A stretch of 63,325 nt of DNA, the filler included, from Globobulimina sp. (taxonomy: Eukaryota), in the NCBI GenBank assembly GCA_003354225.1. It is 26 parts of 26 records of this genome, joined end to end, with 100 filler letters (N's around TTAATTAATTAA, not from the genome) between each part and the next. Parts side by side here need not be neighbours in the genome. Positions count along the whole stretch, not along the records: positions 7,325 to 9,665 come from PIVH01007281.1; 25 more parts are not named here. One strand, 5' to 3'. Shown here one piece after another: positions 1 through 63,325 of the stretch. The stretch's first letter is position 1; each line of letters begins with the position of its first letter. The notes below the pieces were generated by a model. The model searched no databases. It was not told the origin of the DNA and saw only the letters and a program-made list of their open reading frames with translations. The position numbers were made by a program, and so were the translations under genes.

Positions 1-45
1 GAAGAGAACCAATAGAACAAAGAAGACATTCTTTTGAAACAATAG

Positions 46-960
46 GTGCCGATCCATCAGCAAACAATGTGAATAATTTGATAATTTGGTTGGGTTTCCA
101 GAACAGTTCAAAACATTATCCATTTCATTGGAATTTATTGAAAACACAACTAAGTGAAGCACTGCTTGATGGTGCTGATGGATTTGATATTATTAATCTT
201 TATCTTATTGCTGATCTTTGTGATGAAGATCACTGGAAATGGAATCATATTTCGCTAATATTAATGCAAAAGGATACAGATTGGAAAGTGAATTATAAAC
301 ATTATATTTCAGAATTCATAGCAGATCTGGAAAACTATGAATTGATCAGTTCCATGATTTCCTTGATTTCCTTAATTGAGCCTGCGCATTGAATAAACTG
401 TTTTTTTGAATCCTTGAATCCTTGAACAACTTTCATAGGTGCTGTGGCAGTCAACATAATTTTTGTATATACTCATTTTTTGTATACAAAATTTATATAA
501 TTTATATAATTTTATGTAATACTATAATATATATCACGAGGTTTTTTTTTCTTCAGTGCTTAATAACTCCAAGACAAAACATTTTACAGAGCTGATACTT
601 GGCACAGACAACACTTACTGGCTCACCTGCTCGGGATTAAAGTCAACTATGTGCCGATACATCAGCAAATGATCTCAATAATTTGATAATTTGGTTGGGT
701 TTCCAGAACAGTTCAAAACATTATCCATTTCATTGGCATTTATTGAAAACACAACTAAGTGAAGCACTGCTTGATGGTGCTCATGAACTAAGTGAAGAAC
801 TGCTAAGTGAAGATACTATTAATCTTAAACTTCTTGCTGATCTTTGTGATGCAGATAACTGGAAATGGAGTTATAGTTAATATTAGAGGATACAGATTGG
901 AAAGTGAATTGTGCACATTATATTGCGGAATTCATAGTAGATCTGGAAAATTATAAATCA
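46..960 (+). repeat. Diverged direct duplication of about 300 bp (copies at about 46-345 and 651-960); the second copy is truncated by a stop/frameshift
   Basis: Both copies encode IIWLGFQNSSKHYPFHW.LLKTQLSEALLDGA and share GGATACAGATTGGAAAGTGAATT downstream. Confidence 0.9.
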
Positions 961-1035
961 ATAATTGAGTGCTACTGAACATTGTTAAGTAAGTAATAAA
1001 TCAAGCATTTTTTTTCGAACCTTTTCATCCAAACA

Positions 1036-2342
1036 ATGTCAGAAGAGTGTAAAAGCGCCACTTTTAATTTCCCAACTGCATCGACATCCAAATGTCCCTA
1101 TCACGTGGGCATCAAAGAGAAATCTCCTCATATTCATGAAACTGATGTCGCCAAGAAATGTGTCGGTCCAATATCGCGTATCTATCCAACCATTTTACAT
1201 CATGTTGGCATGACTCCAATGGTACGAATAAATCATGTCGGATATACATCCAACGACGACATCAAAATCAACTGTGAGATCGTAGCCAAATGTGAATACT
1301 TTAACGCTGGCGGTTCAGTCAAAGACCGTATCGGTAAACGAATGATAAGCGATGCCGAGAAATCTGGCCGCATCAAACTCGGCGATACATTGATTGAGCC
1401 CACCTCTGGCAACACCGGCATTGGCTTAGCATTGGCCGCCGCCATCAAAGGCTACAAAATGATCATTACATTACCTGAGAAAATGTCAAATGAAAAAGTA
1501 TATACATTGCGTGCATTGGGCGCAAAAATATATAGAACCCCCACTGAAGCCGGTATATATATATTTATATGCATTCATGTGAAAAATAATGAAATTTCTA
1601 AAAACGGAAAAAAAAATATGTTTTTCATGTTTTTGTTTTCAGTTTGAAACTGAAACTGAAAAATAGCAGATCATATTTTTCAGTTTGAAACTAAAACAAA
1701 AATCATGTTTTCAGTTTGAAACTGAACGTCAAATCTCATGGCAAATGTATACAAACAGCGTTTGATTCGCCTGAGTCGCATATTGGTTTAGCAAATCGGT
1801 TAAATGCAGAGATTCCAAACAGTCACATTTTAGATCAATACAGCAATCCATCCAATCCATTGGCACATTATGATGGCACTGCGGAGGAGATTTTGGTGCA
1901 ATGTGAGGGCAAAATTGATATGATTGTGTTGACGGCGGGTACCGGTGGCACCATCACTGGCATTGCTGGCAAGATCAAAGAGAAACTGCCAAATTGCATT
2001 GTGATTGGCGTAGATCCCACTGGTTCCATATTGGCACAGCCAGACAGCTTAAATGGGCAAATTGTGCCATATCATGTGGAAGGAATTGGGTATGATTTCG
2101 TACCGCAAGTACTACAGAGGCGGTTGGTTGATTTCTGGGTGAAAACCAATGATAAAGAATCCTTTTATTATTCACGGCGCTTAATTCGAGAAGAAGGGCT
2201 ATTATGTGGCGGCTCATCTGGTTCGTGCATGGCCGGCGCCATTAAAGCCATTCAACAGTTTCATGACAAAACGGGTATAAATGCGAAATGTATGCCATTA
2301 TCTTATATGTTTAAAACTCGTTTTTGCACAAAAAAACGTTTC
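1036..2342 (+). CDS. CBS: Cystathionine beta-synthase (3' partial); intron 1553-1758
   Basis: [14 protein letters not shown] (PLP lysine), [13 protein letters not shown] and EGIGYDF motifs; splicing the GT..AG intron restores [13 protein letters not shown]. Confidence 0.95.
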
Positions 2343-2442
2343 NNNNNNNNNNNNNNNNNNNNNNNNNNNNNNNNNNNNNNNNNNNNTTAATTAATTAANN
2401 NNNNNNNNNNNNNNNNNNNNNNNNNNNNNNNNNNNNNNNNNN
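2343..2442. other. Artificial contig spacer (N44-TTAATTAATTAA-N44); first of 25 identical spacers, the last at 60889-60988
   Basis: Identical 100-nt block with stops in all six frames recurs about every 2440 nt; contig lengths fall monotonically from 2342 to 2337. Confidence 0.99.
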
Positions 2443-2894
2443 CGCAAGAGCTATTATCATTACAAAGGTGTTGACGCTCATACACTAATATAAAATCATA
2501 CAAACGTACCGCAATAACTAAAAAAAGGAAAATCGCATTGGACTCATATCATCACACCGTTCACAATGAGCCACAAAGACTACTCCGACCCAACAGTTTC
2601 TCTGCCACTGATTCAAATAAATCGTCGAAAGCAGCTAAATCCAGCAAATCCAATAAATCTCGCTCCAAAGATACATCAATGTTGCAAACCACCTCTCATT
2701 TACCATCCATTGCAAAACCATGTATTGAATATCTGTTCCTATATACATTTATATGCATGCATATAAGTCGAATAAATCCAAACAAAAATACCTAAATCGA
2801 ATATTCAGTCAAAAAAATCTTCAAAAGACCCAAACATGAAATACCAGACAATTGCAACCAACAACAAAACACAAAATCTATTAATATTAAAAAA

Positions 2895-4783
2895 TTGATT
2901 GATAGAAAATTATTGCAACGCTATCAGCAAACCATCGAAGAACGAGTCGAAATGCTGAGATCGAGAGCGTTTCCGCACGAAGTGATATACCAATTACCTC
3001 AATACAGAGCCGCTTTAACCGACAGTCTAAACAAATCCATTCAAACCCAACACTTTTCTCGTCATCAAGAAATCAATCAAATCAACCAATTAATACAAGT
3101 TACATATAATTATATTTTCTTGTTTTTTAATAAATAATTAAATTTTGCTTAGGCCGAGAAACATGCGTTGCAACACACGACCAAACCACACAAAAAAACA
3201 TTGACTTTAAAGAGTCTCAAAAAGGGCATCGTGGCGCCAATACAACCAATAAAAAGGTTGTTTGTCACAAATAAAATTAAAACCGGCGAAAATATACTCA
3301 ACACAGTGGGCCATATAAGTTGCAAAGATTATGCTAAATTGAAAGGAAAAGGCAACTATGGCTCTGAAGGAATTAGCAACAAATCAAAGGAAACAAATAA
3401 AATAAATGAAAACGAGGATTTAATATTATGCGGAAACGAAGCAGCAAAACCTGACTCGACAGCTACTGCAGAACCGAAACGCGAACGCATTGAAGCAACG
3501 CCAACCGCCTCCATACCACAGATACCTCACTACATAGCCACGCAATTAATCTCTGCATTGACCAGCAATAAAATGGAAGTGATTAAGGACCCGTTTGCTG
3601 ATGACATGGATGGAGAGTTGGAGGAAACGCCAGTATCAGAATCTATATTGCCGCATAATACGAAGCGTTTGCAATATCGACATTCTTTGGATACAACAGC
3701 TTTGCCAAAGGACAGCACAGAAACAGGGTTGATACGGTCAAAAACAACAGCGTCGCATCGACGAAGTGCAAGGGCTCACTCGACAACTCCACCTTTTTTA
3801 AGTGCGAGAACAGTGAATGTCCGCACTGTCACAGACTTGCCGTCACTTGTTCACGACGACACTGCCAACTTGCCGTCGAATACGCCGTCTTGGGCGTTGC
3901 GAGACAGTACGGAGGAAATGGCAGATGCTATGTCGACAAGTGAGCTTGAGCCGAGAGTTACAGTCAGCTCTCAAGATTTTGATATTTTGCGAGCGAAATA
4001 TGATGAGTTAGAATTGTTGTGTCAGGATTTACAAATTACGTTGAGGTGCTATAGTAATTATAATCAAATGAAATAAAAATAAAATCTAAAAATTCTTTCA
4101 GAAAAATAGTTCCTGTCTGGTTGACATATTCAAACGTTATATATCAAGACAAACATATGAAGATTTTTTAGATTTTATTAAATACTCTTTATATAAATAA
4201 GAACAATGGAACAGAATATGGATGAACAGAAGAATAGAATTCATTTTCTGACACAACAAATGCATGGAATGGAGGATGAAATGAAGAGAGTTAACAATAA
4301 GAATAATGGAAAGAGTGCATTTGCGGATAATGCGATCCAAACAGAAGCTGTTCCGTACCCGCTAACTATGAGCAGCCGTAGTCTTCGTAGCGGCAGTAAT
4401 GGAGATTTGAAATTAAATAAAAATAATTCAAAATATTTTGATTATGGATATTTTTGGGATATTTTTAAAGAGAAAATAGAAGAACAAGATATTATTTCTT
4501 TTCAAAGATCAAAATGGGAAAATATTTATCATTCCTTATTCTCATATTTTATGAACGGATTAATGGTTTTATTTAATATTTTAACGCAGTCATACATGCT
4601 CATTGCATTTATATTGAGCTGTTTACTGTGTTGTTTATGTAAAAAAAATACGAATACAAAAAATAAAAAGCATTCCAATTCGAAAAATGTGAAACGCAGA
4701 AATAAGAAAAAAAAGAATCGAATGCGTGGTATGAATAGGAATAATGAGAGAAAGCGGAGGAAAAACATATTGAATCCAGAACT
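2895..4783 (+). CDS. Multi-exon hypothetical coiled-coil protein with a C-terminal hydrophobic segment (partial)
   Basis: ORFs 2895-3137 and 3168-4076 join in phase 0 through intron 3099-3152; 4206-4783 is a likely further exon; no recognisable domain. Confidence 0.55.
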
Positions 4784-4883
4784 NNNNNNNNNNNNNNNNN
4801 NNNNNNNNNNNNNNNNNNNNNNNNNNNTTAATTAATTAANNNNNNNNNNNNNNNNNNNNNNNNNNNNNNNNNNNNNNNNNNNN

Positions 4884-5266
4884 CATTTTAAAAGACAATT
4901 CTAGACAATTCTAGATTTCTTAGCGGTATGCATTTGTTATCTCGTAGAGGAATCTAATTGACTACTGCTAACTAATGATCCATTCAAACCAATGCTCTGC
5001 CAATTGAGCTAGGTGACCAATTGGATGTGGAGGACTATTTTTCAAATGACTTTTTGATTGGATATATATATGCATAGATAGGAGAGGAAAGAGTACTTTT
5101 AACTAATTCACTCTCCTTGCATGCAATCCACTAAGTGTTTTTCGAACCTTTTTGAGTTAGGTCACAGAAAATACTTAGTTAGCAGTAGTCAATTAGATTC
5201 CTCTACGAGATAACAAATGCATACCGCTAAGAAATCTAGAATTGTCTAGAATTGTCTTTTAAAATG
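4884..5266. repeat. Perfect 92-bp inverted repeat (4884-4975 / 5175-5266) at the contig end; probable amplification fold-back
   Basis: The arms are exact reverse complements and the left arm begins at the first base of the contig. Confidence 0.9.
4976..5018 (-). pseudogene. tRNA-like 5' half (acceptor 5' strand and D arm), cut off at the inverted-repeat junction
   Basis: Minus strand reads GGTCACC-TA-GCTC-AATTGGCA-GAGC-ATTGGTTTGAA, including an A-box; no T arm follows. Confidence 0.55.
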
Positions 5267-5447
5267 TAAAAAATATAGGAAGGAAAATAGGTTAATAATA
5301 AAATATATAGATTTTGTGTTGGTTGATTTAAAAAAAAAAATAGATTTTACAAATGATTAAAAAAAAGTTGGAAAACTGGGACACTAAAAACTCTACGCAT
5401 CGCTTCGTCTTCAATATCAATAGCGATATCAATAGCAATATATACTG

Positions 5448-6548
5448 ATGGCAGGCTCTTCAGATCGTGCAGCCTTAATAGCAAATGGAATATTTTCCAT
5501 TGGACTTTTGGTGCTCGCAATAATAGTGAGCATTTATCATTTAATAGCAACGTTCAGATCAACCAAAAACTTATGTAATAGACAGTTTTTCCACAAACAT
5601 CCATCGTTATTGTTGTCATATGTATTGGTGTTTGTAGCTTGTATCAGTGGCGTTAGTTTGACAATGGACAGTGTGATTGTGTCTGCGTTGTGTTCGTCAG
5701 CGCAATATTACGGGCCATCGCTCTATTCCATCTTCAAGACCATTGTCTATTTAATATTGGGATGCCGCATTTATATCTCGTTTAAAGACTCAATGTATGC
5801 GTACAACACCAAATGGTTGACGGTGTGGTTGATCTTATTGACGGTGTGGACCTTTTTTAATGTGATTGCGGGCAATTTGACCGTGGTCTCCTCGGTCGAA
5901 GAGGAAGAGGGTACCACCAAATGCTTGGTGACGCCCTCCATTTTGTACATCATATCGCAAGCTTTATTAGATGTCATCTCCGGCGTCGTCAATTGTGTCT
6001 TGTTCGTGCGGCCCATCTGCAAATTATACAAATTGGCGGGCGACAATGTGAAAATTAAGGGAATCGCCTATAAACAATGTATATTGTCGCTAATTGCCAT
6101 CATATCTTCGATATTTGCAATGGTTGGCATTGGTGCCGCGCCTGACTTTGTTCCTGTTTTTGTTGCATCCGATATGCTAATCTCTACGCTCTGCGTCGTG
6201 TTGATGTATAAATGGAATGCTTTCATAGCGCAGGCCGTATTTTGTTGTTGTATGCCGAAACCGCAACATATTCGAATGAATGAGAATGAGTTAGTCGTCA
6301 CTGTGCCATCCAAAACTGGCAATTCTGGCGACTCCAATACCCAAAAAAAGCAAATCAAACATATTAAACATGCGATTGGCGCATCGACCACCGTCAAATC
6401 CAAGACACAATCTCTCGCACAGCCTTCCATAAATAATTCTGATGAGACCAGAGAGAGGGACGCCGAGTTCGAGCCTACGGTGACTATGACGCAGACGCAT
6501 ACTGTTACCACTATGCAAGTGGCTGACTCTCAGGAACAAAATATTTAA
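5448..6548 (+). CDS. Seven-transmembrane (GPCR-like) membrane protein
   Basis: About 7 hydrophobic helices, then a CCC palmitoylation-like motif and a polar tail. Confidence 0.7.
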   Translation: MAGSSDRAALIANGIFSIGLLVLAIIVSIYHLIATFRSTKNLCNRQFFHKHPSLLLSYVLVFVACISGVSLTMDSVIVSALCSSAQYYGPSLYSIFKTIVYLILGCRIYISFKDSMYAYNTKWLTVWLILLTVWTFFNVIAGNLTVVSSVEEEEGTTKCLVTPSILYIISQALLDVISGVVNCVLFVRPICKLYKLAGDNVKIKGIAYKQCILSLIAIISSIFAMVGIGAAPDFVPVFVASDMLISTLCVVLMYKWNAFIAQAVFCCCMPKPQHIRMNENELVVTVPSKTGNSGDSNTQKKQIKHIKHAIGASTTVKSKTQSLAQPSINNSDETRERDAEFEPTVTMTQTHTVTTMQVADSQEQNI

Positions 6549-7324
6549 TTTATATATTCACAATTTCAAATTGTTAATGATTCTGCATGCCACGTTTTTG
6601 TTGTTATTTAATTTTTTTGTGTGAACTGTGAAGTAAATTTGTAAATGCAGCCTCCATTCTGAACCCCTGCGGGATGTCCGAATATTTTGTGTGATTTTAT
6701 CCACTTTTGTTTCTGATTTTTTTCTATCCATTTAATTTATTCATAATAACTAATACCAATAGTACCAGTAATACAATATTCAATCTTTAAAACACAAATC
6801 AAAACATTATACATATATTTACTGAAACTACAGTTACATTCAACTGGCACAAATCGTGATTTTTTGTTGTACTATTTCGAGTATGAAGAAGGAGCTGCAA
6901 AATATGGATCTCTGCTCGAAGTAGTCACATTATTGATTTCTTAAGTTTTGAAGTTACTGCTTTCACATTGCGATCAACATATTCAAAGTTTAGATATGGA
7001 AATATTATACCTCATAAGTTTATCAATGATATAAAGAAGCACCATTTAGGGATTGTTCTTATATTGCGCAATATAAATTTGGACCTAGGTATATGATTTT
7101 TGCAATTATTGCAATTTAGACCTGAGTTGTGGGCTTTTAACGCAAGCTTATTTAGCACAACAATATGGATCACAGACAGCAGATAAACACAACAAAAAAA
7201 GTCTCGAGTTATTGCAATTTATTGNNNNNNNNNNNNNNNNNNNNNNNNNNNNNNNNNNNNNNNNNNNNTTAATTAATTAANNNNNNNNNNNNNNNNNNNN
7301 NNNNNNNNNNNNNNNNNNNNNNNN

Positions 7325-7462
7325 TACCTTCCCGAATAAAAGAACATATTTCAAATATCTATAAAACCATACATGAAATGATGTATAAATGATTGTACCG
7401 TCATTATCTATACTTTTTATATGATAGTGTGTGCCGTCATTATAACACTCTATGTGCTTCAC
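7325..7462 (-). CDS. Phage hypothetical protein (3' partial)
   Basis: GTG start preceded by GGGGGAGAGA; open to the contig end. Confidence 0.6.
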
Positions 7463-7487
7463 TCTCTCCCCCTTGTGCTTTTAATAG

Positions 7488-7624
7488 TGCCCGGTAGTGG
7501 AATGGGTGCCTCCACACTAGTTGATAGGCCTCCAATCTCGAATCGAACGAATTGAATACCCCCATCCAGGGGAACCCTTGCGGTCAACTCCGCTATGTGG
7601 AGGCACCCATTCCACTACCGGGCA
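7488..7624 (-). ncRNA. Candidate structured RNA or hairpin element closed by a perfect 29-bp stem
   Basis: 7488-7516 and 7596-7624 are exact reverse complements; the interior has AGTTGA/TCAACT pairing, a CC-GCAA-GG tetraloop, CCCC-TGGAT-GGGG, and a stem capped by TTCGATT; the element fills the intergenic space. Confidence 0.6.
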
Positions 7625-7630
7625 TTGAGT

Positions 7631-7822
7631 TTATTGTTCTTTCTTGCTTTCGGATTTTTTGTTTAATTCATTCCGCCATTTTAATATTTTATCTCTAACT
7701 ATAGCTACTTCTTTCCTATCAAATATCTCGCTATCATTTGGGATCACATTATCAATAGCATTAAAAGCAATTTCACAATAAACGTAATTTTCAAATTCTA
7801 TTCTATCCTTGTTTTTCATCAT
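7631..7822 (-). CDS. Phage hypothetical protein
   Basis: GGAGG ribosome-binding site just upstream of the ATG; co-oriented with neighbours. Confidence 0.7.
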   Translation of the reverse strand: MMKNKDRIEFENYVYCEIAFNAIDNVIPNDSEIFDRKEVAIVRDKILKWRNELNKKSESKKEQ

Positions 7823-7829
7823 TCCTCCA

Positions 7830-7857
7830 ATGCCTCATAAACTGCCTTATGTCAACG
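7830..7857 (+). other. dif-like XerC/XerD recombination site A
   Basis: ATGCCTCATAA-ACTGCC-TTATGTCAACG; 11-6-11 layout like E. coli dif GGTGCGCATAA-TGTATA-TTATGTTAAAT. Confidence 0.65.
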
Positions 7858-8472
7858 GCCTGTTTTCTCAAATATTAGGAAATAACTATGATAAATTCTT
7901 GCGTGCTTTTGGATTTGTACCACTGTCACCGATGCCTTTACCGGCATGCGATTTTTTGCAATTAGAATAAACATGTCTTTCAAGCGGAACCCAGCTTCTT
8001 TTGACCATTCTATTACACTATTGTGTGTGCAATGCATCTTGTGATTGTGTATAATATCTTGACACTTGAAAATCATGACCCCTTTTTTGACTAACACTCT
8101 TTTCGATTCTAGGATTGTTTTTTTATAATGGTCTTCTAATTCGTCATATCTCCAATATCCTGAAAATCTTTTTCCCATGATGGAATTATGATCTCTTTTG
8201 TTTTTTATATAAGTTAAAAAAGGCGGGTCAAAGATAATATTATTTAGACTATTATCTTTTATTGGCAATTCTCTGGAATCCGCTTTTATAACATGATCAA
8301 ATAAAGGATCCAGGTCCAGGCATATAGATGGCCTTTCTATATTTTTATAAAAAGATCCATTTCCATATGTAATATCACAGTGGAAATTATCATTACAATG
8401 GAGACTCTTTATATTGTTTAATATTTCTGATTGGTCGTAGTTTATACTTTTTATCACTTTATTATCCCTCAT
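7852..8472 (-). CDS. Phage orphan amino-(N6A/N4C) DNA methyltransferase
   Basis: SAM-binding motif DITYGNGSF followed by catalytic IFDPPF; LVKKGVMIFK segment. Confidence 0.85.
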   Translation of the reverse strand: MRDNKVIKSINYDQSEILNNIKSLHCNDNFHCDITYGNGSFYKNIERPSICLDLDPLFDHVIKADSRELPIKDNSLNNIIFDPPFLTYIKNKRDHNSIMGKRFSGYWRYDELEDHYKKTILESKRVLVKKGVMIFKCQDIIHNHKMHCTHNSVIEWSKEAGFRLKDMFILIAKNRMPVKASVTVVQIQKHARIYHSYFLIFEKTGR

Positions 8473-8499
8473 TTTGACATAACTATTTTTATGTCCACG
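8472..8499 (-). other. dif-like site B, inverted relative to site A
   Basis: Minus strand reads CGTGGACATAA-AAATAG-TTATGTCAAAA; its last base is the A of the methyltransferase ATG. Confidence 0.65.
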
Positions 8500-8577
8500 T
8501 TAATCTTTTAATATCCATGCCCAAAATGCAAAACAAGCCAATATTATAATTACACTAAGAATTTTATCAAGTATCAT
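8500..8577 (-). CDS. Small single-TM phage protein (25 aa, MILDKILSVIIILACFAFWAWILKD)
   Basis: GAGGTG ribosome-binding site; the stop codon abuts site B; not in the ORF track. Confidence 0.5.
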   Translation of the reverse strand: MILDKILSVIIILACFAFWAWILKD

Positions 8578-8621
8578 TGCTCTCTCACCTCATTCGTTAT
8601 TAGTTATCATTTCTGTTCCCC

Positions 8622-8649
8622 ATGAGACATAATTAGTCTATTAGACAGG
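8622..8649 (+). other. Degenerate dif-like site C (left arm and spacer only)
   Basis: ATGAGACATAA-TTAGTC-TATTAGACAGG; same spacer as site D and a near-identical left arm. Confidence 0.45.
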
Positions 8650-8991
8650 TAATAACTCAGGATTTTCGTAAATATTCCCTATAATTATAGAATCATCTGC
8701 GTAAGCTCTATTCAAAAAATCTTTATGAATCATAAACCTGTAACTATTGAATTCATCAACATGTATAACAAATATTTTACCGTACCACTGCACAATATCA
8801 CCATCATATATCTCTACGCCATTTTTATCCTTGAGTCCTGTGTACTGCATTACTTTTTCGTGTAATAAATCATTTGCAGGACTAAACCATTGAAAACCAC
8901 AACGAATCCCTTTTCCCTCGGTAGTAATTGATATGTCGTATTCCATTTCGTTTCTTGTCCTGGAAAATGCTCTAAATTTAATCTCTCTCAT
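8641..8991 (-). CDS. yopX: YopX family phage protein
   Basis: MREIKFRA start, MQYTGLKDKNGVEIYDGDIV and IIGNIYENPELL signatures. Confidence 0.93.
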   Translation of the reverse strand: MREIKFRAFSRTRNEMEYDISITTEGKGIRCGFQWFSPANDLLHEKVMQYTGLKDKNGVEIYDGDIVQWYGKIFVIHVDEFNSYRFMIHKDFLNRAYADDSIIIGNIYENPELLPV

Positions 8992-9009
8992 TTTTCACCT
9001 CATCTCCCC

Positions 9010-9037
9010 ATACGACATAATTAGTCTTATGTCAATT
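9010..9037 (+). other. dif-like site D
   Basis: ATACGACATAA-TTAGTC-TTATGTCAATT; the right arm differs from the E. coli XerD arm TTATGTTAAAT at 2 positions. Confidence 0.7.
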
Positions 9038-9166
9038 ATTTATATCGATATAAAAGCATAAGAAAGAAAATCCAATAACATAGTAATTTATTGTTTTATA
9101 TACTTGAATATCTATTGTCGGAATTAAAAACCATTGTTCAAAATTCATGTATGCACTTATTCTCAT
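9032..9166 (-). CDS. Small phage protein (44 aa, MRISAYMNFEQWFLIPTID...)
   Basis: The ATG overlaps the stop of the upstream gene (ATGA); its TGA lies inside the right arm of site D; not in the ORF track. Confidence 0.65.
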   Translation of the reverse strand: MRISAYMNFEQWFLIPTIDIQVYKTINYYVIGFSFLCFYIDINN

Positions 9167-9432
9167 CTCTCCCCCTGCAATTCTTCTATGGCTTTTTCGT
9201 AAAGATTTTTTAGCTCTGTAATTTTTTCATTAAAAAACGGTGTCACAGCCGAATCCAATTCATTACTCCAGTTTGTGTAATACTCTCTTGCCTCTTCAAG
9301 TGCTGACTTTTTTATATAGCCTCTGTTTTTTAAAATTGTTTTCATTACTCTAATTGTATCTTGACGCAATACGTCAGTCAGGCAGCCCATCATTTCATTG
9401 AATAAGGATTCCTCTATTTCTTTCTTGCTCAT
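9163..9432 (-). CDS. Phage hypothetical protein
   Basis: GAGGT ribosome-binding site; ATGA overlaps at both ends. Confidence 0.75.
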   Translation of the reverse strand: MSKKEIEESLFNEMMGCLTDVLRQDTIRVMKTILKNRGYIKKSALEEAREYYTNWSNELDSAVTPFFNEKITELKNLYEKAIEELQGER

Positions 9433-9665
9433 TTCTCAACCTCTTCTAACGCCCTGCAAGGATTATATGTATATAAATTCCATCTTGTAAACGTCATCAT
9501 TTTCTTTGAGTTAATGTCAAAAAATTCTAGCGTATATCCCTTGAATATATGCATTTTTGTTTTTGTTCTCGGATCACATTTGTCAAATCTGTATTCTGGC
9601 ATTTTTTCTTTTATTCCTTCATGCGGTGTACAGACATGGATTTCAGGGCACTGTGCTGGAGCCTC
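9429..9665 (-). CDS. Phage hypothetical protein (5' partial)
   Basis: Open from the contig edge to a TGA that overlaps the next ATG (...NPCRALEEVEK*). Confidence 0.6.
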   Translation of the reverse strand, partial: EAPAQCPEIHVCTPHEGIKEKMPEYRFDKCDPRTKTKMHIFKGYTLEFFDINSKKMMTFTRWNLYTYNPCRALEEVEK

Positions 9666-9880
9666 NNNNNNNNNNNNNNNNNNNNNNNNNNNNNNNNNNN
9701 NNNNNNNNNTTAATTAATTAANNNNNNNNNNNNNNNNNNNNNNNNNNNNNNNNNNNNNNNNNNNNTTTTTTGAACATTTTTAACAAATGCATCCATGTCA
9801 AATATCACTGTTTCATCACTTCATAATTGTATAATTTGACTTGGATATATTTGCAAAATTATGTTTTATAAAAAAAAAAG

Positions 9881-10855
9881 GGATATGATTGTATGGGAGG
9901 AAATGATGCACAAACATACAACGTATCGAATGATATTTTTTATTTGAAATATGCAGTTGCGAGACTGGCATCTTATAAAAATGTGTGGTGGTCATTAGCA
10001 AATGAATTTAATTTGATTGTCTGTAAAAGTGCAGGATTACCAAATACTTTTCCAATTTGGGATCAATTATTTGCGGCTTTAATTCAATACTCACCATACG
10101 ATGGCGTTGATGGTCGGGTGCCCATCAAAGAAAAATCAATCCATCAATCAGGCGATACAATGTATAATTATTCGCAAACATATGTGACACATTTCAGTGT
10201 GCAGTCATTTGATGATGTAAGTTATGAATATTTTCAACAGCGATTTCAATTAAATGTGTCCTCTCAAAAACCAGTGATTTTAGATGAGGTGCAATATGAA
10301 GGTAATTTAACCGGATCTGCAATTTATGATTTATCTGCAACGCAGGAAACGGATAGATTTTGGATGGCCAATTCCAATGGAAATATGTGTGGACATTCTG
10401 AGGATTTATTACCAAATACGACAAATGAACCAAATGGTACTACAATATTATGGCATAATTTTGGTCAGATATTACGTGGTGGATCATACAGTAAAATTGG
10501 ATGGTTTTATCGGTATATGATAAATGTTAATAATCATCCACCATTTGATGGATTACAATCAAAATGTTTGCAATTTGAAAAAGATGATACAGGACAAGAT
10601 ACGATGCATTGTTTAATCTCAAGTTTACAAAGAAAAAATGTTTTTTATTTGATTCATTGGAGTAATTATACAAATTCTAGATATTCAACAACCATTGAAT
10701 TGAAATTGAATAATGATCTGTATCAATTATCATATATTGATTATATGGCGGAAGCAGTCAGTGTCTTGAATCAAAGTATAATTGGAACAGATATTATATT
10801 TACTGCACCTAAAATTCCATATAACATTCAACTGAAAAATATAAAATCCGTATAA
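9881..10855 (+). CDS. DUF4038/apiosidase-like glycoside hydrolase domain protein (last exon)
   Basis: YLKYAVARLASYKNVWWSLANEF and KPVILDEVQYEGN motifs; preceded by AT-rich intron-like sequence ending in AG at 9879-9880. Confidence 0.75.
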   Translation, partial: GYDCMGGNDAQTYNVSNDIFYLKYAVARLASYKNVWWSLANEFNLIVCKSAGLPNTFPIWDQLFAALIQYSPYDGVDGRVPIKEKSIHQSGDTMYNYSQTYVTHFSVQSFDDVSYEYFQQRFQLNVSSQKPVILDEVQYEGNLTGSAIYDLSATQETDRFWMANSNGNMCGHSEDLLPNTTNEPNGTTILWHNFGQILRGGSYSKIGWFYRYMINVNNHPPFDGLQSKCLQFEKDDTGQDTMHCLISSLQRKNVFYLIHWSNYTNSRYSTTIELKLNNDLYQLSYIDYMAEAVSVLNQSIIGTDIIFTAPKIPYNIQLKNIKSV

Positions 10856-11081
10856 ATAAATTGAAAAAAACTACATATCTGTTCACAGAATGCACTATGC
10901 ACGATTTGATGATCTGAGATATATTGCATTCATATATGAACATATTCCAGTATATGTGAGCAGACGTCGACATACATCCGTTGTCATATTTAAATTCATT
11001 TAAATCGGAAAAAGTAATTTGCAATGCTCGCAGTTGGAGATGTTTTTTTTTAGCTAAATAAAAAACTCTACCAGATGTAGG

Positions 11082-12008
11082 ATGGAAGCATTAGAATGCA
11101 AATTACTGATTTCTGCTCTGTTTATTGGTGTTTCCTGTATGATTGCAGCATGTATTTCTTTGCTCAGTTTTTATGAATTGTGTATCAAGGATTCTTCGTC
11201 ATGGATTGATAAAACATATAGAAACTTAACGATTATTATAATGGCTGCATTCACTCTGAGCAGCGTCGGAGATGAAATTCATATTATTATCAAATATTAT
11301 CATTTCTCTGATCGAGTACACGAGGATCGCCCAGAAAAAGTGACCGAAGCTATAGTGGATTCAATTTATTTTATTGGCAAAATTGCATTTTATTTGTTGA
11401 TACTTTTCCGAATTTCAAAGCCATTTAAATTGAGTAAGTTGATGCTTTATGGATTATATTCAATTATTTTTATAAATGCGATATTTTCAATTTCATATTG
11501 TGCGATGTTGTTTTTTTGGAATCAGATCACAAAATGGCTATATATTGTATGTCCGCTGTCAATTAGTGATCTTGCATTGAATTTAAGTATTCTTATTATT
11601 TTTGTTTATAAATTGAGGAAAACATTGATTAATATTAATCCAATTGCAACAGTGCCAAATATTGCATTTGCAGAACGTAATGCCAATATAATATCAAATA
11701 CAATCATAAAACATTGTGTGTTATTTGGAAGCACTGTTCTTATGAATCAAGCTTTTTTTGTGTCGCTGTTATATTTGTATGTTACCAAGAGTTATAACGA
11801 TATTTTTATTTATTATTGTCTTCCATTTTTGCTTCGAGCTTTGGAGAATTTAACAAATATATTGGTTTTATGGTTGGTTTTGCGGACTAATTATAATACA
11901 TATATTCGCATTTGTAAATATTCTCATTTTTGCATAGGAAAATATTGCATGAAACGTACAAACAATGCATTGAATAATCCATACTATAGAGTTTGTGCAT
12001 TTAAGTGA
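11082..12008 (+). CDS. Seven-transmembrane membrane protein
   Basis: About 7 hydrophobic helices; intronless 308-aa ORF. Confidence 0.65.
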   Translation: MEALECKLLISALFIGVSCMIAACISLLSFYELCIKDSSSWIDKTYRNLTIIIMAAFTLSSVGDEIHIIIKYYHFSDRVHEDRPEKVTEAIVDSIYFIGKIAFYLLILFRISKPFKLSKLMLYGLYSIIFINAIFSISYCAMLFFWNQITKWLYIVCPLSISDLALNLSILIIFVYKLRKTLININPIATVPNIAFAERNANIISNTIIKHCVLFGSTVLMNQAFFVSLLYLYVTKSYNDIFIYYCLPFLLRALENLTNILVLWLVLRTNYNTYIRICKYSHFCIGKYCMKRTNNALNNPYYRVCAFK

Positions 12009-12407
12009 ATTGAAAGTAAAATCACTAATTCGATTAGTTTTCACTCGTCAACTTAACAATGGCGACTCCACCAAACTTGCAAGGCCCACGGGATAAGCCA
12101 AACGCTNNNNNNNNNNNNNNNNNNNNNNNNNNNNNNNNNNNNNNNNNNNNTTAATTAATTAANNNNNNNNNNNNNNNNNNNNNNNNNNNNNNNNNNNNNN
12201 NNNNNNATTAAATTAATTCACTTTTATTTTCTTATTGTATATCTGTACGTTAAAGTACGCAGCATGCTGACGGTCTGAGCGCAAGGATATCTGTTAAAGT
12301 TCACAAAATATTGAACCCAAAAGGAATGCTATTGAATTAATTGAAATATAAGTATAGGTTATATGTATTAAAAACGAGTGATATAACCAAGTTATACCCC
12401 GAGTTGA

Positions 12408-14547
12408 TTATACATGCCCCGATTCTGATATTATTGAATTCGAAGCAACAGATAATTGTTTTGCTCCTTTCAATACAAACGTATTACCCTTACTATGCTT
12501 CTCCTGAGTTTCCGTTTCCATATTATAATTATTGCATTTACCACCATACATTTCTTCCATTTCATCATTTTCACTGTTTTTAATATTATGATCAACATAC
12601 AACTCATCTCCAGACTCGTCATCCCCGTCACCGTCACAATAAGTACAGGTGTCCTGTGCCTCTTTAATATTATATTTATTATCATACATTGCTTCAATTC
12701 CATATATATTTGGCTCATAATTGTGATCGTGACTTACTTCCCCGCTGTCATATGCATTGTTAATATCCACATTATCCATCCCTTCTGCATGGAAATAATT
12801 AGTCACCGCAACCTCTGGTACTTTGGGAGGTAATGTTAAGTCCTTCCTAATCACGCACATCTGTGTATTTTCAATGTGCGTTGTCATCCCCACAATGTTA
12901 TCATTTTTCTGTTTAAAATTGTCTAATTTGATGCGCTGCCATACACAACAAAGATATGATAAAAGTATGATCATCAAAATAATTAAACTTAATATAACAA
13001 CTGCAATCACAAAATATGTGCTGTTTGTACTTATTTTCTCCTGCGATGCGTGAGTAGGAGCTACAGAGCCAGTCACTTCACCACTTGTTGTTGTCGAGTG
13101 AATATTGGTGGGATATGCTGTAGTTAGGACTGACGATGGGGTGATTGTTGGGTAATTTGTTAACGTTGGAATTGATGGAATCAGTGTTGGATTATACGTT
13201 GGAATCGAGGATGGTGCGTTGGTTGGAAGTAATGTTGGATGATGTGTTGGATTGTAGGTTGGAGTTATTGTCGGATTGTTTGATGGTGTTATTGTTGGTT
13301 GTTGTGTTGGATTTTCTGATGGAATATTCAATGGATTGTTTGATGGACTTTGTGATGGGTTTTTGGATGGGCTTTTTGATGGACTTTGCGATGGGTTTTT
13401 GGATGGAGTTTGTGATGGACTTTTTGATGGATTATTTGATGGGTTTTGGGATGGATAGTTAGTAGGAGATGGCGTTGGATTATTATGGGTTGGAGTACGC
13501 GTTGGGTTACGCGTCGGATTATGCGTTGGATGGTGTGTCGGATTACGCGTTGGCTGTATATGCAGAAACACAGCACATTATATTGGACTTGTTGGTATAT
13601 ATTAACATACATGTTTTGTAGGCAGAGCCAGAGCGTTTGAATATTCCCATGTGTCATATATTACGCCAGTATCAGCTCCACCGAATACATAAATTATATG
13701 ATTAACAGCAATGACGCCCGGTGCTGATCTCCCACTCTTTATACGCACCGAACTCAATTGCATATTTCCCGCAGCATTCATAATTTGAATGCTTTTATCT
13801 GGATTCTCGCCAATTACCTTCCCGCCAATAAGATATACGATATCATCAACAACCACTGTTCTGTGATTATACCAATTTCCCTGCATTGTCTCCCAACTAT
13901 TGTCCCAGTTTGCAGTCGCAATTGAGGCCATATTTCCAATGTAAATGCGAGGTACTTTGGTGACAGCAATGCCATTAAAATCACTGCCACCGTATAAGTA
14001 AAGATAATTATTAATAATATTGCACGCTGACTGACGGACTGCAGTTTGCAAACTCCTGCCTTGCGTCCAACCGTAGCCCACAGTATCATATATCATGAAT
14101 TTAGTGCTCGGTGGACTATTTGTTTCAGATTCATCCATTCCTGAAACAAGGAAAATATATCGACCATCATTTGCTAGACATGGCCCAGCAATATCTCTGA
14201 AATATGAATTAAAAGTTATTGCATTGGTGATTTGACCAGAGGTTAAATGGAATACTTGTAATTTACTATTGAATGCAAAATATAAAAGATTACCAATTTG
14301 GGTGTAAGCTTGCCCATAAATATTCGGTGCTGTGCTGAATGATAAATAATTGTTGCTATCGTCAATAAATGTTTGTGTTTCATAATCATCGCCACCTCGC
14401 ACATATAGTTTTCCTTCTTCTCCAACTGTCTGGGTTCCCGGCAAGGTATTTAGTACCCCTGCAATATCTCCTGTAGCCCCTGCCGTGGTAACAATATCCA
14501 GTTCATTGAGTACAGTCCGCTTGCTTTCGCCTCCTGCTTCAAATGAT
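12408..14547 (-). CDS. Kelch-repeat surface protein with PT/PS-repeat stalk and single TM (5' partial); intron 13554-13610
   Basis: Kelch motifs LYLYGG, VYLIGG and IYVFGG; P(T/S)xx tetrapeptide repeats; TM segment FVIAVVILSLIIL; a phase-0 GT-AG intron joins the two ORFs. Confidence 0.85.
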
Positions 14548-14877
14548 NNNNNNNNNNNNNNNNNNNNNNNNNNNNNNNNNNNNNNNNNNNNTTAATTAAT
14601 TAANNNNNNNNNNNNNNNNNNNNNNNNNNNNNNNNNNNNNNNNNNNNAGTGATGGTAGTGATGTTAGTGATGGTAGTGATGGTAGTATTGGCATTTGTGT
14701 TGATACTCTGGTGAATGGTGATGGTGATGGTGTTGATAAACTAACTAACTTAATTTATTTAACTAATGTTTTTTCTTAGAAATAACCAAAACTGCTATAG
14801 CTATTTGTAACAATTGTACTTTGTAACAGTCCAGTCGTGTCTCTATAGCTTGGTGTTTGTTGGAATGATTGTTAAGA

Positions 14878-16987
14878 ATGAGCATAGTAAAAAGTTTCTT
14901 GGGACGACTTATCGGTTCAGGAAAGGAACAGCCACAAAAATTATTAGGAGGCACTGATGGCAATTTATTTCATACATTAATATTGGCCTATGTTCGTATA
15001 TATTTACAAAATCAGGATGCCAAAACAAATCAGAGTTCATCCAAAAAGGATAATAGAAGTAATAAAATTAATAAAAAAGGCAAACATAACAACAACAACA
15101 ACAACAATGACGATGAAGATGAAAATGAAGAACAGGATCCAACTGCAGTTTTATTATCCATATTAACAATAATGCCCAAAATATCACATGATAAATTGGA
15201 GGATAATTGTATAGCTACTGATTTATTGCAATTTTTAAAGATAATATGCCATCAATTTACAAATAATATACTAACTATTGATGATCAAGAACGCATTGCT
15301 TTTTATGAGCCACATTTACAAACTCCTGACTCATTGCCGCCATCTATGCGTAAACATAAAGGTATTTTATATAATAACTCGCATATTCGCAATTCGCAAA
15401 TATAATATAATAATATTAATAATATAAAAAGGCAAAGGGAAGAAAGGGAAATCATACGGTCCAACGGATGCAATGGCCCAAAATTCAAATCCAAATAAAA
15501 AACTGGAAACAAAGAAAAAAATGTCTTTTTTGACAAAAAGAACAGATTCAAATAATAAAAATAGGCCATCCTTTAAAGAACAAACGCACCATAATAACAA
15601 TAATAATAATAATAATAATAATATCCATCCATCCTTGATGGCCATTTATGCGAATGACCCAAAACGTAATATTTTAGCTGATGAATATTATTTAAGTGAT
15701 CACAACAATAACAAAAACAATAAAAAATCACAAAGACACAAAAAAACACACAAATCCTCATCATCAGAAGAAAAAAAACAAGCGGAGCTGAAAGAATCAA
15801 ATCCAAATTATAATAAACAGAAAATAAGAGACCGACTCGCCAATGATACATTGCCATGTCCTGCCTTAAAAAGGTCGCGCATTGTCCACCATTTGACCGC
15901 GCATCCATCAAAAGCTCCATTCGGCGCATTATTGTCTGCATTTGAACAGTTATTGGATTCAAATAACAAATACATTATACGGCCACGCATCGATGTACTT
16001 AACCAATATGGCTGTATGTCTTCGTGTATTTGCAAATTGCTGCACATATTAAGTCCACGCAAATGGGATGAAAACGAGACCCCACAATTCAAAGATGTAG
16101 TATTCAAATTAAAACAAAGGTTATTGAAATTTTTCCTCATCTTAGCACCTCAAACCTCCACCACATTGGAATTAGTTCGTTCGCGTCAATTGCAACAGAT
16201 ATTTGCCTCATTGATATCATGTGTAAATAATCCGAAAAAATCATCCTCATTTCAGACACTGGATCATCAGACTGTGATATGCATCATGATAAAGGCCATT
16301 GCCACCACTAAAAATGTGCAAATCGCCGATGTATACAATTACTTACATGAACGACACCACATTGCCACACTATTAACCGTGTTAAGCACACAAACCAGAA
16401 AGAACTTAACTGGCTCATCCGGCGTATATTTGGCCTCTGCGGTGACTGTATTGACCGTATTGCGCTCACTGCTAAAATATTCGTCCGTTGTTACTCCCTT
16501 ATTAGTGATTGACTTTCGGCAAGGAAATGGCTTTGAAGTATTGGAACAATTATTAGTGGTCGCTTCCTCTTTAGGCGATGACAACCACCAAAAAACAGTT
16601 GTTTCTAATTGGAACCGCATGGAAGAGTTCGGCTTAACGAGAACTCCCTCATTGTTGGCATGCAAACTGGAATTAATCGATATGGTGCATGAGTTGGTAT
16701 TTATGGATGATGGCGACGAAGAAAACTTTGTTGATTATGAATTTATTGAACATCAATCCAATGGCACACACCACCAACACCACCAACACCAACACCTACA
16801 CTCTGTCATTGATAAGAAACCATCCATATTGACACAGGCGGCAGCCTCAACAAAGTCTCGTGTTTCAAGCAAAGCACAAAAAGTCTTTTCCCCGAGACAT
16901 AATAGTAATAATAGTAATAAGTCCGATGGTGAGTCCGATGAATTGGTTGATTTATTAGCTTCGCCTCGAGATATTGCGGGTCAATCC
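14878..16987 (+). CDS. Probable N-terminus of a BEACH-family ALFY/WDFY3/LvsA-like protein (multi-exon, partial)
   Basis: MSIVKSFLGR start and LLVIDFRQGNGFEVLEQLL resemble the WDFY3 N-terminal helical region; the BEACH domain itself is not in the contig. Confidence 0.45.
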
Positions 16988-17087
16988 NNNNNNNNNNNNN
17001 NNNNNNNNNNNNNNNNNNNNNNNNNNNNNNNTTAATTAATTAANNNNNNNNNNNNNNNNNNNNNNNNNNNNNNNNNNNNNNNNNNNN

Positions 17088-18199
17088 ATAACATTGATAA
17101 TGAGCCGGAAATAAAAGTTATAAAACAAATTAAAACTGATAATAATAATGACAACGATGAAATAAATGCATTTGTTTTTGGTAAAAAAGATGAAGAGGAA
17201 GAAGAAAAAGAGGAAAATGTGAAATCATCAAAAATAAATAGATTCGCAGTATCAATGATTAAATTATCAAAAAAAAATAATACATTCGCAGTATCAATGA
17301 GATTAAAAAAAGGCATCCTAAAAATAATAAATATTGAAGATGATGATTTGGATGAAATGACATTTAACATCGATAAAAATAAGATATTATCATATTTTGG
17401 GGAAGCTTCATTGGGGAAATATATCCGAGAAATGGTGGTTTTATCCTCGATAAATGTGTGGCAATTTAAAGACAATAAAAAATGTCAATGGATTGATGTC
17501 GATATGATGTTGTGTTTATATTTAAATATATTACCATTAAATACAAATATTGTGATAAAAACAAGCAAATCCAATTTAAAAATGATTTTAATTCGTACAT
17601 CGGCGTCAAATGTGGTTTTATGGCGTGGTCGTAATAAAATAAAATTAAATCAGATAAAAAAATCCATATCGAATGGTATTTATCTTCCATTATTTTGGGA
17701 AAGAGAATTATTGAATAAATCATTAAATAAAACATATTTATTTACAATTGACTTGGATGTGTTTGAGTATTTTGGCAATAAAAAATATTCGATTTGGTAT
17801 AAATATTTAAAAGAATATATCAAAAGTAAACAAATTGGCAACCTTTGCAGTATACAGAATTGGATTAATTATCATTCATTTAATTTTTATTCAAATTGGA
17901 AATGTGCCACAAAACATGGATTTAAAATTGTTAAATTGTGGTTTGCGGAGAACAATAAGCAAAATGTGTTAAAAAATGGATTTTATAAAAGTAAAAATGA
18001 CCCAAATGGATGGGTTTTCTATTCAAAGTTAGAGAGAGCCATCAAAGCCAATAGTAAGAGCAACGTTTTTTTGTTATGTGAGGTTTGCATTGATGAAGAA
18101 AATGAGAAAGAATTGCTGAAAGATGGTGGCTATGGATCATGTGTATTGAACTCGAGTTTATGTGCATATCCTGAGTTGTCTATAAGGATCAAAAAATGA
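17088..18199 (+). CDS. WWE-like plus degenerate PARP-fold protein (5' partial)
   Basis: WQFKDNKKCQWIDVD (WWE-like); IQN..NY, KLWF, VLKNGF, GWVFY, FLLCEV and YPELSI follow PARP catalytic motif order. Confidence 0.5.
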
Positions 18200-18487
18200 T
18201 ACTGTATTACTTATAAATATTTTTGTAGTGACTGTAGTGAATACAGCCCAATTTGATTTATCCGAAAGTCCGGAAGTTCGATCTTAATTTTTCGTTGTTT
18301 CTGACAGCTTAATGTCAGATGAAGAATCATCTGATGTCTGATGAAGAGGATATGGGATTGTTCATAAAAAAAGTTTTTAAATTATAGTTTATACATGTTC
18401 ACGATCTAAAGTCTGTGGTGATTGACTGATTGTTCTCTCGATACAAAAAACTTAAAATCATTTAACTCACAAGTCTACAATTGCTAT

Positions 18488-19427
18488 TTACACACATCTG
18501 CGAACAATTGTCGGTCCAATGTCATCGTATTGATCCTTGGTTATCCACATGTCATTAAATGTTGACAATGAGGTCAATACACTGCCACCATACCATGCAG
18601 CATATTTTTGACAATTTGCTTTTACATTTATTGTCTCATTGCCTACCTTTAATTTGTTAATCTCTCTCTCCAATCTATGATCCATACCTTCAAATATTGA
18701 GCTACCACCAAACAAAACGATATTTCCAAGTAATTCTTTTTTGACATTAACATCAATATCCTGACTATCCTGACATTTTGCAATTGTCTGATAACATATT
18801 TCTTGAATTCCAACCTCTGCTGCTTTTTTTACATTTGATAGCAATGACGGTTTAAACAAACACTCCACACATTGCGATTTCTCATATTCATTTAAATATA
18901 TTTTTGTGCCATCCGGCAAAGCATAACTTACCGTTGGTTTATCATCATAGAATTTGTAACAAAGACTCATAATATCTCTCGAAATTAAATTCCTATTTGC
19001 ATTTAAATTAAAATTTGTATGATTCCGTAAATAACCGCTCATCATATAATCCTCAATATCGTTTTGTGACCATTCTGGGAATATTTTTGTATAAACCATC
19101 CCCTGTTTATGTTTAATATCATCGATAATATTCATATATTTATAGCCATGGGAAACATTAATATTTTTGTCCAAATTATTTATTAAATCATTAGTGTTTA
19201 ACGTTTGTTGTAAATAATTTGTAATATCATTACCTCCAACGTCCGTTGATGTGATTGCATTCGGTAAACACTTCCCATCCACATATGGCACACAATATGT
19301 TAGGTTGTAACCCAAATCCACGGAAATGCCAGTTTGCAATCCAGAGCCATAAAGATTTAATTGTGACTGTAACGAAACATAAAAGCAAAGAACATTAAAG
19401 GTTTCAAACATAATTTGAATCATTTTC
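18488..19427 (-). CDS. Divergent actin-family protein (5' partial)
   Basis: MIQIMFETFNV, YALPDG, NIVLFGGS, AWYGGSVLTSLSTF and GPTIVRR motifs. Confidence 0.92.
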
Positions 19428-19527
19428 NNNNNNNNNNNNNNNNNNNNNNNNNNNNNNNNNNNNNNNNNNNNTTAATTAATTAANNNNNNNNNNNNNNNNN
19501 NNNNNNNNNNNNNNNNNNNNNNNNNNN

Positions 19528-20546
19528 CACCAAAGAGGATGACCAGCTGTTTGCCTCAAGCCGCAGTCGCACGCATTCAAAAAAGCAGCTTCCAAATGGA
19601 TTGGGATATATTGACTGTAGGCTCTGTGATTGGATGCACTGTATTGACAGCAGAGGCAGATCCACATTTAAGTGAAGGAATAGCAGTAACTGTCTTAGTT
19701 GATTATGATGATAAACGTGTAAAGTTCGTAGGCATCGAGCAATCCTCACCTTTAACTCACGAATCATCGGGAAATAAATCTGTAGCGAGCCATAGATATT
19801 GGAACGATGTATATTTGCTTATTCCATATGACACAGCACACCGTAAACCATTGCAAGTCGACGACAAAGTCTTCGCACTCTTTCAAAATGAAGATTTGTC
19901 ATTCTCCACGGTGTATTATCAAGCAATTATTGTGCAAATAGCCGAAACGCAGAGTGCTAAAATCACCGTCAAATTCTTGGGTAATCCGAAAAATATATCT
20001 ATGCAGTTAACACCACAGACATTAATAGGAAATGTCAGCGTTCCTACAGTTATTCGTCGCTGTTGCGCTAAATTTACAAATCCATATTTCCACGCTATTT
20101 CACATAAAAATAAGCAAAATACAAATAATATCAAGCAAACCATTGAAAAGAGTCAGAATGAACACAAAAATAACAACGTGCAGAGTCAGACTGCATTCGA
20201 TTATAACATTAATATCAACGAACCGGAGGAGCAAAAGGAACCACCTCAGAAAAAACAGAAAATTGTCGCATATGAGATGCATTCGCCTGTGCCTTATAAA
20301 TGTAATAATGGTGCGTCTCTCCGCGAACATACGTGTATTCCATGCGGTTTGTCTATATATATTTTAATTTCATTTGCTTTGTTGTACTGTACATGTTTAG
20401 CTATAATTATACATATAAACAAAATTAAAGGTCATTATTTATGGATTTGTATCTGTGATTATTGTATAGAACATAATATAAAACAAATAGAAAGGTGTCC
20501 AATTGCAATTTGTCAAGAAATTTGCAGAGGGATTAAACGAAGTTGA
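19528..20546 (+). CDS. Tudor (SGF29-like) plus RING-like zinc-finger protein; in-frame intron 20347-20430
   Basis: DKVFALF...STVYYQAII tudor-like motif; splicing yields CIPCGH..CICDYC..CPIAIC. Confidence 0.6.
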
Positions 20547-20747
20547 TGAGGAACCATTATATTTTGTAATTTGCAGTCTTTTGTTATATTTGTACATAAA
20601 GTAAATAGACAATGCGTGTAAGTTTTGTGTTGTTTTTGGAACAGTATTTCTACTGAGTTTGCTCGGCTGTTTTTTGTAAAGGCTTTCAATGCATAGCAAG
20701 GACAAGAAGACCCAGATCACACTTCACGTACTGACAAGGCATTTATT

Positions 20748-21759
20748 TTAACTTGAAACCATCAGCGACGTACCTCTTGTTTTCCCATTATGTCCTTCGT
20801 CAGTTTCCATGTGCATTTCGTGCACAATATCCTCAATAATGACATCTTGCACTTTTGATGAATTCGCTAACATATCATCATATTGCTCCGGCTGCCAACG
20901 ACGCACTGTCTCATTGCCTTCACTTACAACACTTTTATCATTATTGCTCTCTTTCAAATCCGTTTTATTCCCGCACTGTTTTCCCGATTCCTTTTTGTTT
21001 ACAAATCTGTGCATTTGTTGCAATCTGAAAATTAATATGCGAACTGTCCGCAACTTACAACAATAAGCAGTCATCAATGCGGCACACAAAACAAACATAA
21101 CCGCGATTACCATCCAATAAATGTGCATTTGTGTACGATGCGCTCTTTCCATGTTTCTGCTCCTTTCAGTGGTTTGATTCAAATCTGTTCGTAATTCAAA
21201 TATTATTCTATCTGACTTTCGTTCCATTTGTTGCACTTCAAATGTGGCACGAGACACTTTTTCAAGTTTTTGGTTCAGCAAATTGGTGCATCGTTTGGTA
21301 AATGTGAGTGTGGTGCAGAGGTCATAGGATTTGCCGCATTCTGTCCATACCGGTTCGATGATAAGTTCACTTGTATTCGTTTCGGGATTGACAAAACTGG
21401 AAACACTGTGTGTGCCGTCATAATACATTGTTAAATTATGTTGTATTCCAATTATTTGCCAAAGCAACAGTCGCAACTTCTGGCTGAACAGCGTACGCAT
21501 TGGAGAGTAAACCACAAAATAATACTCTTTGCTCGGATGCTTATAAATATCGCGAATGGTTTGATCCTTTGTATGTGGGACTGGAGTTGCAATTGATTCT
21601 AGATCTGGTTTAACAAAGTGGTACAACAGATTATTCAAAAAAGGATACGACTCACTCAATACTGCATAATATTGCGGTTTCGATTTCTTACCATCGAAGC
21701 TTGAATCAGTGGCTATAATTAGAGCGCTGGCTGAGAGGAAAATTAATGAAAGGGACATG
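20748..21759 (-). CDS. Signal peptide plus single-TM hypothetical protein
   Basis: Hydrophobic N-terminus MSLSLIFLSASALIIA and TM segment IYWMVIAVMFVLCAALM. Confidence 0.6.
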
Positions 21760-22510
21760 ATTATTTTTACAAAATGATAAAAAAACTTTAACTTCAAACA
21801 AAAAAGAATAAAAAACAAACAAACACAAATATTAATTATAATTTACAAAACGAGAGTGAGAGAATAANNNNNNNNNNNNNNNNNNNNNNNNNNNNNNNNN
21901 NNNNNNNNNNNTTAATTAATTAANNNNNNNNNNNNNNNNNNNNNNNNNNNNNNNNNNNNNNNNNNNNATGAAACTTATTTGTCCGTATTGGATGGAATTG
22001 AAATCGGTATATATGGAACAAGAGAATATGAAAGAAAACAAATGAAAATTAGAATGAATGGATATAAGAATACACAAATTGATTTAAAGAAAATAATTTT
22101 CAATATTGGACGAATAATACGATGGTTAGAATCATCAAAAATAAATAATTTTATGGTTATTTGTGACATGAATAAAATGGACAAGGAATATGCAAACAAA
22201 TTGGATACATCTGAGATTTTAAACGAATGTATGCGGATATCAGCAAATGTAGAAGCAATTGCAAATGAATTATGTTTTGTAATTACAAATAAATATTGTA
22301 AAATATCTGGATGGAAAGAATCTAGCTTTCAATGGGGAAAATATTTTTAAGATAAGATAAGATTATGACCTTTTAATGTCCACAATGTAATAACTTATTT
22401 AATACCTAAACCACGTGCAAGGTTCATTGCATTGATTGCAAAGAATATTGTTGAGTTTAAACAAAAATGATTTCTTAGTATTTTGAAGATAAAAAACAAT
22501 ATACTGAATC

Positions 22511-24307
22511 ATGATGCGTCAATTATTCATTATCAATGTATTAACGTTAATAACATTCATAACATGCAACGGTAAAGAATATGGATGTTATGACGGTGAT
22601 ACATGCATTTTATCATCAGACGGAAATAATTTCATGCCACACGATGAGTTATATTGTACATCATCCGTAGGATCATGTAATATCTATTGTAATTCAGCCA
22701 ATAGTTGCGAATCACTCACTATATATTCATCAGCCCGATCAACAAATATCGTATGTAATGCAACCTCAGCATGCAATAACACAACAATACGTATTGGTGA
22801 TACATCCAAATATCCCTTACACTTTAAATCCAAACACTTTACTAACACAAATCCAACAACATCTAACATAACTTGTCACGCACCGCAATCCTGTGCTTCC
22901 TTGATGTTATATTTTGATGGTACCCAACAAGATAAAATCACACTATCTTCCACAAATATAAATGCATTTCAGAATGGTCATTTTGACTGCAATATCAACG
23001 TAAACAGCAATGGATATAATGATGTTTCTAACCTATCAAATGTCTGTAATCTATATTGTGCCAATGTGCATACCAACGAATGTTCTGATGCAGCATTGTA
23101 TTGCCATTTCGCCGATGCTATGCTTTGTAAATGCATTGGCGATGGTTGTACCACCCAACAGATTGATATATACTATGATAATCCAACCACATCAACCACT
23201 TTATCCATAGATACAAGTTTTGTTTTTTCGTTTTTTATATTAATATTCAGCAACACTTTGAACAAAAGATATATAATACCTCCAACACCAATGCCAGAAT
23301 CACTGTTTGGCAGTGATTTTTTTAAATATCTCATCATTGGTATTACTGTGTCAGTGGTCTGTTTGGGTTGTTGTTTAATTATTTGTTGCTGGAAATTTGA
23401 AGCGATTTACGTTTATTTCGAAAGAGATAAAACATCGGATCTTCAACTAAAACGTGTTCCGGATAAGTCACAGTCTGAATTTGTAAACATAGCGAGTCAT
23501 AATAATGTTGCCCGGAATGTACATGTTACACAGAATTCGCGCACTGTTTCACAGTCACAGTCTGGCGGCAATACACATAATAACATCACCGACGAAGAAC
23601 AGAGAACAGCAACGTTTTCGCCACAACATATCGAACTAACTGCGAATAATGCAGTTTATACGGATGCTGCTAATCAAACAGCAACGGAAAGAATGCCATC
23701 TTCATGGCATCAATACAAACAACAACAAGAAAAACATAGCTTGGAGTCTGCGGCTAATGTAACTGCACCATATTCTAAATCTGATTGTATAGCGTCACCA
23801 AATCCAAATGCCAAGGGCAACGCAAATGCGACTGATAAGAAGAAAGCAAAGCGATTGGAATTGAAAGATCGGACTTTAGCGAAAATTAAAGACGATGAGT
23901 ATAAATATAAGAAGCCAACCAAACAGAACAAGAAAAGAAACAAATCATCGCAAGGCATTCATATTAAACAACAAGAATATGAAAAGATTATTGTTTATCA
24001 AGAAGAGAAGAAAGATGTTGGTGGGGATGAGACTGAAACGGATTCTGTGTCCTCAACAGAAAGTGGCACTGATTCCAGTTCAAATGAGAGTGATGATGAC
24101 AGTGAGAGTGAGAGTGATAGCGACGATACAGATTCATCCACGCAGTCATCTGACAGTGTAAAAGATGGAGATAATGCGCCGGAGACCCAACTGACTGTGG
24201 GTGGTATGCACATTGATGATATGATGGTGAATATGGTTATGTTGATACAGAATACGCCTGTCGAAGACGTACCAATTGCAAGTGTTGACGTACCAGCAAC
24301 ACAAACG
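22511..24307 (+). CDS. Cysteine-rich type I surface protein with an acidic cytoplasmic tail (3' partial)
   Basis: Signal peptide; repeated I.C....SC units; TM segment LIIGITVSVVCLGCCLII; probable in-frame intron near 23217-23268. Confidence 0.7.
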
Positions 24308-24407
24308 NNNNNNNNNNNNNNNNNNNNNNNNNNNNNNNNNNNNNNNNNNNNTTAATTAATTAANNNNNNNNNNNNNNNNNNNNNNNNNNNNNNNNNNNNN
24401 NNNNNNN

Positions 24408-26747
24408 CTTCGAAATGTCTTCAGTCAAAAACATCCAGAAGTAGAATTGGCAGTAAAGAAAGGATTGTTCGATCTTCAGCGAGTTTTCTATTGGCCTGAA
24501 TACAAATTTAGTGGATGGCTGAGTGCCTTGGAATTTGGGAAGTTGGCGATGGGAACATTATATCGTGGTGATGCTGCAGATCCAAAGGGATTCAAAGAAG
24601 CAAACCAACGAGAATCTTGGATGCCACCGTTTCCTAGCATTTTATTAAAACGCCTTCAAATTGCATATGCTGGTTTTGACGCCATTATGGCATTGCATGT
24701 CGCTTGTGTCTTATTGGCTTCTCGACCGGAATTTGTTTATGCACTTCGTGACTTAAAGAAAAGAACTTTTGAAGACTTCAATTGGGAATGTCATATGGCT
24801 GATTCATTGCGAAAAGGGTTATTCTTACCAGACGGTGACTTTTTAGCTCTTTTCTGGCAAAAAGAACAAATCCATCAGATTCTCAGTGATGAATATAGAT
24901 CTGATTTGACAAGACCGGAAATGGTACATGATTTGGAAAAACGATGGGATATTATAAATCGATTTGGATCCGTCGACAGTACTTCATACTTGAGACCTAT
25001 CCGAGGAACTTTTCTGGAAGAAGGAGGGACGGAATGGAAAATGACTGGAAAAGTAATGCGAATGAATCTAATCTACGATGCATTACTTCGAAAATACGGA
25101 GGAGATGATCAGGGGATTTTTGGACCTTATGACCAGATGTACCCTTTTCGAGACCGAAGAACGGGTACTGATGGAAATAGGTATGGTCCCGCTGGAACTC
25201 AAGATCCCACTCGTCCAGGTTTTCTGATTGAAAATGCTTTCTCTAAGAATCTGTTGAATGGTGAATCAGTGTTGAAAATGGGTTTTCTTATCATGGACAA
25301 AATCAATCGAAATCGGAATTTATTGAATGAAACTTTGTATGCACATGGAAAGATCAAAAGACCTAAAGCCAATGAAAGAGGTGCTCAACCGATTGAAACG
25401 ATTTGTGGCTTTGATTTCAGACGAACATACATGGTCAAATCTATCGGTTGGGACCGAAAATTAATTCCAGAATATCCAATAAATATTGCTGAGATTAAAA
25501 GTTACAATCAATTTGCTCGATTAGCTCTTGTTCATTCTTCACAGAGATATCAGAATCAAGCCAGTAAATTGCGTCGACAAGCAGCTCTCAATCCAGAAAG
25601 AGTACGATCGGCTATGCGACGAGGAAATATTCTCGATAACAATGGAGAAGTTATTATTCAAGCCGGAAGAGTTAGATCATGGTTTTGGCAAATGAATGGA
25701 CCAACTTATGAAAAAGAATTCAAGGATTATTGTCAAGAAGTTGAAAGTGCGATAGAACGAGCAAGAGGAAGAGGGGATCCACAAATGGAAAGGGATCTTC
25801 AAGTTGAAGTTGAATTGGTCAAAACTTATGCAGCCAAAATATTGTATCCGGTTCAAGTACCACCAAAAGAAATTGTTTTTACGTTTCCTAATCCTCACGC
25901 CAAGACTGGCCGTGATGAGGATAGGCGACATACTCAATTGAATGAATATGAAGCGCCGGATCAAACGACTATTATTGACATGATGACAAGAACCGATAAT
26001 GAATGGAAAATAAACACCACCGAAGCTGCATTTGTTCAAAAACCCATTCCAGAAATTATTGTTGAAGACACTGAAGAAAGAGTTCCAATGGAAGATGATG
26101 AAATGCTTGAAGGATTTTCGAAGCAACTTGCTGAACGAACAGATTCAATGTTAAGTCTCGAAATTGAAGTGTACAGTGATTCTCCAGCCAGTGATTATCC
26201 AACAAATGATCAATTAATGAATCAAATTCTCGATCCAATAACCTTGGCTTATCAAGAAAATGATCTTCGACCTCATTTGGATCGTTTGAAAACAAAAAGA
26301 GAAGAATTGGAAAATCGTATCGCTAGAAAACAAGCCGCTAGAGCTCCTAGTGAAGATTCTGTAACATCTGGCAGTAAGCGAACGACTTCGCATTCACCAG
26401 ACCGATCAGAAGTACCACCCAAGAAAACTAAAGCTGCAAAAAGAGGACCACATGTGGCTGCTGGAGGAAAATCTAGTAAAAAGGCAAAACCTAAAAGAAT
26501 GTCGGATCATGCAAGAAAAGTACGAAATTCGGCCGGACATTATACTGAATTGGAACCACGAGTTATGGAAGAATACAATGACTTGTTCTTGAGAGGACGG
26601 ATTCCAGAACCAATGCCAGGAACACCGGCTCGACTGATTCAAAAGAAAAATGATCAAGCTCATATCTACAAATATATTTATCCTATGGATCCACCACCGC
26701 CACCATCATCAAAGAAAAAGTCTAAGAAAGTAGATGACTTGGGACAG
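24408..26747 (+). CDS. Large intronless protein with a partial DEDDy 3'-5' exonuclease (WRN/RNase D-like) domain at its start
   Basis: Open across the whole contig; FDLQ...ESW..PFP...LQIAYAGFDA matches the ExoIII S.W..PL...Q..YAA.DA motif. Confidence 0.6.
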
Positions 26748-27068
26748 NNNNNNNNNNNNNNNNNNNNNNNNNNNNNNNNNNNNNNNNNNNNTTAATTAAT
26801 TAANNNNNNNNNNNNNNNNNNNNNNNNNNNNNNNNNNNNNNNNNNNNTTGTAAAATTAAATATTTATTATAATTTATACTTTAGAACAGCGCCTTTTTGA
26901 AATAGAAATTTCAAATTCAGATTGCAAAACTACTACCTTTTGAAAACACCGCGTGTTTAAACAATTTGAAATGCAATGGGGTTTGACAGGCAGTGCAAGG
27001 ATAAGGTATACAATTTCAAAAGTTTCAAACAAAGTGAACAAAATGTGACATTTAAATTGTTTTTAATC

Positions 27069-28770
27069 TTAGCCACTGCTTAAGCTAACGAGTTCCTGGA
27101 ACATTCGGAGAGTATCGCCCTTCATGATCCGTTTTACGCGTTCCTCCAATTTGTTAATGTTTCGGTTGGTATTGCTCCGTCCGCCACGTTTAAACTTTGC
27201 GAGGCAAACCCGCGCAAACATCGCCATTTCCAACCATGATTGCAGGTCATTTTTATTTACGACGTTCCAAATACAATGACAGAATGGGTATGTTGTCCAA
27301 CCACCGTAATTTGCTGAACCATATCTCATAAAACGACGGGATATTAACCACTTCAATGCCCACAAATGAGTCTGGGGCTTCAATACCGTCATCTTCTTTG
27401 TTGTCGGAGTTCGAGTTATTTGATTGGTTGTCATTGTGGTTGTTCCCGGAACAATCTGCGAACGATTTGAAATTCTTCATCGTTGTGTCCCGCTTACATT
27501 CCACACATAAATCCGATGTGCTCGATTGCTCAATGATTGTAATGCACTCTGGGTCAACGCACCGCTTTTTGTCAAAGGCCGATAGATATTGGCTATTAAC
27601 GTGGTCGTCGTCGCTCCCGTTATGCTTATAATGCTTGTTCAAAGTGCTGAGTTGCTTCCACTGTTTCTTGCTGCATTTACATGCCGTAATATCGCACTTA
27701 TACGTTGGTTTAGCGTTATTTTGCAGGTGGCACGGGTCACACACCCACGTGCTATAAAAGGGGATTTGCTGTGCTGGCATGTTAATATTTTGTGCCTGGT
27801 ACACTTTATTGCAATGTACACATGTGATCCCAGGGGGATGTTCTGCTTGCTGTGTCTCAATGTGCTCAACCAAATTGCCACCATTCTTCTCCTCTGCCAC
27901 TACTTGCGATGCCTGAATAGGTTCGATACATATTGGTGCAATGTCAACGTCGTCGTCGGATTCGGATACTACCAAACCCTTCGTGTCGCTAAGCTGCACC
28001 GTTGAATCAATCCTCCTCTTCTTCTGCGTGGGTAACGCAAATGACTGCTCGCACAGATTTTTATGTTTCCGTTTCCGATTTTTACGCGCTTTAAGTCGTT
28101 GCGCTATGCTTACACTGGTTCCGCCGGGTTTGTCCTCATCATACCATTGGTTAGGGGTAAATGAGACAGATGTGCTGTTCATCTGCGTCTTCGATGTGTA
28201 GTATAAACGTTTATGATGGTTGTTGAGGAAGGTGGGCGTTACCGACCAGTCGGTTGCTAAGCTAAAAAATATGTGGTTACGTTCTTGGTATTTGGCATAT
28301 GACTCACCATCATACGCTTCAAATGGATCCCGTTCGTGTATTGGGGGGAATTTAATGTTGAATGTAAGATTTTCTGTGGTTTGATTCTGATTATTTAATT
28401 GTGGCTGGGGCCCGCTGCCTTGATAGTTGCCACTTTTATTGTTCTCGGAACGTATCGGGTCGTCACCTTCGACCACGACTTTGTTGCGATTTTGCGGTGG
28501 TATATTTTCTTTATTCGTGATATCGGTCATTGGGATAGATTGGGGTACACGCCGTACATTGTTAGATTGCGTTGTGCCCAATTGATGTAATTCGCGTTGA
28601 AGCATCTGCACCGATCGCGGTGTGTTCTGCAGACCTGACACCACGGTACGTACAGTTGCTGCCACTCCTGTTCCACGAGTCCCGCATCGCGATATACTGC
28701 TTCCGCTGATGATGTTGGGTGATTTAGGTACCCGTCTACTACTTGGTCCCGCCAGCTCTGCGAGCACCAT
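27069..28770 (-). mobile_element. Decayed CRE/SLACS-like non-LTR retrotransposon ORF, 5' part (frameshifted, RT missing)
   Basis: C2H2 finger CDITAC..WKQLSTLNKHYKH and further Cys pairs; after a frameshift, NDLQSWLEMAMFARVCLAKFKRGG matches the pre-RT RGG motif. Confidence 0.6.
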
Positions 28771-29033
28771 GCCGAGAATGTTGCTCTTTCCTGATTCTCG
28801 AGAATTAATGATTGCTTTGTTTCGTCGTATAGTTCTGAAAAATGATCGATCTGATTCTGTCTATCGCAACCGATAAATGATACGATTTCGATTGCTATTT
28901 CTTCGCGAAATGGTGTATTTTCTAGGATTGCTGTGATTTCCCAGGCAAATTCGTCACGAAGACTTGCTATTTGTGGGTTATAGTTTATAAAATCCAGTTT
29001 GTTTAGTGCCTCAAAATTGGCGAGGGTATTGCT

Positions 29034-29063
29034 TTAAGTAAGGTAAGTAAGGTAAGGTAAGTA
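29034..29063 (+). repeat. TAAG/TAAGG microsatellite upstream of the retroelement ORF
   Basis: TTAAGTAAGGTAAGTAAGGTAAGGTAAGTA. Confidence 0.8.
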
Positions 29064-29287
29064 CGGAAAATAGTTTGCCATTTTCAGCATTTAATATATT
29101 CCTAATTACTGACTCATCATCTATTAACCAAGTATACGTACCACTATTTGCAACAAGACACCCAATACTTTGGATGTATGTGCTAGTNNNNNNNNNNNNN
29201 NNNNNNNNNNNNNNNNNNNNNNNNNNNNNNNTTAATTAATTAANNNNNNNNNNNNNNNNNNNNNNNNNNNNNNNNNNNNNNNNNNNN

Positions 29288-30400
29288 GGGCTTTTGTCCG
29301 AGCCGCGCGGTCGCTGGGCCATCGGCCTCGCGGTCGCAATGGCGATGGCCTTTCTCGGTGGGTTCGCGCAGGGGTTCCTGTATACGACGCAGGCGGCCAT
29401 GGTGTACGGGGCCTTCGGCCTGGTGATGGTGACGCCACCGGCCGAACGGCTTCGTGTCGTCGCGTACGTAGCGCTGGCCGGCGTGCTCGCGATCGGGCTG
29501 ATCGCACCGCAGCTCCTGCCGACGATCGAATTGACACAGCAAGCGGTTAGAAGCTTCGACGGCCTTTCTTATGTACAAACCGTGACCCCGAATATCCCCC
29601 CTCACTATCTGGGGGTTGGACTGCTCGGGCACGCCGCAGAAGCGAGCGACTACGCACCCCTGCTGGCTCGCGTCTCGTTGCCGCTGCTGACTATGCCACT
29701 GATCGCATTGGGCTGGTTTGCGACGAGACAGCGCGCCCAATGGCTCTTCTTCCTGGTCGCCGCGATCTTTGCCGGGGTGTTTCTCACGGGCGCCCACGGA
29801 GGGATCCACGCACTCTACCATCGATTGCCAGCCGGCGATCTCTTTCGCGGGCCAGCGCGCGGTGCGTTCCTCTATGTCTTCCATGCGGCTGTCCTCGTCG
29901 GCATGGGTCTGGAGGGCCTGAAGAGTTGGGGCGAGGGACGTCGGCCGGGGCAGCGCGTGGTCGGCCTGGTCACGGCGGTGCTCTTGGCATGGATCGCACT
30001 CGATTGCTACCAGCGCACTCCGCTCTATCTTCCGCATCCCGCGTCTGCGTCCGCGATTCCCTCGCATGGCGCGGCGGAGCAGTTGGCCGAGTTCCTGAGT
30101 GATCGTTCCGAGCTGTCGCGTGTCTTCATCCAGAGGTTCGGCGCGGAGGACATGGATCTGATCGTGAAGGCAGGGATGCTGAATGGGATGTTCGCCGTGC
30201 CCGACTACGAGCCGAGCATGCCGGGCGCGTATTCCCTCTACTTCAATGCGCATCGAAGGCGGATATGGCACGGCGGCGTGACTGCCCTGCCCGATGCGCA
30301 CCCCAATCGCGCGGCGCCGAGTCCGCGTCTGCTCGATTTGATGAGCGTCCGCTACTACGCAGCCTCGGCTACAAAGCCGGATCAGTTGGCTGATCGGCTG
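29288..30400 (+). CDS. Bacterial YfhO-family (GT-C-like) membrane protein fragment, GC-rich
   Basis: APQLLPTIEL, FRGPAR and PRLLDLMSVRY motifs; visibly high GC compared with the rest of the window. Confidence 0.7.
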
Positions 30401-30499
30401 TTAGATTTTGCGGCACGGATTGGAAAGACGATTGATGTGTTGCCCGAGACGCGACTCGGGAAACACGGCCGCGAAGAAGCGCCCGGTCGACAACTCGAT

Positions 30500-31627
30500 C
30501 CATGCAAGTCCGACCGCTCCGCCTGGACAAACCAAGTGAAGCGTCTCATGCAATGGTTGTTGAGAATATTCTTTTCAACAACTATTGCATTTCAAGTACC
30601 AAATATTACACAAATTATAAAATCGAAAACAATTATTTTGTATGGATTATTATATTTTGTTGCTATTTTTGGTAAATTATTGACTGGTTACTTTACCATC
30701 AGTTCATTCGATCCGGATCACACATTACAACAAAACGGCAAAAACGTTTTTATTCGAATATTTTTCAGAATAAAAGATTGCCATTTTTTAATTACCTCAC
30801 TTTCAATGTCATGTTGGGGAGAATTTACCTTTATTTTAGCATCCAAAGCATTAAAACTAGAAATTATTGATAACGATACATTTTCATCCATTATTTTAGC
30901 TGCATTGATGTCTATTGTCACCACACCATATTTGTTGCGACATACATTGGATAAATATAATAAATCATCAATAGGCAAAATACAGAATGAGATTCAGATG
31001 CAAATAAAAACACAAACACAAACAACAGAATGTAAAGAAATATCAATGTCAACCTATTATGATTCAGAGTTACATCCCGTTTATTTAGTGATTGATATTA
31101 AATCATTTGGTAAATTTGGGCAAAGTGATTGTTTGTTAAATACATTATTAACTAAATGTAATTTACAAATAATTGATTATCGATCGTGGCATCCTCACAT
31201 TCAGCCACATCCAATGGTTTTGCACGAAATTTATATAAAATGTAAACAATTAAAATTACCACCAACACAATTTTTGCATCCCAATCAGAAAAAAAAATTA
31301 TATTTATTTGCGAAAGATCTTTCACAAAATATTGTGATTTGTCTAGAAGGGAAAAATAAAAAAAAAGAAATTAGTAAAACAGAAATTGAGATTAAACGAT
31401 GGCTGCCATATATTCGTAAAGAGGACGACCACATGGACCCAAATCAAAGAAATATAGAAAATATTAACTATCATAAACAATGTGCGTATTACGAGGCAGC
31501 CAAACAATTTGAAGAAAAGGCAAAAATACATAACTCAGCTACGAATTTATTATCGTCGTTATGTAGAATGCATAAATTAGACAATGATTTATTTACTACA
31601 CAACATTTATTTGATGGTTTTGTGCAT
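30500..31627 (+). CDS. Eukaryotic CPA2-type Na+(K+)/H+ antiporter, C-terminal part, AT-rich
   Basis: QVKRLMQWLLRIFF.TIAFQVP, VAIFGKLLTG and SMSCWGEFTFILA motifs. Confidence 0.75.
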
Positions 31628-31727
31628 NNNNNNNNNNNNNNNNNNNNNNNNNNNNNNNNNNNNNNNNNNNNTTAATTAATTAANNNNNNNNNNNNNNNNN
31701 NNNNNNNNNNNNNNNNNNNNNNNNNNN

Positions 31728-33777
31728 CTTCTTCGGGAATAATAAAATCAATTTCTTTTTGTATACAACCGGGATGTGCCTCGGTTGAACGTCGACAAAA
31801 TTTGCTGCAAATACTGCAAATATTGTAATTATATTTTATTAAATATTTTGGCGGAATCGAGCTTGGATTCGCCAATAAATGAAATTTTGTTAAATGTGTT
31901 TTCAGCTCGGCTTTCTTAATAAATCCGTAAAAACGCACGGGTCGCTTGTTAGCGATATATGAATTCGTCCAATACTCAACAAACGATGGCAAATGTTCTA
32001 AACTACGATGTTTGTCACATCCAATAATAGGACAAATATACACTGTACGATTGCGATTAATAATAAAATGATCGATATACTCCACAGAGACGTCATCAAT
32101 TTTAATATCGACGTCGTTACAATGACTGGTAACCAATGACTCACTCGGTATAAACGGTTGCGTTGTTGACATAATATAATCTTTGGATTCGTCATTGTTA
32201 TAATTCGTATTCAAATAATTCTGGTTACACTGAAACTGTGCCAATTCAGGAACAAATTGCGATTTATTCCATAGATTCTGATCGATAATAGGATTATATG
32301 CTAAATTGCCCGAATTTTGCTCTTCAATAAATGGTAAATGCTGCGGATAATGCCCTAAATCACTACGGTTAATATATAAATCATGGACTTGCGGTGTCAA
32401 TGAACTGTGTGAAGGGACGGGGGGCGTATTATTTATATTTATTTGTGGGATAATTTGTGCGTTGCCACTATCCGGGTTAATACAATGCGGACAAATGGCT
32501 TGATTTTGAATTTTTTGTTGACAAATTGGGCAAAACCGCTCAATCTCAACTTGATTATTATTAACTTGTTGGTTATTATTTGTTGTATGTATGGATAATT
32601 TGTCTGAATGTTGTTGATCTGAATTATTTGAATATGACTGATCTGAATGATCTGAATGATTTGAATATATCTGATTTGTTGATGATTGCTCTGTAATTGA
32701 TTGTTGTATTGGTATATTGTCGGTATTTTGAATTGATTGTAAGGCCAATTGTGGACTATTTGCGATTGGTTGGACAATATTTGAATTATTAATATTGCCG
32801 TTAATATCGACATTATTGATATTGCTGTTAATATCGACATTTGTTTTATTGTTACCATAAACGTTGTTGACGACAGGCGAAAGAGAAGAAAGAGGGAAGT
32901 TAGTTTTACTTATGTTTAACTCAAAAGTTTTTTTAACTTCCTCATTTTTGTCAGACTCGCTGTCGTTTCCCACAGAAACGTTATCTTGATTATTATTCTG
33001 ATGATTGATATTCTGATCTAAATCAACGGTTCGATCAGAATCTTCGTCAGACTCGAGATCGAATGGTAAACTTAATGTATTTGTATTTCCAGGGATATTC
33101 TGATGATTTGGAAATAATGATACTAATATATCCGATGGATTAATTATAGTAAATTTATTAATATGTATAAACATATCCATCTCCATATCAGTATAATATA
33201 ATTTTTCACCCTTACATTTGGAATGGGAACGTTTAAAATGTTTACCACACTTAACACAAAAAAATCCCTCGTAAGCGGTGAAAAAGGGTTTTGGAATTTG
33301 CTGACACTCTTTGACGTGTTTATGTAAATGTGATTTTAATTGAGATGCATTACCAAAACGAGAATACACATCATAAATACAATCCATTCCAAATGGACAA
33401 TTTAAATTGTCAAATAAAGCTGGATTAATATTACCAATATTAGGATGAATATTGATTGGTATGTTTCTCTTTTTTGGTGATTTCTTATGAGAATTATGAA
33501 AATTATTGGGTGTTTTTTGATGTATTTTGGGAGTATTTGGTAGATTATTTTGGTTCAATAACAATCGCTTTGTGACATCTTGCACTGATTTTGGCGTTCG
33601 TGCAAATTGACTGTATGATACGGTTAATGTCTTACGCCGTTTGTGTTGTATAGGTGTTTGATGGACGTTACTTAATGGGGAAGAATAACGCCTTTTATTG
33701 GATTTCTTGGATTTATTTGAAATAATTAAATTATTTGAATTATGATTATGACTGTTTGATTGATTGATAGCTGCCAT
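31728..33777 (-). mobile_element. Probable non-LTR retrotransposon (CRE-like) N-terminal ORF with multiple zinc fingers (3' partial)
   Basis: Intronless ORF with two C2H2 plus CxxC..H..C finger pairs (CPFGMDC..LKSHLHKH; YICPIIGC..LKTHLTKFH) separated by N/Q-rich linkers; no RT visible. Confidence 0.5.
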
Positions 33778-34167
33778 AGAAATATCACAGTACTCGAAAT
33801 AAAATAAAAATAAAAGAAGATAACAAAAAGAGTACAATAAAGAAACTAGCCAACAGATAGGACAATCTTACTACCTTTGGCCACTCAAAATGGCTAAGCC
33901 ATGCTTGAGTAGTTGAAGTAGTTGAAGTAGTTAGAATGTTTTTTTGTATATTTTTTGTATATTTTTTTTTGGATTTAGATTTCGATTTGTAATAGTACTA
34001 GTAAAAATAGTAGTAAGAATAGGAATAGGGATATATTAAAAATATATATGAAATTTGCAGTACTAACNNNNNNNNNNNNNNNNNNNNNNNNNNNNNNNNN
34101 NNNNNNNNNNNTTAATTAATTAANNNNNNNNNNNNNNNNNNNNNNNNNNNNNNNNNNNNNNNNNNNN

Positions 34168-35053
34168 TAAAGAGGCACAGGAACAGGAACAGGAACATGG
34201 ACTCGCTGCAGTGGTTAGGCAGGAAAAGAAACCGTTGATTGTGAAGTCCATTGCTCATCAAAGTAGGCAGATTTATGAGATATTATTTAATAAATGGAAG
34301 CTATCGGAAAATATGGCAGTTTACAGCTTTGATGGTCCGTCGTATTCGCGTGTGCCATTTTCGTTGAATAACTTGAAAATAAAGGATCGAATAATGGCAT
34401 CTGATGGCACTAATTGGTTACCAGCGTGGATTGAGCAAATTGATGGGAAATCTAATAAGGTTTTGGTGCATTTCAAAGGATGGAACAGTCGATGGGATAA
34501 ATGGTATAATATTAATAGTGGAATGTTGAAAACCATAAATGAATACAGAAAGGAAAAAAAGTTACATTCTGCGACGAGGAATGAAACACTTTATCAAATT
34601 ATGAAGCAGAAATATCCAGTATTTGTGCCTACGAATTTGTATGAAACGCAGATCAATAAAAAAAGGAATAAGAATAAAAATAGGAGTGAGGATATGGAGG
34701 ACGTTGTCGATGCGGAGATTGTAATGATGCACGATAAAAATGAGATTTTTATGTCAGTGCACGAATTGCCGATTTATAATAAAAATGAGTTGATTTTATG
34801 TCCGCCGTTGTTTTATTCAACGTCGTTGACGGGATCGATGAAGGATGGCAGTAATAAGAGCATTGTGGAAGTGGTGAATAAATGTTTTCCACAGTTCGAA
34901 AGGGTGTTGAATGACGGTGATATAGAGGTGATTTATAAATGCTGTCATTCAAAAATCGATCAAGTATTTTTCACGTTGTATTGTTTAAAAACACCGCAAA
35001 GAGTATTAATGTATTTGAATTTATTAAAAAATGATAATCATAATGTAATTTAA
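34168..35053 (+). CDS. Protein with an MBT/Tudor-knot-like aromatic-cage domain (5' partial)
   Basis: WLPAWIEQID...VLVHFKGWNSRWDKW. Confidence 0.7.
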
Positions 35054-35195
35054 TCAATTTTTCATTTTCAAAATTTGCCTTTTTTGTACATGTTTCAATC
35101 CGTCAGTTGACAGAAACGATTACAATTTCTGAAATATAATATTAACTGCATGAAGAATAAAGTAATACAAAGTGCTTTATATACAGTACATATGA

Positions 35196-36088
35196 CTATA
35201 ATTTACTCAGTCTATTCTTGCCTCCAACGAACGCTTTCATAGATTGTGCATCGTTAGCGTTACTATCCTGATAACTATGAGGCATATTTTGCACAAAACT
35301 GAACCATTTCCCTAATACTTTTGGCAATACAACCTCGCGTTTTTCATATTTTATAGCTTCTATAACTTCATTTGCAACATAGTCTGGATCCAATAACTCG
35401 TTTCCAGTCACCAATCTTGCTGCAAAATCGCCAGTATATTTAGCTCCTTCAAACATTCCAGTGTTCATATATGATGGATATATCCCTGTAAATACAATGC
35501 CGTCATCCATTGCCAAATCCATTAATTCCCTTTTCAAAGAAATATCCAATGCCCGAGCTGCTGCTTTTGTTGCTGAGTAATCGGTTAAATGAGATACCGG
35601 ACATAAAGCTGAGGTCGATATTGTATTTACAATATGTCCATTTTTATTTTTTATCATTGATGGTAAGAATGCTTTCAATGTCCAATAATGTGATATTATG
35701 TTTACATTATATGTCCGGCGGATATCCTTTTCAGTCAATTCAAGCAAAGAACGGCCTGACACCACACCTGCATTTTGAATTAATATGTCAATGTTGCCAT
35801 ATTTTGATAACAATGCATTTGCTTCTTTATCAACAATTGATTTATTTGTAACGTCGATCTACAAATTTTGCAATTAGTGTGCCTTCTTTGTTAATTGTTA
35901 CATTGTTGTAATGAGTGTTTGTTTACATCACATACAATCACAGTACAACCTTCATTTACTAATTTTAAACCAACCAATTTGCCCAAACCAGCTGCTCCTC
36001 CCGTAATAAGCACAATTTTACCCTGTAAATCTTTAGGTATCATTGACCATTGTTTATATTTATTATAACTACCAACCAATCCAATCAA
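35196..36088 (-). CDS. Short-chain dehydrogenase/reductase (17beta-HSD11/RDH10-like); frame break near 35855-35900
   Basis: ITGGAAGLG, IDILIQNAG and YSATK motifs; the simplest GT-AG join is out of phase, so it may be frameshifted. Confidence 0.85.
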
Positions 36089-36196
36089 TGATAAAAATGT
36101 TGCTTTCTTTGGATTTTGTCTACCCCAGTTTAATAAGCAACGCTGACATGATAATCAACACTTCACTGACTTGGAGACGAAATTCAGAGAATATCA

Positions 36197-36506
36197 ATGG
36201 TGAATTATGCAAACAAAATTATCATAGGATGCGGAAAGTATCTGTCATTGTTTGGTCGTTCCGTCTCGCTGAGATCAAACAGACAGTTTTGCACTCAAAT
36301 CGATCCCAACAGAATCACAGAAATGGATGGCATAGAAGGTTTCTCAAATTATCAGGTGTCATCTTTGGGGAACGTTAGAAACATCAAACGCAATAAATTG
36401 TTGACCATTAATAATGAAAGATTTAAACAATTAAATACTAATCCAATGATAGCAATAAAATCAAACAACGGTAAATGGAAACGGGTCTTTGTCAGCAGGC
36501 TGGTAT
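36197..36506 (+). CDS. NUMOD4-motif (HNH endonuclease-associated) protein (3' partial)
   Basis: IEGFSNYQVSSLGNVRNIK...VSRLV is the NUMOD4 signature. Confidence 0.8.
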
Positions 36507-37333
36507 NNNNNNNNNNNNNNNNNNNNNNNNNNNNNNNNNNNNNNNNNNNNTTAATTAATTAANNNNNNNNNNNNNNNNNNNNNNNNNNNNNNNNNNNNNN
36601 NNNNNNATCCAAAAAGAAGAAAAAGAAGAAAAGAAAACTGAAACGAAAAAAAAAGAAAAAAGATGAAGAGAGGAAAAAGAAAAAAGATGAGGAAACATTT
36701 GGTTTGCCATTCGCTGCGAAGTCAGTTGATATTTCCAATAATCCAATCCAAGGAGTTATTGATTTCAAGGCATGCAATGCTACTCTTACAATGGCACAGT
36801 ACTTTGTTATGACAGAATGTAAATCCGTAACAAGACTGGTAAACATACCCAAAACATTACAATTTCTTAACATTGTTAATTCAGGGATTACATCGCCAAA
36901 TCAATTAGAATTTGAGAATGAAATGGGATTAACACAAATTACAACCAATCTCAATCAAACAAAAGAGTGGGAAACGTTTTTGCGTGAAAATAACAGAGAA
37001 CTGAGAGAAGTGTGGGTTTCTGATCGTGAGATATATAATGATATGGTAAAGATATGTGTAATAACTGTCCATTTGTTTTGAGGTCGACTACGATTGGTCT
37101 CGGCCTTTTGGTTATTTTTTCTTGTTCTTTGTATTGAAATGTTGTCATTATTTCAGAAATAATGCACTTTTATATCAATATTTTTTAGTTTACAATTCCA
37201 AATCAACGCAATAGGTCCGAAAACAACTGTTAATTTGTACAAACTTGAATTACGGAAACTTGCGGTGTAGATTGCAATTTAATTGATTTTGAGTTAACAG
37301 TAAGCTTAAAAAAACAGTACTAGTCCAAAACCC

Positions 37334-38945
37334 ATGGCCTCTAAAACTCAAGTGAGCCAATGGTCGCACCACCAACAGTCCAACGACAGCCAAAAACAGC
37401 TAATGACGAAATTGAAACTAGAGGGCGCCAACATGTTACGCGACATTTACGAGGCAATATTACATATAAAAGATTATTGTGAGAAATTAAAAGAATCGAT
37501 AAACAGTGCTCGCAAAGATAATGAAGAGAAAGATTCGAAAATTGTGTTACGCGAAGATTGCAAGCCATTGAACTATTTTTGTCAATGTGTAGAGAGAGTG
37601 TTATTATTTGGATATAAAAAGAAATTCTTTCGTTCCTCATCCATATGGACATTTTTATGTGAATCCACCTCGAAATCTTTCCCAAATTGCCAGCAATTGG
37701 CGACTGACATAAATCTAATTAAATCCATTGAGGTTCTCAACGAAGATGGAAAAACACGCGCTTTTCTAAGACAGTCATTGCGATCCAAATTAATCCCATT
37801 ATATTTCAAATTGATTCTAAAACAACACGAAATCATTCAGTTCAGTTTGGAAATAGCATAAAGGCATATTTTCAGTTTGAAACTCAACTCCATCAATCAC
37901 AAAATTATAGTTTCAAACCGAAACTGCTTTTTTTTTAATTGTGCTATCCTTGCACTGCCAATTGAGTTTAATTTGAAACTGAATTATTAATAACATTTTG
38001 TCAAAGTGACTATTATTGGGATTTTGGCGTAATTTCACAGCCAAACCAATCACTCGCTTTATTGGCACAGTTGGATGAATTGAATTATTTGCCGTTGAAT
38101 GTGGAATTTCAGATGTTACTAAGTGACAAATCGTTAAATATCATCGAAAACTTCAAAATCGACGATTACGGAGTGCCGCAATGGCATATTAAGCAGGAAC
38201 GAGGTGACATATCTATGATGACTGATATTTGGCTGTTGAAGAATAGGGACAATATCGGCATTGATATAAATGTGAAAAAAACTAAAAAACTTAAAAAAAA
38301 AAACAAATCCAAACCAAAGAGGAAGTTAAATTCCTTGCTGTCTACAGACGATTTGTTGGCGAATGAGAATGAGGAAAATGTCAAATTGCAAATTATTGAA
38401 CGTATCGAGTCTGAGGATAAGAAAATGCTGAAATCCAAAAAGAAGAAAAAGAAGAAAAGAAAACTGAAACGAAAAAAAAAGAAAAAAGATGAAGAGAGGA
38501 AAAAGAAAAAAAAACATAGGAACTCCAACTCTCAATCTTTGTTGTATGTGCTTTCAGTTTCAAACTGCAACAACATTTTGTTTGGGGAATTATTGCAAAA
38601 ACAAAATCAGTTTCAAACTGAAATCCATTTTAAGAAAGAAACAAATCCACGAAAATACGACAGTTGTCGATGATTCTGAGTATATACAAAATATTTTGGA
38701 AAAGGATAAGTTGCAAAAACAAACCAAAAAAACACCCAAAAAACTGCACATTAATAATAATAATAACCCCGATACGGATGTGAATAATTTAAATATTGAG
38801 GATATTATCGATGAACATTTTCAAGATAACGAAAAAAACGCAACAATGCAACCTAAGCAATCATTGAAAACACCGAATAAAAACAATAGCAACCAATCAA
38901 AAACCGCACCAAAAGCAATCAGCCCCAAAATTAAAGTATGATTAT
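37334..38945 (+). CDS. RUN-domain protein; introns 37840-38006 and 38544-38634 (3' partial)
   Basis: CVERVLLFGYK, IWTFL and GKTRAFLRQSL; splicing restores HDYYWDFG..LLAQLDEL; both introns preserve the frame. Confidence 0.85.
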
Positions 38946-39152
38946 NNNNNNNNNNNNNNNNNNNNNNNNNNNNNNNNNNNNNNNNNNNNTTAATTAATTA
39001 ANNNNNNNNNNNNNNNNNNNNNNNNNNNNNNNNNNNNNNNNNNNNTTCTTCAAAACAGACACAGAGAGTGTCAAATAACGTTTACTTTATTTCCCGCTGA
39101 CATTATTATTGATAAGAGAGTCACTTGTTTTCTGTTAAACAACCTTTGTAAC

Positions 39153-41150
39153 ATGTTCAATGTACCATCACTATTTGGAAATAAAAAGAAAAAAAGAAAC
39201 AAAATTTTAGACCCAACAGCACAAAGAAAAGTGAATGAAACGAAAGCGTTGTTACAAAAAGGAGACTGGTCCACTGCTGAGATATTAATTGACAATTTGA
39301 TCCGGACACATCCACACAATGCCGATTGTGTCTGGTTGTATGGCCGATTGTGTGCAAACAGAGGACAATGTTAATATGTGTACCTTCCGCATTGTAACAA
39401 ATATATATATATATTATTTACAAACAGACGATGCAGCAATATTCCATTTTAAACAATGCATCAAATTAGCACCGACACACTCAGATTGTTACTGTACATA
39501 TGGTGCAACATTAGGACTGAAAAAAAAATATAAAGCGGAAGAAGAAATGTATAAGAAATGTTTACAACTATCACCATCTCATCATCTCTGCCATTTTAAT
39601 TATGGGCACTTATGTGAGATGCGAAGTGATTATAAAAACGCAGAGAAGCATTTCAAACAAGCCATTGAAGGATATTCAAACGATGCTAATTATTACATGC
39701 AGTACGGCAAATTATTAAAAAACGTCCATAGATATGAAGAAGCACAGAAAAACTATGAAATTGCAATCACCATTGGCCCAAAATGTGCAGAACCATACTA
39801 TTTATATTCAAAATTATTGCAAAGAATGGGGAACATTCCCGAAGCAATTAAAAATTTACAAAAAGCGTGCCGATTAGCACCAGATAAGAAGGAATATCAA
39901 CGCATATTACATGTACTCGTTCGATCTAAACAAACGCCACGAATACGAAAATCTGAATCGTTAGCGGTCGGTATGAACGTTGCAACCATTAATCAAACAC
40001 CCAGCGATTCAGAGACCTCGCAGTCAGCCAAAACATTGAAAAAACGGTCACAGACTGAGGGGATTTTAAAATTAAATGATAAGCCATCCATTCCATTCAT
40101 GGCCAATGATGCATATTTTAAAAAAGCAGTGGAATTATATCAGAAGGAAGAATATGACGAAGCAGAGGGTATTCTCAAATTAGTAATAAGTATAAAACCA
40201 AATCACGAACAAGCTCAGAGATTATATAAATATTTATCGCAGAAAATGTATATTCCAAAGGCAAAGACCAAGACCAATAAGAATAAAAATAGTAAACACA
40301 CACAAAAGCCCTCACATCCGACACATCGTAAAGTTGGATCAGATCCGTTATGGACCGCAAATATTAAATCAAGACCACGATCAAACACAGTGTCAGTATC
40401 TATTGACGGGGCGGAAAGCAAAGATGTGAAAGAAGCAAAGGTTGATATCGATGATAACGATAAAAGTACGAAACTTGATCGTGATCCATGTCAAATTGAA
40501 GTTTAGTTTTTGCATATTTTACACTGTGCAAATATATATATCGTGCATGACATGTACAGTTTATTCGTTTTTTGGATGATCGGGTTAAACTTAATAAGCA
40601 ATATCCGGATTTGTACGAAAGATTTGAGAAATTGGGGTCTGATGATATTCGGTTTATATTTCATTTTGATATTCAAACATTGTCAGACGAAGTAAACATA
40701 AAAAGTCTTCATTGTAAGATGTTTATGAAGAAAATTGGAGTATTCCAAGCCGAGGCAAATGTGTTTCGCGATTGGTTGAAACGTATTGTGTCAGGAAATC
40801 AGGAGTGTTCGAGTATGGATGGATTGATTGATAGGTTGGAGAATAAAGGAATATTGACATTTGAAGCATTGTATCGCTATGTATTACAAAAAGAAGATTT
40901 AATGAAAATAATTGGGAAGGAATTTACTAAAATACATCATATTTTATGGAAGGAAATCGAGAATCAACAGAAAGATTTAATTGTATCTGGAAGTGGCTCT
41001 GATTCTGCTCCAAACCCAGCATTTGCAATGCAAACACCATTAGGTCCTTTACCTGATAATGTGGCTGCAGTTTATCCAAATAATAATATTTCTTCATGTC
41101 AGCAAAATGATAGCCACGAAGGCAAAAGTAATGAAACAATATTGCATTGA
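39153..41150 (+). CDS. TPR-repeat protein with a C-terminal SAM-like region (3 exons)
   Basis: Tandem TPR helices (A..YGxLL..AE..Y..AI..P); short GT-AG introns near 39370-39427 and 40501-40559. Confidence 0.8.
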
Positions 41151-41484
41151 TTGCTGTTAATTGTAGAGTTAGAAGTTGTAAATTGTTTTTTTTTTTTTTA
41201 TCCTAGCTATCTGTTTGTTTTTTGTTGTGTGACTTGTGTCACGATATTATTTCTTCATTTTTTATTGTTTGTATTTTTTTTGTTGTGCAAAATTGTCCCC
41301 ATTCGAGTTTTTTAAAACATTCTTAATTATTAATATATTACTGGCATTTTGTTATGATATGGCAACGTCCATAAAGTCGATACANNNNNNNNNNNNNNNN
41401 NNNNNNNNNNNNNNNNNNNNNNNNNNNNTTAATTAATTAANNNNNNNNNNNNNNNNNNNNNNNNNNNNNNNNNNNNNNNNNNNN

Positions 41485-42231
41485 GGTAAATGAAGTAAAA
41501 TTATATTCTTCTGCAATATCATCGCCGCCAATATAAATTTGCAATCCTTGCGACGAAGGAAACGTATTTAAAAATCCACATTTTTGTTTGAATGCACCCC
41601 ATGTCGGATTATAATGGGTGATATATATTACATTATTAATTGGATCATTTTCCAGCTGAATGGTAATTGGCCATCTTTCGGGAAATGACGGGTGTTGAGG
41701 AGGCTCCATATCAGAGTTGAGACCGCCATTCGTTGCTTTGGTGGATAACTCTAAATTTCCCGCATCATTCATTACCAAATCATTGATATTTGCATAATTC
41801 ATAGAATTTGTAGGCGGTGTTGCTGTGTCGCATATTGGCGACATTCGATTCTGTTTTATATTCTCATTTTTATCCATCCGAAAAACGGTTGTGAAAAATT
41901 GTGTATTTGCGATATCAGTCCATGCAATGTAAAGATCGCAGTCTCTGACGCTTGATACCTTCATAGAGCTATTTATAGTTAATCTCAATTTGGTAATATA
42001 CGTTGGGTGAAAGGCCCACATTGGTGACAAATGTATTAGCATTTGTAAAGAAATTTGATCTCTCATTACAATATTCCATGAGGTAGCTGTTGTTGCGACA
42101 TCATAACTGTCTAATATAGCAACAAAGGCGCCCTGTTGATTTGGATTTGTTGGCACCAAAGTAACATGATTTATTAGCTTTGAGTAATCGCAGTGTAGGA
42201 AGAATAAGATTAATGACCAAGTTGCTGCCAT
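41485..42231 (-). CDS. Secreted hypothetical protein (3' partial)
   Basis: Signal-peptide-like MAATWSLILFFL; open to the contig end. Confidence 0.55.
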
Positions 42232-42354
42232 ATAGAGAATTTCTGGTGGATATATTCTTCAAACTTTTTCCGAAAATCAAAGATGTGATAAATGCAAGAA
42301 TACTAAAATTACACTTTTTTTGCAAAATTCAAAGCGATGTCAAAAATTTCTGAA

Positions 42355-43383
42355 TTAAGAAAATAAAAGCTTTGTTGCAACATATTTAAATGGCAGAGAT
42401 TGGAGTGTGTGATTAAAGTCCGCTGGAATCCAATCAAAATTTTGATTATCGGTGCGTAACAATTGATTTTCATTCATTTTATTAATAAACGGTAACAGCA
42501 CATTTCTTAACCACTCATCGGAATTTCTCTTTTTTTCCACCTGTTCAAAATAAAATGCATCATCCAAAAGACCAAACGGCTCGAAACTCTGTGCTTTAAG
42601 CTTTACAATATTGGTTCCGGATTTTTTTAGCTTTCCTTCAGTGAACTCGTCTTTTACCCACACGTTTGAACGGTCATCAACCACCAAAATATTATCATAT
42701 TTAATTAAATCCATATCAAACATGAATAGCATTTTCAACGATTTCCTGCCGTTTGGCGCAGAGATTACCCGATCAAATTGGAAATATTTTGTGCATGTTT
42801 TATTTTTATAATACAAATTAAAATACATTTCCATAAAAATTGCGTTCGGAAACACATGTCTTGGCTTTGCTTTTGAATAAATAACAATGTCCGATGTCAT
42901 AGCACCATTTTGCAAAATGTCCATAACATTTTTTCGCATCAAACTAATGCCATTTATTGTATATGAAAATAATGCTTCCTTGCTATTTGCTGATTGGATG
43001 TATTTTTTTTGCTGATTTTGTTCGCTTTGATCGCTATTAATGGTACAAATTAAAGTTTCATCCAAATCTAATACGATCAAATTTTTTGATTGGGATTTAT
43101 TTAATGAACGTAGCCCGGAATTCATGTCCGTTTCCAGATCACCCATCAATTGATTGTATCTGGTTTCACATAGAGATTGCATGAATTGTGACGAATTTGT
43201 TCCTGGTAATGATTGCAAGAGTATGTTGCAATAATTGGTGACGGGGTTTGAGTATTTCAAGAGTCTGACTGGTTGAGTATTAATGTTTGTTCTGCATAGT
43301 ATTAATGTTATTTTCAGCAACGAGGGTATAATTAAGATGATTGTCCATACGGCCATGATTACTGAACCTACAACGAAAACCAT
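42355..43383 (-). CDS. FCP1/NIF-like HAD phosphatase with an N-terminal membrane anchor
   Basis: LIVLDLDETL (DxDxT), IVIYSKA and ILVVDDRSNVW motifs. Confidence 0.8.
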   Translation of the reverse strand: MVFVVGSVIMAVWTIILIIPSLLKITLILCRTNINTQPVRLLKYSNPVTNYCNILLQSLPGTNSSQFMQSLCETRYNQLMGDLETDMNSGLRSLNKSQSKNLIVLDLDETLICTINSDQSEQNQQKKYIQSANSKEALFSYTINGISLMRKNVMDILQNGAMTSDIVIYSKAKPRHVFPNAIFMEMYFNLYYKNKTCTKYFQFDRVISAPNGRKSLKMLFMFDMDLIKYDNILVVDDRSNVWVKDEFTEGKLKKSGTNIVKLKAQSFEPFGLLDDAFYFEQVEKKRNSDEWLRNVLLPFINKMNENQLLRTDNQNFDWIPADFNHTLQSLPFKYVATKLLFS

Positions 43384-43923
43384 GATGAACAGAGTGTTTT
43401 GGATGTTACAACTAACAACTTCTCATAAAGATGACATCATCACAACCTACAAGAAATCCAACATATACTCCAACTAATTTTGCAACATATACCTGACCAC
43501 GAATGTTGATGTAACTGCAGATAATATACGATTGTACGTGATGGTGCGTTAACTTGTGCCGGTTCCAAAATCAATGAAGATGCAAATGGTACTAACACAG
43601 AACACAGAGCCGAAATTGATGCCACATTATCAGATCATTTAACAGTTGATATTGGCCCAATAATACATGCTCTGTTTACAAAGTATTGTTCTATTATATC
43701 AATAGGTTTCATTTAGAGTCTGTGCTGGATTAATTCATTGAGAATTGTCCTGGAAATATAAAATAAAGTTTATTGTTTCATTTGTTTGTCATTCCGCATC
43801 TTTCTTCCACAACACACGTGTGTNNNNNNNNNNNNNNNNNNNNNNNNNNNNNNNNNNNNNNNNNNNNTTAATTAATTAANNNNNNNNNNNNNNNNNNNNN
43901 NNNNNNNNNNNNNNNNNNNNNNN

Positions 43924-46262
43924 AGAATATGCGGAAAATATCAAACAATTAGTTCATGAAAGAAAGAAATTAGTAAATGCGCAGAAATTATTTGGTATAG
44001 AAATCGCCGTCTATCCGCAACTAAATTTTGTAGAAAATTATATGCAAAAATTAGATAAATTATTCAAATTATATTCGTATCACAAAAACAAAGAAAAGAA
44101 ATGGTCAGAAATATTGTGGTCTGAATTGGATGTCAATGTATTGGAAGTGGGCTGTCAAGACAGTTTGGTCAAACTCGAAGAATTGGACGATTCGTTGAAA
44201 GAATTAAATACATTTCGCCATGTTTCTGAAAATATGGAAGCATTTCAAAATGCATTGCCGTTAATATCTTCCCTAAAAACGGATGCATTACGCGATCGAC
44301 ATTGGAAACAATTAATGGATTTAACGGGAATTACATTTGATGTACATTCTACATCGTTTACTTTGGGCAAATTATTTGAGATGAAATTGCATCGTTTTGG
44401 TGATAAAATATCTGCGATAACCTATGGTGCTGAGCAAGAAAGGAAAATTGAGAAAAAATTAATGTCCATCAAAACCATTTGGAATAAAAAAATATTTCCA
44501 TTGCATAAATATAAAGGTATACCAATTTTAAATGACACATCGGAAATGCAGAGCGATTTAGAAGACGACGTGCTTAATTTGCAAACCTTACTAAATTCGC
44601 GATTCGTAGTACATTTCCGAAGTGATGTGGCTGAATGGGATAAAAATTTAAATTTAGTGACTGAATGTATCAAAATCTGGATCACGGTACAACAGAAATG
44701 GATGTATTTAGAAGGTATATTCATCGGTTCTGACGATATTCGCGTGCAGTTAAAACAGGCCGCCTTAGCTTTCGATGCTGTACATAATGAGTTTCGTAAA
44801 TTGATGGAGACGGTGGAGACCAATCCAAATGCAGTGCGAACCTGCAAAATGGACAAACGCTTGGACGATTTAAAGAGATTAAGTAATGAATTGGATCAAT
44901 GTCAAAGATCATTATCAGACTATCTGGAATCAAAAAGAAATGCATTCCCTCGCTTTTTCTTCATTTCTGATGATGAATTACTATCAATGTTAGGCACATC
45001 CGATCCAACCTCGGTAAAAGAACATATGTTGAAATTATTTGTCAATTGCAAGCGGTTAAAATTCCGCGGGAATAATATCATTGGTATGGAATCCTCTGAG
45101 AAGGAATACTTTGATTTTGAGCAAAACGTAGAAGCCCACGGCAAAGTGGAGAAGTGGATGAACAGAGTTCAAACTGCAATGAGGACCACACTGCATAGCA
45201 AAGCAAAGCAAGCCGTATTTTATTATCCCAGACAACAGCGCATCGAATGGATATTTAATAATTTAGGGATGATTGGCATTTTAGGCTGTCAAATATGGTG
45301 GACCTGGCAGGTGGAAGATGCCTTTTTAGCCGTCCAACAAAAAGGTGATAAAAACGCAATGAAAAAACTAAATAACAAATTAACTGCGCAAATCACAGAA
45401 TTGGTGTCTCATGTTCGTAAATCGGGGCTGACTAAGAATGACAGGAAGAAGATGAACACATTGATTATTATTGATGTTCATGCCAGAGATATAATCTCTG
45501 GCTTTGTTCGGGATTCCATATTAGATTCAAATGAATTTGAATGGGAGTCGCAATTAAGATTTTATTGGGATAAGGAGACGGACGATGTTGCCATTAAACA
45601 GTGTACGGGCTCATTCCGTTATGGTTATGAGTATATGGGTTTGAATGGCAGATTAGTTATAACGCCATTGACGGACCGCTGCATTATGACCTTGACCCAA
45701 GCACTGACCTTCAATATGGGCGGTGCGCCTGCGGGGCCTGCCGGAACTGGCAAAACCGAAACAGTTAAGGATTTAGCAAAATCGCTGGCCATTCCATGCT
45801 TTGTAACCAATTGTGGCGAAGGTTTAGATTATAAAGCAATGGGATCCATATTTAGCGGTTTAATACAAATTGGAGCATGGGGTTGTTTTGATGAATTCAA
45901 CCGTATCGAGTTGGAGGTTTTATCCGTTGTTTCGACTCAATTGCGAGTTTTATTGAATGCAATTAAATGTAAATTGGACACATTTGAGTTTTTAGGACGT
46001 GATATATCGTGTGATCCACGATGCGGCTTTTTTATTACAATGAATCCAGGCTATGCAGGTCGCGCAGAATTGCCTGATAACTTAAAATCGTTATTTCGTC
46101 CGGTTACTATGATTGTGCCTGATATGGAACAGATATGTGAAATTCTGCTGTTTTCTGAAGGATTTGCGCAGGCTCGAATGTTGGCGAAGAAAATGTGTGT
46201 TTTATACAAATTAGCTCGAGAACCATTGAGTAAACAGTACCATTATGATTTTGGTTTAAGAG
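43924..46262 (+). CDS. DNAH10: Axonemal dynein heavy chain, DNAH10 (I1-alpha)-like, linker and AAA1 (internal fragment)
   Basis: FPRFFFISDDELLS, YGYEYMGLNGRLVITPLTDR, GPAGTGKTE, CFDEFNR and ITMNPGYAGR motifs. Confidence 0.9.
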
Positions 46263-46394
46263 NNNNNNNNNNNNNNNNNNNNNNNNNNNNNNNNNNNNNN
46301 NNNNNNTTAATTAATTAANNNNNNNNNNNNNNNNNNNNNNNNNNNNNNNNNNNNNNNNNNNNTATTACATCATTTTGAAAAACGGAAGGCAGCG

Positions 46395-48455
46395 ATGGCT
46401 ACTTTGCCACGCATCCAATCAGAACCCGCGATGCACAAATCCTGGGTAGGTTCGTTAACTGCCAATACTGACCCACGTACACGACGTAAATCCACCGTCT
46501 CGTATCCAGCAGAACACTTCCACCCTCGCATGGTATTAGAATTAATATTATCGCAACCGTGCCATGCATATATTGGTATTGGTCCTAATTTACGGCCATT
46601 AATTGAATTAACAATACGTGATTTACAAGATGAGTTTTCGGACAACACCAACGTTGACGATGCCTATGATAAGGAATTAATCGACGAAGCCTTACTACGT
46701 TTAGAAATTGAAGAATTTAAATCATTTGTACCCTTACAAGCCTCTATACAGAATTTTGAAACTATATTAGACCAAAAATATACAAACTCGCTAATTAAAG
46801 CTGTGTGTCATGCGTTGATTGGCTCTTTTTTAGCCGGCTACAACACCTCTTTGCTAAACGTACCTGCACTTTTAATACAGTCGCAATGCAATTTATCATT
46901 GGAAACATTCTCTTTCCTGCAGTCCATATATTGTGTTGGCGGCTTATTTGGTGCTCTCATCGCCGGCTATTCCGCCGATAAATGTGGCAGGAAATTCGTT
47001 TTGTTATTTGCAAATTTACAGTTTATGCTCTCAGGCATTATCTCCATGTTATATGCATTTAATATATTTGGCGATATCAATACACCGCAATTCACCTTCA
47101 AATATTTCATAATCTCGCGACTTATATCCGGCTTAGCCTCCGGTATCTCGACTGCCATCGTACCCACTTATTTAGGCGAGATATCTCCGCCAATCATACG
47201 CGGCGAGATTGGCACTTTGAATGCGTTCATAAATGCGTTTGGAATTTTGTTTGCAGAGATTATTGGCTTTAACTATTTATTTGGCAATGCAAAGTTGTGG
47301 ATGTTTATATTTGTGGTCAATGTCATACCGTGCTGCATACAGTTGTTATTTATCAAATCTTTATGTGAGTCGCCGCAGTGGTTATTGTTCAATAATTTTC
47401 GTGACAGAGCGAGGGATATATTTATGTTATTGCGCGAGTCACAAAATGTGGAATTTGATATGCGATCTATTAAAACAAAGAAATATTACGAAGCCACTGC
47501 GAAAATCAACAATAACCGGACACAGACTCCTTCGCCAAAGACCAAACATAATATGTATATAAATTCGAAACAGAAATATGAGAAATCATCGTTGTTGGAT
47601 GATGTGCTCGAAGCTGAACACAAAGAATATGGCTCAACACAGAGAAACTCTGTTAGCTCTCAGCTAGAACAGATAGAACAGATAGATATGGAACATATAG
47701 ATATGGAACATATAGACAGCCACATTGGCATGAAACAGAATAAATTGGTGTTGTTTTATATATTTTTCATGACCATTTGCCTGCAGCTGGTCCAACAATT
47801 GAGTGGCATCAACAGTGTCTGGTATTATTCATCCATAATGCTGCAAAATGCCGGACTGACTTCTTCCTTTCAACTGTGGATTGGAAATATTTTGATTGCG
47901 AGCAGTAATTTTTTTGGCGTGTTGATCCCGGTGAAGTTGATTGAGAAAATAGGCAGGAAATTGCTACTCTATTTGTCATGTATTGGCATGATTGTGGCCT
48001 CTATTTTTTTGTCCATAGTTTTGATGTTTGCCAAAGAGATACAAGACGCTGCGGGCTATCTGTCAATCATCATATTGATTATGTATGTTATATCGTTCGC
48101 GATGGGCTTAGGACCGATTGGTATGCAAAGAGTTATATTATTTGCAGTAAATATAGTTATATTTTCTATTATTTATATAGTTGGTTTGTTAACTGTTGAG
48201 TTGTCGCCATCATCCCATCGGGGTACAATTGTATCGGTAGCGTTTTTTATAAATTATTCTGCCAATTTATTCGTGGCACAATATGCGAATTTTGTGGTGG
48301 AGTCTATATATTATTTACCATTTGCTGGTATTTGTTTGTTAGGAATTGTGTTTACATATTTTTGTTTGCCAGAAACTAAAGGAAAAAAAGAAAATGATAT
48401 ACAAGCTGAAATATTGTATAAAGTTACGCGGCAAGATAACTATATGCTATATTGA
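46395..48455 (+). CDS. MFS sugar porter (GLUT-like); in-frame intron 48121-48180
   Basis: DKCGRK, YLGEISP..RG, QQLSGIN, GLGPI and LPETKGK motifs. Confidence 0.93.
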   Translation: MATLPRIQSEPAMHKSWVGSLTANTDPRTRRKSTVSYPAEHFHPRMVLELILSQPCHAYIGIGPNLRPLIELTIRDLQDEFSDNTNVDDAYDKELIDEALLRLEIEEFKSFVPLQASIQNFETILDQKYTNSLIKAVCHALIGSFLAGYNTSLLNVPALLIQSQCNLSLETFSFLQSIYCVGGLFGALIAGYSADKCGRKFVLLFANLQFMLSGIISMLYAFNIFGDINTPQFTFKYFIISRLISGLASGISTAIVPTYLGEISPPIIRGEIGTLNAFINAFGILFAEIIGFNYLFGNAKLWMFIFVVNVIPCCIQLLFIKSLCESPQWLLFNNFRDRARDIFMLLRESQNVEFDMRSIKTKKYYEATAKINNNRTQTPSPKTKHNMYINSKQKYEKSSLLDDVLEAEHKEYGSTQRNSVSSQLEQIEQIDMEHIDMEHIDSHIGMKQNKLVLFYIFFMTICLQLVQQLSGINSVWYYSSIMLQNAGLTSSFQLWIGNILIASSNFFGVLIPVKLIEKIGRKLLLYLSCIGMIVASIFLSIVLMFAKEIQDAAGYLSIIILIMYVISFAMGLGPIGMQRVILFAVNIVIFSIIYIVGLLTVELSPSSHRGTIVSVAFFINYSANLFVAQYANFVVESIYYLPFAGICLLGIVFTYFCLPETKGKKENDIQAEILYKVTRQDNYMLY

Positions 48456-48800
48456 AGAGACAATTGCAAACAATTGAATTGTGCCTATTTAATAGATACA
48501 TTGTACATACATATAATATAATATATGATGGACTGATACCAATTGCTGTTAGTTTAACGGCAAATAATGACACATTCAAATATTTTTGTGCTTTAATTTG
48601 CAATATGTAACTTTTCCTCTAGTTTTTTTTTTTCAAACTCTTCGTCGTCACTAGACGCAACATGTGTCACTGATATCATATGATATGTCATAATCCCAAT
48701 NNNNNNNNNNNNNNNNNNNNNNNNNNNNNNNNNNNNNNNNNNNNTTAATTAATTAANNNNNNNNNNNNNNNNNNNNNNNNNNNNNNNNNNNNNNNNNNNN

Positions 48801-49698
48801 TTCTGGTTCAGATATTGAGACAGTTGATATCACCGGCGGTGCTCCTGAATTAAATCGTGAATTTAGATATTTTGTTGAAAATATACGCAAAATAAAACCT
48901 GATATGACTATAGTTGATAGGTGTAATCTAACTGTTTTATATGAAGATGGACAAGCTGATTTAAAGGAATTTTTAGCTGAAACTAAGGTACTTTTAAGCT
49001 AAGTTTTTGAGTGGAATTAAATTTGTAACCATGTCAACTTTACACAGTGTAAATTAATATGTTCGCTACCATGTTATAGTAAGAAAAATGTGACTAAACA
49101 ACGTGGGCGAGGTGTGTTTGATAAATCAATTCAAGCATTAATTGATTTAAATGGTGTGGGATTTGGTATGGCAGATGATAGGAATTTAGAGATAGATTTG
49201 GTGTATAACCCAGTTGGTGCATTTTTGCCGCCCAATAGAGAAGACTTAGAGATTGATTATAAACGTGAATTAGCTGAATTATTTGGTATACAATTTAATT
49301 GTTTACATGTGTTTAATAACCAACCAATCAAACGATTTGCAGATTATTTATATCGTCGTGGCGAATTAGGTGAATATATGACATTATTAGTGAATAATTT
49401 TAATAATTCAGCAGTTGAAGGATTGATGTGTACAAATACTGTAAATGTATCATGGAGCGGCCATGTATTTGATTGCGATTTCAATCAAATGTTAGAAATG
49501 TCTGTTTTGTGGGATATAAATAAGCCATTTACGCAATATGTAAATAATGGATCTGATAATGATGATGTAATATGTCCACATAATGGGGCGACTGTATTTG
49601 ATGTAAATGATTTGAATCAATTTAATGCAGCAAAAATAGCAACGGACGCACATTGTTTTGCATGTACTGCTGGTGCTGGAAGTAAATGTGGCACATAA
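48801..49698 (+). CDS. arsS: Arsenosugar-biosynthesis radical SAM protein, ArsS-like with DUF3641 (5' partial); intron 48988-49047
   Basis: DITGGAPELN, DRCNLTVL, SLPCY..NV..QRG.GVF, LVYNP, DCDFNQM and HCFACTAGAGS.C motifs; phase-0 GT-AG intron. Confidence 0.85.
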
Positions 49699-50047
49699 AA
49701 CATAATTATGACATTATTTGTGAGCCAAAGATAAATATGCATCTTTTGTTGTTGTTGTTGTATGGAATGTACATCAACATTTTGACGTAAAATATTGTTG
49801 TTTTCCATTTTTTTCAATGCAAATTTGCGTATGCTTTGTGCGTGTTTTGTTAATTAATATTAAAATCAGGATTTTACAATTTTTCTGAGAAACGAAGGCA
49901 AACTTAATTATGTAAAATACTATTACCTTTCAATAAAAATATGACGCTGAAAACAGGATGCTCTATGAAAACATGATCGACAAATAAGTGAATTAAATTA
50001 AGATTTGATAACAAATCAATGTGAAATTGTAAATTATATTTGTTTGT

Positions 50048-50839
50048 TTATTCTTCAACACTTATTGTTTTAAACATAGTTGGCCACGGATCAAAAGGAC
50101 AGCCACCAAAATGTCTGACATTCCTTCTGCCCTCAACAGGATTATCCCAATTCCATGAATCTGAGTAATGAGAAACAACCATAACATTTGCATAATCATT
50201 TAATTGCAGCTTTGTTTTATCTCCGAAAGTAAAGCCAATTCCTAATGCTTTATTTAATTGAATTTCCAAATCGTTGAGAGTTTTTTGCCCATATTCAATA
50301 CAAACGAGTGCATCAATCGAGCCACTCAAATCGCACATCCTTTCAATTCTTTCTTTTATTTTTATTCCAAGTTCCAATGAATAATTATTTGCGTACAATA
50401 CCAATTGGTTGTGATTGTGTGTTGCATTTCTTTTTTTGCTAAGTGCAATCTCTTGAAGTGAAGGAAAATAATTTGGATTAAAGAGAATGGAAATAGATTT
50501 GTTATCAAATTCAATTTGTTGATGCAAATTCCCAAACAATTCGTTCAAAGTATCAATATCATCCGCATCAAATTGTTGATCTGTGATTGAAAGTAAAGTC
50601 TGCGAAAGACAGAAAACCCATAAATTGGTGTCGTTAACTTTAATCTCATCCATTTGTGAATTGAATACAATCGATCTTGTTTGTTTAGAATTTGTTGCAT
50701 TCAAAACATAAATTTTTGATATCAAAAACAAAACTATAACTGGTAAATGCATGCTAATTTTCGATTGAAAGTTTGGGAAATTGAATCCTGCGATATTCCG
50801 TTGATGCAGCTGAATTTTATCATAATTTTTGGGGTACAT
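50048..50839 (-). CDS. Hypothetical protein with a signal-peptide-like segment
   Basis: 263-aa ORF with MHLPVIVLFLIS; no recognised domain. Confidence 0.5.
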   Translation of the reverse strand: MYPKNYDKIQLHQRNIAGFNFPNFQSKISMHLPVIVLFLISKIYVLNATNSKQTRSIVFNSQMDEIKVNDTNLWVFCLSQTLLSITDQQFDADDIDTLNELFGNLHQQIEFDNKSISILFNPNYFPSLQEIALSKKRNATHNHNQLVLYANNYSLELGIKIKERIERMCDLSGSIDALVCIEYGQKTLNDLEIQLNKALGIGFTFGDKTKLQLNDYANVMVVSHYSDSWNWDNPVEGRRNVRHFGGCPFDPWPTMFKTISVEE

Positions 50840-51469
50840 TTTTGATATACGAGTTCTTTTGGTCAGTCAAATGTTTTTGAGCGGATTTAACAATGTTAAC
50901 ATCACTCAAAATATTCGTTATATTGCAGATATTTCGGGACAAAAACGCCCAATAATAAAGACAAGGAAGTAAATTCTACATCAGATATCACAAAGTCAAT
51001 AAATTCAAAATTTGCCAAGCAAAAATTCGATCAAGAGAAAATGTTATACGTATACAAAACAAGAAACCACATTCAAACTCCGTCTGGCTACCAACATGTC
51101 AAGCGTCAACTGAGGAAATGTGACAATGTATATGATTTNNNNNNNNNNNNNNNNNNNNNNNNNNNNNNNNNNNNNNNNNNNNTTAATTAATTAANNNNNN
51201 NNNNNNNNNNNNNNNNNNNNNNNNNNNNNNNNNNNNNNTACATGTTGCACGAAAGCCGAAGCCGTTTGTATGTATTGCGTGAGCAGCAGTTGGCATTGCA
51301 AGAAAATATCAATGAACTGGAAACCCTGGAGCAGATTGCGATGCAGGATTTACAGATGTGTAGCAAGGATGTCGAAAGCAGCTACAAAGATTATCTGTCT
51401 GAATTAATATTGTCTGAACTCACAGGTGACGAGCCCTTTGACGCGCAGTAGGCAGTGATAAAACCACAG

Positions 51470-52335
51470 ATAACATCGATGGAATTCATGCAAGAAATAC
51501 GAATCAATCATCTGCATTGGGATTAATTGTGGATCATTTGGCTGACTCTGCAGTGTTAATACCAATAATAGTCTCAATGTTCGATGCGCTACATTTTAGA
51601 AATAATAATTTTTATAATATTATAGTGTTATTAAGTGTTTCTAACTGTATTCTTAATTCATGCACATGGGATATGAATGTATTATATTTCCGTAAAGGCC
51701 ATTTGAGTGAATTTGATGTGGTAGAATTCCAAATGACTTTTATTATTTTACATATCGTGTCTGAGTTATGGGGAAATCAGATATGGGATAATTATTATTT
51801 AGGATATGTTGTAGTTATTATATTGAATATAGTTTCTGCATTAGATATATATCAACATTGTCAATCAATTGTTAGTATCAAACATTTCAATAAAATAAAG
51901 AAACTATTTCAAACAGAAATTTTGCAAATTGTTGCAATATTATTTGTAATGAATATATGGTTTATATTTGGAGAAATTGTGAATATTGCAATGTATTGGA
52001 CCATTTTTCAATGTTATTTTGTGTTGTTATCATTGGATATTCATATTAAAACAGTTTTAAATTATCCGAAACTTTTTATGGAGAACAGTTTGGAAACAAA
52101 TAAATTTACTATAATTCCACATTATTTTTATCCATTATTCTGTAGAGTTTTTTTATCGATTTTTATTGGAAGGACTGCAATGATGCATATAATTGCTGTT
52201 GGTTTGGAATTTTATATTTGTGCATTCGCTGCGTATTATATTTGGAGCAGACTGAATGAAGTGGCCAATATTTTGCAAATAAACATTTTGATATCTATTG
52301 CGAAATTGCGCGATGCGCCAAAATTGTGTGATTAA
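51470..52335 (+). CDS. CDP-alcohol phosphatidyltransferase (CPT/EPT-like), last exon
   Basis: IDGIHARNTNQSSALGLIVDHLAD matches the DG..AR....G...D...D signature, which begins upstream of the track ORF. Confidence 0.85.
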
Positions 52336-52423
52336 TTTATTTATGCATTTCTGTGTTTAATTTTTTTTTTAATACTTATTATATTCATACAAAAAAATAC
52401 CTGATCATATATGCATGCAACAA

Positions 52424-53576
52424 TCATAAATATTTGCCATATTGATAAGCAAATAAAGAAACAAACATACACAAATAAACAGTAACGACAAAACAAAGCT
52501 GTGGCGTACTCATTTGATCAAAATGTTCAACAAATTGACTTAGCATATTAAATCTCCAATATTTCTCAACATAAATGATTGTGCAAAAATAATGCAATAT
52601 ATCCTGACCACCGTAAATCACTGTGAGTGCCATACTCTTTTGAAAAAAATCATTACTAAAATGACTATTCAGATACTGAGGACCATAACAACTAAACCTC
52701 ACTAAATACATAATAGTGCACAGAAACGAACCACAAAACCTAGCAAATATATCCATTGACAATCGAGATCTCCATTGTATTAAATTACTTTCATTGCTAA
52801 ATATTTTGTGCAAGATATAAAATGCACACATTCCATTATTTTCTTTCAAAAAACTTAAGACTTTTGCTGATTTATTGAAATACCATTCAGATAACATCAG
52901 ATTTGTTTCAATAATTTCTGTCAGAAAATGTGCAATCAATAAGTACATAAATATGTGCACAGTTTGTTGCGTGAATCCTGGACTTTTGGCGACTATGGCT
53001 TTGGTAAAACTATAATAATAGACAGAAAAATATGCTTCCATCAAGTAACAGAGTGAGATGAAAGCCTCTGCTTTTTTGTGTTGCTTTATTTGTCGCAAAC
53101 TGTCAATATTTCTGGCGATACGTTTTGTGCTCTTCCTTAACAGTGCTGTGATAATAAGAAATGTCCATATGATGCGGTCAAAATTCTCCGCAATGTACGA
53201 ATGGTTCAGCACTTTAAAAAGGTACAAATTAACAGACGAGACAAGCATTAACATATAGAATAATACAATATTGACTAGCACAATGACGTTGCTGTGGGTG
53301 GATTTATCTGACACTGACGATGCCAATAAACATTCTCCCAATTCAAGATTAGCAGTGTCAGACTCAGACGCGTACGTTGCTACCAATTCAATTTCCATTT
53401 CCATTTCCATTTCCGCTGTAGATGTGTCTGACGATATCGATGCAGATGTCTCCATATTAATATGCAATATTTTTGAGAGTGATTTTAACACAAAAAAGCA
53501 GAGCAACGGAATGATAAAAGGCAGGATAATCACCAAACCCATCATGTATAGTCTTAATGTAAATTCAGTGTCAGAC
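52424..53576 (-). CDS. Multi-pass membrane hypothetical protein (5' partial)
   Basis: Long ORF with many hydrophobic helices. Confidence 0.6.
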
Positions 53577-53830
53577 NNNNNNNNNNNNNNNNNNNNNNNN
53601 NNNNNNNNNNNNNNNNNNNNTTAATTAATTAANNNNNNNNNNNNNNNNNNNNNNNNNNNNNNNNNNNNNNNNNNNNCCCGCCTTTTTGGTTATTTTGGCC
53701 TTCGATTATGGTAAAATAAAATGGAGCCTTCCCGCAATGTGCCCTCGAAAGAAAAACATGCGAATTGTCATGTTGCAAACACACCAAATACAAATCGAAT
53801 TGTATGCAGTTATATAGGTTTAATCCCTGA

Positions 53831-53899
53831 TCCCTCGTAGCTCAATTGATAGAGCACTGTTTTAAACGTGTTATCCAGGTTCAAATCCTGGCGAGGGAA
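53831..53899 (+). tRNA. tRNA-like gene or pseudogene with a shortened, poorly paired anticodon arm
   Basis: Acceptor TCCCTCG/CGAGGGA, D arm GCTC-AATTGATA-GAGC, T arm CCAGG-TTCAAAT-CCTGG; only 19 nt between the D and T arms. Confidence 0.7.
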
Positions 53900-54138
53900 T
53901 GAATGAAAAAACATATATGTACTTTTCATTGTTTGACAGTGCAAGGATAGACAGTGCAAGGATAGATTTTTCCTGGATTCTGAAATTCGTCACTTATTTA
54001 TCATCTCGTCAATATTCGGCATGCTTTTAAATAAAATAAAAATGTAGTGCATGTTCCATTCACTCAGAAATATATACAAACACGCAAATTATATGAATAA
54101 CTAATTTAAAAAAATTATAATACAATTTATATACAGAT

Positions 54139-55941
54139 TTAATGAGTATCAGAAACCAATTTTTTATATAACGATGTTTCTTTAAATCTAACAAACGAAA
54201 ACGTTAATAATTTTATCATTTCATCCGCGGATTCATCAAATATCTGATAAAAAGTGGTAGTTTCGTGTAAAAGCAATGTTTCCATCTCAACATTCAACAA
54301 CAACCGCTCATTTATTCTCCTCTCAATATATTCCAATAACTGTGCATCATCCGATCCATTGTAATTACCACCAAAAATATCCGTTAATTGCGATCGAGTG
54401 GAAAAGCCAATATTTATCTCCGTCGCTGCATTCACAGCAATATATTTACAAAATAAATAATATGAACCCACCATACATTCAAATAATAATTTAAACCATA
54501 ACATATCATCGTTGTCGTTAATTTTTAATACCTCCAAATATTGTCTATAAACCGAGTCATATTTGTCATGAAACTGTTTGTTATTAAACGTGTTTTCAAC
54601 CACTAACTGTGACTGTGGAATAACGCCATTTTGGATTAACTCCTTTTGTTTAAACAATATACCATATTTTTCCAAATATTTTTCACGTTCATCAGCTATA
54701 TCCACATTGATGAAATCCATATAAATGCCATTGTCGACCATATACACTTTGTACTGAATAAACTCTATCAAAGAGAGTAATATTTCAACCGAAAATTCTG
54801 TACTTAAATGGAACATAAATGCGCCGAAACCTTGTTCTGTCGCCAAAATTGTATCCATTTCTAATAAAACATTGCAGGTCAAATCATTAGAATTGATATC
54901 TGTATTTACGACGGAACCAAATGAATTCGAATGGACGACATTGTCGCGCATTTGCGACAATTTGAAGGTTGAAAGTTTGCCAGAATTCTTAAATATATCC
55001 AACGGCGACAACTGTACAGCAGTACGAGGAGAGGTGTTATTATCTTTCTTTTTGTTCTGTAATTCAAATAATAACAACCAATGTTTATTACGTTTGATTG
55101 GCCATAATGTATGAATTAAAATGATACCAAATATACAAAATGCATAAATAAGACAAGGGATTGACACAAAAATATGTTTGATCCAGAAATTATTTATAAA
55201 ATATGCACTGATTATACATGGAATATTCAATGGAACAGAGACGAGAGCACTTATTAAGATATAATTTATTTCGGTTTTAACAAAGAAATTGTCCTCAAAC
55301 GTCGGTGTTTTATAACGAATGATTGTCAATAAAATAATGCCTGGTAATACTATTAATATTGTTACCGTATTTAAGCTGGTCCAAATTAACGATATTTCAC
55401 CGCGTTGGGATATATTATTATGTATTGAGGATAGACACGAATGTAAATTTAAAATGGTACAATCACATTTGAATAAAATATATACGTACAATATACATAG
55501 CGATACAATATAAATTAAAATGATATATTTTGCCCAATATTTGGCATTTCCATAGGAATTTTTATGTAAAATAAACCAATTTTGTGTTTTATTAATGTTG
55601 GTATTGATTAACGATTTCCATTCATTATTTATTATTGTTTTACTATAATTTATATCAAAATAATTTATATAGACTCGACATAGAAATATACAAATAATTA
55701 CAATAAATGTTAAACAATATTGGATAAAAATGTGTGTGCTAAGTGAGGGGCCAAATCCATTCATTCTATTCGTAGCAAATATTCTGGCGATAAATATCAT
55801 GTTCAATAAAATAAAATTAAGTATCCCAAAAATTACAAATAATATGTAAAGCTTTTCATAAAAAAGCAACCCATAAAAATGATATGCTTTACAGTTTCTT
55901 GACACAAAATAAGATTGGGTTTCATCAATAATTTTGGCCAT
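54139..55941 (-). CDS. Multi-TM receptor-like protein with a C-terminal RGS domain
   Basis: TM helices followed by GFGAFMFHLSTEFSVEILL, KYIAVNAATEINI and IFDESADEMIKLL.SFVRF. Confidence 0.85.
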   Translation of the reverse strand: MAKIIDETQSYFVSRNCKAYHFYGLLFYEKLYILFVIFGILNFILLNMIFIARIFATNRMNGFGPSLSTHIFIQYCLTFIVIICIFLCRVYINYFDINYSKTIINNEWKSLINTNINKTQNWFILHKNSYGNAKYWAKYIILIYIVSLCILYVYILFKCDCTILNLHSCLSSIHNNISQRGEISLIWTSLNTVTILIVLPGIILLTIIRYKTPTFEDNFFVKTEINYILISALVSVPLNIPCIISAYFINNFWIKHIFVSIPCLIYAFCIFGIILIHTLWPIKRNKHWLLLFELQNKKKDNNTSPRTAVQLSPLDIFKNSGKLSTFKLSQMRDNVVHSNSFGSVVNTDINSNDLTCNVLLEMDTILATEQGFGAFMFHLSTEFSVEILLSLIEFIQYKVYMVDNGIYMDFINVDIADEREKYLEKYGILFKQKELIQNGVIPQSQLVVENTFNNKQFHDKYDSVYRQYLEVLKINDNDDMLWFKLLFECMVGSYYLFCKYIAVNAATEINIGFSTRSQLTDIFGGNYNGSDDAQLLEYIERRINERLLLNVEMETLLLHETTTFYQIFDESADEMIKLLTFSFVRFKETSLYKKLVSDTH

Positions 55942-56462
55942 ATCACCTATACTTCCTTTTGTTTTCCGTTGTTGAGTATTTCAAAAAACGGACAATGGAT
56001 TAACTGGAAAGGCCNNNNNNNNNNNNNNNNNNNNNNNNNNNNNNNNNNNNNNNNNNNNTTAATTAATTAANNNNNNNNNNNNNNNNNNNNNNNNNNNNNN
56101 NNNNNNNNNNNNNNGATATTGTGAATAATTTGAGATTTGCGCATACTGTGACTGTCAGCAATGGGTCGGATTTGCACGGTGTTGATGAATATAATGGTGA
56201 GATATCAACCAATCCGAAACAAAAAATAACAGACATTGGTATCGGATCTGATAAAATTAATCCAAAAAAACGGAAATCAATTCAAGATGAAAAAAGAGCG
56301 TCGATACAAATGGCCAATTTCCATTCTTCTTCGGTTCGTTACGTTGATGATGACAGTTTGGTCGATCAGTTTGAAGATTAATTATTCTTTATTTATTTGT
56401 TTGTGTTTTTTTTCTTGTTGTAAAAACTGTCAATTTCTTAGTAAGTGTTAGTTGGAAAGAGC

Positions 56463-58155
56463 ATGAATGCCCAACTTATGACTGCTGCTGAAGGTGAGGC
56501 AGGATTCAATTTTGATAAATGGATAACAAACAATGCCCTGCAAGATATTAAACATTTATTTATCAAACATCATGCAACGACACAGCAAACATTACAATTT
56601 ACATCCAGCCATTTCAGCGCATTGCTGTCTGATCCACAATTATTACAAAAATGGATCCCAAAGATTATGAAAGCAATGCAAACTGTGCATGCACCAAAGA
56701 CAGCGAAGAAACAACGAATTGTTATCACAGAAATGGAGGAAAATGCGATGGTGAATGCACAGAAAGAAAATGAGAAAATGGGGCGAGATATTAATAGATT
56801 TAATGCGTTGATAAAGAATACAAATAACAGCAAAAGAGAGAGCGAACAGAAAATCAATATTCAATTTGATGAAATTATAAAAGCACTGAGAGTGCGACAA
56901 AAAGAGTTATTGAGAAAATTAGAAAATATGCAAACAAATAAAATTAAGAAACTTGAAAAACAGTTAAATATTTTAAAAGTTTGTGGCAAACAATACAATG
57001 ATTTGGAGCAGAAATGGCAGCAAATGCTCCATAATGAAAATATTGAAAGAAATGACAGAAAACAACAAATTGTCAATGCCGCAAATCTAAGCAGCGAAAA
57101 TGCAAAAAAACTACAAAATGAAAATCAAAAAATATTTGCAACAGAAAGTGATAAATTTGCAGCGCAGTTTGAAGCATATAAAGCAGTTTAGAGATAATTA
57201 TAAAATATAAATTGTGTATGTTTTGTTGTTTGCTTTTTTTGTCAGTTTGTGGATGGATTTGGCACTGTTTGCAGTGGCATGGCCGCACCGATTATATCAT
57301 TGTTGAACGTCGCTGTACAAACTGCTAAATTTGCGGTGCAATGTGTTGGCGGTGTTGCTGATGAAAAAAAAGAAGAATTCGAAAATGAATATATTTATCA
57401 AGTTGAATGGAGTGCGGATTGTAAAGGGAATGAGGAAGATGATGGAAAATATGAATGGGAAATTCGAGAATTTGAGGCAGTGCCAATTGAAATTGATAAT
57501 TTATTAAGAAACACAAAATATGGAATAAGATGCAAATTGAAATCAAGAAAACGTAATATTTGCAGTTTAGCATCGCAGATTTTGTTGTTTAATACAAAAG
57601 ATACGGCGGAGAGTTAAGTCAATAATGTTTAATTAATATGTTTTGAGTGTGGATTATTATTTATTTATTTATGTTGTTGTAATGTATAAAGTGTTTGAAA
57701 TAAAAAGAGGAGACATTTGTGATGATGAGTGGGGTTATGGTGGTGACTCAGATGTATTGTCATTTATGTCTGATACAAATATAATATTTTATGGAATTGC
57801 TGTGTTTGATTGTGGAGGAACAGTGGATGCAAAATATAAAATATTTGAAGGTGATAATAAAGATAATGATAATAATATTATTGCACATTCAAAACAAAAA
57901 TCATTTACAAAAGATGCAATGACAAATGCACCGATACGATTTGATTTGGATGAACCAATTAATATTAATAAAGACACCAAATATACCATTCAATTGGAAC
58001 AAAAAAATAATGGGAGTGGTTCATATCAGGTATATTCAGGAAAAACAACCGTAACAATAAAAGGAGTGACAATAACTTTCTCAAAGGCGTCAAACTCACC
58101 AAATGGTACACGTGTCATTGATGGTGCTTTTCCTATTTTATATTGTGCAGTTTGA
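56463..58155 (+). CDS. Coiled-coil plus FN3-like plus PHR-domain protein (3 exons)
   Basis: WGYGGDSDVLSF...GIAVF and SPNGTRVIDGAFPILY are PHR motifs; NLLRNTKYGIR is FN3-like. Confidence 0.75.
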
Positions 58156-58551
58156 TTATAATATACACGTTTTAATTAACGTAACAACACAAACAATAAT
58201 TAATTACATTTGAAATAATTATAACAGAAAAGCGTGAACCGGCATTGATGCAATCTGTAAATGTGAAACATTCCTTGTTAATAAGCGATTATTTGCATTT
58301 TGTGCAATTATGACAACTCTTTGATTATTTCTATGTGGATTTGACGGACTTATTTTCTTTTTCTTATCCATATATTTTGTGGAACAGGTTGGTTCTCTAC
58401 ATATTGGACATAAACATTTTCCTTCTTTCTCCCATAAAACAATGCAATGCANNNNNNNNNNNNNNNNNNNNNNNNNNNNNNNNNNNNNNNNNNNNTTAAT
58501 TAATTAANNNNNNNNNNNNNNNNNNNNNNNNNNNNNNNNNNNNNNNNNNNN

Positions 58552-59381
58552 TTCGGTCAGAGCGGTCCAGTGGCTTATTCATGATTCCCAACAGTTGTTT
58601 ATTAGTGGTCAGTGACTCTCCTTGGTTATTGGAAGTTGATGGATTAGGCGAAGTAGTAAAACCAGCAAAAGCACCACTAGAACTGGGGGCAATTCCCCTT
58701 TCCAAGTAGCCGGCTGACTCCATAAAGCGAGCCAGCTCAAAGGCCTGATTCAGATTAGCAACTCTTCCCTTTATTACATCTAATCTAATTCGAGGATCCA
58801 AACCCTGCTGGAAACGGACCAGCAGGTCAGCATCACGTTGTTCTCTATTCTTAGTAGGCCAAGCCCCTCGAGCCAGTTTCTTTAGTGATGCATAGTAGTC
58901 AGATACTGTTTCCCCTGGTAGTTGTACCCTTCGAAATAGTTCGTTATCACAAAATTAGGCCAGCTCAGCTGGCTGTAAGCTGACCTTTAGTGCATTAACC
59001 GCTTGTGGGTAGTTATTTTTGACTTCATCCGTTAGATCACGATAAACTTCTAGAGCATTCCCTGTTAGCAAAAGTGATAGAATATGAGCCTTCCTAGCGT
59101 TATCAATATTATGTTCGGCAAGACAGATGACGAACGTATCTATCCATTCAGTGAAATTAGCATTCGGTTTCTCTCCAAATTTAGTTAGCATAGCGTGACC
59201 ATGAATTAGGGACACCGGTGGACGGTCCGGTCCGGTATCTGTAGTGCCTCTAGGGCCTCCTGCATATGTAGTTGTTGCACATTTTGCGCGTGAATAGCAT
59301 TCCCTAAATTATTTAGCACATGGACCATCTCTTCGTGTTGCTGTTCAGCCATCTGTTGTCGTTGAGCTCTAGTTAAAACCA
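58552..59381 (-). pseudogene. gag: Ty3/gypsy gag pseudogene (one frameshift, one in-frame TAA)
   Basis: MVLTRAQ start; KFGEKP..F.EW, RVQLPGETVSDYYASLKKLA and RFQQGL capsid motifs; GGACC duplication near 59225; TAA at 58955-58957. Confidence 0.85.
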
Positions 59382-59523
59382 TAAACTGTAGAAAGGTGGA
59401 TAGTTGTAGATTTATTGAAAATAACCGTGCTATTAGTTGAAGATAAAATGACGCCTTAGTTGAAATGAAAAGTTTAGGTTTGTAACAAAATATAGAGGAA
59501 AAAGGGCGAGTAGTTCGATTAAT

Positions 59524-59541
59524 TCCCGGGTTTCGGCACCA
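59524..59541 (-). promoter_or_regulatory. Primer-binding site complementary to the tRNA-Phe 3' end
   Basis: Minus strand reads TGGTGCCGAAACCCGGGA, 3 nt downstream of the LTR end. Confidence 0.88.
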
Positions 59542-59544
59542 AAT

Positions 59545-59693
59545 TGTTACGTGGATAAGTGCAAGTGAGCAAGTTTGATAAAAGGAGAGTTTATTCGACA
59601 CAAGTTTAACACAACTCCCGACCACAATTGGACGGGTATATTTATATTACACCGAAGATTGGCTCCACTGAACTATACAAGGACATTGTTACA
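59545..59693 (-). mobile_element. 5' LTR of the gypsy element (about 149 bp)
   Basis: TGTAACA...GTAACA termini with internal TATAAATA and AATAAA, directly upstream of the primer-binding site. Confidence 0.7.
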
Positions 59694-59889
59694 TTTCACC
59701 GACTAAAACTCCTATTTAGTTAGACCTTAGGCCATGTACTGTTTATGCATGACTGGCTATACTGGTTTATTAGTTTTCCCCAGATGCACGTCTACGGCGC
59801 ATGATGACAATCAAGTTAGATGTATTTAACCTTTTATTACTACATTAGAATTAGAGATACATGATAATTTCCACTATTAGTTATGTGAC

Positions 59890-60033
59890 TCATATGTTTA
59901 TATTTCTACATTTCCTACTATTTTCATGCCACGCCAATGATTGATATTTTTTGGATACACGTTCGATTCTCACTAAGGTATATAAGTTAAGGTATTTAAA
60001 TATAAATAATATAATTTCATTTGGAAGATTCAT
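59890..60033 (-). CDS. F-box domain exon or fragment
   Basis: MNLPNEIILFIFKYLNLYTLVRIERVSKKY. Confidence 0.75.
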   Translation of the reverse strand: MNLPNEIILFIFKYLNLYTLVRIERVSKKYQSLAWHENSRKCRNINI

Positions 60034-60988
60034 TTTTAAGTTAAAACAGAAATCTAGCGAGATGTACAAATGAAACAATGCAGTAAAATTAAAATCAGAC
60101 GATGGGTTGACGGCATAGGGAACCGGTTTTCCCAGACGAAAATGTTTGATGCGAGTGTTTTCGTGGACTCTTGCCAATAGTCTCTGGGATAGAACGACAC
60201 TTGGCGCCATTATCGATTTTTGTGTAATGTCGCGTCGGTGACCGGTTTTTCTCATATTTCACGTTGTACAGTCATATCATTTTTGTCGGTTATTTAACAA
60301 CCCGAACAGAGCAAGGCGAGAAACGTCCCTTCTCAGACCACAGAGAGGGGGAGAGACTTTTAACTTTGGCCAAACTTTCAGAATTTTTTTACAGTACCTC
60401 GGAGTGCGGGGATGGAGAAATTTTCTGAATCATTCACTAGTTTTTGGACTTTTGAATTTTTCTCAAGCCCAGATGGACATTTTTCTACAGTACCCGGGAG
60501 ACTCAAACCCATAGTCTTTGGGGACTTAAGAATAATGCAGCACATAAATTGCATTGCACAATTAGCAAGTACGGCCAAAACATATCCAAATCGTAGACGG
60601 TTCATAGCGGCGAGCCCAGACAACACTGTTACAAAGGTATAATCAAAAAATTAGAGTACTTCTATAATGATGCACTGAACTGAACTAAATTGAACTGCTC
60701 AGAATTTAGATGCTAAGATCAAATAAGCAAAACAGAATGAACCAACAAACCAAAAGACAACTATTGAAAAATGTTTGAGTAAGAAATTAGAGCAAAAAGA
60801 TATGGTTAAGAGAAAAAATGTCAAGGGATTCAAGGTCCTACTAGTGAACGAGGACGTCGCGGTACTCGTGGACCACAAGGTCTGCAAGNNNNNNNNNNNN
60901 NNNNNNNNNNNNNNNNNNNNNNNNNNNNNNNNTTAATTAATTAANNNNNNNNNNNNNNNNNNNNNNNNNNNNNNNNNNNNNNNNNNNN

Positions 60989-61331
60989 TATTAAATGGTA
61001 TATTATCAAGAAAAAACAATTTATTCTCACTTATTATGGATGCATCAATTGCATTAAATAAATGAACACAATCTTTTCGTAATCTAAGTTCATTCCTTTT
61101 CATTCCAAACAATGGGACATATACTTCTTCCGTTTTATGTTCGCTTGTTTCATCAAATTGATGCTGGTTAAAATGTGCCCATAATAATGAACAAATCAAT
61201 GAATCTAAATCACTCGCTTCATTGCATAATACAAAGGTTAATTTGTAACTGCACCCGTTATCACCATTAGTTAGTATTTCATTCAATTTGGCCCTTTGTT
61301 GATCTAAAAAGGTTCCTATGAAAGACATCAT
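60989..61331 (-). CDS. Prune/PPX1-like DHH exopolyphosphatase (3' partial)
   Basis: VLCNEASDLDSL (G/CNE..DLDS motif) and ELRLRKD. Confidence 0.8.
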
Positions 61332-61374
61332 AAAACGTTTTCAAGCTGCTGCTCGGAGAGTGCTTGAAAACACC

Positions 61375-63296
61375 ATGGCAACGAATAACAACAGATCGGA
61401 TGAACGTGAAAAGGAGATACAAGACCTAAAAAAGCAGGTTAAAAGATTGGAGAACTCTAAAATTGAATTAATGGTAAATACAACGAAAGAAATTGACAGA
61501 TTACGTACATACATAAAATGCATAACCAAGAAAAACGGCAGCATAGCTATGGGTGCCTCACATGGCATATTGGCTGATTCCATAGCATCAAATATATCCA
61601 ATGAAGTGAAAGATAATACATCATCATCGTCATCCGATACAAGAGCACGAGTCTCAGGTTTAAGGCCAGGAACAGATATTGGTGATGACGAGGAAAAGGA
61701 AGAAATGCGGACATTCTTACAAATAAATCACGACATAATTGAAGAGATGGAAGCCGTATTAAATGAGTTTATGACATTAAAATTATTTGGTGTTGTTGAG
61801 TGCAAATGCAATCAAGCAAAACAATTACAATTTATTGCATCTATGGACGGACCAGAGATGAAATGTAATATTTGTCACCAATTATACTGTTCAATGTTTA
61901 TATGTAACTCATGCCATATGTCCATTTGTGGCACATGTCAGAAATTGTACGCTGAAATGCAGTGTTTGCGATCAGTAATGCAACATTTTAAATATCCCAA
62001 ACAGTTCAAACGAGAAATCGAAGAGATCAATACCAACAATCTACGGAAAATGAGCCAATATGAACGAGATGAATATGAGGATTACAATATGAGTATGATG
62101 ATGTTTTTTCAGTGTATGCATATATACATAATCCATAAAAAACATTCACATACACCACATGTCACGTGACGTACACATAAACACACAGAGAGAAGCAAGG
62201 AAGCAACCAATTTCACGGCGAATTGATGAAACTTTTAACCCAATTACAGTTTCGCGCCAGTGACAAATTAGAATGCATATTCGATGAAGATTTGTGTATA
62301 ATAAGCTTAGAGATCAAGATGGACCATCAAATGTGTTACGAGATATTGAGTTATTTGGATGATGTTGATTTGTGTTATATTATCAATAGCAAATCGAGCG
62401 TACAGTTACTAGAGATATACTGGCAATTATTTGAGTATCATTTAACTTATGATATACAATACCGGCAATGGAAGAAATTACGACTATTATTCTCTGCCGA
62501 TTGGGAGGACAATACACTAATTACTCTCAAACAACGCATCACAAACAACAGCGCCGCAAAAGAATCTATAAATGATTATTATATCCCGACCATAAATGGC
62601 AATCAATTAATAAAACCCAAACTATTCGGCTACGATGAGGTGTGTGGTGATGGCAGAATCATCACAGAAACGAACAGCATATATCATAATTATTACATAA
62701 ATAAACAACTAAATGAAGGATTTGGTAATAAAGTGATCCGATTGTTACGTATTATTATTGATAATGAAGAATATAATGATTCACAGGTTACCTTTGAACG
62801 ATTGAAACATAGAAAATACGGTAAAGATAATGAGATATTGGCCAATGGCATTTATTATGTTTGGCATTGTCATGGTTTACAAAGGTCATTTGCTTTGGAG
62901 GAACAATCGTTTTCCACGTATGAGGATGCTATGGACGATGAAGACAATATCGGTGAGCAACAACATAATGTACAAACTCAGCGACAACATACTTTCATAA
63001 ATAATCAGCGCATGCGACCCAATGTAAATAATAATAATAATAATGCTACTACGAATAATACAAATACTACCAATGATGTTTACCAATCAACACAAACACA
63101 GACAAATGAGACGAGGGGTCCATTGACTCCAATGTGTTCTGGTGGTTCGTCGTTTGAATACGCAAATGATAGCCAGGCCAATGTCCAAAGCAGTAATTAT
63201 ATAAATAATAATCCGAGTCAATCTCCTGCGAGTTCATCAAAGTCAGATCCAAATGCACCTCATACGCAGTTTACATTTGATTATAATGAAATATAA
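61375..63296 (+). CDS. Hypothetical coiled-coil plus Cys-rich zinc-finger protein (2 exons)
   Basis: CNIC..CNSC..CGTC cluster; intron-like segment near 62113-62190; head-to-head with the prune gene. Confidence 0.55.
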
Positions 63297-63325
63297 TATG
63301 AAAAACACAGTGTATTATTATGTAT

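Follow-up and report, generated by a model that had tools for sequence, protein, structure and literature searches.

Dif-like 28-bp sites between the genes of a phage-like contig: candidate Xer-type crossover sites

Introduction

Sites of the XerC/XerD type are found on several kinds of mobile elements. In Acinetobacter plasmids, several such 28-bp sites per replicon (pdif or xrs) bracket genes in partly alternating orientation, with one well-conserved arm and a variable second arm and centre. According to the available text of Blanchais et al. (bioRxiv 10.1101/2024.04.09.588662; PMC11705084), compatibility is set by the site sequence, and the sites fuse replicons and do not excise modules. 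The carriers are Rep_3 plasmids with a known host and a tested Xer system. IMEX such as CTXphi, VGJphi and TLCphi bear one dif-like site per element and, as far as the available parts of the sources go (PMC6744903, PMC4246890), use host XerCD without a phage integrase; the whole phage integrates at chromosomal dif.

Two further systems arrange small genes between short conserved sequences. Integron cassette arrays (IntI, attI, attC) are rows of promoterless single-gene cassettes with a recombination site at the end, which the ORF may enter. The attC sites are folded, 57-141 nt in length, and have the R' core GTTRRRY. In T4-type phages the PeSL cassettes, said to go back to Arbiol et al. in 2010, reportedly consist of an early promoter and a stem-loop and act through homologous recombination. 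They are short, conserved and intergenic, border the variable small genes of a plastic region and are regarded as points of exchange. Here, we describe a phage-like contig with dif-like sites between its own genes and compare it with these systems.

Results

The window, i.e. the whole stretch of 63,325 nucleotides that was analysed (Globobulimina sp., assembly GCA_003354225.1), consists of 26 unrelated contigs of 2337-2342 bp each, joined by N44-TTAATTAATTAA-N44. Therefore, the contig at positions 7325-9665 is the only usable context of the sites. Actin, Kelch and PALP genes elsewhere in the window lie on unrelated contigs and were set aside as irrelevant. With 2341 bp the contig is indeed short, as the sequence-only reading had remarked. 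Its gene content is phage-like, and all seven genes are located on the minus strand. A phage-type DNA methyltransferase of 206 aa (7852-8472) matched phrog_24333 (2.6e-74), with PF01555 below the cut-off; alignments with its homologues span residues 3-6 to 202-206. A YopX-family protein of 116 aa (8641-8991) matched PF09643 (4.5e-21) and phrog_98 (1e-30). No family was found for a hydrophobic 25-aa ORF (8500-8577, a stop-free translation), a 63-aa ORF (7631-7822) and three overlapping small ORFs of 57, 89 and 44 aa (9032-9602). Family searches of the contig's proteins gave neither a recombinase, in agreement with the earlier reading, nor a DNA-binding family, and Rfam had no match on the contig even at E values up to 1.

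Three intact sites and a degenerate one had been claimed for this contig, and all four were recovered with the same coordinates and letters. Site A (7830-7857, plus strand) reads ATGCCTCATAA-ACTGCC-TTATGTCAACG and lies between the methyltransferase gene and the 63-aa ORF downstream of the site. Site B (8472-8499, minus strand), located between the 25-aa ORF and the methyltransferase gene, is nearly palindromic (CGTGGACATAA-AAATAG-TTATGTCAAAA). Site D (9010-9037, plus strand), ATACGACATAA-TTAGTC-TTATGTCAATT, separates the 44-aa ORF from YopX; the 57-, 89- and 44-aa ORFs upstream of it have no dif-like site between them. Site C (8622-8649, plus strand), between YopX and the 25-aa ORF, is a half site in which a good left arm, ATGAGACATAA-TTAGTC, is followed by a non-matching right arm. 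The proposed dif-like build held as well: A, B and D are 11-6-11 sites with the common motif CATAA-N6-TTATG, a centre of exactly 6 bp, the extended arm TTATGTCAA and a XerD-side arm as in published dif. CATAA-N6-TTATG occurs three times in the 63-kb window, where 0.30 occurrences are expected, and none of 100 shuffles reached three. All three fall into the contig at 7325-9665. In first-order Markov simulations of the 2341-bp contig the mean was 0.0115, and two or more occurrences were seen in 0 of 4000 runs. Three or more copies of any 5-6-5 palindrome appeared in 3 of 1500 simulations of the contig.

The arms are unequally conserved, as had been noted from the sequence, but the arm described as variable keeps GACATAA in three of the four sites (B, C and D) and CATAA in A. 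The alternating orientation that had been proposed stands in part. Judged by the best arm, A/B and B/D are inverted, while C and D are in direct orientation. B is an almost perfect palindrome (TTGACATAA / TTATGTCCA), so that its opposite orientation is founded on one base and the flanks. Relative to the genes, both orientations of the sites occur. The central hexamers of A, B and D (ACTGCC, AAATAG and TTAGTC) differ from each other.

Each site fills the gap between two genes, which bears out the claim that every site is placed at a gene boundary. The 44-aa ORF and the methyltransferase gene have their TGA stop codons within TTGACA of the right arms of D and A, respectively. B begins 3 bases past the stop codon (TAA) of the 25-aa ORF and extends to the ATG of the methyltransferase gene, and C follows the YopX stop codon, which its non-matching right arm overlaps. 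Since gene ends run into the arms, each cassette has little beyond a gene with its ribosome-binding site and stop codon. The methyltransferase gene is bracketed by B and A, which are inverted with their TTATGTCAA arms facing inward. YopX is bracketed by D and C, direct repeats that have the same central hexamer, TTAGTC, and the same left arm. This repeat reads CCCCAT-NN-GACATAATTAGTC, its copies are 388 bp apart, and used as a pattern it had 0 matches in IMG/VR. C and D look around YopX as an integration would leave them.

The right arms TTATGTCAACG, TTATGTCAAAA and TTATGTCAATT match the XerD-side arm type TTATGTnAAnT, and TTATGTCAA is identical to the XerD-side arm of published chromosomal dif sites of other hosts. 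In the available text of the respective papers, this arm is given as TTATGTCAAAT for Burkholderia mallei (PMC2731167), TTATGTCAAGT for Frankia alni (PMC3025954) and TTATGTCAACT for both Sorangium cellulosum (PMC2650636) and Actinoplanes (PMC3364876). Most dif sites tabulated in the accessible part of PMC2731167 have a XerC-side arm of the nnnTCGCATAA type. The left arms ATGCCTCATAA, CGTGGACATAA and ATACGACATAA fit this type poorly, and only CATAA (A) or GACATAA (B, C and D) is in common. In true dif sites the XerC-side arm is the more variable one. Unequal conservation of the arms together with the occurrence of both orientations suits the DNA site of a recombinase, and not a promoter or an RNA signal.

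Relatives of the contig were searched through its genes. Among 64 IMG/VR loci, 80 of 133 metagenome loci and 3 loci of GTDB genomes, the best identity to the methyltransferase was 60-62%; the closest carriers in GTDB genomes were unclassified MAGs (54-61% identity). For YopX the best identity was 43% among 80 of 456 loci, and no relative of the 89-aa ORF was found. GenBank phages gave only DNA matches of 61-67 bases and a protein identity of 57% to Pseudoalteromonas phage H103, and PLSDB had no match to the contig. An array was present at none of the 147 methyltransferase loci (64 from IMG/VR, 80 of 133 from metagenomes and 3 from genomes) and at none of the 80 of 456 YopX loci. A single dif-like site was found at 5 of the 144 methyltransferase loci scanned in IMG/VR and metagenomes. 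Run X1, the only sequencing run with the contig and possibly its source sample, contains a fraction of 0.88 of the contig's words, in Logan contigs with a depth of ~5 and little or no cover of part of the stretch. These contigs showed no joint, inversion or deletion, which at such depth and patchy cover is uninformative on rearrangement either way.

The sites themselves were also used as patterns. ACATAA-N6-TTATGTCAA was found in at least 113 IMG/VR stretches, and among the matches listed only L165 had several sites. None of 60 IMG/VR stretches with GACATAA-N6-TTATGTCAAH had a second site beside it, so the array variant of the contig is thus far unique. In 12 other IMG/VR stretches, a single perfect palindrome of the form TTGACATAA-N6-TTATGTCAA is kept at one and the same place. 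An assignment of this palindrome family (L077, L093 and others) to microvirus attachment sites was rejected: L093 has a tail sheath gene and carries the site within a row of structural genes.

Analogous arrays were found in other phages. The motif TCGCATAA-N6-TTATGTCAAC matched in 46 IMG/VR stretches, most of them with one site, and clusters of 3 to 6 copies, mostly just upstream of small genes, were present in five IMG/VR records (L341, L342, L350, L358 and L363). Between the array phages only the 28-bp sites align and the genes do not (blastn; tblastx); across phages the 28-bp units are accompanied by a Shine-Dalgarno-like AGGAGG. Two central hexamers, TAGTAA and GGGATA, are found again in three array phages, with their order kept and unrelated flanks. 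The spacers measure 1 to 6 bases. With 1 to 4 bases, the spacers of some copies are too short for an active core site, so that a different function of these copies is conceivable. Like the contig, these GTGTCGCATAA-N6-TTATGTCAACT arrays have a dif-like 28-bp unit between small genes, with the arm TTATGTCAAC, and their gene content is unrelated from phage to phage. They differ in running in one direction throughout, the TTATGTCAACT arm adjoining the ribosome-binding site of the next gene, whereas orientation is mixed in the contig. Moreover, they have a canonical left arm and some shortened spacers, whereas the left arm of the contig is of the GACATAA type. We found no published description of these arrays. 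Among the 12 records with such sites and a completeness of at least 90%, 9 lack a PF00589 recombinase, which points to a host enzyme for the TCGCATAA-N6-TTATGTCAAC family. The recombinase of G001 was considered as the enzyme of the array and discarded; it is an ordinary phage integrase beside a cI-like gene, 5 kb off, and shows no sign of serving the array.

The 28-bp sites could also act in gene expression. As operators, the palindromes TGACATAA-N6-TTATGTCA would bind a dimeric phage regulator, and the accessory genes would be controlled individually. A helix-turn-helix dimer would fit a dyad whose halves are 6 bp apart, and over the 16 specified positions B and D have 1 palindrome mismatch each and A has 3. 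Each site is placed just upstream of a ribosome-binding site, and the single perfect palindromes kept at one place in the 12 other IMG/VR stretches would fit an operator, too. However, C is only a half site, one arm of A has 5 of 8 palindromic positions, and the arms are unequally conserved. It would be uncommon for a compact row of genes on a single strand to contain four operators. None of the sites has a detectable promoter, and the contig's proteins lack a DNA-binding family. We consider operators unlikely. Sigma-70-type promoters that use TTGACA as -35 box and provide each accessory gene with its own transcript are very improbable. A and D do carry TTGACA on the coding strand ~30 to 45 bases ahead of the next start codon, and many of the 118 TTGACATAA-N6-TTATG matches listed from IMG/VR have TATACT/TATAAT exactly 17 bases after TTGACA. 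That the arm includes TTGACA and that many of these matches are ordinary promoters also speaks against the Xer reading. In the contig, however, the hexamers 17 bases downstream are CATTGG, TATGGG and AAATGA, none of which is an acceptable sigma-70 -10 box, and the -35/-10 pairing of sigma-70 promoters (16 to 18 bases) is missing after TTGACA of A and D. The exact TTGACA of B is antisense, C is devoid of any -35, and in a consensus scan none of the four sites received a promoter call on the coding strand. A coincidence with promoters, which the sequence-only reading had named beforehand, together with binding by the phage repressor, as speaking against Xer sites, was not found on the coding strand at these sites.

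Alternatively, the sites might be signals for processing, stability or translation that form hairpins in a polycistronic transcript. B and D can fold into a stem of 7 bp with a loop of 6 bases (-6.3 and -7.3 kcal/mol, matched by 2 and 3 of 200 shuffles, respectively), but A and C do not stand out from shuffles (64 and 79 of 200), the stems are short and AU-rich, and the differences between the arms are not compensatory. We regard hairpins as the least probable of the explanations. Boundary sequences for homologous recombination over short homologies, comparable to linker or PeSL sequences, would need no site-specific enzyme, and the likeness to dif would be incidental. The analogous arrays fit this idea, as they share only the 28-bp units and AGGAGG between phages of differing genes, and a short-homology mechanism tolerates spacers of 1 to 6 bases, which a tyrosine recombinase does not. 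Yet the 14 to 20 bases common to the contig's sites are short for homologous exchange. Moreover, the precise dif build with its published XerD-type arm and the presence of exactly one copy in most phages of the analogue family would be left unexplained. This explanation is doubtful, and we rank it after operators and ahead of promoters.

Discussion

The contig resembles the pdif/xrs regions of Acinetobacter plasmids, as far as the available text describes them, in that four 28-bp sites bracket genes within 1.2 kb, with inverted neighbours (the direction of B being founded on one base), and in the unequal conservation of arms and centre; the dependence of compatibility on site sequence can be likened to the sites of the contig. 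It differs in carrying phage-like genes and not an Acinetobacter-type plasmid backbone (no PLSDB match), in being known from sequence alone, in modules that are single small genes and in left arms that fit the XerC-side consensus poorly. A phage-borne dif-like site is shared with IMEX. Attachment sites with one poor arm are known from IMEX, and they resemble the hybrid that we propose for C and D. In contrast to the single site of IMEX, however, three intact sites and one half site lie within 1.2 kb between the contig's own genes. The row of single genes with sites that reach into the ORFs is reminiscent of integron cassettes, but there is no visible IntI or attI and no recombinase on the contig, and the sites are 28-bp duplex-type dyads with weak folding, A reading GTTGACA, outside GTTRRRY. 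With PeSL cassettes the contig shares short conserved units that flank variable small genes; its sites differ in having no detectable promoter and only a weak hairpin.

We tentatively favour, with a confidence somewhat short of even, the reading that the sites serve Xer-type crossover and delimit cassettes of one gene each within a phage's or prophage's accessory region. From the anatomy, non-randomness and placement of the sites, their likeness to dif and the analogous arrays, we infer which enzyme acts, that strands are exchanged and in which direction events ran. The cassettes would be the methyltransferase gene, the 25-aa ORF and YopX, with core sites of a tyrosine recombinase as borders. 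The recombinase would bind the two 11-bp arms, and strand exchange would take place within the central 6 bp. Most likely this enzyme would be host XerC/XerD or a single Xer-like protein, or else a recombinase from the unseen part of the phage. Because the central hexamers of A, B and D differ, sites of one genome would not recombine together; the partner would be a same-centre site of a circular cassette or of a relative that infects the same cell. Such an exchange would transfer either a single cassette or all DNA to one side of the site, and no gene would be damaged. If YopX came in on a small circle that recombined with a site already present, C and D would be expected as direct repeats with TTAGTC, C being short of one arm. 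Taken together, the arrangement suggests but does not prove an exchange of single genes at the sites by a site-specific recombinase. The interpretation given in the sequence-only reading thus gains from the dif-like build, the tight bracketing of single genes and arrays in at least five other phage records, while its integron-like acquisition of genes is something that we only infer.

A wider proposal is possible, although somewhat unlikely: some tailed phages may run their accessory regions as Xer-operated cassette arrays, with a six-base 'address' in each 28-bp site, host XerCD and no phage recombinase. The contig would be a diverged, more palindromic variant, and YopX a recently inserted cassette. 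Co-infecting phages or small gene circles would be joined only at matching addresses, and whole genes would be swapped in register. In a literature search that was not exhaustive, we came across no account of such arrays from tailed phages. Phage genomes are mosaic, and it is poorly explained how small accessory genes, such as methylases, anti-defence genes and genes of unknown function, move without breaking their neighbours. So far, the use of Xer is known only for the integration of whole elements (IMEX) and for Acinetobacter plasmid modules. If the proposal is true, the arrays would be the phage counterpart of plasmid dif modules and integrons, and if the sites are real crossover points, phages would use the universal host Xer machinery for gene exchange.

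Results

The native context of the finding is one contig of 2341 bp (window 7325-9665, 33% G+C), and nothing outside it counts. The 63,325-base window is split by 25 spacers (N44-TTAATTAATTAA-N44) into 26 pieces of 2337-2342 bp, ordered by length. Their content is unrelated and includes actin (18488-19423), Kelch repeats (13602-14444) and PALP enzymes; the neighbours of the contig encode eukaryote-type proteins. Elsewhere in the window, Rfam gave a tRNA match at 53831-53899 (49.1 bits) and ARAGORN gave none.

The contig carries three intact 11-6-11 sites that resemble dif, the chromosomal XerC/XerD recombination site of bacteria: site A (7830-7857, plus strand), site B (8472-8499, minus) and site D (9010-9037, plus). 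A half site, C, lies at 8622-8649 (plus). Re-reading of the sequence agreed exactly with the site letters of the sequence-only reading. The array is real and beyond chance. Three copies of CATAA-N6-TTATG are present in the whole window, all of them located on this contig; 0.30 copies were expected, and none of 100 shuffles reached three. In Markov simulations of the contig (n = 4000) the mean was 0.0115 copies and two copies were never obtained. Any 5-6-5 palindrome was present at least three times in 3 of 1500 simulations of the contig.

All plausible genes of the contig are encoded on the minus strand. Three overlapping small ORFs (57, 89 and 44 aa, together spanning 9602-9032) come first and are followed by site D. 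Between D and half site C lies a YopX gene (8991-8641; PF09643, 4.5e-21), between C and B a hydrophobic 25-aa ORF (8577-8500), between B and A a DNA methyltransferase gene (8472-7852; phrog_24333, 2.6e-74), and after A a 63-aa ORF (7822-7631). The placement of the sites at gene boundaries, proposed earlier, was borne out: the four non-overlapping junctions in the row that starts with the 44-aa ORF and finishes with the 63-aa ORF hold one each, and the two overlapping junctions among the small ORFs are without a site. The 44-aa ORF and the methyltransferase gene both end in a TGA that is part of a right arm's TTGACA, that of D for the former and that of A for the latter. Site B starts three bases past the 25-aa ORF's stop codon, and its other end is at the methyltransferase ATG; half site C comes after the YopX stop. 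Site B does read as inverted, as had been described, but it is a near-perfect palindrome whose orientation hangs on one base. Likewise, one arm had been called variable, but GACATAA is kept in three of four such arms.

We also noticed a six-codon mini-ORF (8590-8610, minus), situated after half site C and before the 25-aa ORF. It has a ribosome-binding site of its own (GGGGAA), and its TGA shares bases with the GAGGTG that serves the 25-aa ORF as ribosome-binding site. Directly downstream of the 63-aa ORF, and before the start of another ORF, a 137-nt hairpin with a perfect stem is found at 7488-7624. It consists of a 29-bp perfect inverted repeat enclosing 79 structured bases and is G+C-rich compared to the rest of the contig. 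Folded as RNA it reaches -89.6 kcal/mol (z -9.8), which none of 200 shuffles equalled. It had no match in Rfam or GenBank phages; a structured RNA and a small mobile element are both candidate readings. At the sites themselves a known RNA family is not supported, the contig having no Rfam match.

The window arm TTATGTCAA followed by A, C or T was checked against papers and is the XerD-side arm of several published predicted chromosomal dif sites. In the relevant passages of these papers, it is found in Burkholderia mallei on both chromosomes (PMC2731167), Frankia alni (PMC3025954), Sorangium cellulosum (PMC2650636) and Actinoplanes (PMC3364876). The window sites agree with dif in having a 6-bp centre and an ATAA/TTAT inner dyad, whereas agreement of their left arms with the common type nnnTCGCATAA is limited to CATAA or ACATAA.

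A direct repeat, CCCCAT-NN-GACATAATTAGTC, is present at C and D, 388 bp apart, and encloses YopX with its ribosome-binding site and nothing more. Both copies have the left arm and the entire central hexamer in common; D is two-armed, whereas C is without the right arm. Such a pattern would result if a YopX circle with a one-armed site had integrated into a complete site, with strands exchanged at the centre of the latter. Around the methyltransferase, the TTATGTCAA arms of B and A point inward and the centres differ, the same arrangement of inverted sites as has been described around plasmid dif modules.

Methyltransferase relatives at 64 IMG/VR loci, 80 metagenome contig loci (kept of 133) and 3 GTDB genome loci showed at most 60-62% identity, and YopX at most 43% among the matches listed. 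A search for relatives of the 89-aa ORF found none. None of the methyltransferase and YopX relative loci scanned carried a dif-like array. One textbook dif-like site each was observed within ~0.4-1.6 kb of the gene in 5 of 144 methyltransferase loci from IMG/VR and metagenomes (L047 at 1620, L048 at 842, L049 at 628, L060 at 8172 and L322 at 196). Three of these five have the XerD-side arm TTATGTTAAAT, the E. coli dif arm as quoted in PMC3025954. The single public run with the contig gave no joints, its low-depth Logan contigs being too thin to inform on rearrangement.

A motif scan of IMG/VR led to a stretch (L165) within a complete 36.9-kb phage record (G001, locus L341). This locus has three direct sites (array 6231-6500; best copy GTGTCGCATAA-N6-TTATGTCAACT). 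Locus L342, 77% identical to L341, has six sites in 1.4 kb (5901-7260). In each case a gene of 46-123 aa begins immediately after the site, with its Shine-Dalgarno sequence first; some upstream genes take their stop codon from the left arm (TAA). DNA homology between both loci stops upstream of the arrays, and beyond this point the sites alone align. Scanning IMG/VR with TCGCATAA-N6-TTATGTCAAC yielded 46 stretches (L165 and L344-L388), from phage records of 33 to 65% G+C, most with one site. Positions outside the scanned pattern are also largely kept (G-T/A-G before, T after). Further arrays were seen in L350 (~six sites, minus strand) and L358 (~four sites, minus strand); in L363 two sites are spaced 54 bases apart and a third is far off. 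In these arrays, too, the sites stand for the most part immediately ahead of small genes. Except for the sites, flanks and intervening genes of L341, L342, L350, L358 and L363 have no common sequence (blastn, tblastx). The central hexamers TAGTAA and GGGATA occur in the same order in L342, L350 and L358, with unrelated DNA on either side and no likeness beyond the 28 bp. Against the Sorangium dif as given in PMC2650636, the arms of this family match at 9/11 and 11/11 positions.

Two look-alikes were met in IMG/VR. Many of the 118 matches listed for TTGACATAA-N6-TTATG belong to ordinary promoters, in which TATACT or TATAAT follows at exactly 17 bases; thus the motif alone is ambiguous, and the window copies are without the promoter-making part. 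The perfect palindrome TTGACATAA-N6-TTATGTCAA is kept at one position in seven loci (L077, L093, L164, L389, L405, L408, L426), between a 215-aa gene and a ~391-aa gene, overlapping the start codon of the second (e.g. L093, 3157-3180). L093, the sole annotated locus of this set, encodes a tail sheath, and the palindrome there is within a structural gene row.

Discussion

Our tentative reading, held at a little under an even chance, is that the sites are core sites of the Xer type (for a tyrosine recombinase) and delimit cassettes of one gene each. An operator palindrome is unlikely: B and D have a good dyad, but four copies crowded into one compact row of same-strand genes, one being a half site, fit unnaturally, and neither a promoter at the sites nor a recognisable regulator on the contig was found. 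Boundary repeats for homologous recombination, favoured by the fact that spacer length varies in the analogue arrays, are slightly less probable again. That the sites are promoters is improbable. A and D do have a coding-strand TTGACA, but at 17 bases beyond it stand the hexamers CATTGG and TATGGG, and a consensus scan called a coding-strand promoter at none of the four sites. RNA hairpins deserve still less credence; B folds to -6.3 and D to -7.3 kcal/mol, but for A and C shuffled sequences fold just as well. The small remainder falls to chance or other causes.

For the analogue phages, a PF00589 recombinase was present in just 3 of the 12 site-bearing records at least 90% complete and absent from 9, so that the enzyme, if these are recombination sites, would usually be the host's. 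Single-site records may be tailed phages lysogenising through host XerCD. Spacers of 1 to 4 bases in several array copies count against all analogue copies being active sites. These phages are unrelated to the window contig, and their sites differ from the window's in left arm and orientation. The arrays establish that there is such a class, but not that the window copies work.

Plasmids are already known to carry dif modules, and Xer-exploiting phages to carry a single dif-like attachment site. A term search of the open-access literature, not exhaustive, found no dif-like array between accessory genes of a tailed-phage-like genome. Plasmid xrs sites are reported to fuse replicons without module excision, pairing being decided by site sequence (10.1101/2024.04.09.588662). 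The weight of the finding is limited by the 2.3-kb context, in which no recombination was directly seen. On the recombination-site reading of the window sites, their central hexamer would serve as a compatibility code between sites, after the tested xrs case.
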